From the IMG/VR virus record IMGVR_UViG_3300046786_000293, positions 96,001-160,000 of that record: a stretch of DNA of 64,000 nucleotides. One strand, given 5' to 3'. The stretch's first letter is position 1; each line of letters starts with the position of its first letter. The notes under the pieces were generated by a model. The model was not told where the DNA came from and did no database searches. It saw only the letters and a program-made list of their open reading frames with translations. The position numbers and the translations under genes are program-made. Shown here piece by piece: positions 1 to 64,000 of this stretch. This DNA is from a virus. Taxonomy: Duplodnaviria; Caudoviricetes.

Positions 1-117
1 GAGCATAAGATATGGGCTAAACTTCTTACGTTCTTCTTCGTTTAACTCGTCATAGAACCCTCGATTTTTTGTATCGAGTTGTGCCATTTCGTTGTTAATG
101 CCTAGTTTATCGCTCAT
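1..117 (-). CDS. Partial conserved phage protein (N-terminus MSDKLGINNEMAQLDTKNRGFYDEL; possibly a clamp-loader small-subunit-like protein), runs off the window edge
   Basis: Translated by hand from ATG at 117; open to position 1. Confidence 0.45.
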   Translation of the reverse strand, partial: MSDKLGINNEMAQLDTKNRGFYDELNEEERKKFSPYLML

Positions 118-352
118 GTGTTATCTTTAAATTATACATTACAAATAGTCGATCTAGCAAGTCTTTCATAGCCGGATCTGCTTCGCACATTTGCAATACT
201 TGATTTATTTCACTGCGATACATTTGTATTTCGGGGCTCATATCAGTAGTATAACCTACCAACTTGCGGTCAGTTTGACCAAACTCGCGGGCAAAGATTG
301 CACCGCCTACACGCTCATAAATGTATGTTGTGCCAGGTTTAAGGTTTCCCAT
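107..352 (-). CDS. Hypothetical phage protein
   Basis: 81-aa ORF overlapping the start of the next gene. Confidence 0.6.
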   Translation of the reverse strand: MGNLKPGTTYIYERVGGAIFAREFGQTDRKLVGYTTDMSPEIQMYRSEINQVLQMCEADPAMKDLLDRLFVMYNLKITHER

Positions 353-489
353 ACTTATATCCGTACTGCAAATGTGCCCAACGCAAGAAACGCTCTAAGC
401 TATCCTTGTCATCAGGAAAACTTTCTAGATAAATTCTCGACAGTCTATTAATAATTTCAAATACTTCAGGTTCACTATACGGCATGATA

Positions 490-993
490 TCACCAACATT
501 TAGAATAATTTACAACTTCGCTTTGACGGGAGATGTCTTTGACAAAATAAACACACATAGGTTTTTCTGTCCCTGTTTCTAACGGTACAGCCAACATCTG
601 TCCAGGTTTTAGTTTAGGAAAATACCATTTAACATCTTGATAAATGTCAATTACTTCCACAGGGTAGAACTCAGGCCTAAAACTAGCCATAGGATTAAAA
701 GCAAATGCACTAAATCCACGGTCATTGATACTAGTGAGCGGGACAACTTCTAAATCTCCTAAGTCAGGTTCACCGATTAATAATTGCCAATCGATAGGCA
801 TTTTGACGATATTATTGCCAATCTTTAAGACTAGTGCAGGACTGTTAAAACTTTCTAAAAATATAAGAGGAATAAAAAAGTAATCTGGATCTTTGGGATC
901 TGAATTGTCTAGTACACAGAATCTAATATCATCAACTTCTTCGGGTATTTCGTTTAATTCGTAACTGGTATTGTCTAGTGTTAATAATCTCAT
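490..993 (-). CDS. Conserved phage hypothetical protein (beta-rich)
   Basis: 167-aa ORF in the operon downstream of uvsW. Confidence 0.7.
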   Translation of the reverse strand: MRLLTLDNTSYELNEIPEEVDDIRFCVLDNSDPKDPDYFFIPLIFLESFNSPALVLKIGNNIVKMPIDWQLLIGEPDLGDLEVVPLTSINDRGFSAFAFNPMASFRPEFYPVEVIDIYQDVKWYFPKLKPGQMLAVPLETGTEKPMCVYFVKDISRQSEVVNYSKCW

Positions 994-1638
994 TTAATTT
1001 AGTTTCCAAGTAGTGTAATAGGCAGATATTTTTTGTTCGCCTGGCAATTGAACTAAGTTACTTTGCATAGATACATCATAAAAATCAACTTGCGTATATC
1101 CCAAGTTGGTCATTGCTCTATTAAAAATATTCTGCCCAAGAGATAGTACTATATTGCATCTCTTTTTTAATTTTGTAAAACGCATACCATTTATATTCGG
1201 TTCTTCGTAATCAATATAAATTGTATCTCCCGAATTTGATCCCATTAAATTCTCTAATAGAATGTATTTAGGTTTTACAAAATTTGCAATGTCTTCAAGA
1301 ATCTTCAACGGTACGTGACTATGATATAAGACTCCGTAGACTATTACAGCTTCAAATTCACCGATAGTTCTTAGACATTCATTAAAGTCATCCACAATTA
1401 TATTAACACAAGGATAGTTACTAGCTAAATTATCTGCTACAACTTGATTTAGTTCAATTGCTGTTACATTATTCGTATATTCAAGCAAATATTGTGTAAA
1501 CATACTACCGTTCTGTGGACCCAATTCGAGAGTTTTTAAATCACGTAATATCGGAAATGTATTTCGACTAATAGCTTCAAATCTCAGCTGATTGCCATAA
1601 TTTATTTCTTCTTGCGCGACCATATTACTATTATACAT
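994..1638 (-). CDS. Class I SAM-dependent methyltransferase
   Basis: Motif I LELGPQNG, acidic IELN, GVLYH post-motif. Confidence 0.75.
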   Translation of the reverse strand: MYNSNMVAQEEINYGNQLRFEAISRNTFPILRDLKTLELGPQNGSMFTQYLLEYTNNVTAIELNQVVADNLASNYPCVNIIVDDFNECLRTIGEFEAVIVYGVLYHSHVPLKILEDIANFVKPKYILLENLMGSNSGDTIYIDYEEPNINGMRFTKLKKRCNIVLSLGQNIFNRAMTNLGYTQVDFYDVSMQSNLVQLPGEQKISAYYTTWKLN

Positions 1639-1653
1639 TAATTTTGTTCATAG

Positions 1654-3099
1654 TCAACTCTGCCATTCTGTTTTTTCTACACTGAATGGATAGTTTGCGT
1701 CTTTATAAAAACTCTTACGTTTAGTTAAATGCCGCTTTGCAAATTTGCAAGTTGATGTTATGTCCCATATTTGGACGAAATCTTTGTCCTCAGCTTTGCG
1801 GATACCACGACCAATCGATTGGATAACTCTAGTGAAACTTTTACCACTTTCAATAAGCACGAGATTAAAAATTCTAGGAATGTTAATTCCAACCGCCGCA
1901 ATACCATACGTAGCCACCGCAATCTTACCATCAACGACTGCGAAATCATCATACTCATCTTTTCTTGCCTTTGCTTTAGTTGCACCGCTGACAAATACAG
2001 CATTATCAATTTTACTAGCTAACCGCTTACCAGGATCTACTCTATCAACTAGAACTAATGTATTGCCTGTTTCCGCAATCTTATTAATCATGCTGGCAAT
2101 ATAATCTAGTCTATCTTCTGTTTCTAACAAATACTTTAGTTCTTGTTGATAATCTTTGTACTCAACGTAGTCAACCATTTGTACTACATTGACATGACAG
2201 TTACTTAGATGCCCTTGTTCTTGTAGTTCGCTGGCACTAAGTTGACCCACTACTGGTCCGATACAACAGTTCAATGCTTGGAACGCATAATCTTCTTTGG
2301 GTACAGTGCCTGTTAGTCCCCAACGAATGGGCACCCGAGCAAAGATTGTAGTCAGCATAGACTTCAACGCATCTGCTTTGGCGCTGTGTGCTTCGTCAAC
2401 CATAACACAAACAACATCTTCAATGAAGTCGTGTATAGTTACATCTGCTTCGTAGTTCTTTGTATTTTTCATCAGAGCGTTGAGACTTTGCCACGTACAG
2501 ATAGTGTGTTGTTTAGTATATTCTTTTCGGTCACCAAATAGCACACCAACATCTAGTCCCATGTTTTTGTAGTCTGCTTCTGTTTGTGTAACAAGACTCT
2601 TACTTGGAACAATAACAATGCTACGACCTAAATGTTGCACACTTGCAGATAAGGCCGCTGTCATGATAGTTTTGCCTGCCCCTGTGGCTACTTCTTGAAT
2701 ACATTGCGGAGTCTTTAAGAACCTATTGATAATTTCAACTTGATAGTCGCGCAAAATAATCGGGCTACCGTCGGGCCAGTGCCTATGAAAGAAACTTGTT
2801 TCTAGAACTTGCCCTAACTCTAAGGTCGTACTGTACTCGCGTATATCTTCCACATCGATGTCATATCCGCGTTCTTCTAGGAATGGAAGTATCTCGGGTA
2901 GTAAGTTGATATAGGTTGTGCCACCTAAATTAAAGTATGGTACTTTACCATCCCACCGTCCAAGTCGAACTGCCGGCAAGTATCTTGCCCCAGGTATTTC
3001 ATATTTGAATTTTTCCACTAACCTTTTACGATCGGTGAGTTCGAGTCCCTCAATTTTTACATTGACTTCGTCTTTAATTATTAATCGTGCAGTTGTCAT
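1654..3099 (-). CDS. uvsW: UvsW-like SF2 DNA helicase
   Basis: Walker A ATGAGKT, DEAH, TGT, motif VI QSIGRGIR. Confidence 0.9.
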   Translation of the reverse strand: MTTARLIIKDEVNVKIEGLELTDRKRLVEKFKYEIPGARYLPAVRLGRWDGKVPYFNLGGTTYINLLPEILPFLEERGYDIDVEDIREYSTTLELGQVLETSFFHRHWPDGSPIILRDYQVEIINRFLKTPQCIQEVATGAGKTIMTAALSASVQHLGRSIVIVPSKSLVTQTEADYKNMGLDVGVLFGDRKEYTKQHTICTWQSLNALMKNTKNYEADVTIHDFIEDVVCVMVDEAHSAKADALKSMLTTIFARVPIRWGLTGTVPKEDYAFQALNCCIGPVVGQLSASELQEQGHLSNCHVNVVQMVDYVEYKDYQQELKYLLETEDRLDYIASMINKIAETGNTLVLVDRVDPGKRLASKIDNAVFVSGATKAKARKDEYDDFAVVDGKIAVATYGIAAVGINIPRIFNLVLIESGKSFTRVIQSIGRGIRKAEDKDFVQIWDITSTCKFAKRHLTKRKSFYKDANYPFSVEKTEWQS

Positions 3100-4142
3100 T
3101 CTATAATAAAAATCTTTTCAGCATTAGCAATCCATGCTTGTTTTTTGGTTCCGACCATTAGGCTAGATTTAGATACTAACAGTCGTGGACTGATGTTAGC
3201 ATCAGCATTACGATTTAGATAAATGATTTCTTCTGTGTCGGGTCGGGGTAACCCAGTTTCATAAACATGAATGGGTAATCTATTTACCTGTCTAGCATAG
3301 TCAAGGACTTGATCCATACTGACGCTGTCTTGCTTAAAGGTATGCTTACGTCGACTAATCATTAGTCCTATCTTAGAATCAACTCGATTAAACAGTTCAG
3401 CGTAAAGCAATTTATCTACAGTATAACCTAACACTTCACTCATGTCGATTAATTGCATTAAGTTATCAGCACCAAACCCGCCATGGTGTTCGTTGATGTA
3501 ATCTATTAGACTGTTTGCGGCGTTAGTGATAGTATAACCCGAATCAGTTTTAACTAATTCAATCTTATAAATTTCTTTTTCTTTTTCCAATATTTTATTG
3601 TAGTACGCCATGACATCATTTGATATTTCAAATTCATGACTGCCACCGATAGTCACTGACCAATTAATCATATCTTCAGTCAGTGCCAAATGCCATTCTC
3701 TGTCGTCTGCGTTAAATGCCGCGGACCCTTTGCCTGCCCGGGCCTGTGTCTTAACTATTTCGATTAGTTTTGTATCGTAGGGGAATTTAACATGAATCGT
3801 GTCATTATGAATGTAGATCTTTTTGCTACGGTCTACATATCTGATTCCCAGTCTGTACTGATCCAATTTCTCAGGGAGTACCACAGGCTCTTTCAATTGA
3901 CTAAACTGTCTGCGATACTTTTCAACTATCCTACTAGCCAATGCGGCTTGTTTGTCTGTATATGCTTTATTATGAAAGGCCGTTTGTTCAGCCATGCTGT
4001 CAACTATACTGACATCATATCGTGCTAGGCTGATAGGACTAGAAAGGGTGTCAAATAAACCCAATTGCTTTCCGGTAATATCTCTATAGCCAGCAATGAA
4101 CTCAATGTAATCTTCAACGTAGGTAAAAGTAGGTGTCGTCAT
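3096..4142 (-). CDS. Conserved phage hypothetical protein
   Basis: 348-aa ORF overlapping the uvsW start; preceded by a sigma70-like promoter. Confidence 0.75.
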   Translation of the reverse strand: MTTPTFTYVEDYIEFIAGYRDITGKQLGLFDTLSSPISLARYDVSIVDSMAEQTAFHNKAYTDKQAALASRIVEKYRRQFSQLKEPVVLPEKLDQYRLGIRYVDRSKKIYIHNDTIHVKFPYDTKLIEIVKTQARAGKGSAAFNADDREWHLALTEDMINWSVTIGGSHEFEISNDVMAYYNKILEKEKEIYKIELVKTDSGYTITNAANSLIDYINEHHGGFGADNLMQLIDMSEVLGYTVDKLLYAELFNRVDSKIGLMISRRKHTFKQDSVSMDQVLDYARQVNRLPIHVYETGLPRPDTEEIIYLNRNADANISPRLLVSKSSLMVGTKKQAWIANAEKIFIIE

Positions 4143-4148
4143 AGACTT

Positions 4149-4176
4149 ATTATAACATATTTAAATTACAAGTCAA
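4149..4176 (-). promoter_or_regulatory. Sigma70-like promoter TTGACT-N16-TATAAT
   Basis: Direct motif; its -35 overlaps the T-tract of the upstream terminator. Confidence 0.65.
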
Positions 4177-4203
4177 AAAAAAGCCCCGCCGAAGCAGGGC
4201 TTT
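4173..4203 (-). terminator. Intrinsic terminator
   Basis: AAGCCC-loop-GGGCTT hairpin followed by a T-run on the minus strand. Confidence 0.75.
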
Positions 4204-4253
4204 GAACAAATCGCCACAGGAGCTAACTGTATAAATGGCGATTCGAAACTAAC

Positions 4254-4463
4254 TTAACGAAGTCGAATCATTCGACTATGGTAGTTAACAACGGCCAAGA
4301 ACCACAAAAATATACCCCAACTGTAGTTACCTTTAACAAACTCATCTGTACCTTGTGCAAAGAGTACACCTATCAAAAACCATGTAATGGCATCTTGATT
4401 CGTAACATACCAAGTATGAAATTTACCCCACATATTACATTCTCCAAAAAAGTTTAATACCAA
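4254..4463 (-). CDS. Small membrane protein
   Basis: Two hydrophobic stretches; the start may lie a few codons downstream. Confidence 0.55.
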   Translation of the reverse strand: MVLNFFGECNMWGKFHTWYVTNQDAITWFLIGVLFAQGTDEFVKGNYSWGIFLWFLAVVNYHSRMIRLR

Positions 4464-4629
4464 CCCACCTACTAAGAGGTGGTATCCAAAGCGGTAGTGA
4501 CAATACCAATACGTATGCTAGATCAATCCAAGGCCCAATAGTCCAGCGAAAGTATAAATTGAGCAGGCTCACTACCAGGTATACCAGCGCAACAAATACT
4601 AACCATAAAAGTGGACTAATAGGTCTCAT
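4435..4629 (-). CDS. Small membrane protein
   Basis: Two hydrophobic helices; ATGA-type overlap. Confidence 0.55.
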   Translation of the reverse strand: MRPISPLLWLVFVALVYLVVSLLNLYFRWTIGPWIDLAYVLVLSLPLWIPPLSRWVGIKLFWRM

Positions 4630-4799
4630 TCTTTTACTTCACTAATTTTAACACACTCGTAGACTTTTTTACCTACAAAAAATTTACCTAAACGTTCACA
4701 TTCTTTTGATACCATAATATGACCTTGAACATATCCAGCGTGATATCCTACAAATAAACTAACAACAATAATTAGAAATATTAACATAAACTTACTCAT
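4626..4799 (-). CDS. Small membrane-anchored protein (57 aa, MSKFMLIFLIIV...)
   Basis: Translated by hand; below the ORF-track cut-off; tightly packed with neighbours. Confidence 0.55.
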   Translation of the reverse strand: MSKFMLIFLIIVVSLFVGYHAGYVQGHIMVSKECERLGKFFVGKKVYECVKISEVKE

Positions 4800-4800
4800 C

Positions 4801-4983
4801 TTATTCTTGCTTGATACAAACCCAGCGAGTATTCTTTGTAGTAGACTTGGTCAGTGCTTCACTGGCCTTGCCTGCGGCCTGACATGTGGCTTCAGTTTTG
4901 AAACCTGGCACACTTGTCAAAGCCATGCTATCTTTATCACTAAGCATACCAGCGTGAACAAAAAGAACTAAAATCCAACTCAT
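4801..4983 (-). CDS. Small exported protein with a Cys pair
   Basis: N-terminal hydrophobic segment; C..C; RBS AGGAG. Confidence 0.6.
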   Translation of the reverse strand: MSWILVLFVHAGMLSDKDSMALTSVPGFKTEATCQAAGKASEALTKSTTKNTRWVCIKQE

Positions 4984-4992
4984 ATTGACTCC

Positions 4993-5391
4993 TTATTTGA
5001 CTAGCTTATCAACTTCTGCTTCTGTCTTGTCTGCCAATGCGGCAAACATCTTACGCTTTTCTAAACGCTCTGCGGCCAGTCGTTGACGCTCACGTTCCTT
5101 GTCCTCGTACTTCTTACGCTTTTTTTCGTCGCTCATACGTAGCATAGCATCGTATTGTTGAGCACGAACCCAGCCTGTGAGAAAGGTTTCTACTTGGCTA
5201 AAGGTGCCCACAAAGATTTCTGCATCGCGGGCATAGATGGGCAGTGCTTCTTCATCAGGGAATAGTGCAACCTGATCAGTATCACCAGAGCCTCCCCATT
5301 GCCCATGCTTGAGATTGCCTAAGCGAAATCCCAACGTCTTGGCCTGCGCTTCGATGCGTTGCCAACGAGTGTAAGTTGAGTATCCGCTCAT
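4993..5391 (-). CDS. Hypothetical protein
   Basis: Track ORF 4993..5406; more likely start MSGYST at 5391 coupled to the upstream stop. Confidence 0.65.
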   Translation of the reverse strand: MSGYSTYTRWQRIEAQAKTLGFRLGNLKHGQWGGSGDTDQVALFPDEEALPIYARDAEIFVGTFSQVETFLTGWVRAQQYDAMLRMSDEKKRKKYEDKERERQRLAAERLEKRKMFAALADKTEAEVDKLVK

Positions 5392-5549
5392 CGTGATTTC
5401 CCGCAAATATTAGTAATAGCCGTATCGGTGAGCCCGGCACGGATTCCTTCGATATGACATTGACCTTTGCTGTACTCGCCAACTGCTATGACGGAAAACA
5501 TTGAACCAAATATCAATGTAGCGGCAATCATAAACCATTTAACTTCCAT
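5388..5549 (-). CDS. Small membrane protein (53 aa)
   Basis: Translated by hand, MEVKWFMIAATLIFG...; RBS GGAG. Confidence 0.55.
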   Translation of the reverse strand: MEVKWFMIAATLIFGSMFSVIAVGEYSKGQCHIEGIRAGLTDTAITNICGKSR

Positions 5550-5551
5550 GA

Positions 5552-5671
5552 TTATGCTCCATAATACTCCAACGATATTACCTTAAAGCCTGCTTCACGT
5601 GCCTCGTCGGCTTCGTAAGTAGTTTCCACAGAATACAAAAACAAGTCGCCATCCCATACTTGATACATCAT
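5552..5671 (-). CDS. Small acidic protein (39 aa)
   Basis: Translated by hand, MMYQVWDGDLFLY...; RBS AGGAG. Confidence 0.5.
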   Translation of the reverse strand: MMYQVWDGDLFLYSVETTYEADEAREAGFKVISLEYYGA

Positions 5672-5979
5672 TTAACTCCTAAAACTTTGCGTTCTTCTGC
5701 ACTCAGTTTGGCTAATGCTTCTTTTTTAACAAGAGCCAGACGAGCCGTTTCTTCACGTTCTGCCTTTGCTTTGGCATCGGCTTCTTTGTGCTTGGCCCAC
5801 CAAGTCCGCACTTCGTCATCTTCAAGCAAAAGAAAATCTGCGTGGCCATCTTTTTCCAATTCTGTCATTGCTTTGCAGGCAATGCGAGCAAGACGATCAT
5901 TTTGCTTCTTCAAAGCTCTAATTTCGGAATCGTAAGCATCGTGTACACGATGATCATCTTCATAGTCTCTGCAGGGCAT
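5668..5979 (-). CDS. Hypothetical protein
   Basis: 103-aa ORF with RBS GGAG. Confidence 0.65.
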   Translation of the reverse strand: MPCRDYEDDHRVHDAYDSEIRALKKQNDRLARIACKAMTELEKDGHADFLLLEDDEVRTWWAKHKEADAKAKAEREETARLALVKKEALAKLSAEERKVLGVK

Positions 5980-6038
5980 GATATTCTCCTAATAGGTGGG
6001 GGACTTATTGACATTGCCCCGCCTTCACACGGCGTTCT

Positions 6039-7067
6039 TTACGCGGGCTTCATGCAAGTAGTAGAAGCCATCAACTTCCAACGAAGCGGAAAGCTCTTAC
6101 GCAGGTCAGCAATCTTAATTGCCATACGCAAGCTCATTTCACGCAACTTGTTCTTGTTCTCATCCATGAATTCAAGAATCTCATCTTGAGCACACTGCTC
6201 GAAGTCGTAGTCTGCAAACAGTTCGCCGTCGGCGGCAATCTGTTTGATACGCAGGACCTTGTCGCGCATAGTATCCAAGGTCAGATCCAAATAATGGCAA
6301 CGACTTTGCAGAGCATCCAAATGGTCGCGCAGTTTCTGCGACTTCATGCCATCGAACTTCAAGTTCGTAATAAAGATAACACTACCTTTGAACTCGAAAC
6401 TGTCAGGGATACCTTCGCGACGCAGAGTGGAACTTTCTGACAGCCAAGAAATCTTACGCTTCTTACCCGAGTCCAATGCACCTTTAAGCAAGTTCAACGA
6501 CACATCGTCAAGCAGAATGCTATCGCAGTCATCGAACACAACCACGCAATTGGGATCGCTGTACTTGTACAGAGTCTGATACAAGCCGATAGGAGTAGCA
6601 GAGCCTTTAACAACTTCTGCACGGAGACGCTTACCTGCAATTTGATCCAGCAGGGTGGCCTTTTCAATTTCTTGCTCAACACCGAAGCTCTTACCAACAC
6701 CCGGGGGGCCGCTAACAATCATTGCGCGGATTTCGCCGTTAGTTGCGGCCTTGGTCATTTCGTGCAGGATTTCAAAACGTTCACGAATACGCTCCATGAC
6801 TTGTTCATCAGTTTCTGCAGACACTTGTTCAGATTCTTTCATTTGGCTAGTAATAATAGATTCACCGCTCACAAACTCGTAATCTGCAACACCTTCCAAT
6901 TTGATACGAATGGTATCAGGAAAGTCAGGGAAAGTGCCGTTATTACGAACAGTAACATGACCGCCAGTCGCAGTCTTTTTATATTGCTCAACAAGTTCAA
7001 AACACATACCGGCAACGCTCTTGTTGCGATAAGAACCGTTACGGATACGAATAGTTGCTTGGGACAT
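6039..7067 (-). CDS. AAA+ family ATPase
   Basis: Walker A GPPGVGKS, Walker B VVVFDD, sensor IFITN, ALQSR arginine finger. Confidence 0.85.
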   Translation of the reverse strand: MSQATIRIRNGSYRNKSVAGMCFELVEQYKKTATGGHVTVRNNGTFPDFPDTIRIKLEGVADYEFVSGESIITSQMKESEQVSAETDEQVMERIRERFEILHEMTKAATNGEIRAMIVSGPPGVGKSFGVEQEIEKATLLDQIAGKRLRAEVVKGSATPIGLYQTLYKYSDPNCVVVFDDCDSILLDDVSLNLLKGALDSGKKRKISWLSESSTLRREGIPDSFEFKGSVIFITNLKFDGMKSQKLRDHLDALQSRCHYLDLTLDTMRDKVLRIKQIAADGELFADYDFEQCAQDEILEFMDENKNKLREMSLRMAIKIADLRKSFPLRWKLMASTTCMKPA

Positions 7068-7213
7068 TTATGAGCTCCTGTTTTTGTTGCAATACATGTA
7101 TTATAGCAGAATTACCATTTTTGGGCAATATCTTATCGTTTTGAACGGGTATCTTTTGCCTTCTTTTTAAGCAATTTTTGGACTTTTCTAGTCCTTTTTG
7201 CTATAATATCAGT

Positions 7214-7242
7214 ATTATAGCACAATTGGGAATTTCGAGCAA
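7214..7242 (-). promoter_or_regulatory. Early sigma70-like promoter TTGCTC-N17-TATAAT, facing a plus-strand TGGACT-N17-TATAAT
   Basis: Same -35/spacer type recurs at 17673-17701 and 19184-19212. Confidence 0.6.
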
Positions 7243-7272
7243 TACACCGTCAAAAAGGCAGGGTATTGCAAA

Positions 7273-7292
7273 AGTAATACTTAGGTATTACT
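7273..7292. promoter_or_regulatory. Palindrome AGTAATAC-TTAG-GTATTACT (putative operator)
   Basis: Perfect 8-bp arms; related sites at 17709-17730 and about 19213-19231. Confidence 0.45.
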
Positions 7293-7536
7293 CTGTCAGG
7301 AGTTTAAATTCTGCGTAGTTATAACGGGCGCACATTTTATCAATATACATACGCAACAATTCTGGGTCCGTTTCTACTTCATCAGGTACTACCATAGTAT
7401 ACAGAGCCTTATTTGCTTTAAACACGCTTACATCTGAGGCAATAAGGCTAAAGTGCAAAAATTCTCGACTATAGGGACGCTTGTTCTCATACAGTTTAAT
7501 AAACAATGTACTTGCAGGGGTAAAGTTAAAACGCAT
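7288..7536 (-). CDS. Hypothetical protein
   Basis: Track ORF 7288..7593; RBS GGAG favours the start at 7536. Confidence 0.55.
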   Translation of the reverse strand: MRFNFTPASTLFIKLYENKRPYSREFLHFSLIASDVSVFKANKALYTMVVPDEVETDPELLRMYIDKMCARYNYAEFKLLTE

Positions 7537-7613
7537 AACATACTCCTTTTTTGAACATGAGTGTATTATAGCAAATTTTGGATTTTTAATCAATACCCCA
7601 TCAAAGAGAAAGG

Positions 7614-7775
7614 TTAATCTGCATCTGCGTTGGTAATTTTCTCACCTAAATAACTTTTGACAGTACGAAGCAATTTTCGCTCAGTATCGTAGACAAACTC
7701 TTTTGTGTCGTCCTCCGAGTGGACCACAAGAATAAAACCGTTTGCGGCTTTGCGAATTTCGAGACTTTCAAACAT
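7614..7775 (-). CDS. Small hypothetical protein (53 aa)
   Basis: Translated by hand, MFESLEIRKAANGFILVV...; RBS GGAG. Confidence 0.55.
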   Translation of the reverse strand: MFESLEIRKAANGFILVVHSEDDTKEFVYDTERKLLRTVKSYLGEKITNADAD

Positions 7776-7825
7776 AAACACTCCAAGTTATTGAAGCATT
7801 ATAATAGCATATTTTAGATTTAACG

Positions 7826-8200
7826 TCAACCTATACGGCGAAATACTGTATGTAACACACGGGAAGCATTTTCAAAATTTTGCTCCATATGTTCGATATT
7901 AGCCATACCATACGCAATCGTACCCATTTCAATATAATATGTTTCCGAAGGCCAGCGTCGTCGTTTAAGAGGATAACTGTTTATAAGAAGACATTCATCT
8001 GCTATGGGTTGGTAATTTTTGGTTCCCGATAACATTTGTATTGCTATAGGCTGTTCACCTATATTAGTACGACAAAAGTTTTTAGCAAATAAATGGACAA
8101 CGTAGGCTTCTACTTCGTTGTCCAAGTATACCGCACTTTGACCTTCGCTTTCCAGTATGAGGTCATAAGCGGCTCGAATATAATCTTGCCAATGATTCAT
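7826..8200 (-). CDS. Hypothetical protein
   Basis: 124-aa ORF following rfbH; TAAATA motif upstream. Confidence 0.65.
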   Translation of the reverse strand: MNHWQDYIRAAYDLILESEGQSAVYLDNEVEAYVVHLFAKNFCRTNIGEQPIAIQMLSGTKNYQPIADECLLINSYPLKRRRWPSETYYIEMGTIAYGMANIEHMEQNFENASRVLHTVFRRIG

Positions 8201-8211
8201 ACTGTATTTAG

Positions 8212-9531
8212 TTACAGGTACAAGCTCATAAACCCGTCAACTTTTTCGCCAATATAAGCAATCTGCTCAGGTGTAATAACTCCTGATGTACCATGGAAGT
8301 AACTGCGAGTCATAGTCATTGTAGCCACAGGGAAATCATTTTTGGCCTTGTTCATATCCATCAAATGACTATACGCAGGTTGCAACATAATATTGCCAGC
8401 AAAGTAAGGACGAGTTTGAATTAAGTTTTCTTCCAAATAGTCAACTATGTCACTACGATTAAACGGAGCATCAGCACGAATGGTCAAAGGAAATGCAAAC
8501 CAACTTGGATCTGCTTTATCTCGTGCTCGTGGTAAATGGAAAAACTGTTCGTACTTGCTATAAATGTCAAACAACAATTTATAATTGCGGCGACGTAGAC
8601 TGTGAATTTTAGGCAACTTTTCTAATTGCTTCATACCCATGGCACATTGCATTTCAATTGGTTTTAAGTTGTAACCAATTTCGTCGTAGACAAATTTGTG
8701 ATCAAATGTCTCTTCAGGCAATGCCGGAACCCAGTTATTAAATCTTTTACCGCAAGTACCGCATTTAAGTTTATTTGCTTCGGGGCCAACACAATAACAT
8801 CCTCGTCCCCATTCACGGAAACTACGTAGAATGATATCTGTTGCCTCATCGTTAGTAGCAACATAACCGCCTTCACCCATAGTCATATGATGTGCCGGGT
8901 AAAAACTACACGATGCCATCAGACCAAAACTACCCAATGGCTTACCGTCGTACGTACTACCTAGTGCATCGCAACAATCTTCTAGTAGAATAAGATTATA
9001 CTTGTTAACCAATTCCATTACACGATCCATATTAGGAGGGTTGCCTAATACATGAGCAAAAGTAATGACACGAATTTCAGGATCTTCTTTTAAACGTTGT
9101 TCTGCTTGATCCAAATTTAAGTTAAGCGTATCAAGTTCGATATCAACAAACACCGGAGTAAAACCCACTTGTAACATAGGGTTTAATGTTGTAGGAAAAC
9201 CTGCAATAGGAGTCAATACTTTAGTGCCCTTGGGCAAGTTGTAGCCGCGCTTGGATGTTAATGCAGTCATCATAAGCAGGTTGGCGCTTGAGCCACTGTT
9301 AGTAACAATACCTTTTGTTTTGCCAAATTGCTTAGGAAATTCTTTTTCGAATTTCAAGCCTTGATCGCCCATAGCCAGCCAACCGCTGAGCAAACTCTTA
9401 ACCCCGGCTTCAAACTCATCTTCATCATAGACTGCACCGGCATAAGGTATAAAGTCTTTGCCTGCGGTCCATGTTTTCTTCTCGTTCTTTTCTTTGATGT
9501 ATAATCTAACTTGTTTAAGAATATCTTCCAT
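8212..9531 (-). CDS. rfbH: RfbH/DdhC-like CDP-4-keto-6-deoxyglucose 3-dehydrase (DegT/DnrJ family, PMP-dependent)
   Basis: NSGSSANL, LEDCCDALG, SFYPAHH (His in place of the catalytic Lys), Cys cluster CYC..C..C. Confidence 0.85.
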   Translation of the reverse strand: MEDILKQVRLYIKEKNEKKTWTAGKDFIPYAGAVYDEDEFEAGVKSLLSGWLAMGDQGLKFEKEFPKQFGKTKGIVTNSGSSANLLMMTALTSKRGYNLPKGTKVLTPIAGFPTTLNPMLQVGFTPVFVDIELDTLNLNLDQAEQRLKEDPEIRVITFAHVLGNPPNMDRVMELVNKYNLILLEDCCDALGSTYDGKPLGSFGLMASCSFYPAHHMTMGEGGYVATNDEATDIILRSFREWGRGCYCVGPEANKLKCGTCGKRFNNWVPALPEETFDHKFVYDEIGYNLKPIEMQCAMGMKQLEKLPKIHSLRRRNYKLLFDIYSKYEQFFHLPRARDKADPSWFAFPLTIRADAPFNRSDIVDYLEENLIQTRPYFAGNIMLQPAYSHLMDMNKAKNDFPVATMTMTRSYFHGTSGVITPEQIAYIGEKVDGFMSLYL

Positions 9532-10502
9532 TATCGATCCTTATTTGTTCTTTGTTTGTACATTTCAATGTTTAACCAATTTGAATTACTCCACGCTAGT
9601 TTATCCCACACAGGAAAATAGTTTAGCATTTCATCAACACTTTGTTTAATTGAGATAGGTGCCCACGAGCCAATAGTTTCTTTCATTAATGAGGTATCAA
9701 CATAGTAACTTCTTGGATCATGTATATTTTTATATACTACTTGAAGATCGGGTAGTTTGTCAATAAGTGCATCGCGCACCTCTGTGGCAATTTCTTCTAA
9801 TGTATAGTTTTTCATGGCCACATTTATTACCTGCGGGCATTTTGGTGCGGCAACTAGTCTACTATAAACTTCGCACAAGTCCTCAACGTGAATCAAAGGG
9901 CGACAAAGTTTTGGATCATTGACATAGATAGTGCCTTCGATGATAGCGTTCTTGGTCATAGTGTTCACGACTAAATCAGTACGCATACGCGGAGCCCAAC
10001 CAAATACAGTAGCTTGACGTAGTGTTACTACTTCAAATGTATCATCATTTAAATAACCTAAATTATTTTCTGCTTGAATCTTACTTACGCTGTAAGGCAT
10101 ATCGCTAACGGGATAGTCTTGTTCTGTGAGTAATTTGTTGTCGTTTTTGCCGTAAACGCTACAACTTCCAGCAAAAATAACACGTTTAACACCTGCTTTT
10201 TTAGCCAGGAAACCTACTAGACTAGTACTAGCAACGTTTTGTTTAAAATTTTCACTGGGACTAAAGTTAGCCATTGGGTCATTGCTAAAACCTGCTAAGT
10301 GGATGACTTGATCTGCACCTACATAGTCTTCGACTGTGGTGTCAAACAAATCTACATTACGTACAACAATATTGGGTAAGTCGGGTAAATTTCGTCCAAA
10401 ATAAAAGTCATCAAACACTGTGATGTCATGACCTTGTTGTGCTAGATAAGGTACAAGTTTGGATCCTATGTATCCTGCACCCCCTGTGATAATTAGTTTC
10501 AT
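9531..10502 (-). CDS. NAD-dependent epimerase/dehydratase (extended SDR)
   Basis: TGGAGYIG, YxxxK (YSVSK), HVEDLC. Confidence 0.9.
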   Translation of the reverse strand: MKLIITGGAGYIGSKLVPYLAQQGHDITVFDDFYFGRNLPDLPNIVVRNVDLFDTTVEDYVGADQVIHLAGFSNDPMANFSPSENFKQNVASTSLVGFLAKKAGVKRVIFAGSCSVYGKNDNKLLTEQDYPVSDMPYSVSKIQAENNLGYLNDDTFEVVTLRQATVFGWAPRMRTDLVVNTMTKNAIIEGTIYVNDPKLCRPLIHVEDLCEVYSRLVAAPKCPQVINVAMKNYTLEEIATEVRDALIDKLPDLQVVYKNIHDPRSYYVDTSLMKETIGSWAPISIKQSVDEMLNYFPVWDKLAWSNSNWLNIEMYKQRTNKDR

Positions 10503-11230
10503 TCTGTTAGTAAAGCAATGCCAAGTTCATTGGCCAGTTTTGTCATGGTATCGATTCTGTTCTGAGCGCCTCGGCTGCTGTGCCAATGTACAATATTAGC
10601 ATCTTCAAAGTTAATTCCATTCCATTCATCTGCTAGTTCACGATTATGCGTATGGTTAGCCATCATAAAGCCTTGATAAGCAAGTTTAGGATGTAGTACG
10701 TCCTGCACTTCAAGGCCTTGACTCCAAAGCATAGCATTATAAATGTTCTGTTCATCTTCCCAAATCTTAATCTTTGCTTCTTCTTCAAGACTAAACTCCC
10801 ACCATGCTTCGTCCATACTAGCAGGATAGTATCTAACGTCGCAGTTAAAGTTATTCGGGAACAAATTATTAGCTTTAGGATCAGTATAGTTAAACATCAT
10901 AAAGTTGTCAAACTTATCAAATACTTCAGTGGGTTTAATCATCTGAGTGTCTAATCCGCCAAATAAAATATTACAAGGACCGTGTTTTTGTTTTAGGTCG
11001 TAGATTTGTTTGAAATTGTACTTAAACACTTCTAGTACATTGTCAACTTCTGCTTCAAGCAATACATACTCCCAATCACCTTGCAAAAAGTGTCGGTAGC
11101 TAGATTTGCTCAATAGTTGAAGTTGTTTGTATAGGCCATAGAGATCGCCTTCGTCTTTGCGGTCTTTCCAACCGTAGTCTGTGCTTTTTACTCGTATAAG
11201 AGTTTGTACCAAAAAGTTTTTGATAGTCAT
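10499..11230 (-). CDS. Hypothetical protein, possibly glycosyltransferase-like
   Basis: In the sugar operon; GLDTQ (DxD-like) and late HWH motifs. Confidence 0.5.
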   Translation of the reverse strand: MTIKNFLVQTLIRVKSTDYGWKDRKDEGDLYGLYKQLQLLSKSSYRHFLQGDWEYVLLEAEVDNVLEVFKYNFKQIYDLKQKHGPCNILFGGLDTQMIKPTEVFDKFDNFMMFNYTDPKANNLFPNNFNCDVRYYPASMDEAWWEFSLEEEAKIKIWEDEQNIYNAMLWSQGLEVQDVLHPKLAYQGFMMANHTHNRELADEWNGINFEDANIVHWHSSRGAQNRIDTMTKLANELGIALLTE

Positions 11231-11273
11231 ATATTCCTCGATATGCTAGTACTTAGTAGAGTACTAGTAGGGT

Positions 11274-11714
11274 TCATTGGTTTTTATATTCGTAGTTAAC
11301 AGTATCATCGTTAACTCTAAAAACTTCAGCACCATTTTTTAGGTGGAAACGTTTGGCTAATTCAGTTTGAGGACTAAGTGTTACAAAACGCTTTACATTT
11401 GGAAGTTCTTTTTTAACACGTTCTAATCCTTCTCGGATTAGTTTCTGTCCAGCACCAGGTGCATAACTCCATATTGTATAAAAAACTGCTGTGTCAGGGT
11501 TCTCAGTATTGTCTTCTAGCAACTCTTGTTCAGTGCTAGGAATTTTACTGCATAGTTTAGCGCAGACAACTGCTTTAACATTATCATTTTCTGTTAAAGC
11601 AAAAACTTGTCTGTTGAATCCGAAACGTTGTTCGTGTGGTATATGAGGACGAACTGGGTCGTCTTTCAAGTAGGTGGCAAAAGGGTCATTAAGGTCGGGT
11701 ATTAAGTAAATCAT
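11274..11714 (-). CDS. GNAT-fold protein resembling the malonyl-CoA decarboxylase catalytic domain
   Basis: AVFYTIW..., FVTLSP, RFHLKNGA motifs. Confidence 0.5.
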   Translation of the reverse strand: MIYLIPDLNDPFATYLKDDPVRPHIPHEQRFGFNRQVFALTENDNVKAVVCAKLCSKIPSTEQELLEDNTENPDTAVFYTIWSYAPGAGQKLIREGLERVKKELPNVKRFVTLSPQTELAKRFHLKNGAEVFRVNDDTVNYEYKNQ

Positions 11715-11753
11715 GATAACAGGTCCAGGCTCACCTGTATTTATAATACCTCA

Positions 11754-12719
11754 TTATAAACTATACCACAAACCGGTGTCAATACTTGTTAAGCCAGAAT
11801 ATCTATTAGTTTGCAACGGATGATTTAAGTTATAAGGATTGCTACGCTTAAAAGTACTGCCCTTAATTCTATCTAATATTTTATTAACTTTGTCTAAGTC
11901 GCTGGCAGGCACTGACAAGTACTTCAACATTTCTGCACGATCTGTATACGGACTCTGACACAACGTCATTAATACAATGTCAAACTCTAAGTAACTAAAT
12001 CCAAATTGATCTTCGTCACCGTCACTAATACCTAATCCATCAGTGGGTTTAGCAAAAACTGTGCTTGCCGGTACTCCTACCGTTTCTGCTAGTTTTGGCA
12101 CTTCCCAACTTTTAATAAGACTTTGAATTGGTGCCAAGTCTCCCACATCCCCGTGTAGTGTCCAAAAGCCGGCGGCAAGTTCGCTAAAGTTATCTGTGCT
12201 ACCAACTAGACCTCGTTCCATACCGGCAATGTTATATAAAGTGATCATACGACTACGAACACGTAGGTTGCCTCTGCGGATTGCATTTCCCGGATCATCT
12301 ATCTTGCTATCGTATTCGCGTACACTGGCCAACAATCCTTCGTACTGAGTAGTCAAGTCTACATGAATATGCTGTAACCCTAACTCGCGGCAGGCTTCGA
12401 TGCCTCGATCCGTTTCTTCTTGTTTTTGATGTATAGGCATAGTTACGCCTATTACTCGCCAGCCAGCTTTTCTAAATAAGGCCGCAGTTAGTGCGCTGTC
12501 AACTCCGCCGCTCATTCCTACCACTGCGGTATGCATTTTATATTTGTTTGCATAGGCTATTAGCCCGCTCACAAGTTTATTGCCGGAGTCTTCTAATGTG
12601 TTTTGATCTGTATATATACCTGCGTCAATTAGTTCGTCTAGTTTGCTATCGAACCAATTTGATAAAGGTTGCATTAGATCTTGTCTGCTGTAGTGTAGTA
12701 TTTCTGATTTTAGTGCCAT
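11754..12719 (-). CDS. nadE: NH3-dependent NAD+ synthetase
   Basis: PP-loop SGGVDS, GNLRVRSRM, TLHGD, PTDGL, DEDQFG..Y. Confidence 0.85.
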   Translation of the reverse strand: MALKSEILHYSRQDLMQPLSNWFDSKLDELIDAGIYTDQNTLEDSGNKLVSGLIAYANKYKMHTAVVGMSGGVDSALTAALFRKAGWRVIGVTMPIHQKQEETDRGIEACRELGLQHIHVDLTTQYEGLLASVREYDSKIDDPGNAIRRGNLRVRSRMITLYNIAGMERGLVGSTDNFSELAAGFWTLHGDVGDLAPIQSLIKSWEVPKLAETVGVPASTVFAKPTDGLGISDGDEDQFGFSYLEFDIVLMTLCQSPYTDRAEMLKYLSVPASDLDKVNKILDRIKGSTFKRSNPYNLNHPLQTNRYSGLTSIDTGLWYSL

Positions 12720-12724
12720 AGTAA

Positions 12725-12753
12725 ATTATATATGTTTTAGAAAGTCAAGTCAA
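12725..12753 (-). promoter_or_regulatory. Sigma70-like promoter TTGACT-N17-TATAAT for nadE
   Basis: Near-consensus motif. Confidence 0.75.
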
Positions 12754-12779
12754 AAAAATAGGACCCAAAGGGTCCTATT
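12752..12779 (-). terminator. Intrinsic terminator
   Basis: AATAGGACCC/GGGTCCTATT hairpin plus T-run. Confidence 0.8.
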
Positions 12780-12788
12780 GGTAGTTTG

Positions 12789-12886
12789 TTGTGTCGGGAT
12801 ACCACACCCCGGATACACAGCCCATCCCGCATTTCGTGTACCGCGGACGCAGACTGGTCATCTCTTTCGAGTAGTGCGGGTCTGCG
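12789..12886 (-). ncRNA. Uncharacterised structured RNA 3' of the Ro60-like gene
   Basis: CGCAGAC/GUCUGCG stem, GAAA tetraloop hairpin, CCCGCA/UGCGGG loop-loop complementarity. Confidence 0.5.
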
Positions 12887-12893
12887 AAGTTAT

Positions 12894-14312
12894 TTAAACC
12901 GCGTAGCGGTCTGACATAACTGTCTTCAGCATGATTGCTTCTGGTGTGAAGTCATCCATGCTGCCGCTTAGGATGCTCTTAGCTACAGCTGGGCTGAAAC
13001 CAGAGACCAAAGCAGTACCGCTCTTGTCGAACTTTACTGGTGCGTTGCCGTATGCGGCATTCAAGTTCCAGAATACAACCTTTGGAAGTTCGTATCCTGC
13101 GGCTTCATACTTACGTGCGATCATTTCGATTGCACTGTCGTCGTGCTTGACACAAGTGTCAAACTGCATGTCACTGAAGATAACAAGAGTTTCAGGCATT
13201 TCTGCTTGTGGAACCTTGTTTTCAAGTGCCACCGACAAGATCTTATCAAATGCCGCATGAAGGTTGGTGTTAGCAACTTCTCCAGTGTTCATTTGATCAA
13301 TCTTTTGATTGATTGTACCCTTAAGGTTAATCAATTGTGGACGGTTAGAGAAGGTCAAGAACGTGTCCTTGAACTTACCCTTGTTCTTGTCTGCAAAGTA
13401 CAATCCCAGAGAGATTGCAACTTCCAAACAAGACAAGCCACTCTTGCTGTTATAACCACCTGCGGCGCAGGTCATCGAACCGCTAGAGTCAACTAGTGGC
13501 AACACGTTAGCGTCACCAATGTAGTTAGGCAATGCGTCCCATTGTGCTTGAATTGCATCAAGCTCAGTCTTGCTCATAGTACGAGCACCATAACCGATAC
13601 GGCCCTTTAGGACATCGTATGGGTATACTGCACCCGCATTGATCTTAACTGTAGCGTCGCCCTTGACCAACTTAGCAACGTATTCGGCATAGGTTGTACC
13701 ATGACGACCGAATGCCTTCTTGTAACGTGCATGAGCCAACGATGGAACGTGGCTGTAGTTGATGCTATCCCAATCTTGAGAACACATTTGTGTTTCAACA
13801 ACATTGGTTAGAGCAACTAGGCTCTTACGGTATTGCTTTGGGGTCATACCGTAAAACTCACGAATTTCGCGAGCCAACTCACCCTTACGAGGAGTCCACT
13901 TTGCGGCTAGGCCGTTACGAGCACGAAGTGCATCACCTAGCAACGTGAATGCCTTGTCCTTTAGTGGCTTGGTCTTGAATACGAATAAGTCGTCCCAACG
14001 ACCAACTTCAGGAACCTTTGCAAGCAAAAGTTCCGCATCTTCTGGATGCTTAAGTTCAAGGTGAGTCAAGATTTGCTTGAACAATTCTCGTTCACCGGAA
14101 CCACCACGGACGTCACGAGCCCACAATGCGATACGCAATGCGAGATCACGATTCTCAACATAAGCCGCAGTAAATGCGGGAATTATGTTCTTACCTCGGC
14201 TTGCACCGATGTTGAAGAACAAGTCGACACAGGCGTTTGCTGTGGACTTGCGAGCCTTCATACCGTTAGCGGTACGAGCGGATTGATTCTTAACTGCTTC
14301 TGCGAATTGCAT
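12894..14312 (-). CDS. Ro60/TROVE-like (DUF2828-type) RNA-binding protein with a C-terminal vWA domain
   Basis: WARDVRGG.GER, GRWDDL, AKWTPR helical motifs; MIDAS DSSGS...T...SD; RBS AAGGAG favours the start at 14312. Confidence 0.8.
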   Translation of the reverse strand: MQFAEAVKNQSARTANGMKARKSTANACVDLFFNIGASRGKNIIPAFTAAYVENRDLALRIALWARDVRGGSGERELFKQILTHLELKHPEDAELLLAKVPEVGRWDDLFVFKTKPLKDKAFTLLGDALRARNGLAAKWTPRKGELAREIREFYGMTPKQYRKSLVALTNVVETQMCSQDWDSINYSHVPSLAHARYKKAFGRHGTTYAEYVAKLVKGDATVKINAGAVYPYDVLKGRIGYGARTMSKTELDAIQAQWDALPNYIGDANVLPLVDSSGSMTCAAGGYNSKSGLSCLEVAISLGLYFADKNKGKFKDTFLTFSNRPQLINLKGTINQKIDQMNTGEVANTNLHAAFDKILSVALENKVPQAEMPETLVIFSDMQFDTCVKHDDSAIEMIARKYEAAGYELPKVVFWNLNAAYGNAPVKFDKSGTALVSGFSPAVAKSILSGSMDDFTPEAIMLKTVMSDRYAV

Positions 14313-14340
14313 AGTGTTCTCCTTTCTATTGATTTTATGC

Positions 14341-14400
14341 AACAGGATGCGCTTTTTCTCTTTTTTGGATTAAGATAAAATTGCTGAATGCATCCTAAAA
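14341..14400 (-). ncRNA. Family-1 (Y-RNA-like) element, copy a
   Basis: UAGGAUGC-AUUCAGCAA...GCAUCCUGUU. Confidence 0.6.
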
Positions 14401-14403
14401 ATT

Positions 14404-14600
14404 AACTGGATGGGCGGAACCGTAATTTATTTTCTGCTTGCCTAGTCCCCAGTATCTCGGTTCAGTCCCGCAAGCCTATCGCTAATCGTTAGCGCCCGAT
14501 CCTAGTATCTCGACTAGACACAAAGCCCAATTACGCCAGGACGGGCCCTTCGGGTTACCCCAAAGCTTCAAGTATTGTTTAAATTGCTGTATCCATCCAA
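14404..14600 (-). ncRNA. Family-1 (Y-RNA-like) element, copy b
   Basis: UGGAUGG-AUACAGCAA...CCAUCCAGUU with multi-hairpin interior. Confidence 0.6.
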
Positions 14601-14608
14601 GAATTCAA

Positions 14609-14780
14609 AACAGGTTAGTTGTTGACTGCTTTTATTTGACTCAGGCCATCACTCTGAGCTTGCTGGGCCATTTCAATAGTCACCCTTCAACGCTCGGTGT
14701 TTTTACGCACTCTGCTCCAGTTAACTACCATGGTAACCAGCGGATCATATAATATGAATATGCTGCTGTACCTAACCTTT
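14609..14780 (-). ncRNA. Family-1 (Y-RNA-like) element, copy c
   Basis: AGGUUAG-GUACAGCAG...CUAACCUGUU. Confidence 0.6.
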
Positions 14781-14798
14781 AAATCTTACAATACATCT

Positions 14799-14827
14799 AT
14801 TGTATGTTCTTTCTGATTTGATGTCTA
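14799..14827 (-). promoter_or_regulatory. Sigma70-like promoter TAGACA-N17-TACAAT upstream of the RNA triplet and Ro60-like gene
   Basis: Motif and spacing. Confidence 0.5.
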
Positions 14828-14836
14828 CAATTATTT

Positions 14837-15565
14837 TTGATTCGTTTTACCAAAATTAAATACTTTATGATTCAACACCCGTATACTGAATACGCTAACA
14901 AAAAACTACTTTGGTTGCCCACAGACACTAAAGAACGTTACGATCAAAATCTTAAAGACAATTACAATCTATTAGACCAATTTGGGTGGGTTGATAGCAC
15001 TATTAGTTACCAATTCAACAGTTTAGGTTTTCGTAGCGAAGAATTTACCAAATCGGACAACGCTGTTTTTTTAGGCTGTAGTCATACAGTTGGTGTTGGA
15101 TTACCTTTAGAAAATACTTGGCCTTACTATGTAAGTCAGGCACTAAATTTAAAATGTTACAATTTGGGCATCGGTGGCGGTTCATTAGATTTAGCATTTA
15201 GACTTTCATACTATTTGCTTAAAGAACTACAACCTAAATTTGTATTCTTGTTGTGCCCGGGTAGATTTAGAATGGAATTATTTGAAGGCAACGATTTGAT
15301 TTCATTTTTGCCTGCTAACTCCGATGGGCATAAAAAATTAAATTATTTTTATAAATGTTATTTAGAAAACGACTACAATCATTTTTTAAATCAACAAAAA
15401 AATATTTTAGCAATTAAAACTTTGTGCAACGACTTAAACATTAAATTTATCTACATTAACGATCCCGAGATAGATCAAAATAAGACTGACCTTGCAAGAG
15501 ATCTTATGCACAAAGGTCCCAAGTCTCACTTCAATTTAGCACAAAGATTTCTTAATATGTTGTAA
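14837..15565 (+). CDS. SGNH-hydrolase-like hypothetical protein
   Basis: FLGCSHT.G, NLGIGGGS, late D.MH motif. Confidence 0.6.
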   Translation: MIRFTKIKYFMIQHPYTEYANKKLLWLPTDTKERYDQNLKDNYNLLDQFGWVDSTISYQFNSLGFRSEEFTKSDNAVFLGCSHTVGVGLPLENTWPYYVSQALNLKCYNLGIGGGSLDLAFRLSYYLLKELQPKFVFLLCPGRFRMELFEGNDLISFLPANSDGHKKLNYFYKCYLENDYNHFLNQQKNILAIKTLCNDLNIKFIYINDPEIDQNKTDLARDLMHKGPKSHFNLAQRFLNML

Positions 15566-15566
15566 T

Positions 15567-15641
15567 TGGTGGATGTTAGTGGGATCGAACCACTGACCTA
15601 CACCGTGTCGAGGTGTTGCACTACCGCTGTGCTAAACATCC
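15567..15641 (-). tRNA. tRNA-Val(GAC), C33 variant
   Basis: Cloverleaf with CCA; loop UC-GAC-AC. Confidence 0.85.
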
Positions 15642-15645
15642 AAAT

Positions 15646-15722
15646 TGGTCCGGCCGGAGGGATTCGAACCCCCATCGGACTCCTTAGAAGGGAGTTGCCT
15701 TAATCCATTAGACCACGGCCAG
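15646..15722 (-). tRNA. tRNA-Arg(TCT)
   Basis: Cloverleaf with CCA. Confidence 0.9.
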
Positions 15723-16097
15723 TTATCTTGTTGCTCTTGCTCTTGCTTCAATCATTTCATCAATAAACCCCTTGTCGACTACATTGGTATAAGTGTCAAC
15801 ATGCCCGCTAGCATGATCTACTACTCGATTATCGGGTTCATGATATGTTCTAACTCTTTCTTGTCCTGCAAGATAACGTTCTTTGTCTTTGTGAAAATGT
15901 GCCTGCACTCTTGATAAACACGTTACATAGGCCATTTGCTTGTTATCTTCACGACTGCGACTAGATGTTCCATTTGCTGTGATACCCGTGGGCTCATGGA
16001 TACATCTGCAACAGTTTTGATGTTTATTACGGTGCTGACCTCCTTTACCGGTGCCAGAATACCATTCATATCTAAATTGTTCTTCCGTAATTTTCAT
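15723..16097 (-). CDS. GGQ peptidyl-tRNA hydrolase, truncated class I release-factor-like (ArfB/PrfH-like)
   Basis: GTGKGGQHRNK, HEPTG, RS..DNK, RVRTY..RVVDH; start MKITEE at 16097 (the track start lies inside a tRNA). Confidence 0.8.
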   Translation of the reverse strand: MKITEEQFRYEWYSGTGKGGQHRNKHQNCCRCIHEPTGITANGTSSRSREDNKQMAYVTCLSRVQAHFHKDKERYLAGQERVRTYHEPDNRVVDHASGHVDTYTNVVDKGFIDEMIEARARATR

Positions 16098-16108
16098 TTT
16101 AACATCCT

Positions 16109-16192
16109 TGGTGCGAGTGGAGGGATTTGAACCCTCAATCAATTAAGCGGCAGATTTTAAGTCTGCTGTGTATACCGTTCCACCACACTCGC
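16109..16192 (-). tRNA. tRNA-Leu(TAA)
   Basis: Type II cloverleaf with CCA. Confidence 0.9.
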
Positions 16193-16197
16193 AAATT

Positions 16198-16272
16198 TGG
16201 TCCCGCCAGTAAGAATCGAACTTACATTTATCGCTTAGGAGGCAATCGTTCTATCCATTGAACTATAGCGAG
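16198..16272 (-). tRNA. tRNA-Arg(CCT)
   Basis: Cloverleaf with CCA. Confidence 0.85.
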
Positions 16273-16565
16273 TTATCTTTCAAGACCCGTTGAACTCGTT
16301 TGACTGTATTTAAACATACTTGGTCAAACCCGTCACCGTCTTCTGTGTCAATTATAACACCTTCTAGTTCATAGAATTGATCTCTGTTTGCCGTTTTTAA
16401 CCGTTCAATTTCGTTAGCGGCTTCCTCGAGCAAGTCGGCAATCCGATCCGGAGCACCTTCCTGCACACTTTTACGAGTTGATATTTGGCGTCTAATCTCC
16501 GCCCGCTTACGCAAACGGAAGATTAGGCTTTGTTGTTTAACAGGCAAATCGCTTTCGTCTTTCAT
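16263..16565 (-). CDS. Conserved phage hypothetical protein
   Basis: RLRKRAEIRRQI..RKSV..DRIADLLEEAA motif; ATGA coupling to the ligase stop. Confidence 0.65.
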   Translation of the reverse strand: MKDESDLPVKQQSLIFRLRKRAEIRRQISTRKSVQEGAPDRIADLLEEAANEIERLKTANRDQFYELEGVIIDTEDGDGFDQVCLNTVKRVQRVLKDNSL

Positions 16566-17470
16566 GCTAATTGTTCCCTTACCCAAGCCAACCGAGCTTG
16601 CTCGTCCATTGCTGTGTATTCTACTATATTAGCACGAATAGCGTCAACCAAGGGATAGAATTCTTCGTCCAGATTTTGCTTGATGTCCTTGTTCAAGTCT
16701 ACTAACTTGTCTGTGCGCGGATTGCGAGCAACCCACTTTGAAGTCAAGTAGTAAGGCGACTTGATCTTAGCACTTACGCCATCCTTAGTATAGAATACAA
16801 ACCCTTCATGTCGAACCGACTTGACTACGTCTAGCATACGTCCCACAGACATTATGGAATGTTCCACAGGGCGAGTACCAAACTCGATTTCAAGCATACG
16901 CAGAATCTTTGAGTCGATCATTACCCGACTGTTCCAATCTTTCGAGCGATAACCTAAAAGATACATACCTTCCAATTCAGGAACAATATGTGGATCACGA
17001 ATATGAACGCACTCAAACATAAACGTAGTGTTATGCCATTGACGGCAAACATTACTGAAACGGGCAACGTCTATCAACTCACGTGCCATGTCAACATAGT
17101 CACCAGTGGTAGAGCCAGTTGTTGAAACAAGCAATTCGCCGTTATGCCAAGTCACAGCTACCATAAAGCCGTTTACCTTACGATAAACGTCAACTAGAGT
17201 ATCCAACGGCAACACAGGTGCTTCCTTTTCGATGCCGTAGTTATAAATTTTAGTAAAAGGACGGCTTACTACGTTGAAGTCTGCGTCAACAATAGTGCCA
17301 CGACATTCTGCAATATAGTCATTCCACAAGTTATCGTAGAACACTTTCTTTTTGTACTTTAGGACGTAAAGGCCTTCACCGGCCGGCTTCATAGAAACCA
17401 ACTTTGGGTTAGCCTTTACGTATCCTGCTAGTTCTTCCTTAAACATTCTATACTCCGAAATTAAATTCAC
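16562..17470 (-). CDS. T4 Rnl1-like RNA ligase
   Basis: Motif I KVNG, III FMFE, IV EGFV, V KIKSPYY. Confidence 0.8.
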   Translation of the reverse strand: MNLISEYRMFKEELAGYVKANPKLVSMKPAGEGLYVLKYKKKVFYDNLWNDYIAECRGTIVDADFNVVSRPFTKIYNYGIEKEAPVLPLDTLVDVYRKVNGFMVAVTWHNGELLVSTTGSTTGDYVDMARELIDVARFSNVCRQWHNTTFMFECVHIRDPHIVPELEGMYLLGYRSKDWNSRVMIDSKILRMLEIEFGTRPVEHSIMSVGRMLDVVKSVRHEGFVFYTKDGVSAKIKSPYYLTSKWVARNPRTDKLVDLNKDIKQNLDEEFYPLVDAIRANIVEYTAMDEQARLAWVREQLA

Positions 17471-17645
17471 GGACCCACTCGAAACGAGTCGAAGCAGGCA
17501 CCCACTTGAAATGTTGCTTCTTACGCTCGGGCTGTTCCCAGTCCGAGCAAAGCATCACCCATCCGCGGTCAGGAGAAAACACCACAGCGTCGGCAACTCG
17601 AACAACTTCGAAAAGCCGCCCATCCATTTTTGCCACTATTACCAT
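17448..17645 (-). CDS. Hypothetical protein
   Basis: RBS AAGGAG; follows an early promoter. Confidence 0.55.
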   Translation of the reverse strand: MVIVAKMDGRLFEVVRVADAVVFSPDRGWVMLCSDWEQPERKKQHFKWVPASTRFEWVREFNFGV

Positions 17646-17672
17646 GCTTTGCTCCTTTCTCGTAATACAGTT

Positions 17673-17701
17673 ATTATACTATATTTGGGAATTTCGAGCA
17701 A
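17673..17701 (-). promoter_or_regulatory. Early sigma70-like promoter TTGCTC-N17-TATAAT
   Basis: Near-identical to 7214-7242. Confidence 0.65.
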
Positions 17702-17708
17702 CCAAAAA

Positions 17709-17730
17709 ATGTAGTACTAAGGTACTACAT
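17709..17730. promoter_or_regulatory. Palindrome ATGTAGTAC-TAAG-GTACTACAT
   Basis: Perfect 9-bp arms 7 bp upstream of the -35. Confidence 0.45.
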
Positions 17731-18118
17731 ATAACTCAGAAATATCCCAAGCAAATCGTGCCTGCATCTTTGCCAGCGTTTCCTCAGGAACATTGTGTAC
17801 GTTCTTAAAACTACTTTGGCAAGTGATTACCTGCGGCGAAATGTTAAATTCCTTTGCCAAGTCGAAATAAGGGCGCAGTTCCTTGATTGTGGTAAACGTA
17901 TTGGAAACCACTGGGCTCCATCCGCGAACTAACATGTCTCGTGTCTTATCCAAACACCAGGCATGCGCTTCGCCCAGTCGCGTAAAGTCGAACTTGTATT
18001 CACCGTCTACCATCCAAAACATATCAGTTTCGATATGTTGATAAAAACCAATCAAGTTTTTTGCGATAGTAGACTTACCCGATCCGGGTAAGCCACGAAC
18101 CAAAATCATACTTGCCAT
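17717..18118 (-). CDS. P-loop kinase (AAA_33, polynucleotide-kinase-like)
   Basis: GLPGSGKST, VVSNTF, HNVP...M..RF; RBS GGAG favours the start at 18118. Confidence 0.8.
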   Translation of the reverse strand: MASMILVRGLPGSGKSTIAKNLIGFYQHIETDMFWMVDGEYKFDFTRLGEAHAWCLDKTRDMLVRGWSPVVSNTFTTIKELRPYFDLAKEFNISPQVITCQSSFKNVHNVPEETLAKMQARFAWDISELYVVP

Positions 18119-18128
18119 AATTCTCTCC

Positions 18129-24710: not shown

Positions 24711-24845
24711 ATTATATGTAAACACATCAGCGGTCTACTGTACGCTGTGATTGAACACTAGGACTTAGTATAAGTCGTCCGCGACTCCGCATCTTTTTAA
24801 CACAAGTCCTGCGGTTGCTTGTGAGCCAATATGCTTACATATAAT
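24711..24845 (-). ncRNA. Family-2 cassette RNA with an H-type pseudoknot
   Basis: AUUAUAUGUAAGCA/UGUUUACAUAUAAU closing stem; CACAAG/CUUGUG stem whose loop CCGCA matches a downstream UGCGG. Confidence 0.55.
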
Positions 24846-24849
24846 GACA

Positions 24850-24938
24850 CTATATGAAAACACACTAAAAGGGATCTATACCGCCATCTGACTTATTGCC
24901 TGTTCAGTATAAAAGGGATCTAGTGCGTTTACATATAG
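24850..24938 (-). ncRNA. Family-2 cassette RNA
   Basis: CUAUAUGUAAACGCACU/AGUGUGUUUUCAUAUAG. Confidence 0.55.
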
Positions 24939-25019
24939 AGCCTGCTTCACAGCAGGATATATGTGAATTAAATTTTTAAAGAACTTGTTCGTCAGTTATT
25001 GCTAACTGTCTAAGTATCT

Positions 25020-25048
25020 ATTATAGCAAAAAACCGAATTATTGTCAA
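25020..25048 (-). promoter_or_regulatory. Consensus sigma70 promoter TTGACA-N17-TATAAT inside the tRNA array
   Basis: Perfect consensus. Confidence 0.85.
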
Positions 25049-25093
25049 AGACCCTTTTTACCACAGGGTTTTGTAATACTTCAGTTTTAAGAT

Positions 25094-25171
25094 TGGAGCA
25101 TCGGGTAGGATTTGAACCTACGGGGTTACGGGTTTGCAATCCGTTGCATTGGACCTCTCTGCCACCGATGC
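25094..25171 (-). tRNA. tRNA-Cys(GCA)
   Basis: Cloverleaf; U73. Confidence 0.9.
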
Positions 25172-25178
25172 ATTATAA

Positions 25179-25239
25179 AACAGGATACATTTTTTCTTTT
25201 ATACCAAAAAAGTTAAAAGTTGCTGTTAGTATCCTAAAA
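25179..25239 (-). ncRNA. Family-1 (Y-RNA-like) element, copy f
   Basis: UAGGAUAC-UAACAGCAA...GUAUCCUGUU. Confidence 0.65.
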
Positions 25240-25241
25240 CT

Positions 25242-25317
25242 TGGTGGACCAGACAGGACTCGAACCCGCCACCCCCACGGTGCAAACGTGGTGCTCTCCC
25301 AGATGAGCTACTGGCCC
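25242..25317 (-). tRNA. tRNA-Ala(TGC), second copy
   Basis: Cloverleaf; G3.U70. Confidence 0.9.
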
Positions 25318-25319
25318 TT

Positions 25320-25472
25320 TTAACTTGGAACTGTATGCGGAATGTATGGAACATTGCGAGGACCACCGTAAAGTTGTTCAAATAGCTTTTTAGCTTCTTT
25401 GACGTCAGATGCGTATATACGCACCTTTCTATCACCTTCAGGAGTCCTAACAGTAGTTTCGTACATTGGCAT
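25320..25472 (-). CDS. Small hypothetical protein (50 aa)
   Basis: MPMYETTVRTPEG...; RBS AAGGA; the track start lies inside a tRNA. Confidence 0.6.
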   Translation of the reverse strand: MPMYETTVRTPEGDRKVRIYASDVKEAKKLFEQLYGGPRNVPYIPHTVPS

Positions 25473-25487
25473 GCCAATTTCCTTAAA

Positions 25488-25564
25488 TGGTCGGAGTGGC
25501 AAGATTCGAACTCGCGACATCTTGGTCCCAAACCAAGCGGTCTACCAGGCTGACCTACACTCCG
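25488..25564 (-). tRNA. tRNA-Pro(TGG), second copy
   Basis: Cloverleaf with CCA. Confidence 0.9.
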
Positions 25565-25569
25565 TATCC

Positions 25570-25644
25570 TGGTGCATCGTGAGAGGGTTGAACTCCCGAC
25601 CTTGGCCTTGTAAGGGCCCTGCTCTACCACTGAGCTAACGATGC
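25570..25644 (-). tRNA. tRNA-Val(TAC)
   Basis: Cloverleaf with CCA. Confidence 0.9.
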
Positions 25645-25649
25645 AAAAT

Positions 25650-25725
25650 TGGTTGCAGAGGAGGGAATCGAACCCCCGACCTCAAGGTTATGAGCCTTGC
25701 CAGATACCGCTTCTAACACTCTGCT
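25650..25725 (-). tRNA. tRNA-Met(CAT), initiator-like (1:72 mismatch)
   Basis: A1.A72 mismatch; anticodon stem has only two of the three G-C pairs typical of fMet. Confidence 0.8.
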
Positions 25726-25810
25726 TCAATTTTAAAAGTATACAACCTTTCACAAACAGAGCCTGTCTTATCAGCAGGGTGCGTTATACACTTATAAAAT
25801 TGTTCAGCTA

Positions 25811-26002
25811 CCTACACCACATAGGCCCTAAACTGAGCGGTTGCTCTGTCCACGTTACCGTCGTTTGGTCCGGCTTACGTCAACCTAGGATATTCTCAAG
25901 TCGCCGATATAAAGCCGGCCTTGAAGTAGATCCTACGCACTCTGCTCTTATGGTTTGGCAATTACCCACTTCTTTAACGTAGAAGTGTAGACGGGGTCTG
26001 TA
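25811..26002 (-). ncRNA. Uncharacterised ~190-nt structured RNA directly 3' of tRNA-Gly
   Basis: UCUACAC/GUGUAGG closing stem and several internal hairpins. Confidence 0.5.
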
Positions 26003-26076
26003 TGGAGCGGCGTGCGAGAATCGAACTCGCGACTTTAGCTTGGAAGGCTAAGGTAATACCATTTTACGAACGCCGC
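26003..26076 (-). tRNA. tRNA-Gly(TCC)
   Basis: Cloverleaf with CCA. Confidence 0.9.
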
Positions 26077-26093
26077 ACAATTTTACTTATGCT

Positions 26094-26177
26094 TGGTGCC
26101 CCAGGGGAGACTCGAACTCCCACGCCTCTCGACACTGGCTTCTAAGACCAGCGTGTCTACCATTCCACCACCAGGGC
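26094..26177 (-). tRNA. tRNA-Leu(TAG)
   Basis: Type II cloverleaf. Confidence 0.9.
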
Positions 26178-26183
26178 AAAATT

Positions 26184-26260
26184 TGGCTCCCCGAGCTGGG
26201 CTCGAACCAGCGACACCTTGATTAACAGTCAAGTGCTTCTACCAACTGAGCTATCAGGGA
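26184..26260 (-). tRNA. tRNA-Asn(GTT), second copy
   Basis: Cloverleaf with CCA. Confidence 0.9.
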
Positions 26261-26314
26261 ATAAATTTTTAACTTGTATCTATTATATAGTCTAATCTAA
26301 TTTGTGTCAACAAC

Positions 26315-26530
26315 TTATTTGATTTTTTTCAAATAGTCTCTACCAATTAGACCAGCTTCAATTTCTTCTAAGGCTGCAACGATCGGTGTGCTAGTTGTAG
26401 TAACCTTAGGTACTGCACCTTTACGCAGTTCACGAACACGTTGAGCTCCCACCAGGATCAAATCAAATCTGTTACCAATATTAGCAACACATTTGTCTGT
26501 GTCATTCATTACACGATTTTCTTTTTTCAT
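26315..26530 (-). CDS. rpoZ: RNA polymerase omega subunit homolog
   Basis: IGNRFDLILVGAQRVREL..G..P......ALEEIEAGLI matches the omega signature. Confidence 0.85.
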   Translation of the reverse strand: MKKENRVMNDTDKCVANIGNRFDLILVGAQRVRELRKGAVPKVTTTSTPIVAALEEIEAGLIGRDYLKKIK

Positions 26531-26581
26531 AACTGCCTTAAAATTGTATTATACTACCTATTGGTGGTTAGTGTCAAGTCT

Positions 26582-26825
26582 AACGCGGAGCCCGTCAGAA
26601 GGACCCGGCAATTTTCATCCAAAGGTATTCTAAAACACACTTGATCCGTACCCTCTATCTGTTAGGACTGCTCTCGGGATTAGTATGTTTTAGAATACCC
26701 TGCGTTGCCGCAGGATATGATAGGGTTGTACCCTACCCAGTAATTTATACTAGTGCGTTCTCGCCACACGTTCATCCTACTGTCCGCCCATTTGATACAT
26801 TTAACGCTGTATTCCGGCTCGCGTT
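26582..26825 (-). ncRNA. Uncharacterised ~245-nt structured RNA, nesting a family-2-like stem at 26624-26699
   Basis: AACGCG-AGCC/GGCU-CCGCGUU closing pairing; GCAA tetraloop hairpin; GGUAUUCUAAAACA/UGUUUUAGAAUACC stem. Confidence 0.5.
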
Positions 26826-26842
26826 GCCTATTCACGTTTGAG

Positions 26843-27004
26843 TTATGCTAGAGTCTTTGTTGCTAACTTTCTAAGTTGATTAGACTGAACTTTAGCACGT
26901 TCGAACTTTTCTGCTAATTTCTTTCGAAAGTCCGCATCTGTCAAAGTATACTCTGTAGTCCACCTAACTTCTCTCATTTGTTTTGCAATGTTTACTTTCT
27001 TCAT
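26843..27004 (-). CDS. Small basic protein (53 aa)
   Basis: MKKVNIAKQMREVRW...; RBS AAGGA. Confidence 0.55.
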   Translation of the reverse strand: MKKVNIAKQMREVRWTTEYTLTDADFRKKLAEKFERAKVQSNQLRKLATKTLA

Positions 27005-27019
27005 AATTCCTTTATATAA

Positions 27020-27056
27020 AAACAAAACCCCAGGGTGTTTAGTCCTGGGGTCCTTT
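27020..27056 (-). terminator. Intrinsic terminator of a putative attenuator
   Basis: ACCCCAGG/CCTGGGGT stem plus U-tract. Confidence 0.75.
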
Positions 27057-27071
27057 TGAAGTATTTTGAGA

Positions 27072-27230
27072 TTATACTCTGGGTATTTTCTCTGCTCCAA
27101 TGGACCCCGGGGCAATCCCCTCTGGTGTGCGATCATTACTTTGTAGACTAATCACAGACCAATAGGTGGGCATAAAGCCTCCCTGTTTGGCTATGCAATG
27201 TTGTGACGATAATGATCTAATGTTGTTCAT
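27072..27230 (-). CDS. Putative leader peptide (52 aa)
   Basis: MNNIRSLSSQHCIAKQGGFMPTYW...; lies between the promoter and the terminator. Confidence 0.5.
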   Translation of the reverse strand: MNNIRSLSSQHCIAKQGGFMPTYWSVISLQSNDRTPEGIAPGSIGAEKIPRV

Positions 27231-27240
27231 AACAGTTTCT

Positions 27241-27269
27241 ATTGTAATTTATTTATGCCTTGTTGTCAA
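27241..27269 (-). promoter_or_regulatory. Sigma70 promoter TTGACA-N17-TACAAT containing a TAAATA motif
   Basis: Near consensus. Confidence 0.75.
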
Positions 27270-27318
27270 CTACTTTTGGTAATCTTTAAAATATTTATAC
27301 TTTTGTTTTAAACTAAGT

Positions 27319-28854
27319 TCAGCTACGGATGTTATCTTTTAACATTTTTAGTAATGCAGTTTTATACTCGTAGATGAACCATGGTTTTATTATATGTTCT
27401 ATTTCATGAAAGTCAAATGTTGGTTGAGTTGATTTCATCAACTCGGATAAATCAATTCCATAAGTCGACATGGCAAATGCAGTATGTGCTGGTAATTTAA
27501 AATTAGTAGCAGATGTCCGACTAATTCTATTAAATTCGTCTGCAATTTCTATTGCCTTTGCACTGTCCATGAATTCATTTTTCCAATTAAGGTCTGCTTG
27601 ATTATCCGGGGTCCCAGTGTCTATGTACCCGTACTGTTTATAATTTTTGTCAAATTCGCTAGAAAAATTACTATCGTATATTTTTGTAATTCGTAGACCA
27701 TTGAAAGCCCAAGAATCTAAAGGAATTTGGCTAGATAATAATTGCTCAAAGGTTTCTTGAATGTGTGTAAGTGATTCTTTTGGTAGCCCGACAATAAAAC
27801 TACCATGCAATGAAACTGAATCTCCGTAACGATGTTTAATAGTTTGTATAGTTTCTATTTGTTTTTTTCTATCGTACCCCTTACCAACAATACGACCCGT
27901 TTCTAAATTTAATGTTTCTATACCAAAATAAAAACCCCTAACACCAATAGCATATAGTAGATCAATGGTTTCTGGACGAGTACACAGAAGATCCAATCTG
28001 ATGTATGCCCAAAATTTTGGTTGGAACGGTAAGCGGTTTATCGCGCTTAAAATTAAATTTAATTTATCCGGGTGATCATTGAAAGTATCATCAACTATCA
28101 AATAATTTGTTACTCCAAATTTATTATAATTATCTAAAAGTTCTGTGTAAATGTTTTCAGCTGATTTTATGTAATCTAAATTAGACTTACCATTCATTGG
28201 ATAACTACAAAATTTGCATCTAAAAATACACCCTCGACCAATTTCAAGAGGTAAAGTTTTATGATTAACTACGTCGGTTTTTTCCCACACCATATCTTCT
28301 TTACTAAACTCGTAACCGGGAACCAATGATCCATCTATTACAATTTTACCATGAATATTTTTTATACTGTTTGACAATGCAGTTCCGTTGATCAAATGAT
28401 CAACAATGTTTACTATTGCGGCTTCACTGAAGCCTAAGCAAACGTAGTTTACGTTTTTATTAGAAATATTCTTGTTGGAAAGTTTATTGCCGCCGGCAAC
28501 CACTTTAATATTTTTTCCAATTTCATTAATGTATTCAAATATTTCACGCTCAAATTTCTCGCCTTGAGGGAACATGCCCGAGTGGGAGATAGGCATGCAT
28601 TCTGTTATATCTTCTTTAGAAGTTGTTTCGTTACTTTTAAAGAATGTTCTACTAAATCCTATTAGAACAGTTTTATCTGAAATTGCTACAGATAATAATT
28701 CTTTTAATTCACTTATGGTATATTCCGACAAATGCCCTACAACTAAACAACTATATCCGTTTTTTCTTAGTGCATGAGCACATTTAAATGCACCGATGCT
28801 TAAACTACTTACAATCTTATCTGTTACATCAGTGAATAATATTACGTTGTACAT
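27319..28854 (-). CDS. B12-binding-type radical SAM protein
   Basis: RGCIFRCKFC, DDTF, FGIETL, FIVGLP.E; N-terminal ..GG Rossmann-like segment. Confidence 0.8.
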   Translation of the reverse strand: MYNVILFTDVTDKIVSSLSIGAFKCAHALRKNGYSCLVVGHLSEYTISELKELLSVAISDKTVLIGFSRTFFKSNETTSKEDITECMPISHSGMFPQGEKFEREIFEYINEIGKNIKVVAGGNKLSNKNISNKNVNYVCLGFSEAAIVNIVDHLINGTALSNSIKNIHGKIVIDGSLVPGYEFSKEDMVWEKTDVVNHKTLPLEIGRGCIFRCKFCSYPMNGKSNLDYIKSAENIYTELLDNYNKFGVTNYLIVDDTFNDHPDKLNLILSAINRLPFQPKFWAYIRLDLLCTRPETIDLLYAIGVRGFYFGIETLNLETGRIVGKGYDRKKQIETIQTIKHRYGDSVSLHGSFIVGLPKESLTHIQETFEQLLSSQIPLDSWAFNGLRITKIYDSNFSSEFDKNYKQYGYIDTGTPDNQADLNWKNEFMDSAKAIEIADEFNRISRTSATNFKLPAHTAFAMSTYGIDLSELMKSTQPTFDFHEIEHIIKPWFIYEYKTALLKMLKDNIRS

Positions 28855-28870
28855 CTAAACATATTTAATT

Positions 28871-28955
28871 TGGTGCTCCGACCCGGAATCGAACCGGGAA
28901 GCCGTTAGGCGGCAGATTTTAAGTCTGCTATGTTTACCTATTTCATCATCGGAGC
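28871..28955 (-). tRNA. tRNA-Leu(TAA), second copy
   Basis: Type II cloverleaf. Confidence 0.9.
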
Positions 28956-28985
28956 ATTCGTTAAAGTTGTATTTTACTATATATC

Positions 28986-30038
28986 CTATTTGTTGTCAAC
29001 GGGTTCAAACAAGTGATTTATTTTATATTGTTGCTCATTAACAAAACTATAAAACCTGTCTCTATTGTACAACAAATCGGGTAGCATGTCACGATACATT
29101 TCTTCCAATTGTGTTCTTGGCAATTTATTAAGATAGTCGATTACCGAAACTATTTGATCACATATTTGATGATCTGATATATTTTCACAGTCTATGTGGG
29201 GCCAATAATTTTCAAAAGTCTTAAAACCCTGTTGTCTTAACCAAGAATAAATTTTCGTTTGACCGTTAATTAAAAACGGTCTTAGACCTAATATCGATTT
29301 CCATGTTTTTTCTGTTATAAATACACTTTTAAAACTTGGGAATTCTGTTTCACTGATCACCGTCAGGAAGTGCTTTTGCCAAATTTCTAAATTCCCCAAA
29401 CTGTGAATATCATTGGGGATTCCAAATTGCATACTCTTGTCACCTAACGAATCGTTAGGACTTTCTCCTAGATTGAACTGTAAAGGATTGTCATCTAATA
29501 AACTATAAACTTTATCGTTTTTACCTAGCGTAAGTATTCCACACTCACGTAAGCCTGCACTTACTAATTTTTGAGCTAACTCAACTCTGTGAACTCTTGG
29601 TTTTCTATTGTAATTTAAATACACATGGTCGGCTTTTTCTAATAGAATTTCTGAGTCTTCATATTTTTTAAAATACTTTGGCAAAAGTGTACTTATAAAA
29701 TTGAAAGAATACTGTCCTTCAAAATTTCCAAGATAATAATGATTTTTTGCGCCAGCTTTCAGAGATAGTTCATTTAATACCTGATTATCTAGATATGCAG
29801 GATCAACAGATGCTAACCAGAATATGTTATCAAACTTTTTAGAGTCAACAATTTTTAAAAATTTTTGATATTGCCCATTAGTAAATTGCGGGCCGAACCA
29901 TGTTGTGTTTATTAGTAAATTTTTTTCATCTGAAAAAGTTTTATTGATTTGTAATATTATATTTTCGATTAATTTATTTTCGTCCCGCCACCATATATGA
30001 TTACTCTGAAATGTAGTCCCCACAAATTCTATTGTCAT
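28986..30038 (-). CDS. Hypothetical protein, GT10/exostosin-like C-terminus (paralog 2)
   Basis: VISET..FITEKTWK..RPF..GFKTF. Confidence 0.55.
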   Translation of the reverse strand: MTIEFVGTTFQSNHIWWRDENKLIENIILQINKTFSDEKNLLINTTWFGPQFTNGQYQKFLKIVDSKKFDNIFWLASVDPAYLDNQVLNELSLKAGAKNHYYLGNFEGQYSFNFISTLLPKYFKKYEDSEILLEKADHVYLNYNRKPRVHRVELAQKLVSAGLRECGILTLGKNDKVYSLLDDNPLQFNLGESPNDSLGDKSMQFGIPNDIHSLGNLEIWQKHFLTVISETEFPSFKSVFITEKTWKSILGLRPFLINGQTKIYSWLRQQGFKTFENYWPHIDCENISDHQICDQIVSVIDYLNKLPRTQLEEMYRDMLPDLLYNRDRFYSFVNEQQYKINHLFEPVDNK

Positions 30039-30039
30039 A

Positions 30040-30282
30040 TTAATAATTTCTTGTCAATGCCATATAGCTCATCCACTGCAAAAAAGCATTGTACACTGTT
30101 ACTGCTTCTTTGTCATCCTGCGGAACCTTTACGCCGCGAACCCAAAATCCATCGTTTGTGATCTTAAGCATTTCGGTTTCGCCTGTGGTCATTATAACAT
30201 GAGCGGTGGGCTCTGTGTCTGCTATAGTAAAAACCGGACGAGGAGTCGGCTTACCGGTCAATTCGTTCCAATCAATTTCCAT
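30040..30282 (-). CDS. Hypothetical protein
   Basis: 80-aa ORF in the operon. Confidence 0.6.
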   Translation of the reverse strand: MEIDWNELTGKPTPRPVFTIADTEPTAHVIMTTGETEMLKITNDGFWVRGVKVPQDDKEAVTVYNAFLQWMSYMALTRNY

Positions 30283-30479
30283 AGAATGTCCACAGCTTCT
30301 TCGTTTAGAAAGAATTGTGCTTTAACCATTTCTTCATCAGGGTTTTTGCCGTCTTTCCAAACTGTAGTAAACTTCAACTCGTAGGTGTTACCTTGTGCAT
30401 TTTTGTTTGCTAAAGAGGCAATAGGTTGCATCTCTGCGTACAGTTGAAATCCTGCGTTGTCTTGAAGTAATCTTTTCAT
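30258..30479 (-). CDS. Hypothetical protein
   Basis: Start MKRLLQ at 30479 (the track start lies inside a tRNA). Confidence 0.55.
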   Translation of the reverse strand: MKRLLQDNAGFQLYAEMQPIASLANKNAQGNTYELKFTTVWKDGKNPDEEMVKAQFFLNEEAVDILWKLIGTN

Positions 30480-30487
30480 AGTTAAAA

Positions 30488-30564
30488 TGGTGCGCCCGGA
30501 GGGACTTGAACCCGCGACCAATGGATTATGAGTCCACTGCTCTAACCAACTGAGCTACAGGCGC
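30488..30564 (-). tRNA. tRNA(CAT), likely Ile2 (lysidine type)
   Basis: Body resembles bacterial Ile2 tRNAs (GACUCAUAAUC). Confidence 0.85.
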
Positions 30565-30598
30565 AATAGATGTATTATATATGATTTTGCAATTTACG

Positions 30599-32026
30599 TC
30601 AAACTTTTTTAGTTCTCTTGCGACGTTCTCTGGTTTCTTTGCCCAAAGTGATCTTAGGTGCTTGGCCAGTTGGGTTAGTCCAGTTAAACAAGTCTGTACC
30701 TAATTGGTATTCGTCCCAGTTAGATTCAATTTGTTTCTTGTCTGTTACTATTTGATACTCCTCTGTTCCTTGATTAAAGAACATGATAGCATACATACTT
30801 TCGCCTGTTTGCTTGTCTGCTGTGGCTAGTTTATAGTAATCATAGCTAAACAAAAACCAATTTTTTCTAAAAGCGTCAAAATCAAATTTACCAGACTTGC
30901 GGTCAAAACTACGCAATATAGTTTCGCGCATTTTGCTATTACTCATTGGATATAATGTTTCTAATAATAAATCAAATGCTTGTCTTAATAGTGCACCGCA
31001 TTGAGGATTACGACTAGCATCAACTGCATCGTTTAATGCTTGTAAATTAGCCAAACTAAAGTGAAAATATTTTTTAAGACTAGCATTATGTCCGGACATA
31101 ACGCTTTGTCCTTCGGGGCCCAATGCTTGTCCAACTAAAGTTGCCCATTCTGGATAGATACGAGTAGCATCACCGTATACTGTGCTACCTCCGAATCCTT
31201 TTAATCTAGCGCCCATGGCTTTAATTTCAAATTCTTTACCATTAATGTTAAGGTCACCAGGACTTAATTTGTTTACTGGATTGCCCAAGATGCTTATTAA
31301 ATCTTCCCCTGCACCTTTATTTGCTGCACTAACTTGTGTTGGCAAATCACTGCGATTCTTTAATTCTGCTTTTAAGTTTAAAACAATAGGATTGCTTTGG
31401 TATTCTGGCATAATCAAATCATCGAAAGTACCTTTATGAGGCTGAGTAAACTTACTTAGGTCCAGAACTCCAGTTTTTGTTAAAACTTGTGCAATATGAT
31501 TTCGCTGACTTAATGTACCAGGAACTTTCAAAAACATTCCTGTTAAAATTTCCCCCGCACCTTTTTTATACATTTTCATTTCAGCAATCTGTTGGCAAGT
31601 AAGTTCAATAGTTTGTCTATATGCAAATGTAACAATGTGATTAACTTCTTCGCTCTTAAATCCGCCTTTTAGTAAAAATTTACGAAGCTCGTCGGGCTTA
31701 AGAGTTACTCCTGGAGGGAGTTGCATTGCTGCCTCTTTAAGAGCACGAATTTCAGGTTCTTCCTCGGGCTTTTCAATACCTGTAGCGGGCGGTTGGGCTA
31801 TAGCAGGTTGTGCAGGAACTTGAGTATTTACAGGTGCCGGTTGCTGTGGTTTTTGTGCTTGCGGCTCAGCTTGTGCAGGCTCTTGCGTTGTTAATTTCTT
31901 TCGAATATAGTTTGAAATTGCTTGTACCACTGACGGAGCAATTTCGCCTTTTTTAATATCCGCAACTAATTGGTCAACGTCGTTGGATGCTTGTTCTTCT
32001 TCAGTAATAATTTCAGTAAATCTCAT
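30599..32026 (-). CDS. Putative virion-packaged protein with a PD-(D/E)xK-like domain
   Basis: N-terminal MRFTEIITE motif, P/Q linker, GAGE...GDL.ING..EIK. Confidence 0.55.
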   Translation of the reverse strand: MRFTEIITEEEQASNDVDQLVADIKKGEIAPSVVQAISNYIRKKLTTQEPAQAEPQAQKPQQPAPVNTQVPAQPAIAQPPATGIEKPEEEPEIRALKEAAMQLPPGVTLKPDELRKFLLKGGFKSEEVNHIVTFAYRQTIELTCQQIAEMKMYKKGAGEILTGMFLKVPGTLSQRNHIAQVLTKTGVLDLSKFTQPHKGTFDDLIMPEYQSNPIVLNLKAELKNRSDLPTQVSAANKGAGEDLISILGNPVNKLSPGDLNINGKEFEIKAMGARLKGFGGSTVYGDATRIYPEWATLVGQALGPEGQSVMSGHNASLKKYFHFSLANLQALNDAVDASRNPQCGALLRQAFDLLLETLYPMSNSKMRETILRSFDRKSGKFDFDAFRKNWFLFSYDYYKLATADKQTGESMYAIMFFNQGTEEYQIVTDKKQIESNWDEYQLGTDLFNWTNPTGQAPKITLGKETRERRKRTKKV

Positions 32027-32145
32027 GAGGTTTTATTGTTATGTTATATTTATTTTTTACCGCATATTATCAAAAATTGTGGCAGTGCAACATAAATATA
32101 TTAGTAGAAACACTAATATAGTTTCTACTAATAAAGGAATCAACT

Positions 32146-32304
32146 ATGAAATTATTAGAATGGATCAAAAGTCTATTTACAGAACGCTCATATCATGATA
32201 GCGTAGAAACATTTGTCATTAGCAAGCAACCTAAGAGTACCGCAGAAGTTGAACTGTGGGTTCGCTATTATGATCAACACATTCGCGATAGAGGATTTGT
32301 ATGA
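32146..32304 (+). CDS. Small hypothetical protein (52 aa)
   Basis: Translated by hand; RBS AAGGA. Confidence 0.55.
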   Translation: MKLLEWIKSLFTERSYHDSVETFVISKQPKSTAEVELWVRYYDQHIRDRGFV

Positions 32305-32396
32305 AAATGCCAAAAGTTATTTGGAAAGCAATATATGAGTTTCTTAAAGAAATCGGGCACTCAAGAGCTCGCAGATCGCAAGGACTTTGGTATTAA
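32301..32396 (+). CDS. Small peptide (31 aa)
   Basis: ATGA-coupled to the upstream ORF. Confidence 0.4.
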   Translation: MKMPKVIWKAIYEFLKEIGHSRARRSQGLWY

Positions 32397-32397
32397 A

Positions 32398-32478
32398 ATG
32401 AATTCCAAACCTATGTGGTTACCGATGACCGACGAAGATTGGGAGTGGGTAAACTACGGTCGATTACCTCAAAAGTAA
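32398..32478 (+). CDS. Small peptide (26 aa, MNSKPMWLPMTDEDWEWVNYG...)
   Basis: Abuts the previous stop. Confidence 0.4.
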   Translation: MNSKPMWLPMTDEDWEWVNYGRLPQK

Positions 32479-32479
32479 T

Positions 32480-33235
32480 TTACCTTCGTTCAATGTCCTC
32501 TTCGACACAGTTTTCTCCGTACTGAATTTCTATCAACTTTAACGGTTGATCAGTTTCATTACAGAGCATATGCCACTCTCCCGTTTGAATAAATGTATTT
32601 TCGTGTGCAGTCATAACACATTTTAAATCTTCATCTGTGCTACTGTCTAGTGTGTATACGTGTGCTGTGCCTTCTGCTACAAACCAAAACTCTGCACGTT
32701 TTTCGTGACGTTGCATACTTAAACAAGTCTTAGGATTGACTGTAAGTTCTTTCAATTTTACGTGAGGGCCGCAAGTGTGCAATACTCTGTAGTAGCCCCA
32801 ACTACGAAGGGTTTTGGGTGCTTTCCATTCTTCAAGAATCCAGCTAGAGCTATTTGCTTTATTTTCCCCGCCTACACCAAACACAAACTCTACATCATCA
32901 AACACCATCTCGGGAATGTTATCTTTCGTACGATCCCCGCCGTTGGCAAAGACAATGTCGGCATCAGGATAAATTGTTTTTAATTTGTGTATAGCATCAA
33001 TGCTAGAATTATCATCGTCTTTGAATTCGATGCAATGCTTTACCATTTTTAAATTTTGAATAATAGCGCGGCGCTCGTCTACCGGCATAAAAGGCCGACC
33101 TTTTTTACGGGTAAGCCATTCATCTGAATTAATTCCTACTACTAGGAAGTCACCTAATTTACGTGCAGCTTCAAAATATGCAATATGCCCAGAATGTAGT
33201 GGATCAAATCCACCGGTTACAAGTACTATCTTCAT
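32480..33235 (-). CDS. Cytidylyltransferase-like domain fused to a cupin (MPI type II C-terminal-like)
   Basis: GGFDPLHSGH, ANGGDR; SMQRH..RAEFW..H.L.N..IEIQYG..EEDIER. Confidence 0.85.
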   Translation of the reverse strand: MKIVLVTGGFDPLHSGHIAYFEAARKLGDFLVVGINSDEWLTRKKGRPFMPVDERRAIIQNLKMVKHCIEFKDDDNSSIDAIHKLKTIYPDADIVFANGGDRTKDNIPEMVFDDVEFVFGVGGENKANSSSWILEEWKAPKTLRSWGYYRVLHTCGPHVKLKELTVNPKTCLSMQRHEKRAEFWFVAEGTAHVYTLDSSTDEDLKCVMTAHENTFIQTGEWHMLCNETDQPLKLIEIQYGENCVEEDIERR

Positions 33236-33243
33236 AAAAATAC

Positions 33244-33696
33244 TTATAGTGTTATATCTTCCATACCTGCAGTTCTGAGTCTGCTTACGTGCCCCAACAT
33301 GAAGTTTTTACTTTCTAATCCCTTCATAAGTCCTAACCATTTATTGCGGACGAGTGCGACTTCGTTAATAATAGTTTCGAAATCGATTACTTCATCTTCT
33401 CCATCCACGTATTTCTCAGCATCACGACTAGTCAAGGCACGATTGTAATTTTCTAGATATTTTTGAAAATGTTTACGACGTATTTTGCGTAATTGAATAT
33501 TAAGGTAGTTAAGTACTGCCTCAATTTCTTGAAGTTGATTAAATCGTTGTTCTGTCAAACCGGGCAAAGATGCAATATTTTTTTCCAGGTTGCCTTTAAC
33601 TGAGCAGTCATACTTTGCCTGCTCTAGTTCGTTTTCATAAAAATTGATAAAGGCAGGAATATTGCCCATATCTTGAACAACTCGATTATACCACAT
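33244..33696 (-). CDS. uvsY: UvsY-like recombination mediator
   Basis: Helical; YLE.Y..ALTSRDAEKYVDGE motif; adjacent to RecA/UvsX. Confidence 0.7.
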   Translation of the reverse strand: MWYNRVVQDMGNIPAFINFYENELEQAKYDCSVKGNLEKNIASLPGLTEQRFNQLQEIEAVLNYLNIQLRKIRRKHFQKYLENYNRALTSRDAEKYVDGEDEVIDFETIINEVALVRNKWLGLMKGLESKNFMLGHVSRLRTAGMEDITL

Positions 33697-33923
33697 TATT
33701 CTTCGTAATCGTCGTATTCTTCGTCTTCTTCACCGCCGGCGTATTCTTCAAGACTACGCTTAGTGTAACTATCGGTACCCCCAAACTCTTTAAGTTCTTT
33801 ATCGCCGAGATAGTCTACTAGAATGCTCATGAGGTTGTCACTGGCTTCTTGTCTATCTTTTTGCGGAATATATTGCTTAAGAGTTTGATATACTTCGCTT
33901 AATAATTCTGAATCAATTGTCAT
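33696..33923 (-). CDS. Small acidic hypothetical protein
   Basis: 75-aa ORF in the operon. Confidence 0.6.
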   Translation of the reverse strand: MTIDSELLSEVYQTLKQYIPQKDRQEASDNLMSILVDYLGDKELKEFGGTDSYTKRSLEEYAGGEEDEEYDDYEE

Positions 33924-34983
33924 CTTCGATTACTTCCTCAGTTGCGACGACAGCATCTTTATGAGGATTTTTAATGTAGTCTTCCATAACCTTGTCTAAA
34001 CTACCGTCCTCGTTGCGTTCCCATGCTTTACGGAATTGCTTAATAACCGTACCGTCTACTAGAGTATATTTAAGACTATTGCCTTCTTTTTGCAATAATC
34101 CTTTGCCTTCAAACATGTCAACTAGTCCGCTGTAAGGATTCATGCCAGTTTCATAAGGAATCTTAACTTGTACGCTTTCGAATGGTTTAGCATAACGAGT
34201 TTTCATAATTTTACATGCGGCTCGAATACCTTTGACTTCGGTAACTTTGTTGCCATCTTCATCCTCTTTGAGTTTGAGTTTACGCATAGCGACAACAATA
34301 GAGCTTGCGTAGATAAAGCCTTGTCCGCCCGAAATCTTATCATCAGGATCAAACATATCCTGGCTTGCGTAGGTGTGGTTAGTTGCCACTAAGCCAATGT
34401 TTAAATCGCCAAACATGTTTACGCAGTTACGCACTAACGCAGTCAGCGCTTTTGGCTTACGTCCCATATCCCCTTTCAAGTCGCCAGCTTCGAACTGATT
34501 AACGTCGGTGGGGGTTAACATCATACCCAGTGAGTCTAGCACGAATAAGACTTTAGGACGTTCTGCTTCAGGAATGTTTTTATATTCTTTGACAAAGTCA
34601 TTGATAAGTTTAGCAACATCATCAATCATTGCCAAGTTAACCTTAAGCAATTTATCTTCAGTGGTTGCTACTCCGAGAGCATGTAGCCACGCTTCATCAA
34701 GTGCGTTTTCAGTGTCGACGAGGATAACGTAAATACCTTGCTCTTGAGCATTCTTAACGATATTTCCCGAGCAGATAAAGGATTTACCCGCACCAGATTC
34801 CCCAGCAAATACAGTAACTTTACCAAGCGGAATGCCTCGTTGAAAATCGCCAGAGATAAGATAATTAAGAGCGTAGTTGTTTGTTGAGATCCACGTATCT
34901 GGATCACGGAAGCCGATGGAAATACCATCAATACTTTTAGTGAGTGTTTTACGAAATTTTGATACATCGAATGGTTTTGCCAT
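33913..34983 (-). CDS. uvsX: RecA/UvsX-like recombinase
   Basis: GESGAGKS, DTENA, VLDSLG, GGQG..YASS. Confidence 0.9.
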   Translation of the reverse strand: MAKPFDVSKFRKTLTKSIDGISIGFRDPDTWISTNNYALNYLISGDFQRGIPLGKVTVFAGESGAGKSFICSGNIVKNAQEQGIYVILVDTENALDEAWLHALGVATTEDKLLKVNLAMIDDVAKLINDFVKEYKNIPEAERPKVLFVLDSLGMMLTPTDVNQFEAGDLKGDMGRKPKALTALVRNCVNMFGDLNIGLVATNHTYASQDMFDPDDKISGGQGFIYASSIVVAMRKLKLKEDEDGNKVTEVKGIRAACKIMKTRYAKPFESVQVKIPYETGMNPYSGLVDMFEGKGLLQKEGNSLKYTLVDGTVIKQFRKAWERNEDGSLDKVMEDYIKNPHKDAVVATEEVIEDDN

Positions 34984-35006
34984 GATTAAGTTCCTTATAG
35001 TTTATT

Positions 35007-36167
35007 TTACAGAGTTTTAATAGGATTTTCAATAATATATCTACCAATTATAGATTGAAAATCTTCTTTTAGTTTTGCCTTTGGGGCACAAAAGCCGCAT
35101 ATACAAAGTTTCTTTGCACATTCAATTACAGGTAGAGTTTTGTTTGTTAACTGGTTGTCTAACGTTTCTAACAATAAGTCTGCATTTTGAATATTTCCGA
35201 TTGCTCCTACATCGCCGTTAAAATTCATTCTACAATCTTTATTGACATAAACATTACCGGTTAATTGCTGAACAAATAAAAAAAACCAATTTACACTACA
35301 ATACCAAGATTTAAAATTTTGTTTGGGCACAAATGTAACTTTGTTTTTTAAATCACTATTCATACTTAATTGTCGACCGCCACAACATGCCCGGCCTTGA
35401 TTAATACTGTTATTATTAGTGGTTCCCACATCGCATATAATTTCTTTATAAGAATCTTGTTGTTTAGCAGACACTTGATTAATCCAAAATGTTTTTAATA
35501 TATTAAATTGTTCTGGAGAATACGACCACTCTTCTGCGCCATTATCTAATGGTTTTGCTACAAAATTAATATTATTTTGTTTGCAAAATTCAACCATAGT
35601 AATCGAGTCTTGCCACAATTCTTTTTTATTATTCATCATTACGATTACTTTGTGCGGTTTATTGATATTTTTTAAATTCAGTGCATTCTTCTTAAAAATC
35701 TCTTTTTGTTTTTGATTAACCTCGCTGTGATAACTTAGTGTAAAGTTATCTATTAGAGGAGTTATTTTTTTCCATTGTTGAGCACCAATAATAGCATTAG
35801 TAGTGCAAGTAACTGTTAAGAACCAATTATCTTTATAAGCCTGGTATTTTTTATGTACTTCGTTTAAGATTTCTACAATGTTCGGATGGTACAAACTTTC
35901 CCCGCCATAGACATTAAGAATAACCTTTCGTTGACTAAGTTTCTTATATTTCATATATAAGTCAACATAAGCAAACATAAAATCAATCGACTTGATACAT
36001 TCCTCTAATGGCGGATGCTTAGTCGAGTTATCATGACCACCATACTCAATACCAGTCGTACAATAACTGCAATCTAAATTACAAAGTTTTGTAACTTCCC
36101 AATCTAGTAGAAAACTAGGAATATTCTTTGGATCTAGCGCAAAAGATAAAGATGTAATTTCATTCAT
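35007..36167 (-). CDS. Radical SAM protein with a C-terminal auxiliary Cys cluster
   Basis: CNLDCSYC, GGE, SYH, C-terminal C..C...C.CG.C. Confidence 0.8.
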   Translation of the reverse strand: MNEITSLSFALDPKNIPSFLLDWEVTKLCNLDCSYCTTGIEYGGHDNSTKHPPLEECIKSIDFMFAYVDLYMKYKKLSQRKVILNVYGGESLYHPNIVEILNEVHKKYQAYKDNWFLTVTCTTNAIIGAQQWKKITPLIDNFTLSYHSEVNQKQKEIFKKNALNLKNINKPHKVIVMMNNKKELWQDSITMVEFCKQNNINFVAKPLDNGAEEWSYSPEQFNILKTFWINQVSAKQQDSYKEIICDVGTTNNNSINQGRACCGGRQLSMNSDLKNKVTFVPKQNFKSWYCSVNWFFLFVQQLTGNVYVNKDCRMNFNGDVGAIGNIQNADLLLETLDNQLTNKTLPVIECAKKLCICGFCAPKAKLKEDFQSIIGRYIIENPIKTL

Positions 36168-36981
36168 TTATTAGTATTTTACTTATGTGTCTGTTATTAG
36201 AAATAATCTCTTTAACTTGAGGTAAGTTATCAACTTTTCCTAGCGGTATTTTTCCGTGGCCTTCAAATTTATTATATGGGTCTACACCTTGCTCGATTAG
36301 CCATTCTTTATAACCTAGCTTCGACTCTATATCATTATATTCACCGAATAGTAAAAATGCTTCGCCGCTATAGTAATGCAAATTCTTTGCATTTTTATAA
36401 GTTATCGGAAGATTGTCCTCAAATAAATCTACATATTCTTTGCCTAATTCTGCATAGTGCAAAAACAATGTTCCAGGAGGACTTTGAAAATCAAAATATT
36501 GATAGTCATCCCTACCTAAAGGCATTCTTCTATATTGGTCTTTATTAAAGGACATATAAAATCCTATAGAAGAATCTTGTTTTACTTCTACCCTATGTGT
36601 ATAGAAGTTCAAATCACGTATTGCTTGTTTTAGTTCCGGACTAGCAATAGAAAATAAACGGGTTGGCTTACCGAACTCTCCACTTAGCTGTTCGAATTTC
36701 AAATGTAGATAATTAAAATATTCTTGATTTTGATCTAAAAGGTCAGATTTTAGATCTATGAAGTTTTTCAAATATCGATTAATGACTTCACAAGCACTAT
36801 ACAGTTTATTACTTGCTTCCTGCAAAGTCAGTAAGCCCCCAAACGCTTCATCTTGATTAAAATCACAGTTATCTAGGCACCATTCCAATTCTTTAGCCCA
36901 TTTATGAACAAAAGGATTGTCAGCGAGTAAGATATCAAACGACGCCTCATTTGAGGCGCCCAAGATAACTGTTAATTTCAT
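36160..36981 (-). CDS. Hypothetical protein
   Basis: 273-aa ORF. Confidence 0.65.
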   Translation of the reverse strand: MKLTVILGASNEASFDILLADNPFVHKWAKELEWCLDNCDFNQDEAFGGLLTLQEASNKLYSACEVINRYLKNFIDLKSDLLDQNQEYFNYLHLKFEQLSGEFGKPTRLFSIASPELKQAIRDLNFYTHRVEVKQDSSIGFYMSFNKDQYRRMPLGRDDYQYFDFQSPPGTLFLHYAELGKEYVDLFEDNLPITYKNAKNLHYYSGEAFLLFGEYNDIESKLGYKEWLIEQGVDPYNKFEGHGKIPLGKVDNLPQVKEIISNNRHISKILINE

Positions 36982-36983
36982 CG

Positions 36984-37979
36984 TTACTTCTGACGATTAC
37001 GAATCATTGCCAGAATGTCTTCAGCCCTTTGTGTACTAGGCTTGGCCTGTGCAGATGCAACCGGAGCAGTTGGTTCATCGTCTGTGTCAAAGGGAGGATC
37101 TTCTGCTACCACTGGTGCAGGAGCTGCCTTTGCAACCGGTGCGGGAGCAGATGTTGCTTCGCTAGCACGAGCAGTAGGAAGTTCACTGTTCATCATTCCA
37201 GCGGGCTTGTAGTAAGCACCCCAACGTTCCATATCAAATGGTTCGCCATCGACGCTGGCTTCAAACATTTCTTTGATGATTTTCAATTCCACATCGCTGG
37301 GCTTCTTGGGCAAGAAGTCAGCAAGGTTATACAAACCATACTTCTCAATTGCTTCAAGTTCTGTTTGAGTCAATGCACTTTCTTTACGTGCCCAAGTGGA
37401 TGTGCTGTAATCAGCATAGCCACCTTTGCTGGTTTTCTTGATGCTGAAGTCAAGTCCGCCAACGTAGTCAGTGGGAAGATTTTCCAAGTCAGGATCCATT
37501 AGAGCATTCTTTACCAGATTAAAAATCTGTGGACTGATAACAAATCGACGAATTGGATTCTCAGGGTTCTTGTCATCGCTCAACGGGTTGTCTCGAACGA
37601 AACCTTGGAACAGATAAGATTTCTTTTTCCAATACTTACGTCCCATTTCTTCAAGACTCTTGTCTTTGAACCATGTACGAACTTCTGCAAGAATCGGACA
37701 TGCTTCGCCCCACATTTCGACACAGGGAACCTGTACGAATGTTGGTTTGCTGTCAACTTGTCCTTTAACGCCGGCGAATGGCAATTTAATCATAAGTCTT
37801 TCGACCCAGAAAAAACTGTTCTTTTCATTTGCGTCTGGAAGAAAACGTACCCTTGCTGTAGTACCTTCTTGGATGTTCCAATGGGCGTAAATGCCATTGT
37901 CTCCGCCTTGTGAGCCGCCTTGGCCCTTGCTTTCTTGTGCTTGTAGTTTTGCACGGATTTCTGCTAAAGATGTTGCCAT
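36984..37979 (-). CDS. gp32: T4 gp32-like single-stranded DNA-binding protein
   Basis: RFLP, CP.C, YWKKKSY, DFSIKK..Y..S, acidic tail. Confidence 0.85.
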   Translation of the reverse strand: MATSLAEIRAKLQAQESKGQGGSQGGDNGIYAHWNIQEGTTARVRFLPDANEKNSFFWVERLMIKLPFAGVKGQVDSKPTFVQVPCVEMWGEACPILAEVRTWFKDKSLEEMGRKYWKKKSYLFQGFVRDNPLSDDKNPENPIRRFVISPQIFNLVKNALMDPDLENLPTDYVGGLDFSIKKTSKGGYADYSTSTWARKESALTQTELEAIEKYGLYNLADFLPKKPSDVELKIIKEMFEASVDGEPFDMERWGAYYKPAGMMNSELPTARASEATSAPAPVAKAAPAPVVAEDPPFDTDDEPTAPVASAQAKPSTQRAEDILAMIRNRQK

Positions 37980-38093
37980 AATGTTTCTCCTATAAATTTA
38001 AGATGGTCTTTGTTGTGCCTAGATACTCTATGCACCTTGCATAGTGTAACACTATTATTTATGTCTAGTCAAATATTTTTTTTAATTTTTTCT

Positions 38094-39116
38094 TCAATTT
38101 TCGAAAATTTCTTTCGAATACTCTGGTTGATGGCTATTAGGCCAAAAACTTTGTTTTTCGAAAAAAAGTTTTTGATTGTATTCGAAAATACTACGATACT
38201 CGGCTGCTAATGCCAAAAGTTCTTCAATTGATAATGTAGCTAAACGGGCAATTTCTGTTTGAATGGCTCGAAACCTGTCTTCGGTATTTTCTATTTGATC
38301 ATAAGTTTCGTTAATAAACGGACTAAAAGTTTTAAAACCAACCTTGTGTAAATTTGTTAAGGCGCCCGGACCTGCAAACAAAATAAAAGGTTTGCCAGTA
38401 TAAAAACTTCGCATAGTCTTTTCAGTAAACACATGCGAGTCATAGATATTGCTTTCAAATACAATTTCTATTAGATATTCATTCTTGTGATGTAGAATAC
38501 TATTGATCATATCGCAATAATCAAATTGGTATGTAGGCGAGCTATAGTCTAGTATTATAGGTAAATGATTCAACCAATCAATTTCATCTTTATAAAACTG
38601 ATAGTCTATTTTTTGCATTTGTTCACTAATCTCGCCCGATCCCATCCTACAACTAAGCATAGTGTATTCCGATAGATTTTGGTGCAAATACTTTGCCATT
38701 CTCATACGATACGGAGTATATCTATTAAATAGTGCCAAGAACTTTTTTGTGAACTTAGTATTATCAATAACACAATCTTTTTGTTGGATAGTCGTTTTAA
38801 TCCAATCGTTTAATGGAAAAGAATTCCATTTAACAAACGTTGCCCATTCGACACTTGGATCTTGAAATGCAATAATCTTTACTTTATCTTTAGGCAACTT
38901 ACATTCTTTAACTGCAACATTTAATACAGCCAATAATCCGCTTAATACCGGATCTTCACAGTCGATGGCATATACATGTAGCTCGTCGAACTTATCTCTG
39001 CGAATTCTATCTATAAACAAATCGGGACTGAATAACCATACATTAGAAGCATTGAAACATGCTCTTGCCGCAATGATTAAATTATTGTTATACGTTTTAA
39101 AAGGTTTTATTTTCAC
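38094..39116 (-). CDS. Hypothetical protein, GT10/exostosin-like C-terminus (paralog 3)
   Basis: IVFES..FTEKT.R..KPF..G..GFKTF..YD. Confidence 0.55.
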   Translation of the reverse strand: MKIKPFKTYNNNLIIAARACFNASNVWLFSPDLFIDRIRRDKFDELHVYAIDCEDPVLSGLLAVLNVAVKECKLPKDKVKIIAFQDPSVEWATFVKWNSFPLNDWIKTTIQQKDCVIDNTKFTKKFLALFNRYTPYRMRMAKYLHQNLSEYTMLSCRMGSGEISEQMQKIDYQFYKDEIDWLNHLPIILDYSSPTYQFDYCDMINSILHHKNEYLIEIVFESNIYDSHVFTEKTMRSFYTGKPFILFAGPGALTNLHKVGFKTFSPFINETYDQIENTEDRFRAIQTEIARLATLSIEELLALAAEYRSIFEYNQKLFFEKQSFWPNSHQPEYSKEIFEN

Positions 39117-40515
39117 CTGACTTTACACCGGATAACATTTTAATTGATTCTAGTTCACTATCTAAACTTTCTTTAACCCCGGCATCATAACCGCCGATCT
39201 CTGTATCAAAAGTAGTAGAACCGTAAGTTCCGTATCCATAGTCAAAGACACCAAATTTTGGAAATGCCATGTGAGGATCATGGGCTGCAATAATATCTTT
39301 TGCTCTGCTTACTTCTTCATTGCTTTCAAAGTAATATACCCCGTCTTGAAATCTCCACTCAAAATTATTACCGTTGAATAGTTCTGCTAATTCTTCGTCT
39401 TCGGCATCACCGTCCATTACATTACCATCGCTATCTTTAATGTGCATTGCATTGCCAATCGGGCTGCTTACATTAATGCCAGCAGCATCTTCGAGAACTC
39501 CATTGGCCCACGCTTCAAATTCTTCTGCCGTACGGTTGCGTTTGTCGTCGTAAGCACGTTTAACAATAGGTAGAGCCGCCATTAGTCTGTCATCAAATAC
39601 TTTTTTAATAAAACGTTCTTTAAGTGCTTCTAAGTCGATATCATCGTCAATAACTGTTTCAGGTTGCCATAATGATTTGTATTGATCGTAGCCTCGTTGA
39701 TTTCTTATTGTGAATAAATCTCTGTGTAACTTGCCATAATGATCTATTGCGGCTTCTACCATACTAGACGTTTCTGCATCTTCAAATTGTCTGCCCCGTG
39801 TATTACGCACAAACAATTTCAATGCATTCATTTCGGATATTATTTTATTAATATGTTGACCAAATTCATCGTGGAGGCTTCCACCATTTTTGATATGACG
39901 AGCATGTGCTCGTGCGCCGTTCAATGTGGTGCCTTCGGGTAGTCTAAATCTTTCTCCCAAGGAATTCTCGACGTAGAAACATTCTACATTGCGACTTCTT
40001 GCGCCGGGCTTGGTTTCGTCCACAATCGGCTTGCTGTGTCTGGCAATTATACGAACATTCTCCAACTTCTGATAACTGCTACGACTGGTGCCATATAGTT
40101 TGCTTTCGGTTACAGTAACGTCGTTAGCATTGATTACTTCTGCATCTTTGTTGATATGTTTTAAATCTCGTATGTTTAGACCACTCTTAGCGATGTCTCG
40201 GATATCAAAACTCAACATATTACGTTTTGCGAACAGTCTTATATTCTTTAAAAAACTATACCAATCCTGTCTAACAGAATCGTCCATATTCCTATCTATT
40301 TCTTTGTCGAAATAAACTTTAAGACTGTTATCATCTACTAGACTCAATGTAATATTGCCGTAGTTTTCTCCGTCGACTTCATAGTCGAAGTTAAAGAACC
40401 TAGCCTTTGTCGGGTCTAATGTGGATTTGGATGTTTTATCCCCAATATTAATATTATCAAATCTACTGCGGATTTTATCAAACAAATTTTCGGCAACTTT
40501 TTCAATTTCTAGCAT
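39097..40515 (-). CDS. Conserved virion-associated hypothetical protein
   Basis: 472 aa; follows terminase; TAAATA upstream. Confidence 0.65.
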   Translation of the reverse strand: MLEIEKVAENLFDKIRSRFDNINIGDKTSKSTLDPTKARFFNFDYEVDGENYGNITLSLVDDNSLKVYFDKEIDRNMDDSVRQDWYSFLKNIRLFAKRNMLSFDIRDIAKSGLNIRDLKHINKDAEVINANDVTVTESKLYGTSRSSYQKLENVRIIARHSKPIVDETKPGARSRNVECFYVENSLGERFRLPEGTTLNGARAHARHIKNGGSLHDEFGQHINKIISEMNALKLFVRNTRGRQFEDAETSSMVEAAIDHYGKLHRDLFTIRNQRGYDQYKSLWQPETVIDDDIDLEALKERFIKKVFDDRLMAALPIVKRAYDDKRNRTAEEFEAWANGVLEDAAGINVSSPIGNAMHIKDSDGNVMDGDAEDEELAELFNGNNFEWRFQDGVYYFESNEEVSRAKDIIAAHDPHMAFPKFGVFDYGYGTYGSTTFDTEIGGYDAGVKESLDSELESIKMLSGVKSGENKTF

Positions 40516-40525
40516 AGTAATATAT

Positions 40526-42097
40526 TTATGACGTAATCATAATGAATGGCATCGGCATAACTATCTCATCTGCAACATCTTTCAGTTTTTCGTCCAAGTT
40601 AGGATCGTATTCTCTAAGGAATACTGCAATACGCACCGCCAATAACATACTCATTACTAAATCGTCATGCTCTCCCGCTTTTGCTTCATAGCCTGATCCC
40701 ATGGCCACAAATGTTTTCAGTTCGCTAATTAGTGCTTTACTAGCAATATGTAGTTTTCGAGATTCTATCAATTGTTTCATTTTAGCACAAGCTGCTAGCT
40801 TAGATTTATTGCTAGTATTAAAACCTTTACGATAGATTCTACTTACGCCTGGGCGTTTAGGTTCGCTCAAAAATGATCCTCGAATATTTTCTTCGCCATA
40901 TTCACTAATTGCCACAAGAGTAGCTTCACCAATAGTATTGTTCTCTACACTCCAATAAATGTCATTGTCGTTTTGTGTAGTTTCTACTAGATACTTTGTA
41001 ATCTCTGCCAATATCTTAACCTGTTGTTGTACCGGTGTTTTATTGTGCTGCCATTCTCCGATTTGTTTCATGTCTGGAAGTTCTAGTACTTGTATAGCCG
41101 CAGGGTCTCCTCCGGTGCCTATGCTAGGATCTAATGCTACAATATAAACATTGCCTTTCTTAGGTTTAGCATACCAACGCACTTGTCCTTGTTTTTGTAT
41201 AGGTTCTATTCCTGCCATTTCTACTAGCATTAAAGGATTTATCAACGTCTCATCATATATGATGAATTCGCAATCCATTTCTCGTCGAAAACGATCCTCG
41301 CCAAGTTGTGCTCGCATTTCATCGGCCCACTTTGCATCTCTATCAGGGTGCTCTTTCCAATAAGATCTAAATGCTTTAAATCCGTTGATACCCAATTCAG
41401 TTTCATTGCCGTACTCGTCTAGTGTTTTATTTGCTTGACGCCAAATTTGAGCAAACTGATCTTCATCGCTATTGGGGGTTGAAGTAATAATACATTTACC
41501 ACCAGTTGCTAGCGTTGGACTAATGGATGTCCAAAACTCCGATGCAATAGTGGGTCTAACGAATGCAAACTCGTCGCAGTACAGTAGCGAAATAGACATA
41601 CCACGACCTGTGTTTTCTGTTGTGGTGGCACTTACTATACGTGACCCGTTATCAAAATCTATGCTACCTTTATTATAACTAGTGACCCCAGCACGAATAT
41701 AATCAGGCACACTTTCATATGCATATCGTATACGTTGCATAATTTCCTGCGATCCTGAATATTTGTGAGCGGCAACCAAAATAGTCGAATCGGGCACAAA
41801 CATTGCATACCAAAGTAAGTAACCAGCCGCAGTAGTTGATTTACCAGTTTGACGTGGCATCAAATTGATACTAAAACGATAGTTATGGTAACTATCAACT
41901 AACCGTTCTTGGTATTCAAATGGTACGTATTTCATCCTTCCCCTAGTAGGGTGCTGGATATAAAAATAATTGTTTAAAAAATAATGAGCGCCTGTTTTAG
42001 GATCCGCACATTTGATTACCTCGCGCAACTGCTGTTCAGTATAATTTTCCTGAACATTTGGTTTTTTGATTAATGAATTTTCGATGGGTTTAGCCAT
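40526..42097 (-). CDS. terL: Terminase large subunit (T4 gp17-like)
   Basis: PRQTGKS, CDEFAF, TST, nuclease DPS.G..D..HDD. Confidence 0.95.
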   Translation of the reverse strand: MAKPIENSLIKKPNVQENYTEQQLREVIKCADPKTGAHYFLNNYFYIQHPTRGRMKYVPFEYQERLVDSYHNYRFSINLMPRQTGKSTTAAGYLLWYAMFVPDSTILVAAHKYSGSQEIMQRIRYAYESVPDYIRAGVTSYNKGSIDFDNGSRIVSATTTENTGRGMSISLLYCDEFAFVRPTIASEFWTSISPTLATGGKCIITSTPNSDEDQFAQIWRQANKTLDEYGNETELGINGFKAFRSYWKEHPDRDAKWADEMRAQLGEDRFRREMDCEFIIYDETLINPLMLVEMAGIEPIQKQGQVRWYAKPKKGNVYIVALDPSIGTGGDPAAIQVLELPDMKQIGEWQHNKTPVQQQVKILAEITKYLVETTQNDNDIYWSVENNTIGEATLVAISEYGEENIRGSFLSEPKRPGVSRIYRKGFNTSNKSKLAACAKMKQLIESRKLHIASKALISELKTFVAMGSGYEAKAGEHDDLVMSMLLAVRIAVFLREYDPNLDEKLKDVADEIVMPMPFIMITS

Positions 42098-42166
42098 TTT
42101 TCGGTTGCTCTAAAATAGTAAATACTATATAATAGTATTTATTGATTAACCCAGTGAGATTTCGAA

Positions 42167-42688
42167 TTGTCTGACGTACTTTTACTCAACAGTGATTACA
42201 ACCCAATTTCAATTCTTCCATTAAGTGTTATCAGCTGGCAACACGCTGTTAAACTGTACTTTTTGGATCGTGTCCAAATTTTGGAAGAATACGAAGATTG
42301 GTCTATTCGTAGTGAACACTTCTCTATGAATGTTCCTAGTGTTTGTGTGACTAAAGATTACTTTCACTTCAAGAAGTCGGCCAAATTTAGTCGTCGCAAC
42401 ATGTACCTACGAGATATGTACCAATGTCAGTACTGCGGTGAAGTTTTTGATCAAAAAGATTTAACTTTGGACCACGTTATTCCACGTAGTCAAGGAGGTA
42501 AAACAACTTGGGAAAACAGTACCACTGCCTGCAAGTCTTGCAACCATAAAAAAGGCGATAAGATTATCAAACCTTTACGTGCTCCTTACAAGCCCGATCA
42601 TTACCAATTGATTAAGCATTGGAAGGAGCGTCCAGTACAAGTACGACACAAGTCGTGGTATACATACCTTGGGATTGAGCCTAAGTAA
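42167..42688 (+). CDS. HNH endonuclease (McrA-like)
   Basis: CQYC, TLDHVIP..GG..W.N..C..CN..K; TTG start. Confidence 0.85.
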   Translation: MSDVLLLNSDYNPISILPLSVISWQHAVKLYFLDRVQILEEYEDWSIRSEHFSMNVPSVCVTKDYFHFKKSAKFSRRNMYLRDMYQCQYCGEVFDQKDLTLDHVIPRSQGGKTTWENSTTACKSCNHKKGDKIIKPLRAPYKPDHYQLIKHWKERPVQVRHKSWYTYLGIEPK

Positions 42689-42931
42689 TTATTTTCCGAA
42701 CCAGAGTGCAAACCACGCTGGTGTGCCCGGTTTGATGCCTTGTTCGCGCATCATCCGGGCTTTTTCATTTGCGGGATTGTGTTGTTGCCATGCTGGTATG
42801 TCTTCGAAACTTCGGCGTGGTACTACACCATTGGCTATTTGATAAATTGGATCGTTGGGATCTAGTACAGTATCTTCATGACCTTGACTGCCTTGCGTGG
42901 CATCTAAGGATGTGAATCTGTATTGTTTCAT
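42689..42931 (-). CDS. Hypothetical protein
   Basis: 80-aa ORF in the late operon. Confidence 0.6.
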   Translation of the reverse strand: MKQYRFTSLDATQGSQGHEDTVLDPNDPIYQIANGVVPRRSFEDIPAWQQHNPANEKARMMREQGIKPGTPAWFALWFGK

Positions 42932-43311
42932 ACACCGAATTTATTTTTCTTAGGTTTAGCTACTGGGCTCTTTTTATAAGTACTCTTAACTTCTTCGCTG
43001 TTATAATTGCCCTTGTTAAGGTCGTGCCATTCACTACCTACGGCTGCAAATGCTTGTTGTAATATTTCTTGCTCTTCCTTTGTATATGGAATTGCGATAT
43101 TATATCTGCCTACCCAACTTTCTGGATCTATATGAATCGGGTGTTTGCCGTCGGCTACGGCTGCGGCCATCATGACACGATTTAATTCATAAAATCTATC
43201 GGCTAAATCGTGATCTCGGAATTTGTCCAAACCAACTGTAGCTTGTTGGAATCTTTGGCTAATGGGCCCAGATCCTCTTTCATCTTCCATAATGATATCT
43301 TTAATTTTCAT
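42928..43311 (-). CDS. Putative internal head protein
   Basis: N-terminal MKIKDIIME motif. Confidence 0.6.
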   Translation of the reverse strand: MKIKDIIMEDERGSGPISQRFQQATVGLDKFRDHDLADRFYELNRVMMAAAVADGKHPIHIDPESWVGRYNIAIPYTKEEQEILQQAFAAVGSEWHDLNKGNYNSEEVKSTYKKSPVAKPKKNKFGV

Positions 43312-44686
43312 TTTTAGGCTTTTGCCCTTTTTTCTTCATTGAAATAGCAATTGCGGCTTGTTGTGCGGGACTACCTGTTTCGTTTACACTTTCCGCAGGC
43401 ACGCAGTTATTAACTCTGACTCCACCCTTCATTTTTGTTTTAGGGTTGCCAATCTTTTTGCCTGCCCAGCACTTAGGATCTAGGCGTACTTTTTCTTCAG
43501 CAATTACTCGTTCTGCGTGTTCGATAAGATTACGCATGTCTTCAATGCTTTCGCAGTTCCAACGGCGTAGAGCCTTATTGATTGGACTATCCGGATCTCT
43601 TTTTGTTTTAGCAGAAGCGTGTGCTTTCTTCATGCCTGACATACGGGCACAGAAACTCTTGCGGCGTTTAGCACTCTTGCTGCCTTTTTTAAGTTTGCTT
43701 GGCTTTGTTGTAACAGCAGTCTTTAACTTAGATCCCGGATGTTCGCGACGATAGGCTTTGACTGCTTTGCGGCTCATGCCGTCAGTCTTGTCACGCTTGT
43801 TGACTTTCTGCCAATCTTCTGCCAAGTTTGCCTGTTGTACATAGGATTCTAGCTCATCGTGCATGATTTGTAATTCTTTGGGATTGGCCTCGGCAATGAT
43901 GCTGTCTAAATCCCCTTCGTACTCATCCCAATATTGTGAAAATATAGGGCTGTCATTATAAAAATATTCAAATTCATCATCGCCAGCGTCGTAGATCTTT
44001 TGACACAATGCTTTGATAGCATTACCAATGTTGCCTTCCGCTAAACCTTGCTTCTTCAAATAGCCGTATGCACTTACAAAGTCACTGGGGAAATCTTCAT
44101 CACGGAACATACCTTGTGCCCTTGATCCTAATTCTCCTTTGGCTATGTTATAACCAAGATTTAGTATTTCATTCTCATCTGTGAGATTAGGATTTATATC
44201 AAATGTTTGTTGTGCTAGTTGTTCGTAGTAGTAAGCACCAAACTCGGAGCCTTCCGCCACACTTTGCTGACTTTGTGCTTTTTCAGCAGCTTGAATTTGG
44301 CGCCATAGATTATTCAATTGGCCGCCCATGGCGCGAGCTTTACGTTCACTGTCAGATAAATTTTGTTCACGGTCAGCATATTGCCAATTGCTACCGCCTA
44401 ATGCTTTGTATTCGTCTCGCATACGTGCATATTCAGCTTTGAGCTCAGGCAATCTAGCAACTAAGTCTGCAAGTTGTTGTTCTTGCTCTGCTTTTCTCGC
44501 TCGTTCATCACGTGCCTTAACTCGCTCTAAGCCGCGCTCACGTTTGTTAAATGTAGTAAGAGCGCCGGCACGTTCTTCTGGACTTTTACCAAACATCGCA
44601 CTCATACCAGCTTGTGCTCTTTGCATTGTAGCTTTTTTACGATAGTCGCCTAAGCTAACTTCAGTGATGACGTCATTTACTTTCAT
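43301..44686 (-). CDS. Modular putative head polyprotein
   Basis: MKVNDVITE start; basic modules separated by (V/L/I)AE. Confidence 0.6.
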   Translation of the reverse strand: MKVNDVITEVSLGDYRKKATMQRAQAGMSAMFGKSPEERAGALTTFNKRERGLERVKARDERARKAEQEQQLADLVARLPELKAEYARMRDEYKALGGSNWQYADREQNLSDSERKARAMGGQLNNLWRQIQAAEKAQSQQSVAEGSEFGAYYYEQLAQQTFDINPNLTDENEILNLGYNIAKGELGSRAQGMFRDEDFPSDFVSAYGYLKKQGLAEGNIGNAIKALCQKIYDAGDDEFEYFYNDSPIFSQYWDEYEGDLDSIIAEANPKELQIMHDELESYVQQANLAEDWQKVNKRDKTDGMSRKAVKAYRREHPGSKLKTAVTTKPSKLKKGSKSAKRRKSFCARMSGMKKAHASAKTKRDPDSPINKALRRWNCESIEDMRNLIEHAERVIAEEKVRLDPKCWAGKKIGNPKTKMKGGVRVNNCVPAESVNETGSPAQQAAIAISMKKKGQKPKNEN

Positions 44687-46968
44687 TTTTTAACCTTAAT
44701 ACCTTCGTATTCTTTGATTAATTTTAAGCTCATACTTTCTTTCATGGCTTTCGGATTGTCACCAAATTGATAACCATGCTTGGTCATTTTCTTTTCTTGT
44801 CCTGCAACATCGCCGTCGCCGCCTTTTGTTAGTACTTGGGTTGGCATTACGTGTTCTTCTGGAGTTGTATTAGCATGATAACGTTCGTCTTTGGCTTCTT
44901 TAGTAGCAATAGGATCTTTTCCGCCAGCAGGAGCAGGCATAGATGCTCCTAGTTTTTTGGCTTGGTCAACACTACTAGCACCACTTGGATTTGGAACTGG
45001 GATTAAATTTTCATCAACTTCTTCCTCATCTGTGCTAACAACCATTACACCTTCTGGTTCTGCATGATTATGTGCTTCGTGACCTTCGTGTTCGCCCATA
45101 CCTGCTAGTTTTAGCATTTGCATTAGTTCTAATGCAGAGTCGCCGTCAGCAGTAATTGTAACACTCTTATGTCCATCGCTGTCCATACTTGTATTAATAT
45201 TCATCTTGCCTTGTTGCTGTTCCATGTCTTGTACAGCACCACTGATTGGGCTCATACCGCACTCTTGCAATCCTGCTAGTTTACGGAATAGATTTAAAGA
45301 TTCAGATACTTTATCATCGCACTTGCATTTGCTTTCGTACATTCCGCATTCCATGCACTTAGACTCGTTCAATTCTTCTTCGTTTTCACGAACTTGTTCC
45401 ATATCCCCGTCGCCGTCTAAGTCTGCTTGTTTCTTACCAGCAGCACGTGCCTTAGCTAATTGGCCGCTAAAGTAGTTTCCTTCTTCCATGTCCTCTTCTT
45501 CTTTAGCAACTTCTGGATTTTGAGGAACCGGTACTGGCTTTTCTCCTGCTTTAGGAGCATCCGCCTGCCATGTGCCTTGCTTAACAGTTCCTGTGGGTGT
45601 TGTTGGCTTGGTGCCAGTTAGTTTGTCAAACATTTTTGGGTCACTGCTTTGCATCCACTTCTGAGCATCTTTAGGCTGAATAGGAGCTGCCGATCCTTGT
45701 GCGTCGTCGAACAATTTTGTAAATGTTTCGACAATCATATTTGTTGCCATAGAACGGCTTTCAAACGCACTTTTCTTAGGACGACCACGACCGCGCTTTA
45801 CTTGCTCGCCGTCGGCGCCTGTTTCTGTTTCACCAGTCTTAGGATCATAACGACGTGTGTGCTTTACGCCTGTAGATGTCTTTTCAATTTCACCTTTGGC
45901 GCCTTGACGCTTTTCGCCTGTCTTCATTCCGCTTTGAGCACGGTCCTTAACAGACTTCATCATCTCGTCCCAACCTTCAACAATTTGCTCTTTAGTAAAG
46001 CCTGCTTCAAACATAGCTCTAACTGCTTCTTCTACTTTGCCTTTGTTGTGTGCTTTCCAAGCAGTAGCATAAGCAATGGATTTTTCTTTTGGTGTAATCT
46101 TACCGTCTTTAGCATATCCTTTTTTGATATGCTTGACCATGCGCTCTGCCTTTTCTCCTGGAGGTGCTACTTCATCCATTTTATCGTGATGGGCACGAAT
46201 TGAAGCCATTTTCTCTTTACTTGCGCCTTCGCGGCCGGCTTTTTGCAGAGCTTTCATACCTTGTTCACCGTATTTCTTTTTACCAAGATATGCTTGTAGT
46301 GCGCTTTCATCCATTTCGGATTCTTCTACACTTTCTTTGGCACGTAGTTTTGCTAGTACTGCACCGGCAACTTTCTCGCCGCGCTCTTTGCTACCATAAC
46401 GCTCGGCAGCACCTTTAGCAATCTTTTCAAAGTTCTTACCAGGCTTGCCAATGTCTTTACCGGCACGTGCCTTCTTGGCACTGTAATCTGTTTCTTTAAC
46501 TTCTGCGGCATCGATGGCATTATCAACTGCACGAACATCTGCTTGTTGTGCAGGTGCTGGGTCTGGAGTCATTGAACTTTTGGCCATTTGTGCAAGTTTT
46601 TTGGCTTGATCGGTGGCAATAACTGCGGCGCCTGTATTAATTACTGCTTTATCTAAGGGTTTTAAATTCTTAAGGCTGCTACCAAGTTTGCCTTCTTTAA
46701 CTTTTGCATCTTTCTTTTTACCGCCCATTTCATCTTTACCAAGACGACCTGCAATGACATCGCCACGAGTTACTTTATCGTAAGGCTTGGCATTGTTGGC
46801 TAAGTTACCGTCATTTTTCTTTTCAGCAACTAACTTACGTGACAATACTTGCTCCATGCTTTCTTGTAACTTTGTTGTAGCCTTGGGCTGTTTTTGTGTA
46901 GCAGGCTTTGCGGGCTCTTGAGCTACCTTATTAAAATTGTTTAGAATGTTATAAATGTTATCGCTCAT
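44683..46968 (-). CDS. Modular Lys-rich putative head/core polyprotein
   Basis: About 20 hydrophobic-x-E junctions; AT-hook-like KRGRGRPKK. Confidence 0.6.
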   Translation of the reverse strand: MSDNIYNILNNFNKVAQEPAKPATQKQPKATTKLQESMEQVLSRKLVAEKKNDGNLANNAKPYDKVTRGDVIAGRLGKDEMGGKKKDAKVKEGKLGSSLKNLKPLDKAVINTGAAVIATDQAKKLAQMAKSSMTPDPAPAQQADVRAVDNAIDAAEVKETDYSAKKARAGKDIGKPGKNFEKIAKGAAERYGSKERGEKVAGAVLAKLRAKESVEESEMDESALQAYLGKKKYGEQGMKALQKAGREGASKEKMASIRAHHDKMDEVAPPGEKAERMVKHIKKGYAKDGKITPKEKSIAYATAWKAHNKGKVEEAVRAMFEAGFTKEQIVEGWDEMMKSVKDRAQSGMKTGEKRQGAKGEIEKTSTGVKHTRRYDPKTGETETGADGEQVKRGRGRPKKSAFESRSMATNMIVETFTKLFDDAQGSAAPIQPKDAQKWMQSSDPKMFDKLTGTKPTTPTGTVKQGTWQADAPKAGEKPVPVPQNPEVAKEEEDMEEGNYFSGQLAKARAAGKKQADLDGDGDMEQVRENEEELNESKCMECGMYESKCKCDDKVSESLNLFRKLAGLQECGMSPISGAVQDMEQQQGKMNINTSMDSDGHKSVTITADGDSALELMQMLKLAGMGEHEGHEAHNHAEPEGVMVVSTDEEEVDENLIPVPNPSGASSVDQAKKLGASMPAPAGGKDPIATKEAKDERYHANTTPEEHVMPTQVLTKGGDGDVAGQEKKMTKHGYQFGDNPKAMKESMSLKLIKEYEGIKVKK

Positions 46969-46970
46969 GA

Positions 46971-47618
46971 TTATTTTCCGTTTCCTGCTTTCATACTACG
47001 TGGGTTAATTATTTTGTTCTTATGTGTACCCACTGGGCTTGCATTGCCTTGCGGTAACTGGTTTGTTGTGCCTTGGCTCATAAAACTTTTATTAGTCTCT
47101 TTGCCGCCAGCAACGTCTGGATATGTATACTTGCGAGTTTCTTCTAATTCTTTAATTAGATCTGGAATACGTGCATCACCTACTAAAGCATCTCCATCTT
47201 TGCCAGGACGCTCACGCTCCATGTTATCTTGAAGTAGAACTGCTTCACCTGGCTTGCCACCTAAATTACTAACTTCTGTTCCATCCATGATTGCTTCGTA
47301 TGGACTGTTAGAAGGAGTTACTTTGATACAAGCAAGACTTAGACCTGCACGCTCTGCAATCAATGTACGAACTTGTTCGTCGTTGCAAGGATAGCAAAGG
47401 CAAACATCAATGATGTTAACTTCTACAGGACCCATGTTAGGAAACTCTGGAGTTTCTTGGATTGGTAATCTTTTTGTGGCGCTGACTTTTTCTACTTTGT
47501 AGGCTTCTAACACACCCTTAATTTTGTTAAGCATGTCGTTAGGTAGCTCGCCAGCGATTCTTAGTCTAAAATCAAACGTTTTTGCTGATTCAGTAAGATA
47601 GGCTTTAAATGCTTTCAT
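46971..47618 (-). CDS. Conserved virion hypothetical protein
   Basis: MKAFKAYLTES start; TAAATA upstream. Confidence 0.65.
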   Translation of the reverse strand: MKAFKAYLTESAKTFDFRLRIAGELPNDMLNKIKGVLEAYKVEKVSATKRLPIQETPEFPNMGPVEVNIIDVCLCYPCNDEQVRTLIAERAGLSLACIKVTPSNSPYEAIMDGTEVSNLGGKPGEAVLLQDNMERERPGKDGDALVGDARIPDLIKELEETRKYTYPDVAGGKETNKSFMSQGTTNQLPQGNASPVGTHKNKIINPRSMKAGNGK

Positions 47619-47657
47619 ACGTGTTCCTATTATTAGATATTTAGCAGTTTTTGGGAT

Positions 47658-48146
47658 TTATCTGGGTTTGTTTAAAATTTGAGCCAATAAAGTATTGCGG
47701 TCTACTACCATACCTTCTCCCTCTACTGCATTAGCAGGTGCATCTCCTGCTTGCTTCAATTGATGGTCTAATCGCATCTTTTTTAGTTGCAAATCGACCA
47801 TGCGTAATTTTTTATCTAGTTTGGCTTGTTTAGCAGAGATGGCGTGCCCCAATAATACCCCTGCTGTCTGGAATACTTGTCCGCTAAAACGTGCTTCCAT
47901 AGCCATTCCCAAATCCATCAAATCATTGAACTTATCTTTAGCCAAGTTGGCTAGCTCGTCCATTTCATCATCGCTAGCATCCAGGCCTTTAACGCTAGGT
48001 AGTGCTTGATCTATTTTATCAATGGCATTGTCTATGTCTTTAAAAACTTCTTGATGTTCTGCAAGGGCTTCAGTGGCTTGCTCGGGCGTTGTGTCTTCCG
48101 GAAGGGCCGAAGGCAAATTGAATAATTCTTCAAGTTTTTTTGTCAT
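47658..48146 (-). CDS. Possible terminase small subunit
   Basis: Two long amphipathic helices then a DRN.LL motif, reminiscent of T4 gp16. Confidence 0.45.
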   Translation of the reverse strand: MTKKLEELFNLPSALPEDTTPEQATEALAEHQEVFKDIDNAIDKIDQALPSVKGLDASDDEMDELANLAKDKFNDLMDLGMAMEARFSGQVFQTAGVLLGHAISAKQAKLDKKLRMVDLQLKKMRLDHQLKQAGDAPANAVEGEGMVVDRNTLLAQILNKPR

Positions 48147-48154
48147 GCCAATAT

Positions 48155-48589
48155 TTACCGTTTTTTACCTTGGTGGAAAAGTTCGTTTTCAGTCACGACT
48201 CTAAAAGTTAAACCCTGTGCGGCACAAAACTTACGGGCAGCATCCCATTTGCACATGTTAAGTGCGGCTGCGGCTTTGTCTCTGTTACTGCGAGCACCTT
48301 CTAAAGTAGTTTCCTTGCTAGGTTTTATTTCAACTACTTCAGCGTGTTTTTTACCATTTGCATCTACGTAGACCATTAGAAAATCTGGAACATAAATTGT
48401 GTTTTTACCTGTAAATGGATTTCTGTAGTTGACATGCAATGCTTCACTGGCCCAGTGTAATACATTAGGATGAGTGTCCAAGAATTGCATCATACGAAAT
48501 TCCCATGAACTGCGATAAGTTGGGGTTCCTTTCCCCACATATTTGGCAGGATTTAATATTTCGTATTTTCCTTGACTGTACTTGGACAT
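48155..48589 (-). CDS. Head completion nuclease (T4 gp4-like, TnsA-like)
   Basis: YRSSWE, Y.PDF, EIKP, KW.AA..C..F.VVTE. Confidence 0.8.
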   Translation of the reverse strand: MSKYSQGKYEILNPAKYVGKGTPTYRSSWEFRMMQFLDTHPNVLHWASEALHVNYRNPFTGKNTIYVPDFLMVYVDANGKKHAEVVEIKPSKETTLEGARSNRDKAAAALNMCKWDAARKFCAAQGLTFRVVTENELFHQGKKR

Positions 48590-48993
48590 TATATAACTAT
48601 CATTCTTGTAACATAAGGATTAGGCTGAACTACATTTCTTACACCTAATAGACTTGTTGGTACTCTAGAAATATTCAAATATAATGCTAATGAGGCATTA
48701 AGATTACCAGCACCCAGTTGTTGAAATTGATTTAATACTGCTAATGGGTCTTCACGTTGACTTTGTGCTGTATTAATAAATGCTTGTGCAAGTACTACCG
48801 CAGTATCGTAACTTCCTGTTTGTTGTGTGAAAAAACTTATGATAGAATCATTAGTACTTTCATTTACTGTATAGTCAGGTATAAAAAAATTATTAAAGAA
48901 TCTAGTAGTCTTCGTTACGCCGCTAGTACCTGTATTACTAGGCTCTTGCGGGTTATATTGAGGATTTATTTGTTCATTAACTACGTTTGCCAT
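48589..48993 (-). CDS. Hypothetical structural protein
   Basis: 134-aa ORF in the tail operon. Confidence 0.6.
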   Translation of the reverse strand: MANVVNEQINPQYNPQEPSNTGTSGVTKTTRFFNNFFIPDYTVNESTNDSIISFFTQQTGSYDTAVVLAQAFINTAQSQREDPLAVLNQFQQLGAGNLNASLALYLNISRVPTSLLGVRNVVQPNPYVTRMIVI

Positions 48994-49002
48994 ACATTAC
49001 CT

Positions 49003-51360
49003 TTACACAAATGCGGTTCCATCATCATAACCAACATCATAACTATCACTTGGGCCTTCTGCACTATTATTGATATCAGGATCTATTCCACCTTCTGTGC
49101 TTATCATTGTATCATTGCCTGCTAATATAGGATTGCCGGACCCATCTGTCCACACTGTACCGTACGGCGGACTTACTGCGGCAGTATCTCTATTTTCCCC
49201 TGGGCTTCCGTTAAACCAAGATCCAAAGAAGTTACTATTTGCACCTGGTATAGTAGATATTACTTTTCCATTTTCATCTGTGTAAGTAATACCACCTGTT
49301 TTGTCAGTAATGGCAAATCCACCTTCTTCTAATGGAGTTTTACTTACAATATTTTCAGTTGGACTATTCGGATCGTATTTGCCCCCATTAGTCCAACTGC
49401 TGAATACATTTTTAATACTGCCTGTTGCGCTGTCCCAACCTTGAGATATCGACCCAGTAAGACCATTTAATATAGGCTGTAATCCGTTATTAATTGCACG
49501 AGCAGTATACATGCCCGCAACACCACTAACTACTCCGCTTACAGTTTGTCCTACTAGTGACTTTCCAAGGAATGTTTTGTTTAATGCTTGATTAATCGAA
49601 CTGCCAACAGTAAATCCGCCTGCAGCGCCAACTGTGCCAGATAAACTATTTGTAATTAACGCAGATGTTGAGTTGCCTACTGTATAAGTAACTCCGGTTC
49701 TTGGATCTGTGTACAATTGAGGACTATTCGGATTTACTGTTTGTCCTTGTGCTATCAAATCTCTAGTATTTGCTGGGTTAGTATTGATATTTTGACTGTA
49801 AGGTAAATTACCAGGCACATAGGCAACTTGTTGATTATTTTGATTAAAGACTACTTGTGTGCCGTCTTTATAATACCAAACCTCAACTGGATTGTTTGAC
49901 TCGTCATATGTTGTTTGTTTAGCCTGGACGTTTAATTCTCTGTTAGATGCATAGTATTTGCCATCTTGTGTTCCGTAAGAACTAAACTGTTGTACTATTT
50001 GTCCGTTATCGTTTAACACTATTGCATTTGATGTTCCTGTATAAACTTGTCCCGATTGCGGATTTACAGAAATATATCCCGATGTAGGCCCTGCTTGATA
50101 TACTGCATTATTTCCAGGATAACCACCAAATGTGCTGTTTATACCTCGAGTAAAATTGGATGCTGCTTGATTTAATACTCCTGTAGTAGTGTTTATAGCG
50201 GCTCCTTGTGCAGATGCAACTATTGCTGCGCCTAAACTTACCGAAGTTCCTGCCGCATAAGGATTAAGTGCATAAGACGGTCGACCTGGTATTGAAGAGG
50301 TTGCAGTGCCTGCACCACCCAATCCACCTAATGTAGGGAATATAGAATTAACGCCCGAATTAATTGCACCATTCAAAATTCCTAAACCTAACTGCGGTAT
50401 TGCCTTTTTTGCCAGTGCACCAAGATTTGCATTTTTTATATTATTATAAAACTGATATGCTCCAATGATTTGACTGAAAATTCCCGAACCTGCCCCATAT
50501 CCGTCAGGTCTACTTAAATCTGTAGGACCGCCTGCTAATGCTCCAATTAATCCACCTTCTGTGTAGATATTTGTAGTGCTTGTAGAAATTGGGCTTTGGA
50601 CATTATCATAGTGTAGTAACGCAAAACCGTTTACGTCAACTGCATTTATAAAACCTGTTCTATATTTTACAGTTTCGTAACTGAGAGTCATAGTATTTTC
50701 TAATATACCAGTATCACCATAGCTGTTATGTTCACCGTGTCTCCAACTTGTTATAAACGGATTGATTAAAGTGTATTCTGTAAAACGCTTATTGTGTAAA
50801 CTGTAAATTTGAATGTTTCTTAAGAATGCTTTTAAGTTTCCGTTTCTAGGACTATATCCCCATTTTTCTCTAAGTCGAGGTTGATATTTGTGTTTAGCAA
50901 GATATGTGCCAGTTTGATAATCACTGTCCCTATAATAATAGGTGTAATAATCATTCCAAAATCTCGTCACTACATCTGCGGCATCGTCATGAAACACAAT
51001 AGTAATAGGATCGTAACTTATATGAGTTTGTATAATATTTTTCCTATTATACGCATTCATAGTTTTTGTATTCAATGTAAACTTTGGTAAGTCTACACGT
51101 TTAGCCATTAAGCCTGCTTCGTATTGTTCTATTAGCGTTTCACTGCTGACTGGTTCTGTAGCATTTAGTGTGTTAATAATACCGTTTAAGATATTTTGCA
51201 AAATATCACTGTCAACGTTAATACAAACATAGTAGAGAAAACTTTGTTTAGGAGCAAGCCTAAAATTGTCTCTTACAAATAGTGTTGTGGCATGATCATA
51301 AGGATGAGTAGTATCACCCGGTGCCAACGGCTTTAAGTCTGCGTTATATAAAGAGGCCAT
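49003..51360 (-). CDS. Tail-tube-like baseplate protein with a long G/N/T-rich extension
   Basis: VDLPK..YN....YDPITIVFHDD..W (gp19/gp48/gp54-like) N-terminus. Confidence 0.6.
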   Translation of the reverse strand: MASLYNADLKPLAPGDTTHPYDHATTLFVRDNFRLAPKQSFLYYVCINVDSDILQNILNGIINTLNATEPVSSETLIEQYEAGLMAKRVDLPKFTLNTKTMNAYNRKNIIQTHISYDPITIVFHDDAADVVTRFWNDYYTYYYRDSDYQTGTYLAKHKYQPRLREKWGYSPRNGNLKAFLRNIQIYSLHNKRFTEYTLINPFITSWRHGEHNSYGDTGILENTMTLSYETVKYRTGFINAVDVNGFALLHYDNVQSPISTSTTNIYTEGGLIGALAGGPTDLSRPDGYGAGSGIFSQIIGAYQFYNNIKNANLGALAKKAIPQLGLGILNGAINSGVNSIFPTLGGLGGAGTATSSIPGRPSYALNPYAAGTSVSLGAAIVASAQGAAINTTTGVLNQAASNFTRGINSTFGGYPGNNAVYQAGPTSGYISVNPQSGQVYTGTSNAIVLNDNGQIVQQFSSYGTQDGKYYASNRELNVQAKQTTYDESNNPVEVWYYKDGTQVVFNQNNQQVAYVPGNLPYSQNINTNPANTRDLIAQGQTVNPNSPQLYTDPRTGVTYTVGNSTSALITNSLSGTVGAAGGFTVGSSINQALNKTFLGKSLVGQTVSGVVSGVAGMYTARAINNGLQPILNGLTGSISQGWDSATGSIKNVFSSWTNGGKYDPNSPTENIVSKTPLEEGGFAITDKTGGITYTDENGKVISTIPGANSNFFGSWFNGSPGENRDTAAVSPPYGTVWTDGSGNPILAGNDTMISTEGGIDPDINNSAEGPSDSYDVGYDDGTAFV

Positions 51361-51365
51361 AAAGA

Positions 51366-51371
51366 TATTTA
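51366..51371 (-). promoter_or_regulatory. Putative late promoter TAAATA (T4 late-like); representative of a recurrent motif
   Basis: Also just upstream of genes at 8205, 23610(+), 40523, 42119(+), 47638, 48152, 55343, 57586, 59569(+). Confidence 0.6.
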
Positions 51372-51375
51372 TCTA

Positions 51376-51406
51376 ATAAAAAAGCCCGCCGAAGCGGGCT
51401 TGTTTT
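51376..51406. terminator. Intrinsic terminator
   Basis: AAGCCCGC-CGAA-GCGGGCTT flanked by A/T runs. Confidence 0.8.
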
Positions 51407-51418
51407 AGTGTTAAAAAA

Positions 51419-52036
51419 TTAACCTGTTGTAACACCACCGTTAGTACGAGTAACCTCATTACCGACTCCACCCGGAGTTGTTGTTTGTAATGCATTATCG
51501 TATCTTAAAGTTAGTGTAATTGTCATAGGATCATTACTGCTATAATCAGCATCTCCATAAGCAACACTACTCAAGAAACAACCGTATAGTTGCCATGTTT
51601 CTAGCACTGTTGGTTCAATTGTTCCGTTTGCACCGTCTAGCATTTCTAAAGTTGTTGTGAACTTATAGTCAATACCAGAACTTGCACTAGCCTGTTCCAT
51701 AAAGTCAAATTGCTTTTGTAGCTGTTCACCAACTAAACGACTTACGTTACCGCCTGCATCATCACGTAGAACAACCTGACTTGTGCTCCAAGTTGGACGT
51801 CCTGCAATGTAGATACGGCTGTTGTAAATTGGTAGTTCAACTGGAGCCATTTCAACAGTTGGTCTAGCAAAACTTACTATCTGTTTTGTTAGTTCTGTTT
51901 TAGGGTTACTGACACCAAAATTATCAAAAGTTGCGCGGAAGCGAAACTTTAATTTAGGCATTAGCAAGCCCTGATTAGTTGCACTTTGGTTTCCACCAAG
52001 TGGAACGGTGAATCTTGTTAAAGATGAAACTGCCAT
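51419..52036 (-). CDS. gp19: Tail tube protein (T4 gp19-like)
   Basis: ARPT, YIAGRPTW, TWQLYGCF..YS.ND..ITLTLRYD; start MAVSS at 52036. Confidence 0.85.
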   Translation of the reverse strand: MAVSSLTRFTVPLGGNQSATNQGLLMPKLKFRFRATFDNFGVSNPKTELTKQIVSFARPTVEMAPVELPIYNSRIYIAGRPTWSTSQVVLRDDAGGNVSRLVGEQLQKQFDFMEQASASSGIDYKFTTTLEMLDGANGTIEPTVLETWQLYGCFLSSVAYGDADYSSNDPMTITLTLRYDNALQTTTPGGVGNEVTRTNGGVTTG

Positions 52037-52037
52037 A

Positions 52038-55000
52038 TTATGCTCCTGTTCCTGTAGCATTAGCGGATGCTAAATTGCCACTCTGTATTTCGCCTGCGTT
52101 CTTTATTCTAATTGGGATGTAGATGAATTCCACAGCCTTTGTTGGCTGTATAGCAATGTCTACAAACAATTCATTTCTACTAATAGTGAACGGTGTGTTA
52201 TTTGTAGTATCGCAAACTACTAGGTAGTCTGTAATACCACGCTTGGCTACTAAGTCATTTAGTAAAGAATTACTTACAGCAATAACCTGTGCTCTTGTGA
52301 TTGGATCGTTAGGTTCAAATAAGAACGGTCTTACTGCTACATCTAAGTTCTTTCTAATGTAGTTAATTAAACGTGCTACATTAATACGATCCAACGATGT
52401 GTTGTCTGTAGCCAATGTTTTCTGCCCAAATACTGTAATACCTGTTCCGGGTAGTTTTGTAATCGGGTTAATCTTGTTGTTATACAATGTGTCACGTAGA
52501 CCTTGTGTAACTCCAATGCTTACAAACTCTCCCGAAGTACTGTTGATATAACCAATAGCACTTACGTTATCAACTATGCCTCTGCGTGTTCCAGCAGGTG
52601 CTAGCCATTGATAACTTACGTTGTCGCTACGCATAATTGTACGTAGCGCCATGTAACTTGGAGGTACAACGATACTGTTGCCGGCAAGGTCGTTTGTTTG
52701 GCCACTTGGATAGTACAATCCAACATATGGACTTACTGTGCTTGTGGATAAACCAACTTCACCTGTTTCTGTAGCATTTTCGTTGTTGTTTGCCCAACCT
52801 TGAATTGCTGTACCTGTAGCAGGTAATCGCATTGGTGTATCACCTACGATAAACGCAGTATTCTTGCGCTCGTCGTTTAGAGCAATCATGTTAGGAATTA
52901 ACTCTGGGTAACTTGGGCAAGCAATCAAGTTGAAGTTATTTTGATCTTCTCTTAATGATGTACTACTGTCGATAGTAGCTTTAAGAGCTGCAACAATAAC
53001 TCCGCGTGGTGCTTTACGTCCAAAGTTTGGAACACCAGTTGATTGATATCCGCTTACACTTACCCATGTGTCTGCACGACCTGGTAGTGTTTCGTTTGGA
53101 TATGCGGCTGATGTGAAATAACTTGTCTTGTATTGCTTTACATTGTAACCGCTTGCTCTTGTGTTAAACAATAGCATACCGCGTGGATATAAAGCAGCAT
53201 CGGGTGCATCTAAGTCAACATAATTGCTTAGTGCTAGACTTGCAATACTTGGAATTGCGCCAGTAACTGGATTTACGTTACCAGTTGTGCTCCAACGAGC
53301 ATCGCCAAATATAATACCGTTTTGACCAGTTGCATCAGTGTTATCAATTAAGACCCACTGACTTACTCCGTCAAGACTTTGCCAACGATATAGTTTTGGA
53401 TAGTTTTCTAGGTCGCTGGTGTCTAACCATAAATCACCAAATTCTAAATCAGTACCATCATCTTGTTCTGTTGGTTCTGCAGTACTAATAATAGGACCTG
53501 CTGTATTAGTTAATGTTAGATTATAACCACGGATGTCAGAACCTAATGTTCTATATCCCACCCATGCACTTCCGTTACTAATCATTATATCAGCGCGACT
53601 TGGTGTGTTATAATACCAATATGTATCATTTGCAGGTGCAACATAAGGTTGTGTTGCACTTACTGTGTAAGTTTCAACAGCCAATGGCTCCCAATTACTA
53701 ATGATTAAACTGTCACTGCCGCTTGTTGGATCAGCATAAACATTTGTACCAGATGTTGTAAATCCAACGTTAGCTAATGGACTACCTACTGTGTCAGTTA
53801 CAATCATATCGCCACCAAGTGCGTGTGTTAGAGAAACTGCTCCCGAACTTGTAACACTTGCGCTTACTGAAGGAATGTTTGCTGCCAATACAGCTTGTAC
53901 AAAACCAGTTACTGTTCCTGTAACAATCGATACTGTGTAAGTTGATGTATTAGCAGAAATTGCGCTTGGTCTTGTTTGTACTGTAAACTCGTTGCCCGAG
54001 CTCGGTGCAGCTGGACTTGTTGTAGCACCTGTGCCAACTGTGGCACCTGTACCAATACGATACCACAGTTGTGTACCAACTGTTGTGTTTCCAAATACGT
54101 TGTATTGAGCAAAAATAGATCCTGCCGATACATTTAAACCGCCGCCCGTTGGATCTAATCCGTATGTAGCTGCAAATACTGTGTCGTAATCATAAACATT
54201 TGCAGTGTCCCATAATTGTGTTACGCCATTAAATGTGCTTACAGAAACATTTAAACCACTACCCAATGTGCTTGCTTTTTGCCATACACTACCGGTAGGT
54301 CTTGGGATGGCAGAATCTGTTTGCCAGTCTGGAACACTATAGTAAGGAGCAATCTGTACAGCTCCGCAGGCATAATAACCAGCAGTTATACCAATAGTTG
54401 CTAATGGTGTTCCGCTGTTATTAGTAAGACGAACGATACCGTCTGGAGTCGATCCGTCACTCATTGCGTCTTCGTTACCGTAAACTACAATTTGACCGTT
54501 GACTACACTAGAACTTACACCTACTACGTTAGCATTATTAATAGCGGCGCTAATTGCAGTTGCATCGTCGCCTAGATAAAAACTTACTGTATCAGTGTTA
54601 ATATAGATAGAACTATTTGCAGTAATCTCTGGATTTACTGCAGAACCAGTAACTACTCCGACGCCGTCTTGCCACCCAATAGTTCCTACTAGATGCCATG
54701 TGTTGTCGTAACGCTTTTGGAATATAGGGTTTGTTGGATCTACTGTGTTAACAGCAAAATCTCCGATAGTACCAATATCAGTACTTGGTGTAAACTCGTC
54801 TACTGCTAATTCGTCTGTGCTTGTAATTACTCTAACTGATTGTAAACCAAACTCTTGTGTTGTTGCATTCCATACATAAACACCCCAATCTGTATCTGTA
54901 GTGTTTAACCAAAAAGAACCTGAACTTGGATTTGCAAGTGGTCGGGTAGTTGTGCCCTCTAATTGACTTAAATCAACGTCTGCTCGTTGAATATAAACTT

Positions 55001-55316
55001 GATTACTTACACCTAATAGACTGTACGCAGTCATTAATCCGTATTCATTACGTTCGTCACCGTTGATAGGTGCTCCCGAACTTGTTGTATAGAATGTTGG
55101 TGTTCCGAATGTTGTTACCAAGTCACGCTGGCTAGTAATTGTATAAATTTTGCCAGCATTTTCCGCTAATGTTCCTGCGGCAATTGCGGTGCCGCCTGGA
55201 GCAGTTTTGTCCTGTGCTGTCGCTAAAAGAATATAACCGACTGAACCAATAGCATTGGGTGCGTAGTTACTTTCGTCAGTAACTGTAATTTGTACGCCTG
55301 GAGAAACTAGTGCCAT
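52038..55316 (-). CDS. gp18: Tail sheath protein (gp18-like, with long insertions)
   Basis: MALVSPGV start; W.APAG..RG, NPI, RINVARL, F.FEPND, IQPTKAVEFI. Confidence 0.95.
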   Translation of the reverse strand: MALVSPGVQITVTDESNYAPNAIGSVGYILLATAQDKTAPGGTAIAAGTLAENAGKIYTITSQRDLVTTFGTPTFYTTSSGAPINGDERNEYGLMTAYSLLGVSNQVYIQRADVDLSQLEGTTTRPLANPSSGSFWLNTTDTDWGVYVWNATTQEFGLQSVRVITSTDELAVDEFTPSTDIGTIGDFAVNTVDPTNPIFQKRYDNTWHLVGTIGWQDGVGVVTGSAVNPEITANSSIYINTDTVSFYLGDDATAISAAINNANVVGVSSSVVNGQIVVYGNEDAMSDGSTPDGIVRLTNNSGTPLATIGITAGYYACGAVQIAPYYSVPDWQTDSAIPRPTGSVWQKASTLGSGLNVSVSTFNGVTQLWDTANVYDYDTVFAATYGLDPTGGGLNVSAGSIFAQYNVFGNTTVGTQLWYRIGTGATVGTGATTSPAAPSSGNEFTVQTRPSAISANTSTYTVSIVTGTVTGFVQAVLAANIPSVSASVTSSGAVSLTHALGGDMIVTDTVGSPLANVGFTTSGTNVYADPTSGSDSLIISNWEPLAVETYTVSATQPYVAPANDTYWYYNTPSRADIMISNGSAWVGYRTLGSDIRGYNLTLTNTAGPIISTAEPTEQDDGTDLEFGDLWLDTSDLENYPKLYRWQSLDGVSQWVLIDNTDATGQNGIIFGDARWSTTGNVNPVTGAIPSIASLALSNYVDLDAPDAALYPRGMLLFNTRASGYNVKQYKTSYFTSAAYPNETLPGRADTWVSVSGYQSTGVPNFGRKAPRGVIVAALKATIDSSTSLREDQNNFNLIACPSYPELIPNMIALNDERKNTAFIVGDTPMRLPATGTAIQGWANNNENATETGEVGLSTSTVSPYVGLYYPSGQTNDLAGNSIVVPPSYMALRTIMRSDNVSYQWLAPAGTRRGIVDNVSAIGYINSTSGEFVSIGVTQGLRDTLYNNKINPITKLPGTGITVFGQKTLATDNTSLDRINVARLINYIRKNLDVAVRPFLFEPNDPITRAQVIAVSNSLLNDLVAKRGITDYLVVCDTTNNTPFTISRNELFVDIAIQPTKAVEFIYIPIRIKNAGEIQSGNLASANATGTGA

Positions 55317-55405
55317 GTTTCACTTCCTCTTAATTGTTCAAATATTTATCGGAAGATGTAAAATATAGCCTGTTTGCAGTACCTTTCGAAAGACTAAGTA
55401 TTTTT

Positions 55406-55753
55406 ATGAGACCTATCTGCCCATTGTGTAATCAAAATTTAGTTGCTATAAACTATACTAGTAACGAAAAAACTCGATATAGAAAAATTTGCAATAGTTG
55501 TAGCCGCAAAGGAAAGAAAATAAAACCCCCTGTACCTGCTTGGTTTAGAGCAGGTTATAGGAAAAAATTAACTTGCGAAAAATGTGGATACAGGGCAAAA
55601 TACCCCGAGAAGCAAATGACTGTTTACCATGTAGATGGTAACTTAAAGAATGTTAACTTGCTTAATTTAAAAACTGTATGCCTTAATTGTAGAGTCGAAG
55701 TTTCTCAGAGTAGACTTCCCTGGCGGGAAAGTCCTATTATACCAGACTTTTAA
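55406..55753 (+). CDS. HNH-like Zn-binding protein
   Basis: CPLC, C..C, CEKC, HVDGN..N...C.NC; start MRPIC at 55406. Confidence 0.7.
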   Translation: MRPICPLCNQNLVAINYTSNEKTRYRKICNSCSRKGKKIKPPVPAWFRAGYRKKLTCEKCGYRAKYPEKQMTVYHVDGNLKNVNLLNLKTVCLNCRVEVSQSRLPWRESPIIPDF

Positions 55754-56345
55754 GTTGATCGTATAAGTGCTCAATTGACCCATTATTGTCAATCATATGA
55801 TCAAATTTAGTTCCTGCCCATGAATATTCACTGGCATGAATTCTTTCAGCTTCTAACCACGCTCTTGCTTTAATATCGCCTTTATTTGCCTTGGCAGCAA
55901 TGTCATACCAATGAGGAGTTATACCACGTTGAATCCAAATAATTATCCCCCCTTGATTTTTAATAGATTGTATTTCGTTGTAAAATCTACAATCACTGAC
56001 TACAATATTGTCTTTGCTAGTACGTAGTTTATTTTCTAAACTAGCAATCCATATATCGTCGTGAAATGCCCTGCGACAAACCTCAGTTCCCCATTGTTGC
56101 AGCACATATCTGGGAGTTATTTCTTTCCCTAATCTACTAGACCACCAATCATCTCGCTTTTCTCGCCAATCCCTACTTTCTTTAGTACGCCCTTCAAGGA
56201 GTTCTCTGTCCCAACCAAAAACCGCAGATACAGCATCCTTTAAGGGCGCGGCAAAACTATCTCGTTTAAATTGATGAAAATTAACTAGGTAATCTGCGGC
56301 TGTGTCTTTGCCGCACCCTATAAATCCGCAAATACCAATAATCAT
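55737..56345 (-). CDS. Deoxynucleoside monophosphate kinase (T4 gp1-like)
   Basis: GFIGCGKDT, FAAPLK, PR..LQ..GTE, DCRF.NE, H.SE. Confidence 0.9.
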   Translation of the reverse strand: MIIGICGFIGCGKDTAADYLVNFHQFKRDSFAAPLKDAVSAVFGWDRELLEGRTKESRDWREKRDDWWSSRLGKEITPRYVLQQWGTEVCRRAFHDDIWIASLENKLRTSKDNIVVSDCRFYNEIQSIKNQGGIIIWIQRGITPHWYDIAAKANKGDIKARAWLEAERIHASEYSWAGTKFDHMIDNNGSIEHLYDQLKSLV

Positions 56346-56369
56346 AAAAAAGGACTCCTAAGAGTCCTT
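56346..56369 (-). terminator. Intrinsic terminator
   Basis: AAGGACTC-CTAA-GAGTCCTT plus T-run. Confidence 0.7.
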
Positions 56370-56377
56370 ATTGTATA

Positions 56378-57565
56378 TTATCCTATGACCCATGTCAACG
56401 GTTGTGATCCATCAACATACCGTCTTAGATCATCTTCGAGCTTTTCCATTTCAGCATTAGCTTCTTGTAATAATGCTGAGCCGTTTAGTTGAGTGCCGCC
56501 CTGCGGGCCAGCAATAGTAGCAAATTTGCTACGTGCCTGTCCCAACATCGATTTCGCAAAAGCCAAAGAATATTCTTGTAACCATGGATAAACCATTGGA
56601 TCACTTAATAGCATACTGTCTGGTTTGTAGTTGTAGCACCATAATAGCACACTTTCAAGTTGGTCCTCTGTTCCGTCGTCGCCATAAAATGGTTGGGGAA
56701 TCCAGAATGTTGTTTTTTGAACATCATTAGCTGACACAGATGCAGATCCCAATGTTTGGTTAGATAATACTGTTATTACTGTCTGTGTAGAATTGACCGA
56801 CAATATTCGATATTGTGAACTGTATCCCCTAACCGGACAATTTTGTATGTAAATGCTATCATTTACTTTTAAGTTACTTTGCTGACTAGTTGTAGACGTT
56901 GGCAGTGTTATTGTAATAATACTGTTGGGCACCGTGTTTGCCGCACTAATTGCACTAGGTGTAATATTTGTGCCTCCATCATATGGGATTTTTCTGACTA
57001 GTGTTAGTTTTTTAGTTACACGATTCCATGTGTAATTAATATAGCCACCAAACATAGTCATTGCTAGTTCTTGGTATTGTGTAAAGAGTTCGTAGTTAGT
57101 TAGTCCGCCAACACGGCCGGCCACTAACATGTAAGTGTTTAGATAGCCAGATGAAAACGGTTCAAATTGGCTAGCGGTAGTTCCCGATGTGCTACCAATA
57201 CCCCTACGAAAGATTTGTCTAACTTCCATAATTGTATTTGGAAGTATATATTCTTGGACATTAGGTTCAAGATCTAAGAACACATAACTTTCTTCTACAG
57301 CATTTTGTGCTCGTTGGCGATATTTTGTAAGTGCTTGTTTAATAGACAAATCGTAATGTTCTTTGTCTAATTCAACATCAACCATTTGATCACCTAATCG
57401 CAACCTGATATAATCAATCATATCGTTGCGTAGCTGATTAAGCGTTTGAATTTGCTCGTTAGCGGCTATTGCGCTTTCTTGGCTAATAAAGCCGGGGCCG
57501 CCCAAATTTTTAGTTCTTACACTAAAATCATTTCTTAAATCGGGTTGAATAACTACATCAGTCAT
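56378..57565 (-). CDS. Neck protein (T4 gp13-like) with a beta-rich insertion
   Basis: LRLG..VDVEL, WL..Y..A..K..G..R.KF..I.GP.GG..LNG. Confidence 0.8.
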   Translation of the reverse strand: MTDVVIQPDLRNDFSVRTKNLGGPGFISQESAIAANEQIQTLNQLRNDMIDYIRLRLGDQMVDVELDKEHYDLSIKQALTKYRQRAQNAVEESYVFLDLEPNVQEYILPNTIMEVRQIFRRGIGSTSGTTASQFEPFSSGYLNTYMLVAGRVGGLTNYELFTQYQELAMTMFGGYINYTWNRVTKKLTLVRKIPYDGGTNITPSAISAANTVPNSIITITLPTSTTSQQSNLKVNDSIYIQNCPVRGYSSQYRILSVNSTQTVITVLSNQTLGSASVSANDVQKTTFWIPQPFYGDDGTEDQLESVLLWCYNYKPDSMLLSDPMVYPWLQEYSLAFAKSMLGQARSKFATIAGPQGGTQLNGSALLQEANAEMEKLEDDLRRYVDGSQPLTWVIG

Positions 57566-57609
57566 AAGAATAGTCCTGTTAGCAGTATTTAGCCAACAGG
57601 ACTATTCGT

Positions 57610-58767
57610 TCAGGCTACTTTTAATAGTAGGATATCTGTACTGATACGGCCGTTCAGTTTTGTCTCCACTGCCTTAATGTCTTTGATGAATGTGCGAAGA
57701 GCCACCTTACCTGCCTTAGCAAATTCTTTAAGTTGCTCGTCTGGCTTGCGTAGGGTTTTCGCGACACTTTTATCGACATCAAATCCTGTGATAGTCGTTC
57801 CTTTGATTCCAAGTGTTTGATAACTTGCCGCGACATATTTGCCCAACTTACGAGTCTTGAAGTTGTAAATCCAAAGTTCACCGGCCCCGACAATATCAAC
57901 AGGATTAATTGACACCACTTTAAGAGATTTATCGTCCTTTGCATACTTGAGTTTAGCCACCAACTTTTCTTTGCTTGGCGCCTTTTTAACTCTTGCCTTT
58001 TTTGTAGCCTTTTTAACCCCGCGGTACTGGTCCACGGCCGCGAGTAGATCGTTAATCCAGGCGATCCGCTTTTTAAAATCTGCGGCTTTGTAATGACTGT
58101 AACCTTCTTTGAGTTGGGGATCTGCTTTGCTTTGGGCAAGTTCAAGCTCTGCTTGACGTTTTTTGTAGAGTTCTTCATATTTGCTCAGTTGGCTTTGAAT
58201 AACATTATTGTTAGTAAGCCAATCGTAAAACTTCACACTTGTAGTGTCGATATCATCGTACAGCCCCTCCAGTTCACCAATTAGTTCACTGGTTTTCTCG
58301 TTCATACGGTCTTGGATTGTGGGACGATTTGCAACTTGTGTGGGGGTTGCTACAGTCTCTACAACTTCGGGGTCTGCTGTTTTAAGTGCTTGCAAAATTG
58401 CTTGATCCAGAAATTCTATATGTCGAGAACGCAGAGGCATTCCCTTGCGATGTGCCATAACAAGGCTACACGCTGTCATCGGCAGAGCACGGTCACTGGC
58501 ACGAATAAAGGCTTTGATTTCTTCTTTTGTGAATTCTGTTGTGCTTTGCATCCATTCTACCACATACTTTTTACAATCTTTTTGATTATAATGATAGTTG
58601 TAGTAGTTAAAACTTTGACGAAGTTTATGGTCAAACTTGTCCTCGGGCCAATCTTTGGCATCTTCGGGCCAAATGGGTTCGCTACCAGTGTACTTCTCAT
58701 CAGCAAACGCTACACGAGCGGCCCGCGGTTGTTTAGTTTTAATTTTAATTCCAGCAACTGTTGCCAT
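57610..58767 (-). CDS. Conserved phage hypothetical protein
   Basis: 385 aa; C-terminal KTLRKP..L..F motif. Confidence 0.7.
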   Translation of the reverse strand: MATVAGIKIKTKQPRAARVAFADEKYTGSEPIWPEDAKDWPEDKFDHKLRQSFNYYNYHYNQKDCKKYVVEWMQSTTEFTKEEIKAFIRASDRALPMTACSLVMAHRKGMPLRSRHIEFLDQAILQALKTADPEVVETVATPTQVANRPTIQDRMNEKTSELIGELEGLYDDIDTTSVKFYDWLTNNNVIQSQLSKYEELYKKRQAELELAQSKADPQLKEGYSHYKAADFKKRIAWINDLLAAVDQYRGVKKATKKARVKKAPSKEKLVAKLKYAKDDKSLKVVSINPVDIVGAGELWIYNFKTRKLGKYVAASYQTLGIKGTTITGFDVDKSVAKTLRKPDEQLKEFAKAGKVALRTFIKDIKAVETKLNGRISTDILLLKVA

Positions 58768-58768
58768 A

Positions 58769-59008
58769 TTAACCTTTCTGATTCAAGAAGAAATAAGTGA
58801 GATCGGGTCCTTCAACTTTTACAAGTTGGTCGCCAGTCTGGAGCAAAGTACACCAGTCGTTTTCACCCCAACGAATTCTAGGTTTCCCTGTAGCGGTGAA
58901 CTTTTCGATTTTGGCTAGGTGCAATTGTCGGTAACCTTGTTTCATATATATGACAAAGTCGCCGACATCGAGAATTCTCCCCAAATAGTCTTTGGCTACT
59001 GTGCTCAC
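58769..59008 (-). CDS. Hypothetical protein
   Basis: 79-aa ORF; KD.LGR...GD.V motif. Confidence 0.6.
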   Translation of the reverse strand: MSTVAKDYLGRILDVGDFVIYMKQGYRQLHLAKIEKFTATGKPRIRWGENDWCTLLQTGDQLVKVEGPDLTYFFLNQKG

Positions 59009-59241
59009 AGAGTTCGCTCCTTTTTAACACGGCCAATCCGTGATGCTTTGTTCCAATCGTAGACTACCCCGTCTGGACACTTGCCGTCCCGAACGCTGTC
59101 TACACCAAAAATACCGCAGGCTTCAAAATTGGGACCTTTAATTGTAACAAAGAATCCCACTGCCTTTGCGGCTTGCATAGCGGAATCTAGGGTCGAGAAC
59201 CCATCCAATACATCGCCACGCTTGTTGATTAATTTAAACAT
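59005..59241 (-). CDS. Hypothetical protein
   Basis: Start MFKLIN just after a promoter. Confidence 0.6.
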   Translation of the reverse strand: MFKLINKRGDVLDGFSTLDSAMQAAKAVGFFVTIKGPNFEACGIFGVDSVRDGKCPDGVVYDWNKASRIGRVKKERTL

Positions 59242-59247
59242 ACAGTA

Positions 59248-59276
59248 ATTATAGCACAAATCCCATTTTGGGTCAA
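59248..59276 (-). promoter_or_regulatory. Sigma70-like promoter TTGACC-N17-TATAAT
   Basis: Motif. Confidence 0.7.
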
Positions 59277-59524
59277 CTGTACAATAAACGGGCATAGGTT
59301 ACCCAATGCTCAAAATTGTGCATTGCTTCGTTTAATTGGGCTTCCAATTCTGTATACTTTGGTGTTACACGCTGATAGCGCCTACACGTAACCATTTCCT
59401 TGTCCATTTCTGTGCGAATGTTTACACAATTTTTCCAAAGTTTGAACAGTTGGCTACGGGCCCGCATATCGTCGGTGCCTTGAACCTGTTTGAAAAAGTC
59501 CTGTAGGATAGCATCATAGTCCAT
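59273..59524 (-). CDS. Hypothetical protein
   Basis: Likely start MDYDAIL at 59524. Confidence 0.55.
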   Translation of the reverse strand: MDYDAILQDFFKQVQGTDDMRARSQLFKLWKNCVNIRTEMDKEMVTCRRYQRVTPKYTELEAQLNEAMHNFEHWVTYARLLYS

Positions 59525-59595
59525 ACTTGCAATTATACATCGTTTTGGATTTAGTGTCAACTCTGCCATAAATATAGTATAAAACGGACTACGGT

Positions 59596-60969
59596 ATGCC
59601 AAGACTTAGTATGTGGCGTGAAAACCACACCAACGATTATAAATTTATGGACAGACGCATCAGTGAAGAATTTACTGTAGGCGGCACTGGGGTATTATTA
59701 CACAAATATTTAGGTACTATTAATCAAGCTAATACTTACCCCACCTCAGCTAATGTTACTGCAAATACTTCTGTTATCAGTTTTGCCAATGTAGCATTAT
59801 TCGAGCCTGGTCAAAATATTTCAGGTGCCGGTATACAAGCAAATACAGTAATTTTTACAACTAACACCACTGTTAATACCATAACAATCAGCAAGCCTGT
59901 TACAGAAACTATTTCTACAGGCACAGCTATAAATGTCTACTGGCGCGATCCAACTCAACCAATTTACAACAACCAAAGTGCCACAAATATTCAAGACTTA
60001 TTGTGGCTAGAAAACAGAGATAGAAAATACGACAAAGACGTTTATAAAATGCGCGGCATTTATACTGTAAACGATAACGATTTTGACCTACAACAATTTG
60101 GTATCTTTCTAAGTGCAGACACAGTCTATATGACATTTCATTTAAATGACACAGTTCGCATGATTGGTCGCAAGCTAATGAGTGGCGACGTACTAGAGCT
60201 ACAACATAAAAAAGATTACTACCCACTGGATGAAGCTATCCCCATTAGTTTGAAACGTTATTATGTGATACAAGATGTTACTTTTGCGTCTGAGGGTTTT
60301 AGTCAAACATGGTGGCCACATTTAATTAGAATTAAAATGTCACCTCTTGTAGATAGTCAAGAATATAAAGATATTTTAAATCAAATAACAGTAGGCGACA
60401 ACGATACCCCAATAGGACAAATTATCAGTAACTACAATAAACTCAATGAAATCAATGATGCTATCATTATGCAAGCAGAGAATCTAGTTCCAAAAAGTGG
60501 AACAGATATCGATAATTTATACGTCGAACCACTATTACCCGATGGCTCACCTGGGGACCCTACGGGACAAACTGTCGATTTGACCACTTTAAGAGTTAAT
60601 AGCACATTTGATTTTGCAAGCACACAGGCTACTACCCCCGATACAAATATACCAGCATATTTAGGAGGCGACGGTAATGCTCCGAATGGCTGGCCAGTTG
60701 TAGCAGGAACTAGTTTTCCCGCTAATCCGAATATAGGTGACTATGCATTAAGGCTAGATTATATTCCTAATAGGTTATTCAGATGGAATGGTGCTCGTTG
60801 GATTAAGATTGAAGATAATGTAAGAACAGATCTTACTCCAGGACCAAATAACCAGACACAACGTAGTATCTTTGTTAATAATACAGACACGTTTGTTAAT
60901 AACGAAGGTCAGACTGTAGCAGTTCGTCAAAGCCTAAGTAAGGCGTTAACGCCTCGAGCCGATAATTAA
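59596..60969 (+). CDS. Neck/head-closure protein (T4 gp14-like)
   Basis: ENRDRKY, FGIFL, GDVLEL, W.PHL..K motifs. Confidence 0.7.
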   Translation: MPRLSMWRENHTNDYKFMDRRISEEFTVGGTGVLLHKYLGTINQANTYPTSANVTANTSVISFANVALFEPGQNISGAGIQANTVIFTTNTTVNTITISKPVTETISTGTAINVYWRDPTQPIYNNQSATNIQDLLWLENRDRKYDKDVYKMRGIYTVNDNDFDLQQFGIFLSADTVYMTFHLNDTVRMIGRKLMSGDVLELQHKKDYYPLDEAIPISLKRYYVIQDVTFASEGFSQTWWPHLIRIKMSPLVDSQEYKDILNQITVGDNDTPIGQIISNYNKLNEINDAIIMQAENLVPKSGTDIDNLYVEPLLPDGSPGDPTGQTVDLTTLRVNSTFDFASTQATTPDTNIPAYLGGDGNAPNGWPVVAGTSFPANPNIGDYALRLDYIPNRLFRWNGARWIKIEDNVRTDLTPGPNNQTQRSIFVNNTDTFVNNEGQTVAVRQSLSKALTPRADN

Positions 60970-60991
60970 TTATGATTAAGGAAAATATATA

Positions 60992-62803
60992 ATGGCATTA
61001 CAGGCCTTCTTTTATGATCAACAAATACGCAGATACATCATACAATTTATTCGTATGCTGTCTAATTTCCAAGTTGAATTTGGCAAGGATAGAAATCAAG
61101 TAACCGCCTATCAGCGTGTTCCTGTAATTTACGGCGATAGTAGTAGACAAGCACAATCAATCATAAAGCAAGGTAGCGAAAACTATCTAAATAGCGTACC
61201 TGTTATGGCTGTTTATATTTCTGGTCTAGACTACGACAGACTTCGTTTGCAGAACCCAACATACGTTGGCAAAATGAATTTGCGTGAACGTTACTTTGAT
61301 CCAAATACTGGTGAATACAGCACTACCCAAGGCGATGTTTTAACAGTAGAACGTCTAATGCCTGTACCTTATAAACTTACGCTGAAAGTTGATATTTGGA
61401 CTAGCAATACTGAACAAAAACTGCAATTGATTGAACAGCTAGCAATTTTGTTCAATCCAGCATTAGAAATTCAAAGTACAGACAATTATGTTGATTGGAC
61501 TAGTTTAACTTATGTTTTATTAACTAATACAAACTATAGTTCAAGGAGTATTCCGATTGGTACAGAAAATCCTATTGATGTTGCCACTTTAACTTTTGAA
61601 CTTCCGATTTTTATTAGTGCCCCTGCACTAGTTAAGAAATTAGGTGTAATTCAAAAAATTATTGCATCAATATATGATGCAAATGGTGATATAGACAATG
61701 CCATTTATAACGACGCAAATATATTAAGTCGTCAATACATAACTCCGTTGGACTATGGTGTTGTATTATTCGGCAACGAACTCAGATTAGTTCGTTATAA
61801 CAATCCTGTGATACCAGCATTCGGTGAACAAATTATCAAACAAATAGCAAGTAATGTTTCTGCTAATACAACAATCACTGTCGATAATACTACAGATATA
61901 GAACCTGGGATGATTGTTTCTGGATTAACTATAAGAGGTCCAGGTACCATTACCACAAATACAAATACGAATGTAGTAGAAGGAACAGACACTCACTTTT
62001 TGACATCTATTACTCCTGGGCAAATAATTTATTCTTATGACGAGAATACACCAATTGGTACTGTAGCTACAGTAGAAGATGACGGACTATTGTTGTTAAC
62101 AACAACTGCACAAGGTAATTTAGTTGCTGATGGGTGGGAACAATATAAAACAGTAAACTCTGCAAACTGTGCAGTTATAAATGTTAATGGACAAGTGGTA
62201 ACCACAAGCAATCTTGTAACTGCAAATGTAGGCGATAGGATAGTATTTACAGGAACAACAGATCAAGTTGGATCGTATGAGCCATGGAGAAACTTTATTA
62301 ATATCTACGGCAACTTAGTAAACGGCACAAGTCAAGTAAGATTAGAACTAGCGGATGGTAACGAAATCGTAGGTACTGTTAGCTACAATCCGATAGATGA
62401 TACAACATTACTATACTCCCCTGACCCAGATACATTGCCAACTAATACAGTCCTTCCGGTTAATGCCATCATTGATCCGCAATCTAGTAGACCGAGCAAA
62501 GATTTACAAAATCTAGCAGTAGGCACCAGATACTTATTAGTTAATGATTATGTAACTCAACCAGGAGCAGTGCCCACATATAATTGGCAAGGGATTGACA
62601 ATACCCCATTAGTAGCGTATGCTAATGATATTATTCAATACAATGGTAGCCACTGGATAGTAGCATTTGATTCTCGTAATGAAACTAGTATTAATTATGT
62701 TACTAACATGACCACTAATACTCAATATCGTTGGAACGGTGTAGAGTGGGCTAAGAGTTACGAAGGCTACTACGAAAACGGAAAATGGCAATTAGTAATA
62801 TAA
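60992..62803 (+). CDS. Tail terminator/sheath stabiliser (T4 gp15-like) with a C-terminal extension
   Basis: FFYDQQIRR, VP.IYG, PVPY.L..DIW.SN..Q.LQL.EQ...LFNP. Confidence 0.75.
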   Translation: MALQAFFYDQQIRRYIIQFIRMLSNFQVEFGKDRNQVTAYQRVPVIYGDSSRQAQSIIKQGSENYLNSVPVMAVYISGLDYDRLRLQNPTYVGKMNLRERYFDPNTGEYSTTQGDVLTVERLMPVPYKLTLKVDIWTSNTEQKLQLIEQLAILFNPALEIQSTDNYVDWTSLTYVLLTNTNYSSRSIPIGTENPIDVATLTFELPIFISAPALVKKLGVIQKIIASIYDANGDIDNAIYNDANILSRQYITPLDYGVVLFGNELRLVRYNNPVIPAFGEQIIKQIASNVSANTTITVDNTTDIEPGMIVSGLTIRGPGTITTNTNTNVVEGTDTHFLTSITPGQIIYSYDENTPIGTVATVEDDGLLLLTTTAQGNLVADGWEQYKTVNSANCAVINVNGQVVTTSNLVTANVGDRIVFTGTTDQVGSYEPWRNFINIYGNLVNGTSQVRLELADGNEIVGTVSYNPIDDTTLLYSPDPDTLPTNTVLPVNAIIDPQSSRPSKDLQNLAVGTRYLLVNDYVTQPGAVPTYNWQGIDNTPLVAYANDIIQYNGSHWIVAFDSRNETSINYVTNMTTNTQYRWNGVEWAKSYEGYYENGKWQLVI

Positions 62804-63219
62804 AATCAAGTTGTGGAGCGTTAATTTATTGTACGACCACTCACCGATATTTGTTCTTATTAAGAAAAAATGGTCGGTACCCGGACACATGGGGATTAGT
62901 AGGTGGTAAAATCGAACAAGGGGAAACTAACTTTGAAGGTCTCGAAAGAGAAATCAAAGAAGAATTGGGCGGGGAAATTAAGGGCGCAAAAATTATTCCC
63001 ATTGAAACTTATACTAGCGACAATGGAAACTTTGTCTACCAAACTTATCTAATAAAAGTAGATGAAGAATTCGTACCAGTACTTAACGACGAGCACAAAG
63101 GGTATTGTTGGGTTGAGCTAGAAGACTATCCGAAACCGTTACATCCTGGCGTATATAGAACTATACGCTTTCAAGCAAATCAAAATAAGATAAAAGTCTT
63201 AGAAAAAATTAAAGATTAA
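62785..63219 (+). CDS. NUDIX hydrolase
   Basis: GG.IE.GE....L.REIKEELG Nudix box. Confidence 0.9.
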   Translation: MAISNIKSSCGALIYCTTTHRYLFLLRKNGRYPDTWGLVGGKIEQGETNFEGLEREIKEELGGEIKGAKIIPIETYTSDNGNFVYQTYLIKVDEEFVPVLNDEHKGYCWVELEDYPKPLHPGVYRTIRFQANQNKIKVLEKIKD

Positions 63220-63793
63220 AAACAAAACTTGTTCTTGGCTCTTTGCTGTTGTTTGGCGGAACTTCATGATATAACCATGCAGGCCAAATTAACAATGTAC
63301 CGGGTGTAGGAGTGTATTCTACCTTTTGCATACTATACCAGTTATTCGGATCTTTAACCATAAACATGTAGTCAAAGAAATCCTTAAACGGCTGATTAGG
63401 TGTAAAGATAATTTTACTAGATCCAGGTGGTGTTTTAAGATAATATATACCACTTAGTGTGCATTGGCTGTGCAAATGCCTAGGGTGATTACTGCCTTCT
63501 TTAAAGTTGTTAGCAAACAAATATGGTTTCCATGGCACATTAGTAGCATCATACCCTTGCAATTCTAAAAAATGTTTGCCGCGTTCTAAAACAAAATTTA
63601 TAAAAGGTTGGAATTCAGTATCTGTGGTTAAATTTCTTGTTCCGTATGTTGTTTCTCCGTTATAGTAAAAAGAAGAATTTACGTTTTTATCAGGCACATT
63701 AAAAATATTATCAAACAGCTTGGTCATTGGAGCAAGCCATTCGGGGTGTTCTTCTTTGCCTACAACAGAAGGAAACCAGTTATGTAATTCCAT
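63209..63793 (-). CDS. 2OG-Fe(II) oxygenase (TIGR02466-like)
   Basis: HLH...SGIYY, WPAWLYHEV..N..R.S..FN. Confidence 0.8.
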   Translation of the reverse strand: MELHNWFPSVVGKEEHPEWLAPMTKLFDNIFNVPDKNVNSSFYYNGETTYGTRNLTTDTEFQPFINFVLERGKHFLELQGYDATNVPWKPYLFANNFKEGSNHPRHLHSQCTLSGIYYLKTPPGSSKIIFTPNQPFKDFFDYMFMVKDPNNWYSMQKVEYTPTPGTLLIWPAWLYHEVPPNNSKEPRTSFVFNL

Positions 63794-64000
63794 TAGTTTT
63801 GATTAAAAAATAATTGTACGCTTAGGCGTGGTGTTTCAGCTAGCTGAGTAACCATAGTTGTTCCGTGATAGATAGGTGGCCTAAACCATGTCATAGTGTT
63901 AGGCATCGGATAGATCCAACGCTGTCCCATGTCGGGGTCATCGGCTAAAAACATCCCACCCCAATTCCAATTCCAAGATTCGTTAATATAAATTGTGCTA
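63793..64000 (-). CDS. Partial 2OG-Fe(II) oxygenase (C-terminus)
   Basis: IYINESW..WGG.F...H.T..R.S.Q.F translated by hand. Confidence 0.7.
   Translation of the reverse strand, partial: STIYINESWNWNWGGMFLADDPDMGQRWIYPMPNTMTWFRPPIYHGTTMVTQLAETPRLSVQLFFNQN

What the first reader, a model, noticed from the sequence alone, without database searches (positions are those of the whole stretch)
27020..27269. Leader-peptide attenuator at the head of the ncRNA/tRNA operon
The layout is a strong promoter, a 52-codon leader ORF, then an intrinsic terminator. Leader bases GGGGUCC (27102-27108) are perfectly complementary to GGACCCC (27047-27053) in the terminator's 5' arm, giving a mutually exclusive antiterminator. 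A GAUCAUUA/UAAUGAUC pair exists further upstream. The leader has no single-amino-acid run, so it may sense general translation rate or ribosome stalling to switch on tRNA supply (inference).
Basis: partly seen in the sequence, partly recalled or inferred. Interest (0 to 1): 0.6.

Follow-up and report, generated by a model that had tools for sequence, protein, structure and literature searches.

The report
All-amino-acid leader switch before phage tRNAs
At the head of its tRNA gene cluster this giant freshwater phage has a tiny gene that packs all 20 amino acids into about 50 codons and ends inside an RNA hairpin that competes with a transcription stop. Slow decoding of any codon therefore probably lets transcription run on towards the downstream RNA and tRNA genes.

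Summary
It comprises a sigma70-type promoter, a 52-codon ORF, an intrinsic terminator, and GGGGUCC complementary to GGACCCC in the terminator's 5' flank.

Comparison with 87 related loci from uncultured freshwater phages (62 unique modules) supports a real, selected switch:
- The ORF is intact in every module and always ends in TAA.
- Its invariant core (GFMPTYW) varies only at synonymous third positions.
- GGGGUCC is read in all three frames, so it is conserved as RNA.
- GGGGUCC pairs with GGACCCC with compensatory changes. One base covaries with both its antiterminator partner and its terminator partner.
- The stop codon sits at the tip of the antiterminator hairpin.
- 44 of 51 distinct peptides contain all 20 amino acids and the other 7 lack only Cys. 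The null expectation is 3 to 11 of 51, and His and Cys are each supplied from eight different positions.
- In most relatives examined the module lies just upstream of a same-strand tRNA array, with no room for a promoter before the next gene.

Best reading: a ribosome-operated attenuator that senses decoding of any amino acid. This mechanism is inferred, not tested.

In this window two further consensus promoters also feed the tRNAs.

The closest published system is the mycobacterial whiB7 uORF attenuator. Earlier notes of this scan describe the same family on other genomes.

The parts
27241..27269 (-). sigma70-type promoter: TTGACA, 17-nt spacer, TACAAT. The predicted transcription start is near 27234.
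   Evidence: scores it 11/12. The same TTGACA-N17-TACAAT promoter precedes the ORF in nearly all related loci, at -39 or at -66 to -90 from the ATG.
27072..27230 (-). ORF1, the leader ORF: 52 codons plus TAA. It contains all 20 amino acids and the invariant core GFMPTYW.
   Evidence: The ORF is intact in 62/62 unique modules. The core varies only at synonymous third positions. 44/51 distinct peptides hold all 20 amino acids.
27131..27217 (-). 5' domain: a long hairpin inside the coding region. Its base is GAUCAUUAU:AGUAAUGAUC and its apex is GGC-UUUAU-GCC at the Phe-Met codons. It is a possible pause or synchronising hairpin (inference).
   Evidence: It appears in the MFE, and an equivalent rod forms in almost every relative. 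It is more stable than synonymous recodings, with mean z = -2.75 in 15 diverse members.
27102..27108 (-). Segment 2, GGGGUCC: the 5' strand of the antiterminator base helix, lying inside the ORF.
   Evidence: It is read in all three frames among relatives (31/16/10 of 57), so it is conserved as RNA. Covariation with 27047-27053 is shown.
27047..27108 (-). Antiterminator: a three-tier rod hairpin. The base is GGGGUCC:GGACCCC, the middle is UUGGAG:CUUCAA, and the apical stem is variable. The ORF's UAA (27074-27072) lies next to the apical loop.
   Evidence: All 50 distinct relatives form the same rod, with 27 different apical arm sequences. UAA lies at or in the apical loop in 40/50.
27018..27050 (-). 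Intrinsic terminator: CCCCAGG, 9-nt loop, CCUGGGG, then UUUUGUUUUU. It shares CCCC (27050-27047) with the antiterminator.
   Evidence: One search shows the sequence. One search gives 96.1% of cells paired, with compensatory changes. One search shows that the terminator forms when a ribosome footprint is placed on the stop codon.
26843..27004 (-). ORF2: a 53-codon gene with a Shine-Dalgarno sequence, starting 13 nt after the U-tract. It is the first gene that needs read-through.
   Evidence: A homologous 52-60 aa ORF starts 9-25 nt after the terminator in most relatives. It has no Pfam or PHROG match.
26580..26842 (-). A conserved, structured ~260-nt non-coding stretch downstream of ORF2. In several relatives it follows the terminator directly and abuts the first tRNA.
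   Evidence: Its fold has z = -2.8. The AACGCGAGCC motif recurs in relatives. It has no Rfam match.
26282..26577 (-). Two perfect sigma70 promoters (26577-26548 and 26310-26282) flank an rpoZ-like gene (26530-26315). The tRNA array starts at 26260.
   Evidence: These promoters make tRNA transcription in this phage only partly dependent on the switch.

Best explanation
This is a ribosome-operated transcription attenuator whose leader peptide samples all 20 amino acids.

Transcription starts at the 27269 promoter. The first ~210 nt carry ORF1, a long antiterminator hairpin whose base (GGGGUCC:GGACCCC) uses the first four bases of the terminator stem, and the terminator itself.

If no ribosome has reached the end of ORF1, the antiterminator closes as soon as GGACCCC is made. 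This happens when the ribosome is stalled anywhere in about the first 38 codons for want of a usable aminoacyl-tRNA, or when translation has failed altogether. RNA polymerase then runs on into ORF2, the ~260-nt structured RNA and, further on, the rpoZ-like gene and the tRNA array.

If a ribosome translates ORF1 to its UAA at the tip of that hairpin, it holds the hairpin's 5' strand open. GGACCCC is then free to pair with CCUGGGG, and transcription stops after ~210 nt.

What the sequence comparison shows:
- the coding conservation of ORF1;
- the two mutually exclusive helices and their covariation;
- the placement of the stop codon;
- the selected all-20 composition;
- the synteny with tRNA arrays.

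What is inferred:
- that ORF1 is translated;
- that polymerase and ribosome are coupled, perhaps through a pause at the 5' hairpin;
- the direction of the response;
- that its purpose is to raise phage tRNA and RNA output when decoding fails, for example after host anticodon nucleases act.
For: (1) ORF1 is a conserved coding sequence.
- It is intact in 62/62 unique modules from 87 loci, at 43-56 codons.
- The ATG lies 18 codons before the Phe codon in nearly all.
- In the invariant core the only changes are synonymous third positions: Pro CCC/CCT/CCG/CCA, Arg CGT/CGC, Phe, Tyr, Ser.

(2) The switch is real.
- The base helix is 98.6% paired, with 3 of 7 pairs changed on both sides, for example GGGUUC:GAACCC and GGGUCUU:AAGACCC. 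No shuffle out of 500 reaches this.
- The terminator is 96.1% paired.
- Alignment column 80 covaries with its antiterminator partner (G:C 38, A:U 10) and with its terminator partner (C:G 38, U:A 6, U:G 7).
- GGGGUCC is read in all three frames.

(3) The geometry fits.
- All 50 distinct 3' domains form one rod hairpin of about -23 kcal/mol. The terminator hairpin is -12 to -14 kcal/mol.
- UAA lies at or in the apical loop in 40/50.
- The terminator stem starts 21 nt or more after the stop in these modules. This is beyond the 10-15 nt of free RNA a terminating ribosome must leave for hairpin folding (PMC4824070).
- Constrained folds of the window RNA give the terminator with a footprint on the stop codon. 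They give the antiterminator with a footprint at codons 10, 20, 30 or 36.

(4) The composition is selected.
- 44/51 distinct peptides have all 20 amino acids and 7 lack only Cys.
- Only 1.4% of 46-aa windows from this phage's proteins have all 20.
- With the 13 conserved columns held fixed, the null expectation is 10.6/51 (family composition) or 2.7/51 (phage proteome).
- Cys and His each come from 8 different alignment columns.
- The ORF uses 36.5 distinct codons in 47, against a background of 28.0 +/- 2.6.
- Both codon boxes of Arg, Leu and Ser are present in 46/54, against 9.6% in the background.

(5) The context fits.
- The next gene starts 9-25 nt after the U-tract.
- A same-strand tRNA array starts 260-970 nt downstream in 26 of 29 relatives examined.
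- About half of the relatives with a tRNA in reach have no promoter of 11/12 or better in between.
- The window's phage encodes tRNAs for all 20 amino acids.

(6) The peptide shows no predicted fold: AlphaFold2 mean pLDDT is 58 and pTM 0.14.
Against: - There is no experiment, and the host is unknown.
- In this window ORF1 has no Shine-Dalgarno sequence and a 5' UTR of only about 3-4 nt. Relatives have A-rich leaders with poorly spaced AAGGA. Initiation signals are therefore weak.
- Two perfect promoters downstream mean the tRNA array of this phage does not depend on read-through.
- The two states of the window RNA are nearly isoenergetic (-65.3 vs -63.0 kcal/mol), so the default state rests on a kinetic argument.
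- The absolute invariance of GFMPTYW, and of the third positions of GCC, GGC, ACC and GAT, is more than a mere codon sampler needs. It could reflect another role for the RNA or the peptide.
- The family's sequences are related, so counts of members overstate the number of independent events. There are 14 clusters at 65% identity.
- In the window itself the coverage of phage tRNA species is only modestly above background: 26/31, P = 0.036.
Confidence: 0.68

Rival explanations
1. ORF1 is an ordinary small protein gene whose product acts in trans. The hairpin and terminator are just a stable, somewhat leaky 3' end of its mRNA.
For: - The peptide core GFMPTYW and the DR motif are invariant in 51 distinct sequences, as expected for a functional protein.
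- The module has its own promoter and terminator.
Against: - GGGGUCC is conserved in three reading frames and covaries with the terminator flank. A plain terminator does not need that.
- One base covaries with two alternative partners.
- The next gene starts 12-15 nt after the U-tract with no promoter, so read-through is required.
- The all-20 composition is kept by moving His and Cys between positions, which a folded protein would not require.
- No fold is predicted, and there is no Pfam or PHROG family.
Confidence: 0.1
2. The ~210-nt terminated transcript is itself the product. It would be a structured small RNA, possibly dual-function like attenuator-derived rnTrpL, that acts in trans or binds a factor. 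The ORF would be secondary.
For: - The coding region is folded into a long rod that is more stable than synonymous recodings (mean z = -2.75).
- The third positions of several core codons never vary.
- The whole RNA has z = -3.7.
- Attenuator RNAs with trans functions are known (PMC6614838, listed).
Against: - It does not explain the intact frame in 62/62 modules, the synonymous-only variation in the core, or the all-20 composition.
- It has no Rfam match.
- It is compatible with the attenuator reading and does not replace it.
Confidence: 0.12
3. This is a nascent-peptide arrest sensor. The invariant GFMPTYW...DR peptide would stall the ribosome from inside the exit tunnel in response to one specific ligand or ribosome-targeting compound, as with TnaC, SecM or Erm leaders, and so trigger antitermination.
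For: - Strict peptide conservation is typical of arrest peptides.
- A stall near the DR(T)PE codons would leave GGGGUCC just free to pair.
Against: - The spacing between W and DR, and between DR and the stop, varies by several residues among members. Arrest peptides need fixed distances to the peptidyl-transferase centre.
- It gives no reason for the all-20 composition or for the link with tRNA arrays.
Confidence: 0.07

Closest known systems
whiB7 (wblC) uORF transcription attenuator of mycobacteria and other Actinobacteria (Poulton et al., PMC10274678)
   Same: - A leader ORF is followed by antiterminator and terminator structures.
- Stalling at many different codons causes read-through.
[quoted passage not shown]
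- Removing Trp or His codons abolishes sensing of that amino acid.
- Knock-down of tRNAs and synthetases activates it.
   Different: - It is a cellular system, not a phage one.
- The regulated gene is a transcription factor for antibiotic tolerance, not RNA or tRNA genes.
- The uORF varies in content between species (M. tuberculosis lacks several amino acids) and is enriched for Ala. Here all 20 are kept across 14 sequence clusters.
- There is no sequence similarity.
Classical leader-peptide attenuators of amino-acid operons (trpL, hisL, leuL, pheL; multivalent thrL and ilvL) and of pheST
   Same: - The layout is promoter, short ORF, alternative hairpins, intrinsic terminator, then regulated genes on the same transcript.
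- A ribosome that finishes the leader favours the terminator, and a stalled one favours the antiterminator.
- A leader hairpin could serve as a pause signal.
   Different: - There is no run of one regulatory codon. Instead there is one or a few of every amino acid.
- No 1:2 pairing sequesters the antiterminator strand, so an untranslated RNA should read through, not super-attenuate.
- The stop codon sits in the antiterminator's apical loop.
- The leader is about three times longer.
- There is no match to the Rfam leader families.
Stress-induced long tRNA array (trn operon) of Anabaena sp. PCC 7120 (PMC8421152; PMC10272220)
   Same: A supernumerary tRNA array is switched on when translation is impaired. 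This is the same biological logic of spare tRNAs on demand.
   Different: Control there is at the promoter, through direct repeats and the repressor TrcR. Neither paper's text mentions an attenuator or a leader peptide.
T-box riboswitches
   Same: They are cis-acting antiterminator/terminator switches that respond to the state of the tRNA pool.
   Different: - T-boxes bind one uncharged tRNA directly and need no ORF.
- No T-box or Stem I features are present here, and there is no Rfam hit.
- This element has a conserved translated frame.

Membership tests
Ribosome-mediated (leader-peptide) transcription attenuators | A short ORF lies in the 5' leader of the regulated transcript and is maintained as coding sequence. 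| tested here: met
   The frame is intact in 62/62 unique modules. The core varies only at synonymous third positions. No promoter-like site lies between the terminator and ORF2.
Ribosome-mediated (leader-peptide) transcription attenuators | An intrinsic terminator lies between the leader ORF and the regulated genes. | tested here: met
   A 7-bp G+C-rich stem is followed by a U-tract at 27050-27018. It is conserved, with 96.1% of cells paired and compensatory changes.
Ribosome-mediated (leader-peptide) transcription attenuators | An alternative antiterminator helix shares bases with the terminator stem. | tested here: met
   GGGGUCC:GGACCCC shares CCCC with the terminator. It is 98.6% paired, 3 pairs have changes on both sides, and 0/500 shuffles reach this. 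Column 80 covaries with both partners.
Ribosome-mediated (leader-peptide) transcription attenuators | The position of the ribosome on the leader decides which helix forms. | tested here: met
   This was tested by geometry and constrained folding only. UAA lies at or in the apical loop in 40/50. A footprint at the stop gives the terminator, and a footprint at codons 10-36 gives the antiterminator. The distance from stop to terminator is permissive.
Ribosome-mediated (leader-peptide) transcription attenuators | The leader is translated, and read-through responds to stalling. | not testable with these tools
   This needs reporter assays, in vitro transcription-translation or ribosome profiling.
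Ribosome-mediated (leader-peptide) transcription attenuators | The regulatory codons correspond to what the operon supplies. | tested here: met
   This holds in a generalised form. All 20 amino acids occur in 44/51 peptides. The downstream arrays and this phage's 39 tRNA genes cover all 20 amino acids.
Classical single-amino-acid leaders (trpL, hisL, leuL, pheL; Rfam leader families) | A run of codons for one amino acid, with sequence or structure homology to the Rfam leader models. | tested here: not met
   There is no codon run. No Rfam family matches at gathering score or at E up to 10.
T-box riboswitch | A Stem I specifier loop and the conserved T-box antiterminator bulge. | tested here: not met
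   There is no RF00230 match, and the element carries a conserved ORF instead.
Nascent-peptide arrest leaders (TnaC, SecM, Erm type) | A conserved peptide motif lies at a fixed distance from the stall site. | tested here: inconclusive
   GFMPTYW and DR are invariant, but their spacing to each other and to the stop varies by several residues. Stalling itself cannot be tested here.

The most novel reading that the evidence does not exclude
Large freshwater phages carry a universal decoding gauge. It is a roughly 47-codon test gene that selection keeps stocked with every amino acid and most tRNA isoacceptor classes, wired to a terminator/antiterminator switch. Shortage or destruction of any tRNA, for example by host anticodon nucleases, would automatically turn up transcription of the phage's own tRNA array and associated RNAs. 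This would be a homeostatic, attenuation-based control of tRNA genes. I found no published account of such control.
Probability: 0.5. Interest if true: 0.85.

Novelty: new variant of a known kind. Interest (0 to 1): 0.76.

Why it matters
Phage tRNA genes are now known to rescue infection from host tRNA-cleaving defences (papers listed), but how phages regulate these genes is hardly studied.

Attenuation by a leader peptide is a textbook control of amino-acid operons. A version that samples all 20 amino acids and sits in front of tRNA arrays would extend the principle to the tRNA supply itself.

It would also give a compact natural sensor of global decoding capacity and a testable link between defence-induced tRNA damage and phage counter-measures.

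The family is large, with at least 62 distinct modules, and has clear covariation. That makes it a ready subject for reporter and in vitro work, even though the hosts are unknown.

Tried and rejected
- **Rfam.** No family matched the leader or the downstream structured RNA. I searched the whole window at gathering score, the region at E up to 10, and two relatives. The only matches at gathering score were tRNAs; matches below it were chance-level.
- **GenBank phages (INPHARED).** Nothing matched the region beyond tRNAs. The peptide by tblastn and a relative's module by blastn also found nothing.
- **Bacterial genomes.** The only hits were two chance GFMPTYW strings inside a G+C-rich Rubrivivax protein. 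I rejected these.
- **Relatives found through the neighbouring radical-SAM gene**. They have no tRNAs and no module nearby, so that gene is not part of the system.
- **Relatives found through the rpoZ-like gene**. They shared only the gene itself and tRNAs.
- **Pfam and PHROGs.** Neither ORF1 nor ORF2 matched any family.
- **RNAalifold on a MAFFT alignment of the 5' domain.** It recovered only the invariant apical hairpin, because the long-range helices shift register between clades. I replaced it with per-sequence folds and a synonymous-recoding control.
- **Second copy.** I looked for another copy of the module in the phage's own genome and found none.
- **A first stem-loop tally** used a wrong 3' boundary. 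One search corrected it.
I fetched relatives' DNA with the search for related loci instead.
- **tmRNA, RNase P RNA, 6S RNA and GOLLD/ROOL** as identities for the region. I considered and dropped them because there was no Rfam or ARAGORN support.

Full report
**Setting.** The window is bases 96001-160000 of a 338.5-kb uncultured virus record, estimated 97% complete. It carries 39 tRNA genes on the minus strand, covering all 20 amino acids. The finding lies on the minus strand between a radical-SAM gene (27319-28854) and the main tRNA array, whose first tRNA starts at 26260.

**Observation.**
- The promoter is TTGACA-N17-TACAAT at 27269-27241, an 11/12 match.
- The ORF runs from ATG 27230 to TAA 27074-27072, 52 codons.
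- GGGGUCC lies at 27108-27102 and GGACCCC at 27053-27047.
- GAUCAUUA lies at 27217-27210 and UAAUGAUC at 27138-27131.
- The terminator is CCCCAGG, a 9-nt loop and CCUGGGG, followed by UUUUGUUUUU (27050-27018).

The ATG lies only about 3-4 nt after the predicted transcription start, so this copy has no Shine-Dalgarno sequence.

**Relatives.** Neighbouring genes led to distant phages that lack the element. The 52-aa translation, however, has homologues in the large protein collection. Searching with their alignment gave 28 IMG/VR loci and 60 metagenome loci. Of these 88 loci, 87 carry the anchor motif, and they collapse to 62 unique modules. No GenBank phage carries the element. No bacterial genome does either; the only hits there were chance strings. 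No Rfam family matches.

**The ORF is coding.** Three observations support this.
- It is intact in all 62 unique modules, at 43-56 codons, and always ends in TAA. The ATG lies 18 codons before the Phe codon in nearly all.
- The core A-x-x-x-GFMPTYW and a DR pair are invariant.
- Within that core the only nucleotide variation is synonymous third-position change, for example Pro CCC/CCT/CCG/CCA and Arg CGT/CGC.

TAA accounts for 57% of long-ORF stops in the window but 62/62 here.

**The RNA switch is real.** In every distinct member the 3' part of the ORF and the following spacer form one rod-like hairpin. It has three tiers.
- The base is GGGGUCC:GGACCCC.
- The middle helix is GGAG:CUYC.
- The apical stem has 27 different sequences.

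GGGGUCC is read in all three frames (31, 16 and 10 of 57), so it is conserved as RNA, not as protein.

On a 51-sequence alignment the base helix is 98.6% paired. Three of its seven pairs changed on both sides, for example GGGUUC:GAACCC and GGGUCUU:AAGACCC. None of 500 shuffles reaches these values, and sliding the 3' partner by 1-3 columns cuts pairing from 98.6% to 16-67%. The terminator is 96.1% paired, also with compensatory changes.

The fourth C of GGACCCC covaries with its antiterminator partner (G:C 38, A:U 10) and with its terminator partner (C:G 38, U:A 6, U:G 7). That is what two mutually exclusive helices under selection should look like.

**Geometry.**
- The first base of the UAA lies between 3 nt before the apical loop and the loop itself in 40 of 50 distinct hairpins.
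- GGGGUCC ends 8-30 nt, mostly 15-17 nt, before the stop.
- The terminator stem begins 21 nt or more after the stop in these modules. Published measurements indicate that 10-15 nt of free RNA beyond the A site suffices for a terminator to fold, and that a terminator 28 bp after a stop works at about 90% (PMC4824070).
- In constrained folds of the window RNA, a 29-nt footprint on the stop codon yields the terminator. A footprint at codons 10, 20, 30 or 36 yields the antiterminator.
- The free RNA prefers the antiterminator by only 2.3 kcal/mol (-65.3 vs -63.0), so it is a bistable element.

**Composition of the leader.** Of 51 distinct peptides, 44 contain all 20 amino acids and 7 lack only Cys. 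Only 1.4% of 46-residue windows from this phage's own long ORFs contain all 20; the mean is 16.8 kinds.

I then held the 13 columns that are at least 90% conserved and redrew the remaining positions. This gives 10.6 of 51 with the family's own pooled composition and 2.7 of 51 with the phage proteome. The maxima in 2000 trials were 20 and 10.

The conserved columns supply only 12 kinds of amino acid. Cys and His each come from eight different alignment columns in different members. Selection therefore acts on presence, not on position. The sequences fall into 14 clusters at 65% identity, and 12 of these include all-20 members.

Codon diversity is also high.
- The ORFs use 36.5 distinct codons in 47, against 28.0 +/- 2.6 in the background.
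- Both codon boxes of Arg, Leu and Ser are present in 46/54, against 9.6% in the background.
- In the window, the ORF's codons engage 26 of the phage's 31 anticodon species, against 21.7 +/- 2.2 in the background (P = 0.036).

AlphaFold2 predicts no fold for the peptide: mean pLDDT 58, pTM 0.14.

**A second RNA constraint.** The first ~100 nt of the ORF form a long hairpin in almost every member. It is more stable than synonymous recodings of the same peptide, with mean z = -2.75 over 15 diverse members. RNAalifold on a sequence alignment did not recover its long-range helices, because their register shifts between clades. The hairpin may act as a pause signal that lets a ribosome catch up with the polymerase, as the 1:2 hairpin does in trp. 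This is inference.

**Context.** Across the family the order is as follows.
1. A consensus promoter and ORF1.
2. The terminator.
3. After 9-25 nt, either a conserved 52-60-aa ORF2 with a Shine-Dalgarno sequence or, directly, a conserved structured RNA.
4. A same-strand tRNA array starting 260-970 nt after the terminator. This was seen in 26 of 29 relatives examined.

There is no room for a promoter between the terminator and ORF2. About half of the relatives with a tRNA in reach have no promoter of 11/12 or better before the first tRNA. In the window, two perfect promoters (26577-26548 and 26310-26282) precede the rpoZ-like gene and the first tRNA. Here the switch certainly gates ORF2 and the ~260-nt RNA, and only adds to tRNA transcription.

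**Interpretation.** The best-supported reading is a ribosome-operated attenuator.
- A ribosome that reaches the UAA keeps the antiterminator open, so the terminator forms.
- A ribosome stalled earlier, or absent, lets the antiterminator form, so transcription reads through.

Because the leader holds every amino acid and most isoacceptor classes, slow decoding of any codon should be sensed. The cargo (ORF2, a structured RNA, and tRNA genes for all amino acids) fits a supply-on-demand logic. Recent work showing that phage tRNAs counter host tRNA-cleaving defences makes this logic plausible (papers listed).

The sequence comparison shows the ORF, the two helices, the stop placement, the composition and the synteny. 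Translation, ribosome-polymerase coupling, the direction of the response and its purpose are inferred.

**Rivals.** I considered three: a trans-acting small protein, a functional small RNA, and a ligand-sensing arrest peptide. Each explains part of the conservation. None accounts for the frame-independent covarying switch together with the all-20 composition. The small-RNA reading is compatible with the attenuator reading.

**Comparison with the known.**
- **whiB7 uORF attenuator.** This is the closest published system. The M. smegmatis uORF encodes every amino acid but Cys. Knock-down of many biosynthetic genes, tRNAs and synthetases activates it, and removing Trp or His codons abolishes the matching response (PMC10274678).
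- **Classical leaders (trpL, hisL and others).** They share the architecture but use runs of one codon, and they do not match by Rfam.
- **The Anabaena trn operon.** It shows that spare tRNA arrays can be stress-induced, but through promoter repeats and the repressor TrcR. Neither paper mentions an attenuator.

In three further full-text searches I found no paper describing leader-peptide attenuation in front of tRNA genes.

**Earlier notes of this scan.** They describe the same family, and similar leaders, on other genomes. They gave me the all-20 idea and the whiB7 and Anabaena leads, each of which I checked myself here.

**Verdict.** This is a new variant of a known kind of control.

Noticed in passing
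window 26580-26842 (-): A structured ~260-nt non-coding stretch lies between ORF2 and the rpoZ promoter. It is closed by a long-range helix (AACGCGAGCC ... GGGCUCCGCGUU). The same RNA follows the terminator directly and abuts the first tRNA in relatives such as L056, L058, L061 and L118. It has no Rfam match. It is the most direct cargo of the switch, and its identity is unknown.
   Followed up: partly
window 26843-27004 (-): ORF2 is a conserved 52-60-aa protein family with the motif LT-x-E(E/D)Q-x-x-KLI-x-x-K-x-ERA. It has a strong Shine-Dalgarno sequence and always starts a few bases after the terminator. It has no Pfam or PHROG match and is not an all-20 peptide.
   Followed up: partly
window 26315-26530 (-), promoter 26548-26577: The phage encodes an RNA polymerase omega-like protein (Pfam RNA_pol_Rpb6, E = 2.4e-12) with its own perfect sigma70 promoter, directly upstream of the tRNA array. 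Homologues occur in other IMG/VR phages.
   Followed up: no
window 27072-27074 (-) and all relatives: The leader ORF ends in TAA in all 62 unique modules, although TAA makes up only 57% of long-ORF stops in this window. UAA is read by both release factors, which may be the reason. Alternatively it may be an RNA-level constraint of the A-rich apical loop.
   Followed up: partly
L051-L065 and similar loci, 40-90 nt upstream of the leader ATG: In the more distant clades the promoter sits 66-90 nt upstream. The 5' UTR there carries its own small hairpin and an A-rich stretch with AAGGA. In the window's clade the mRNA is almost leaderless. Two different initiation arrangements therefore serve the same leader.
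   Followed up: no
window 27319-28854 (-): A 511-aa radical-SAM protein lies just upstream. Its relatives (about 44% identity) occur in contigs without tRNAs or the leader module, so its adjacency here looks incidental.
   Followed up: partly
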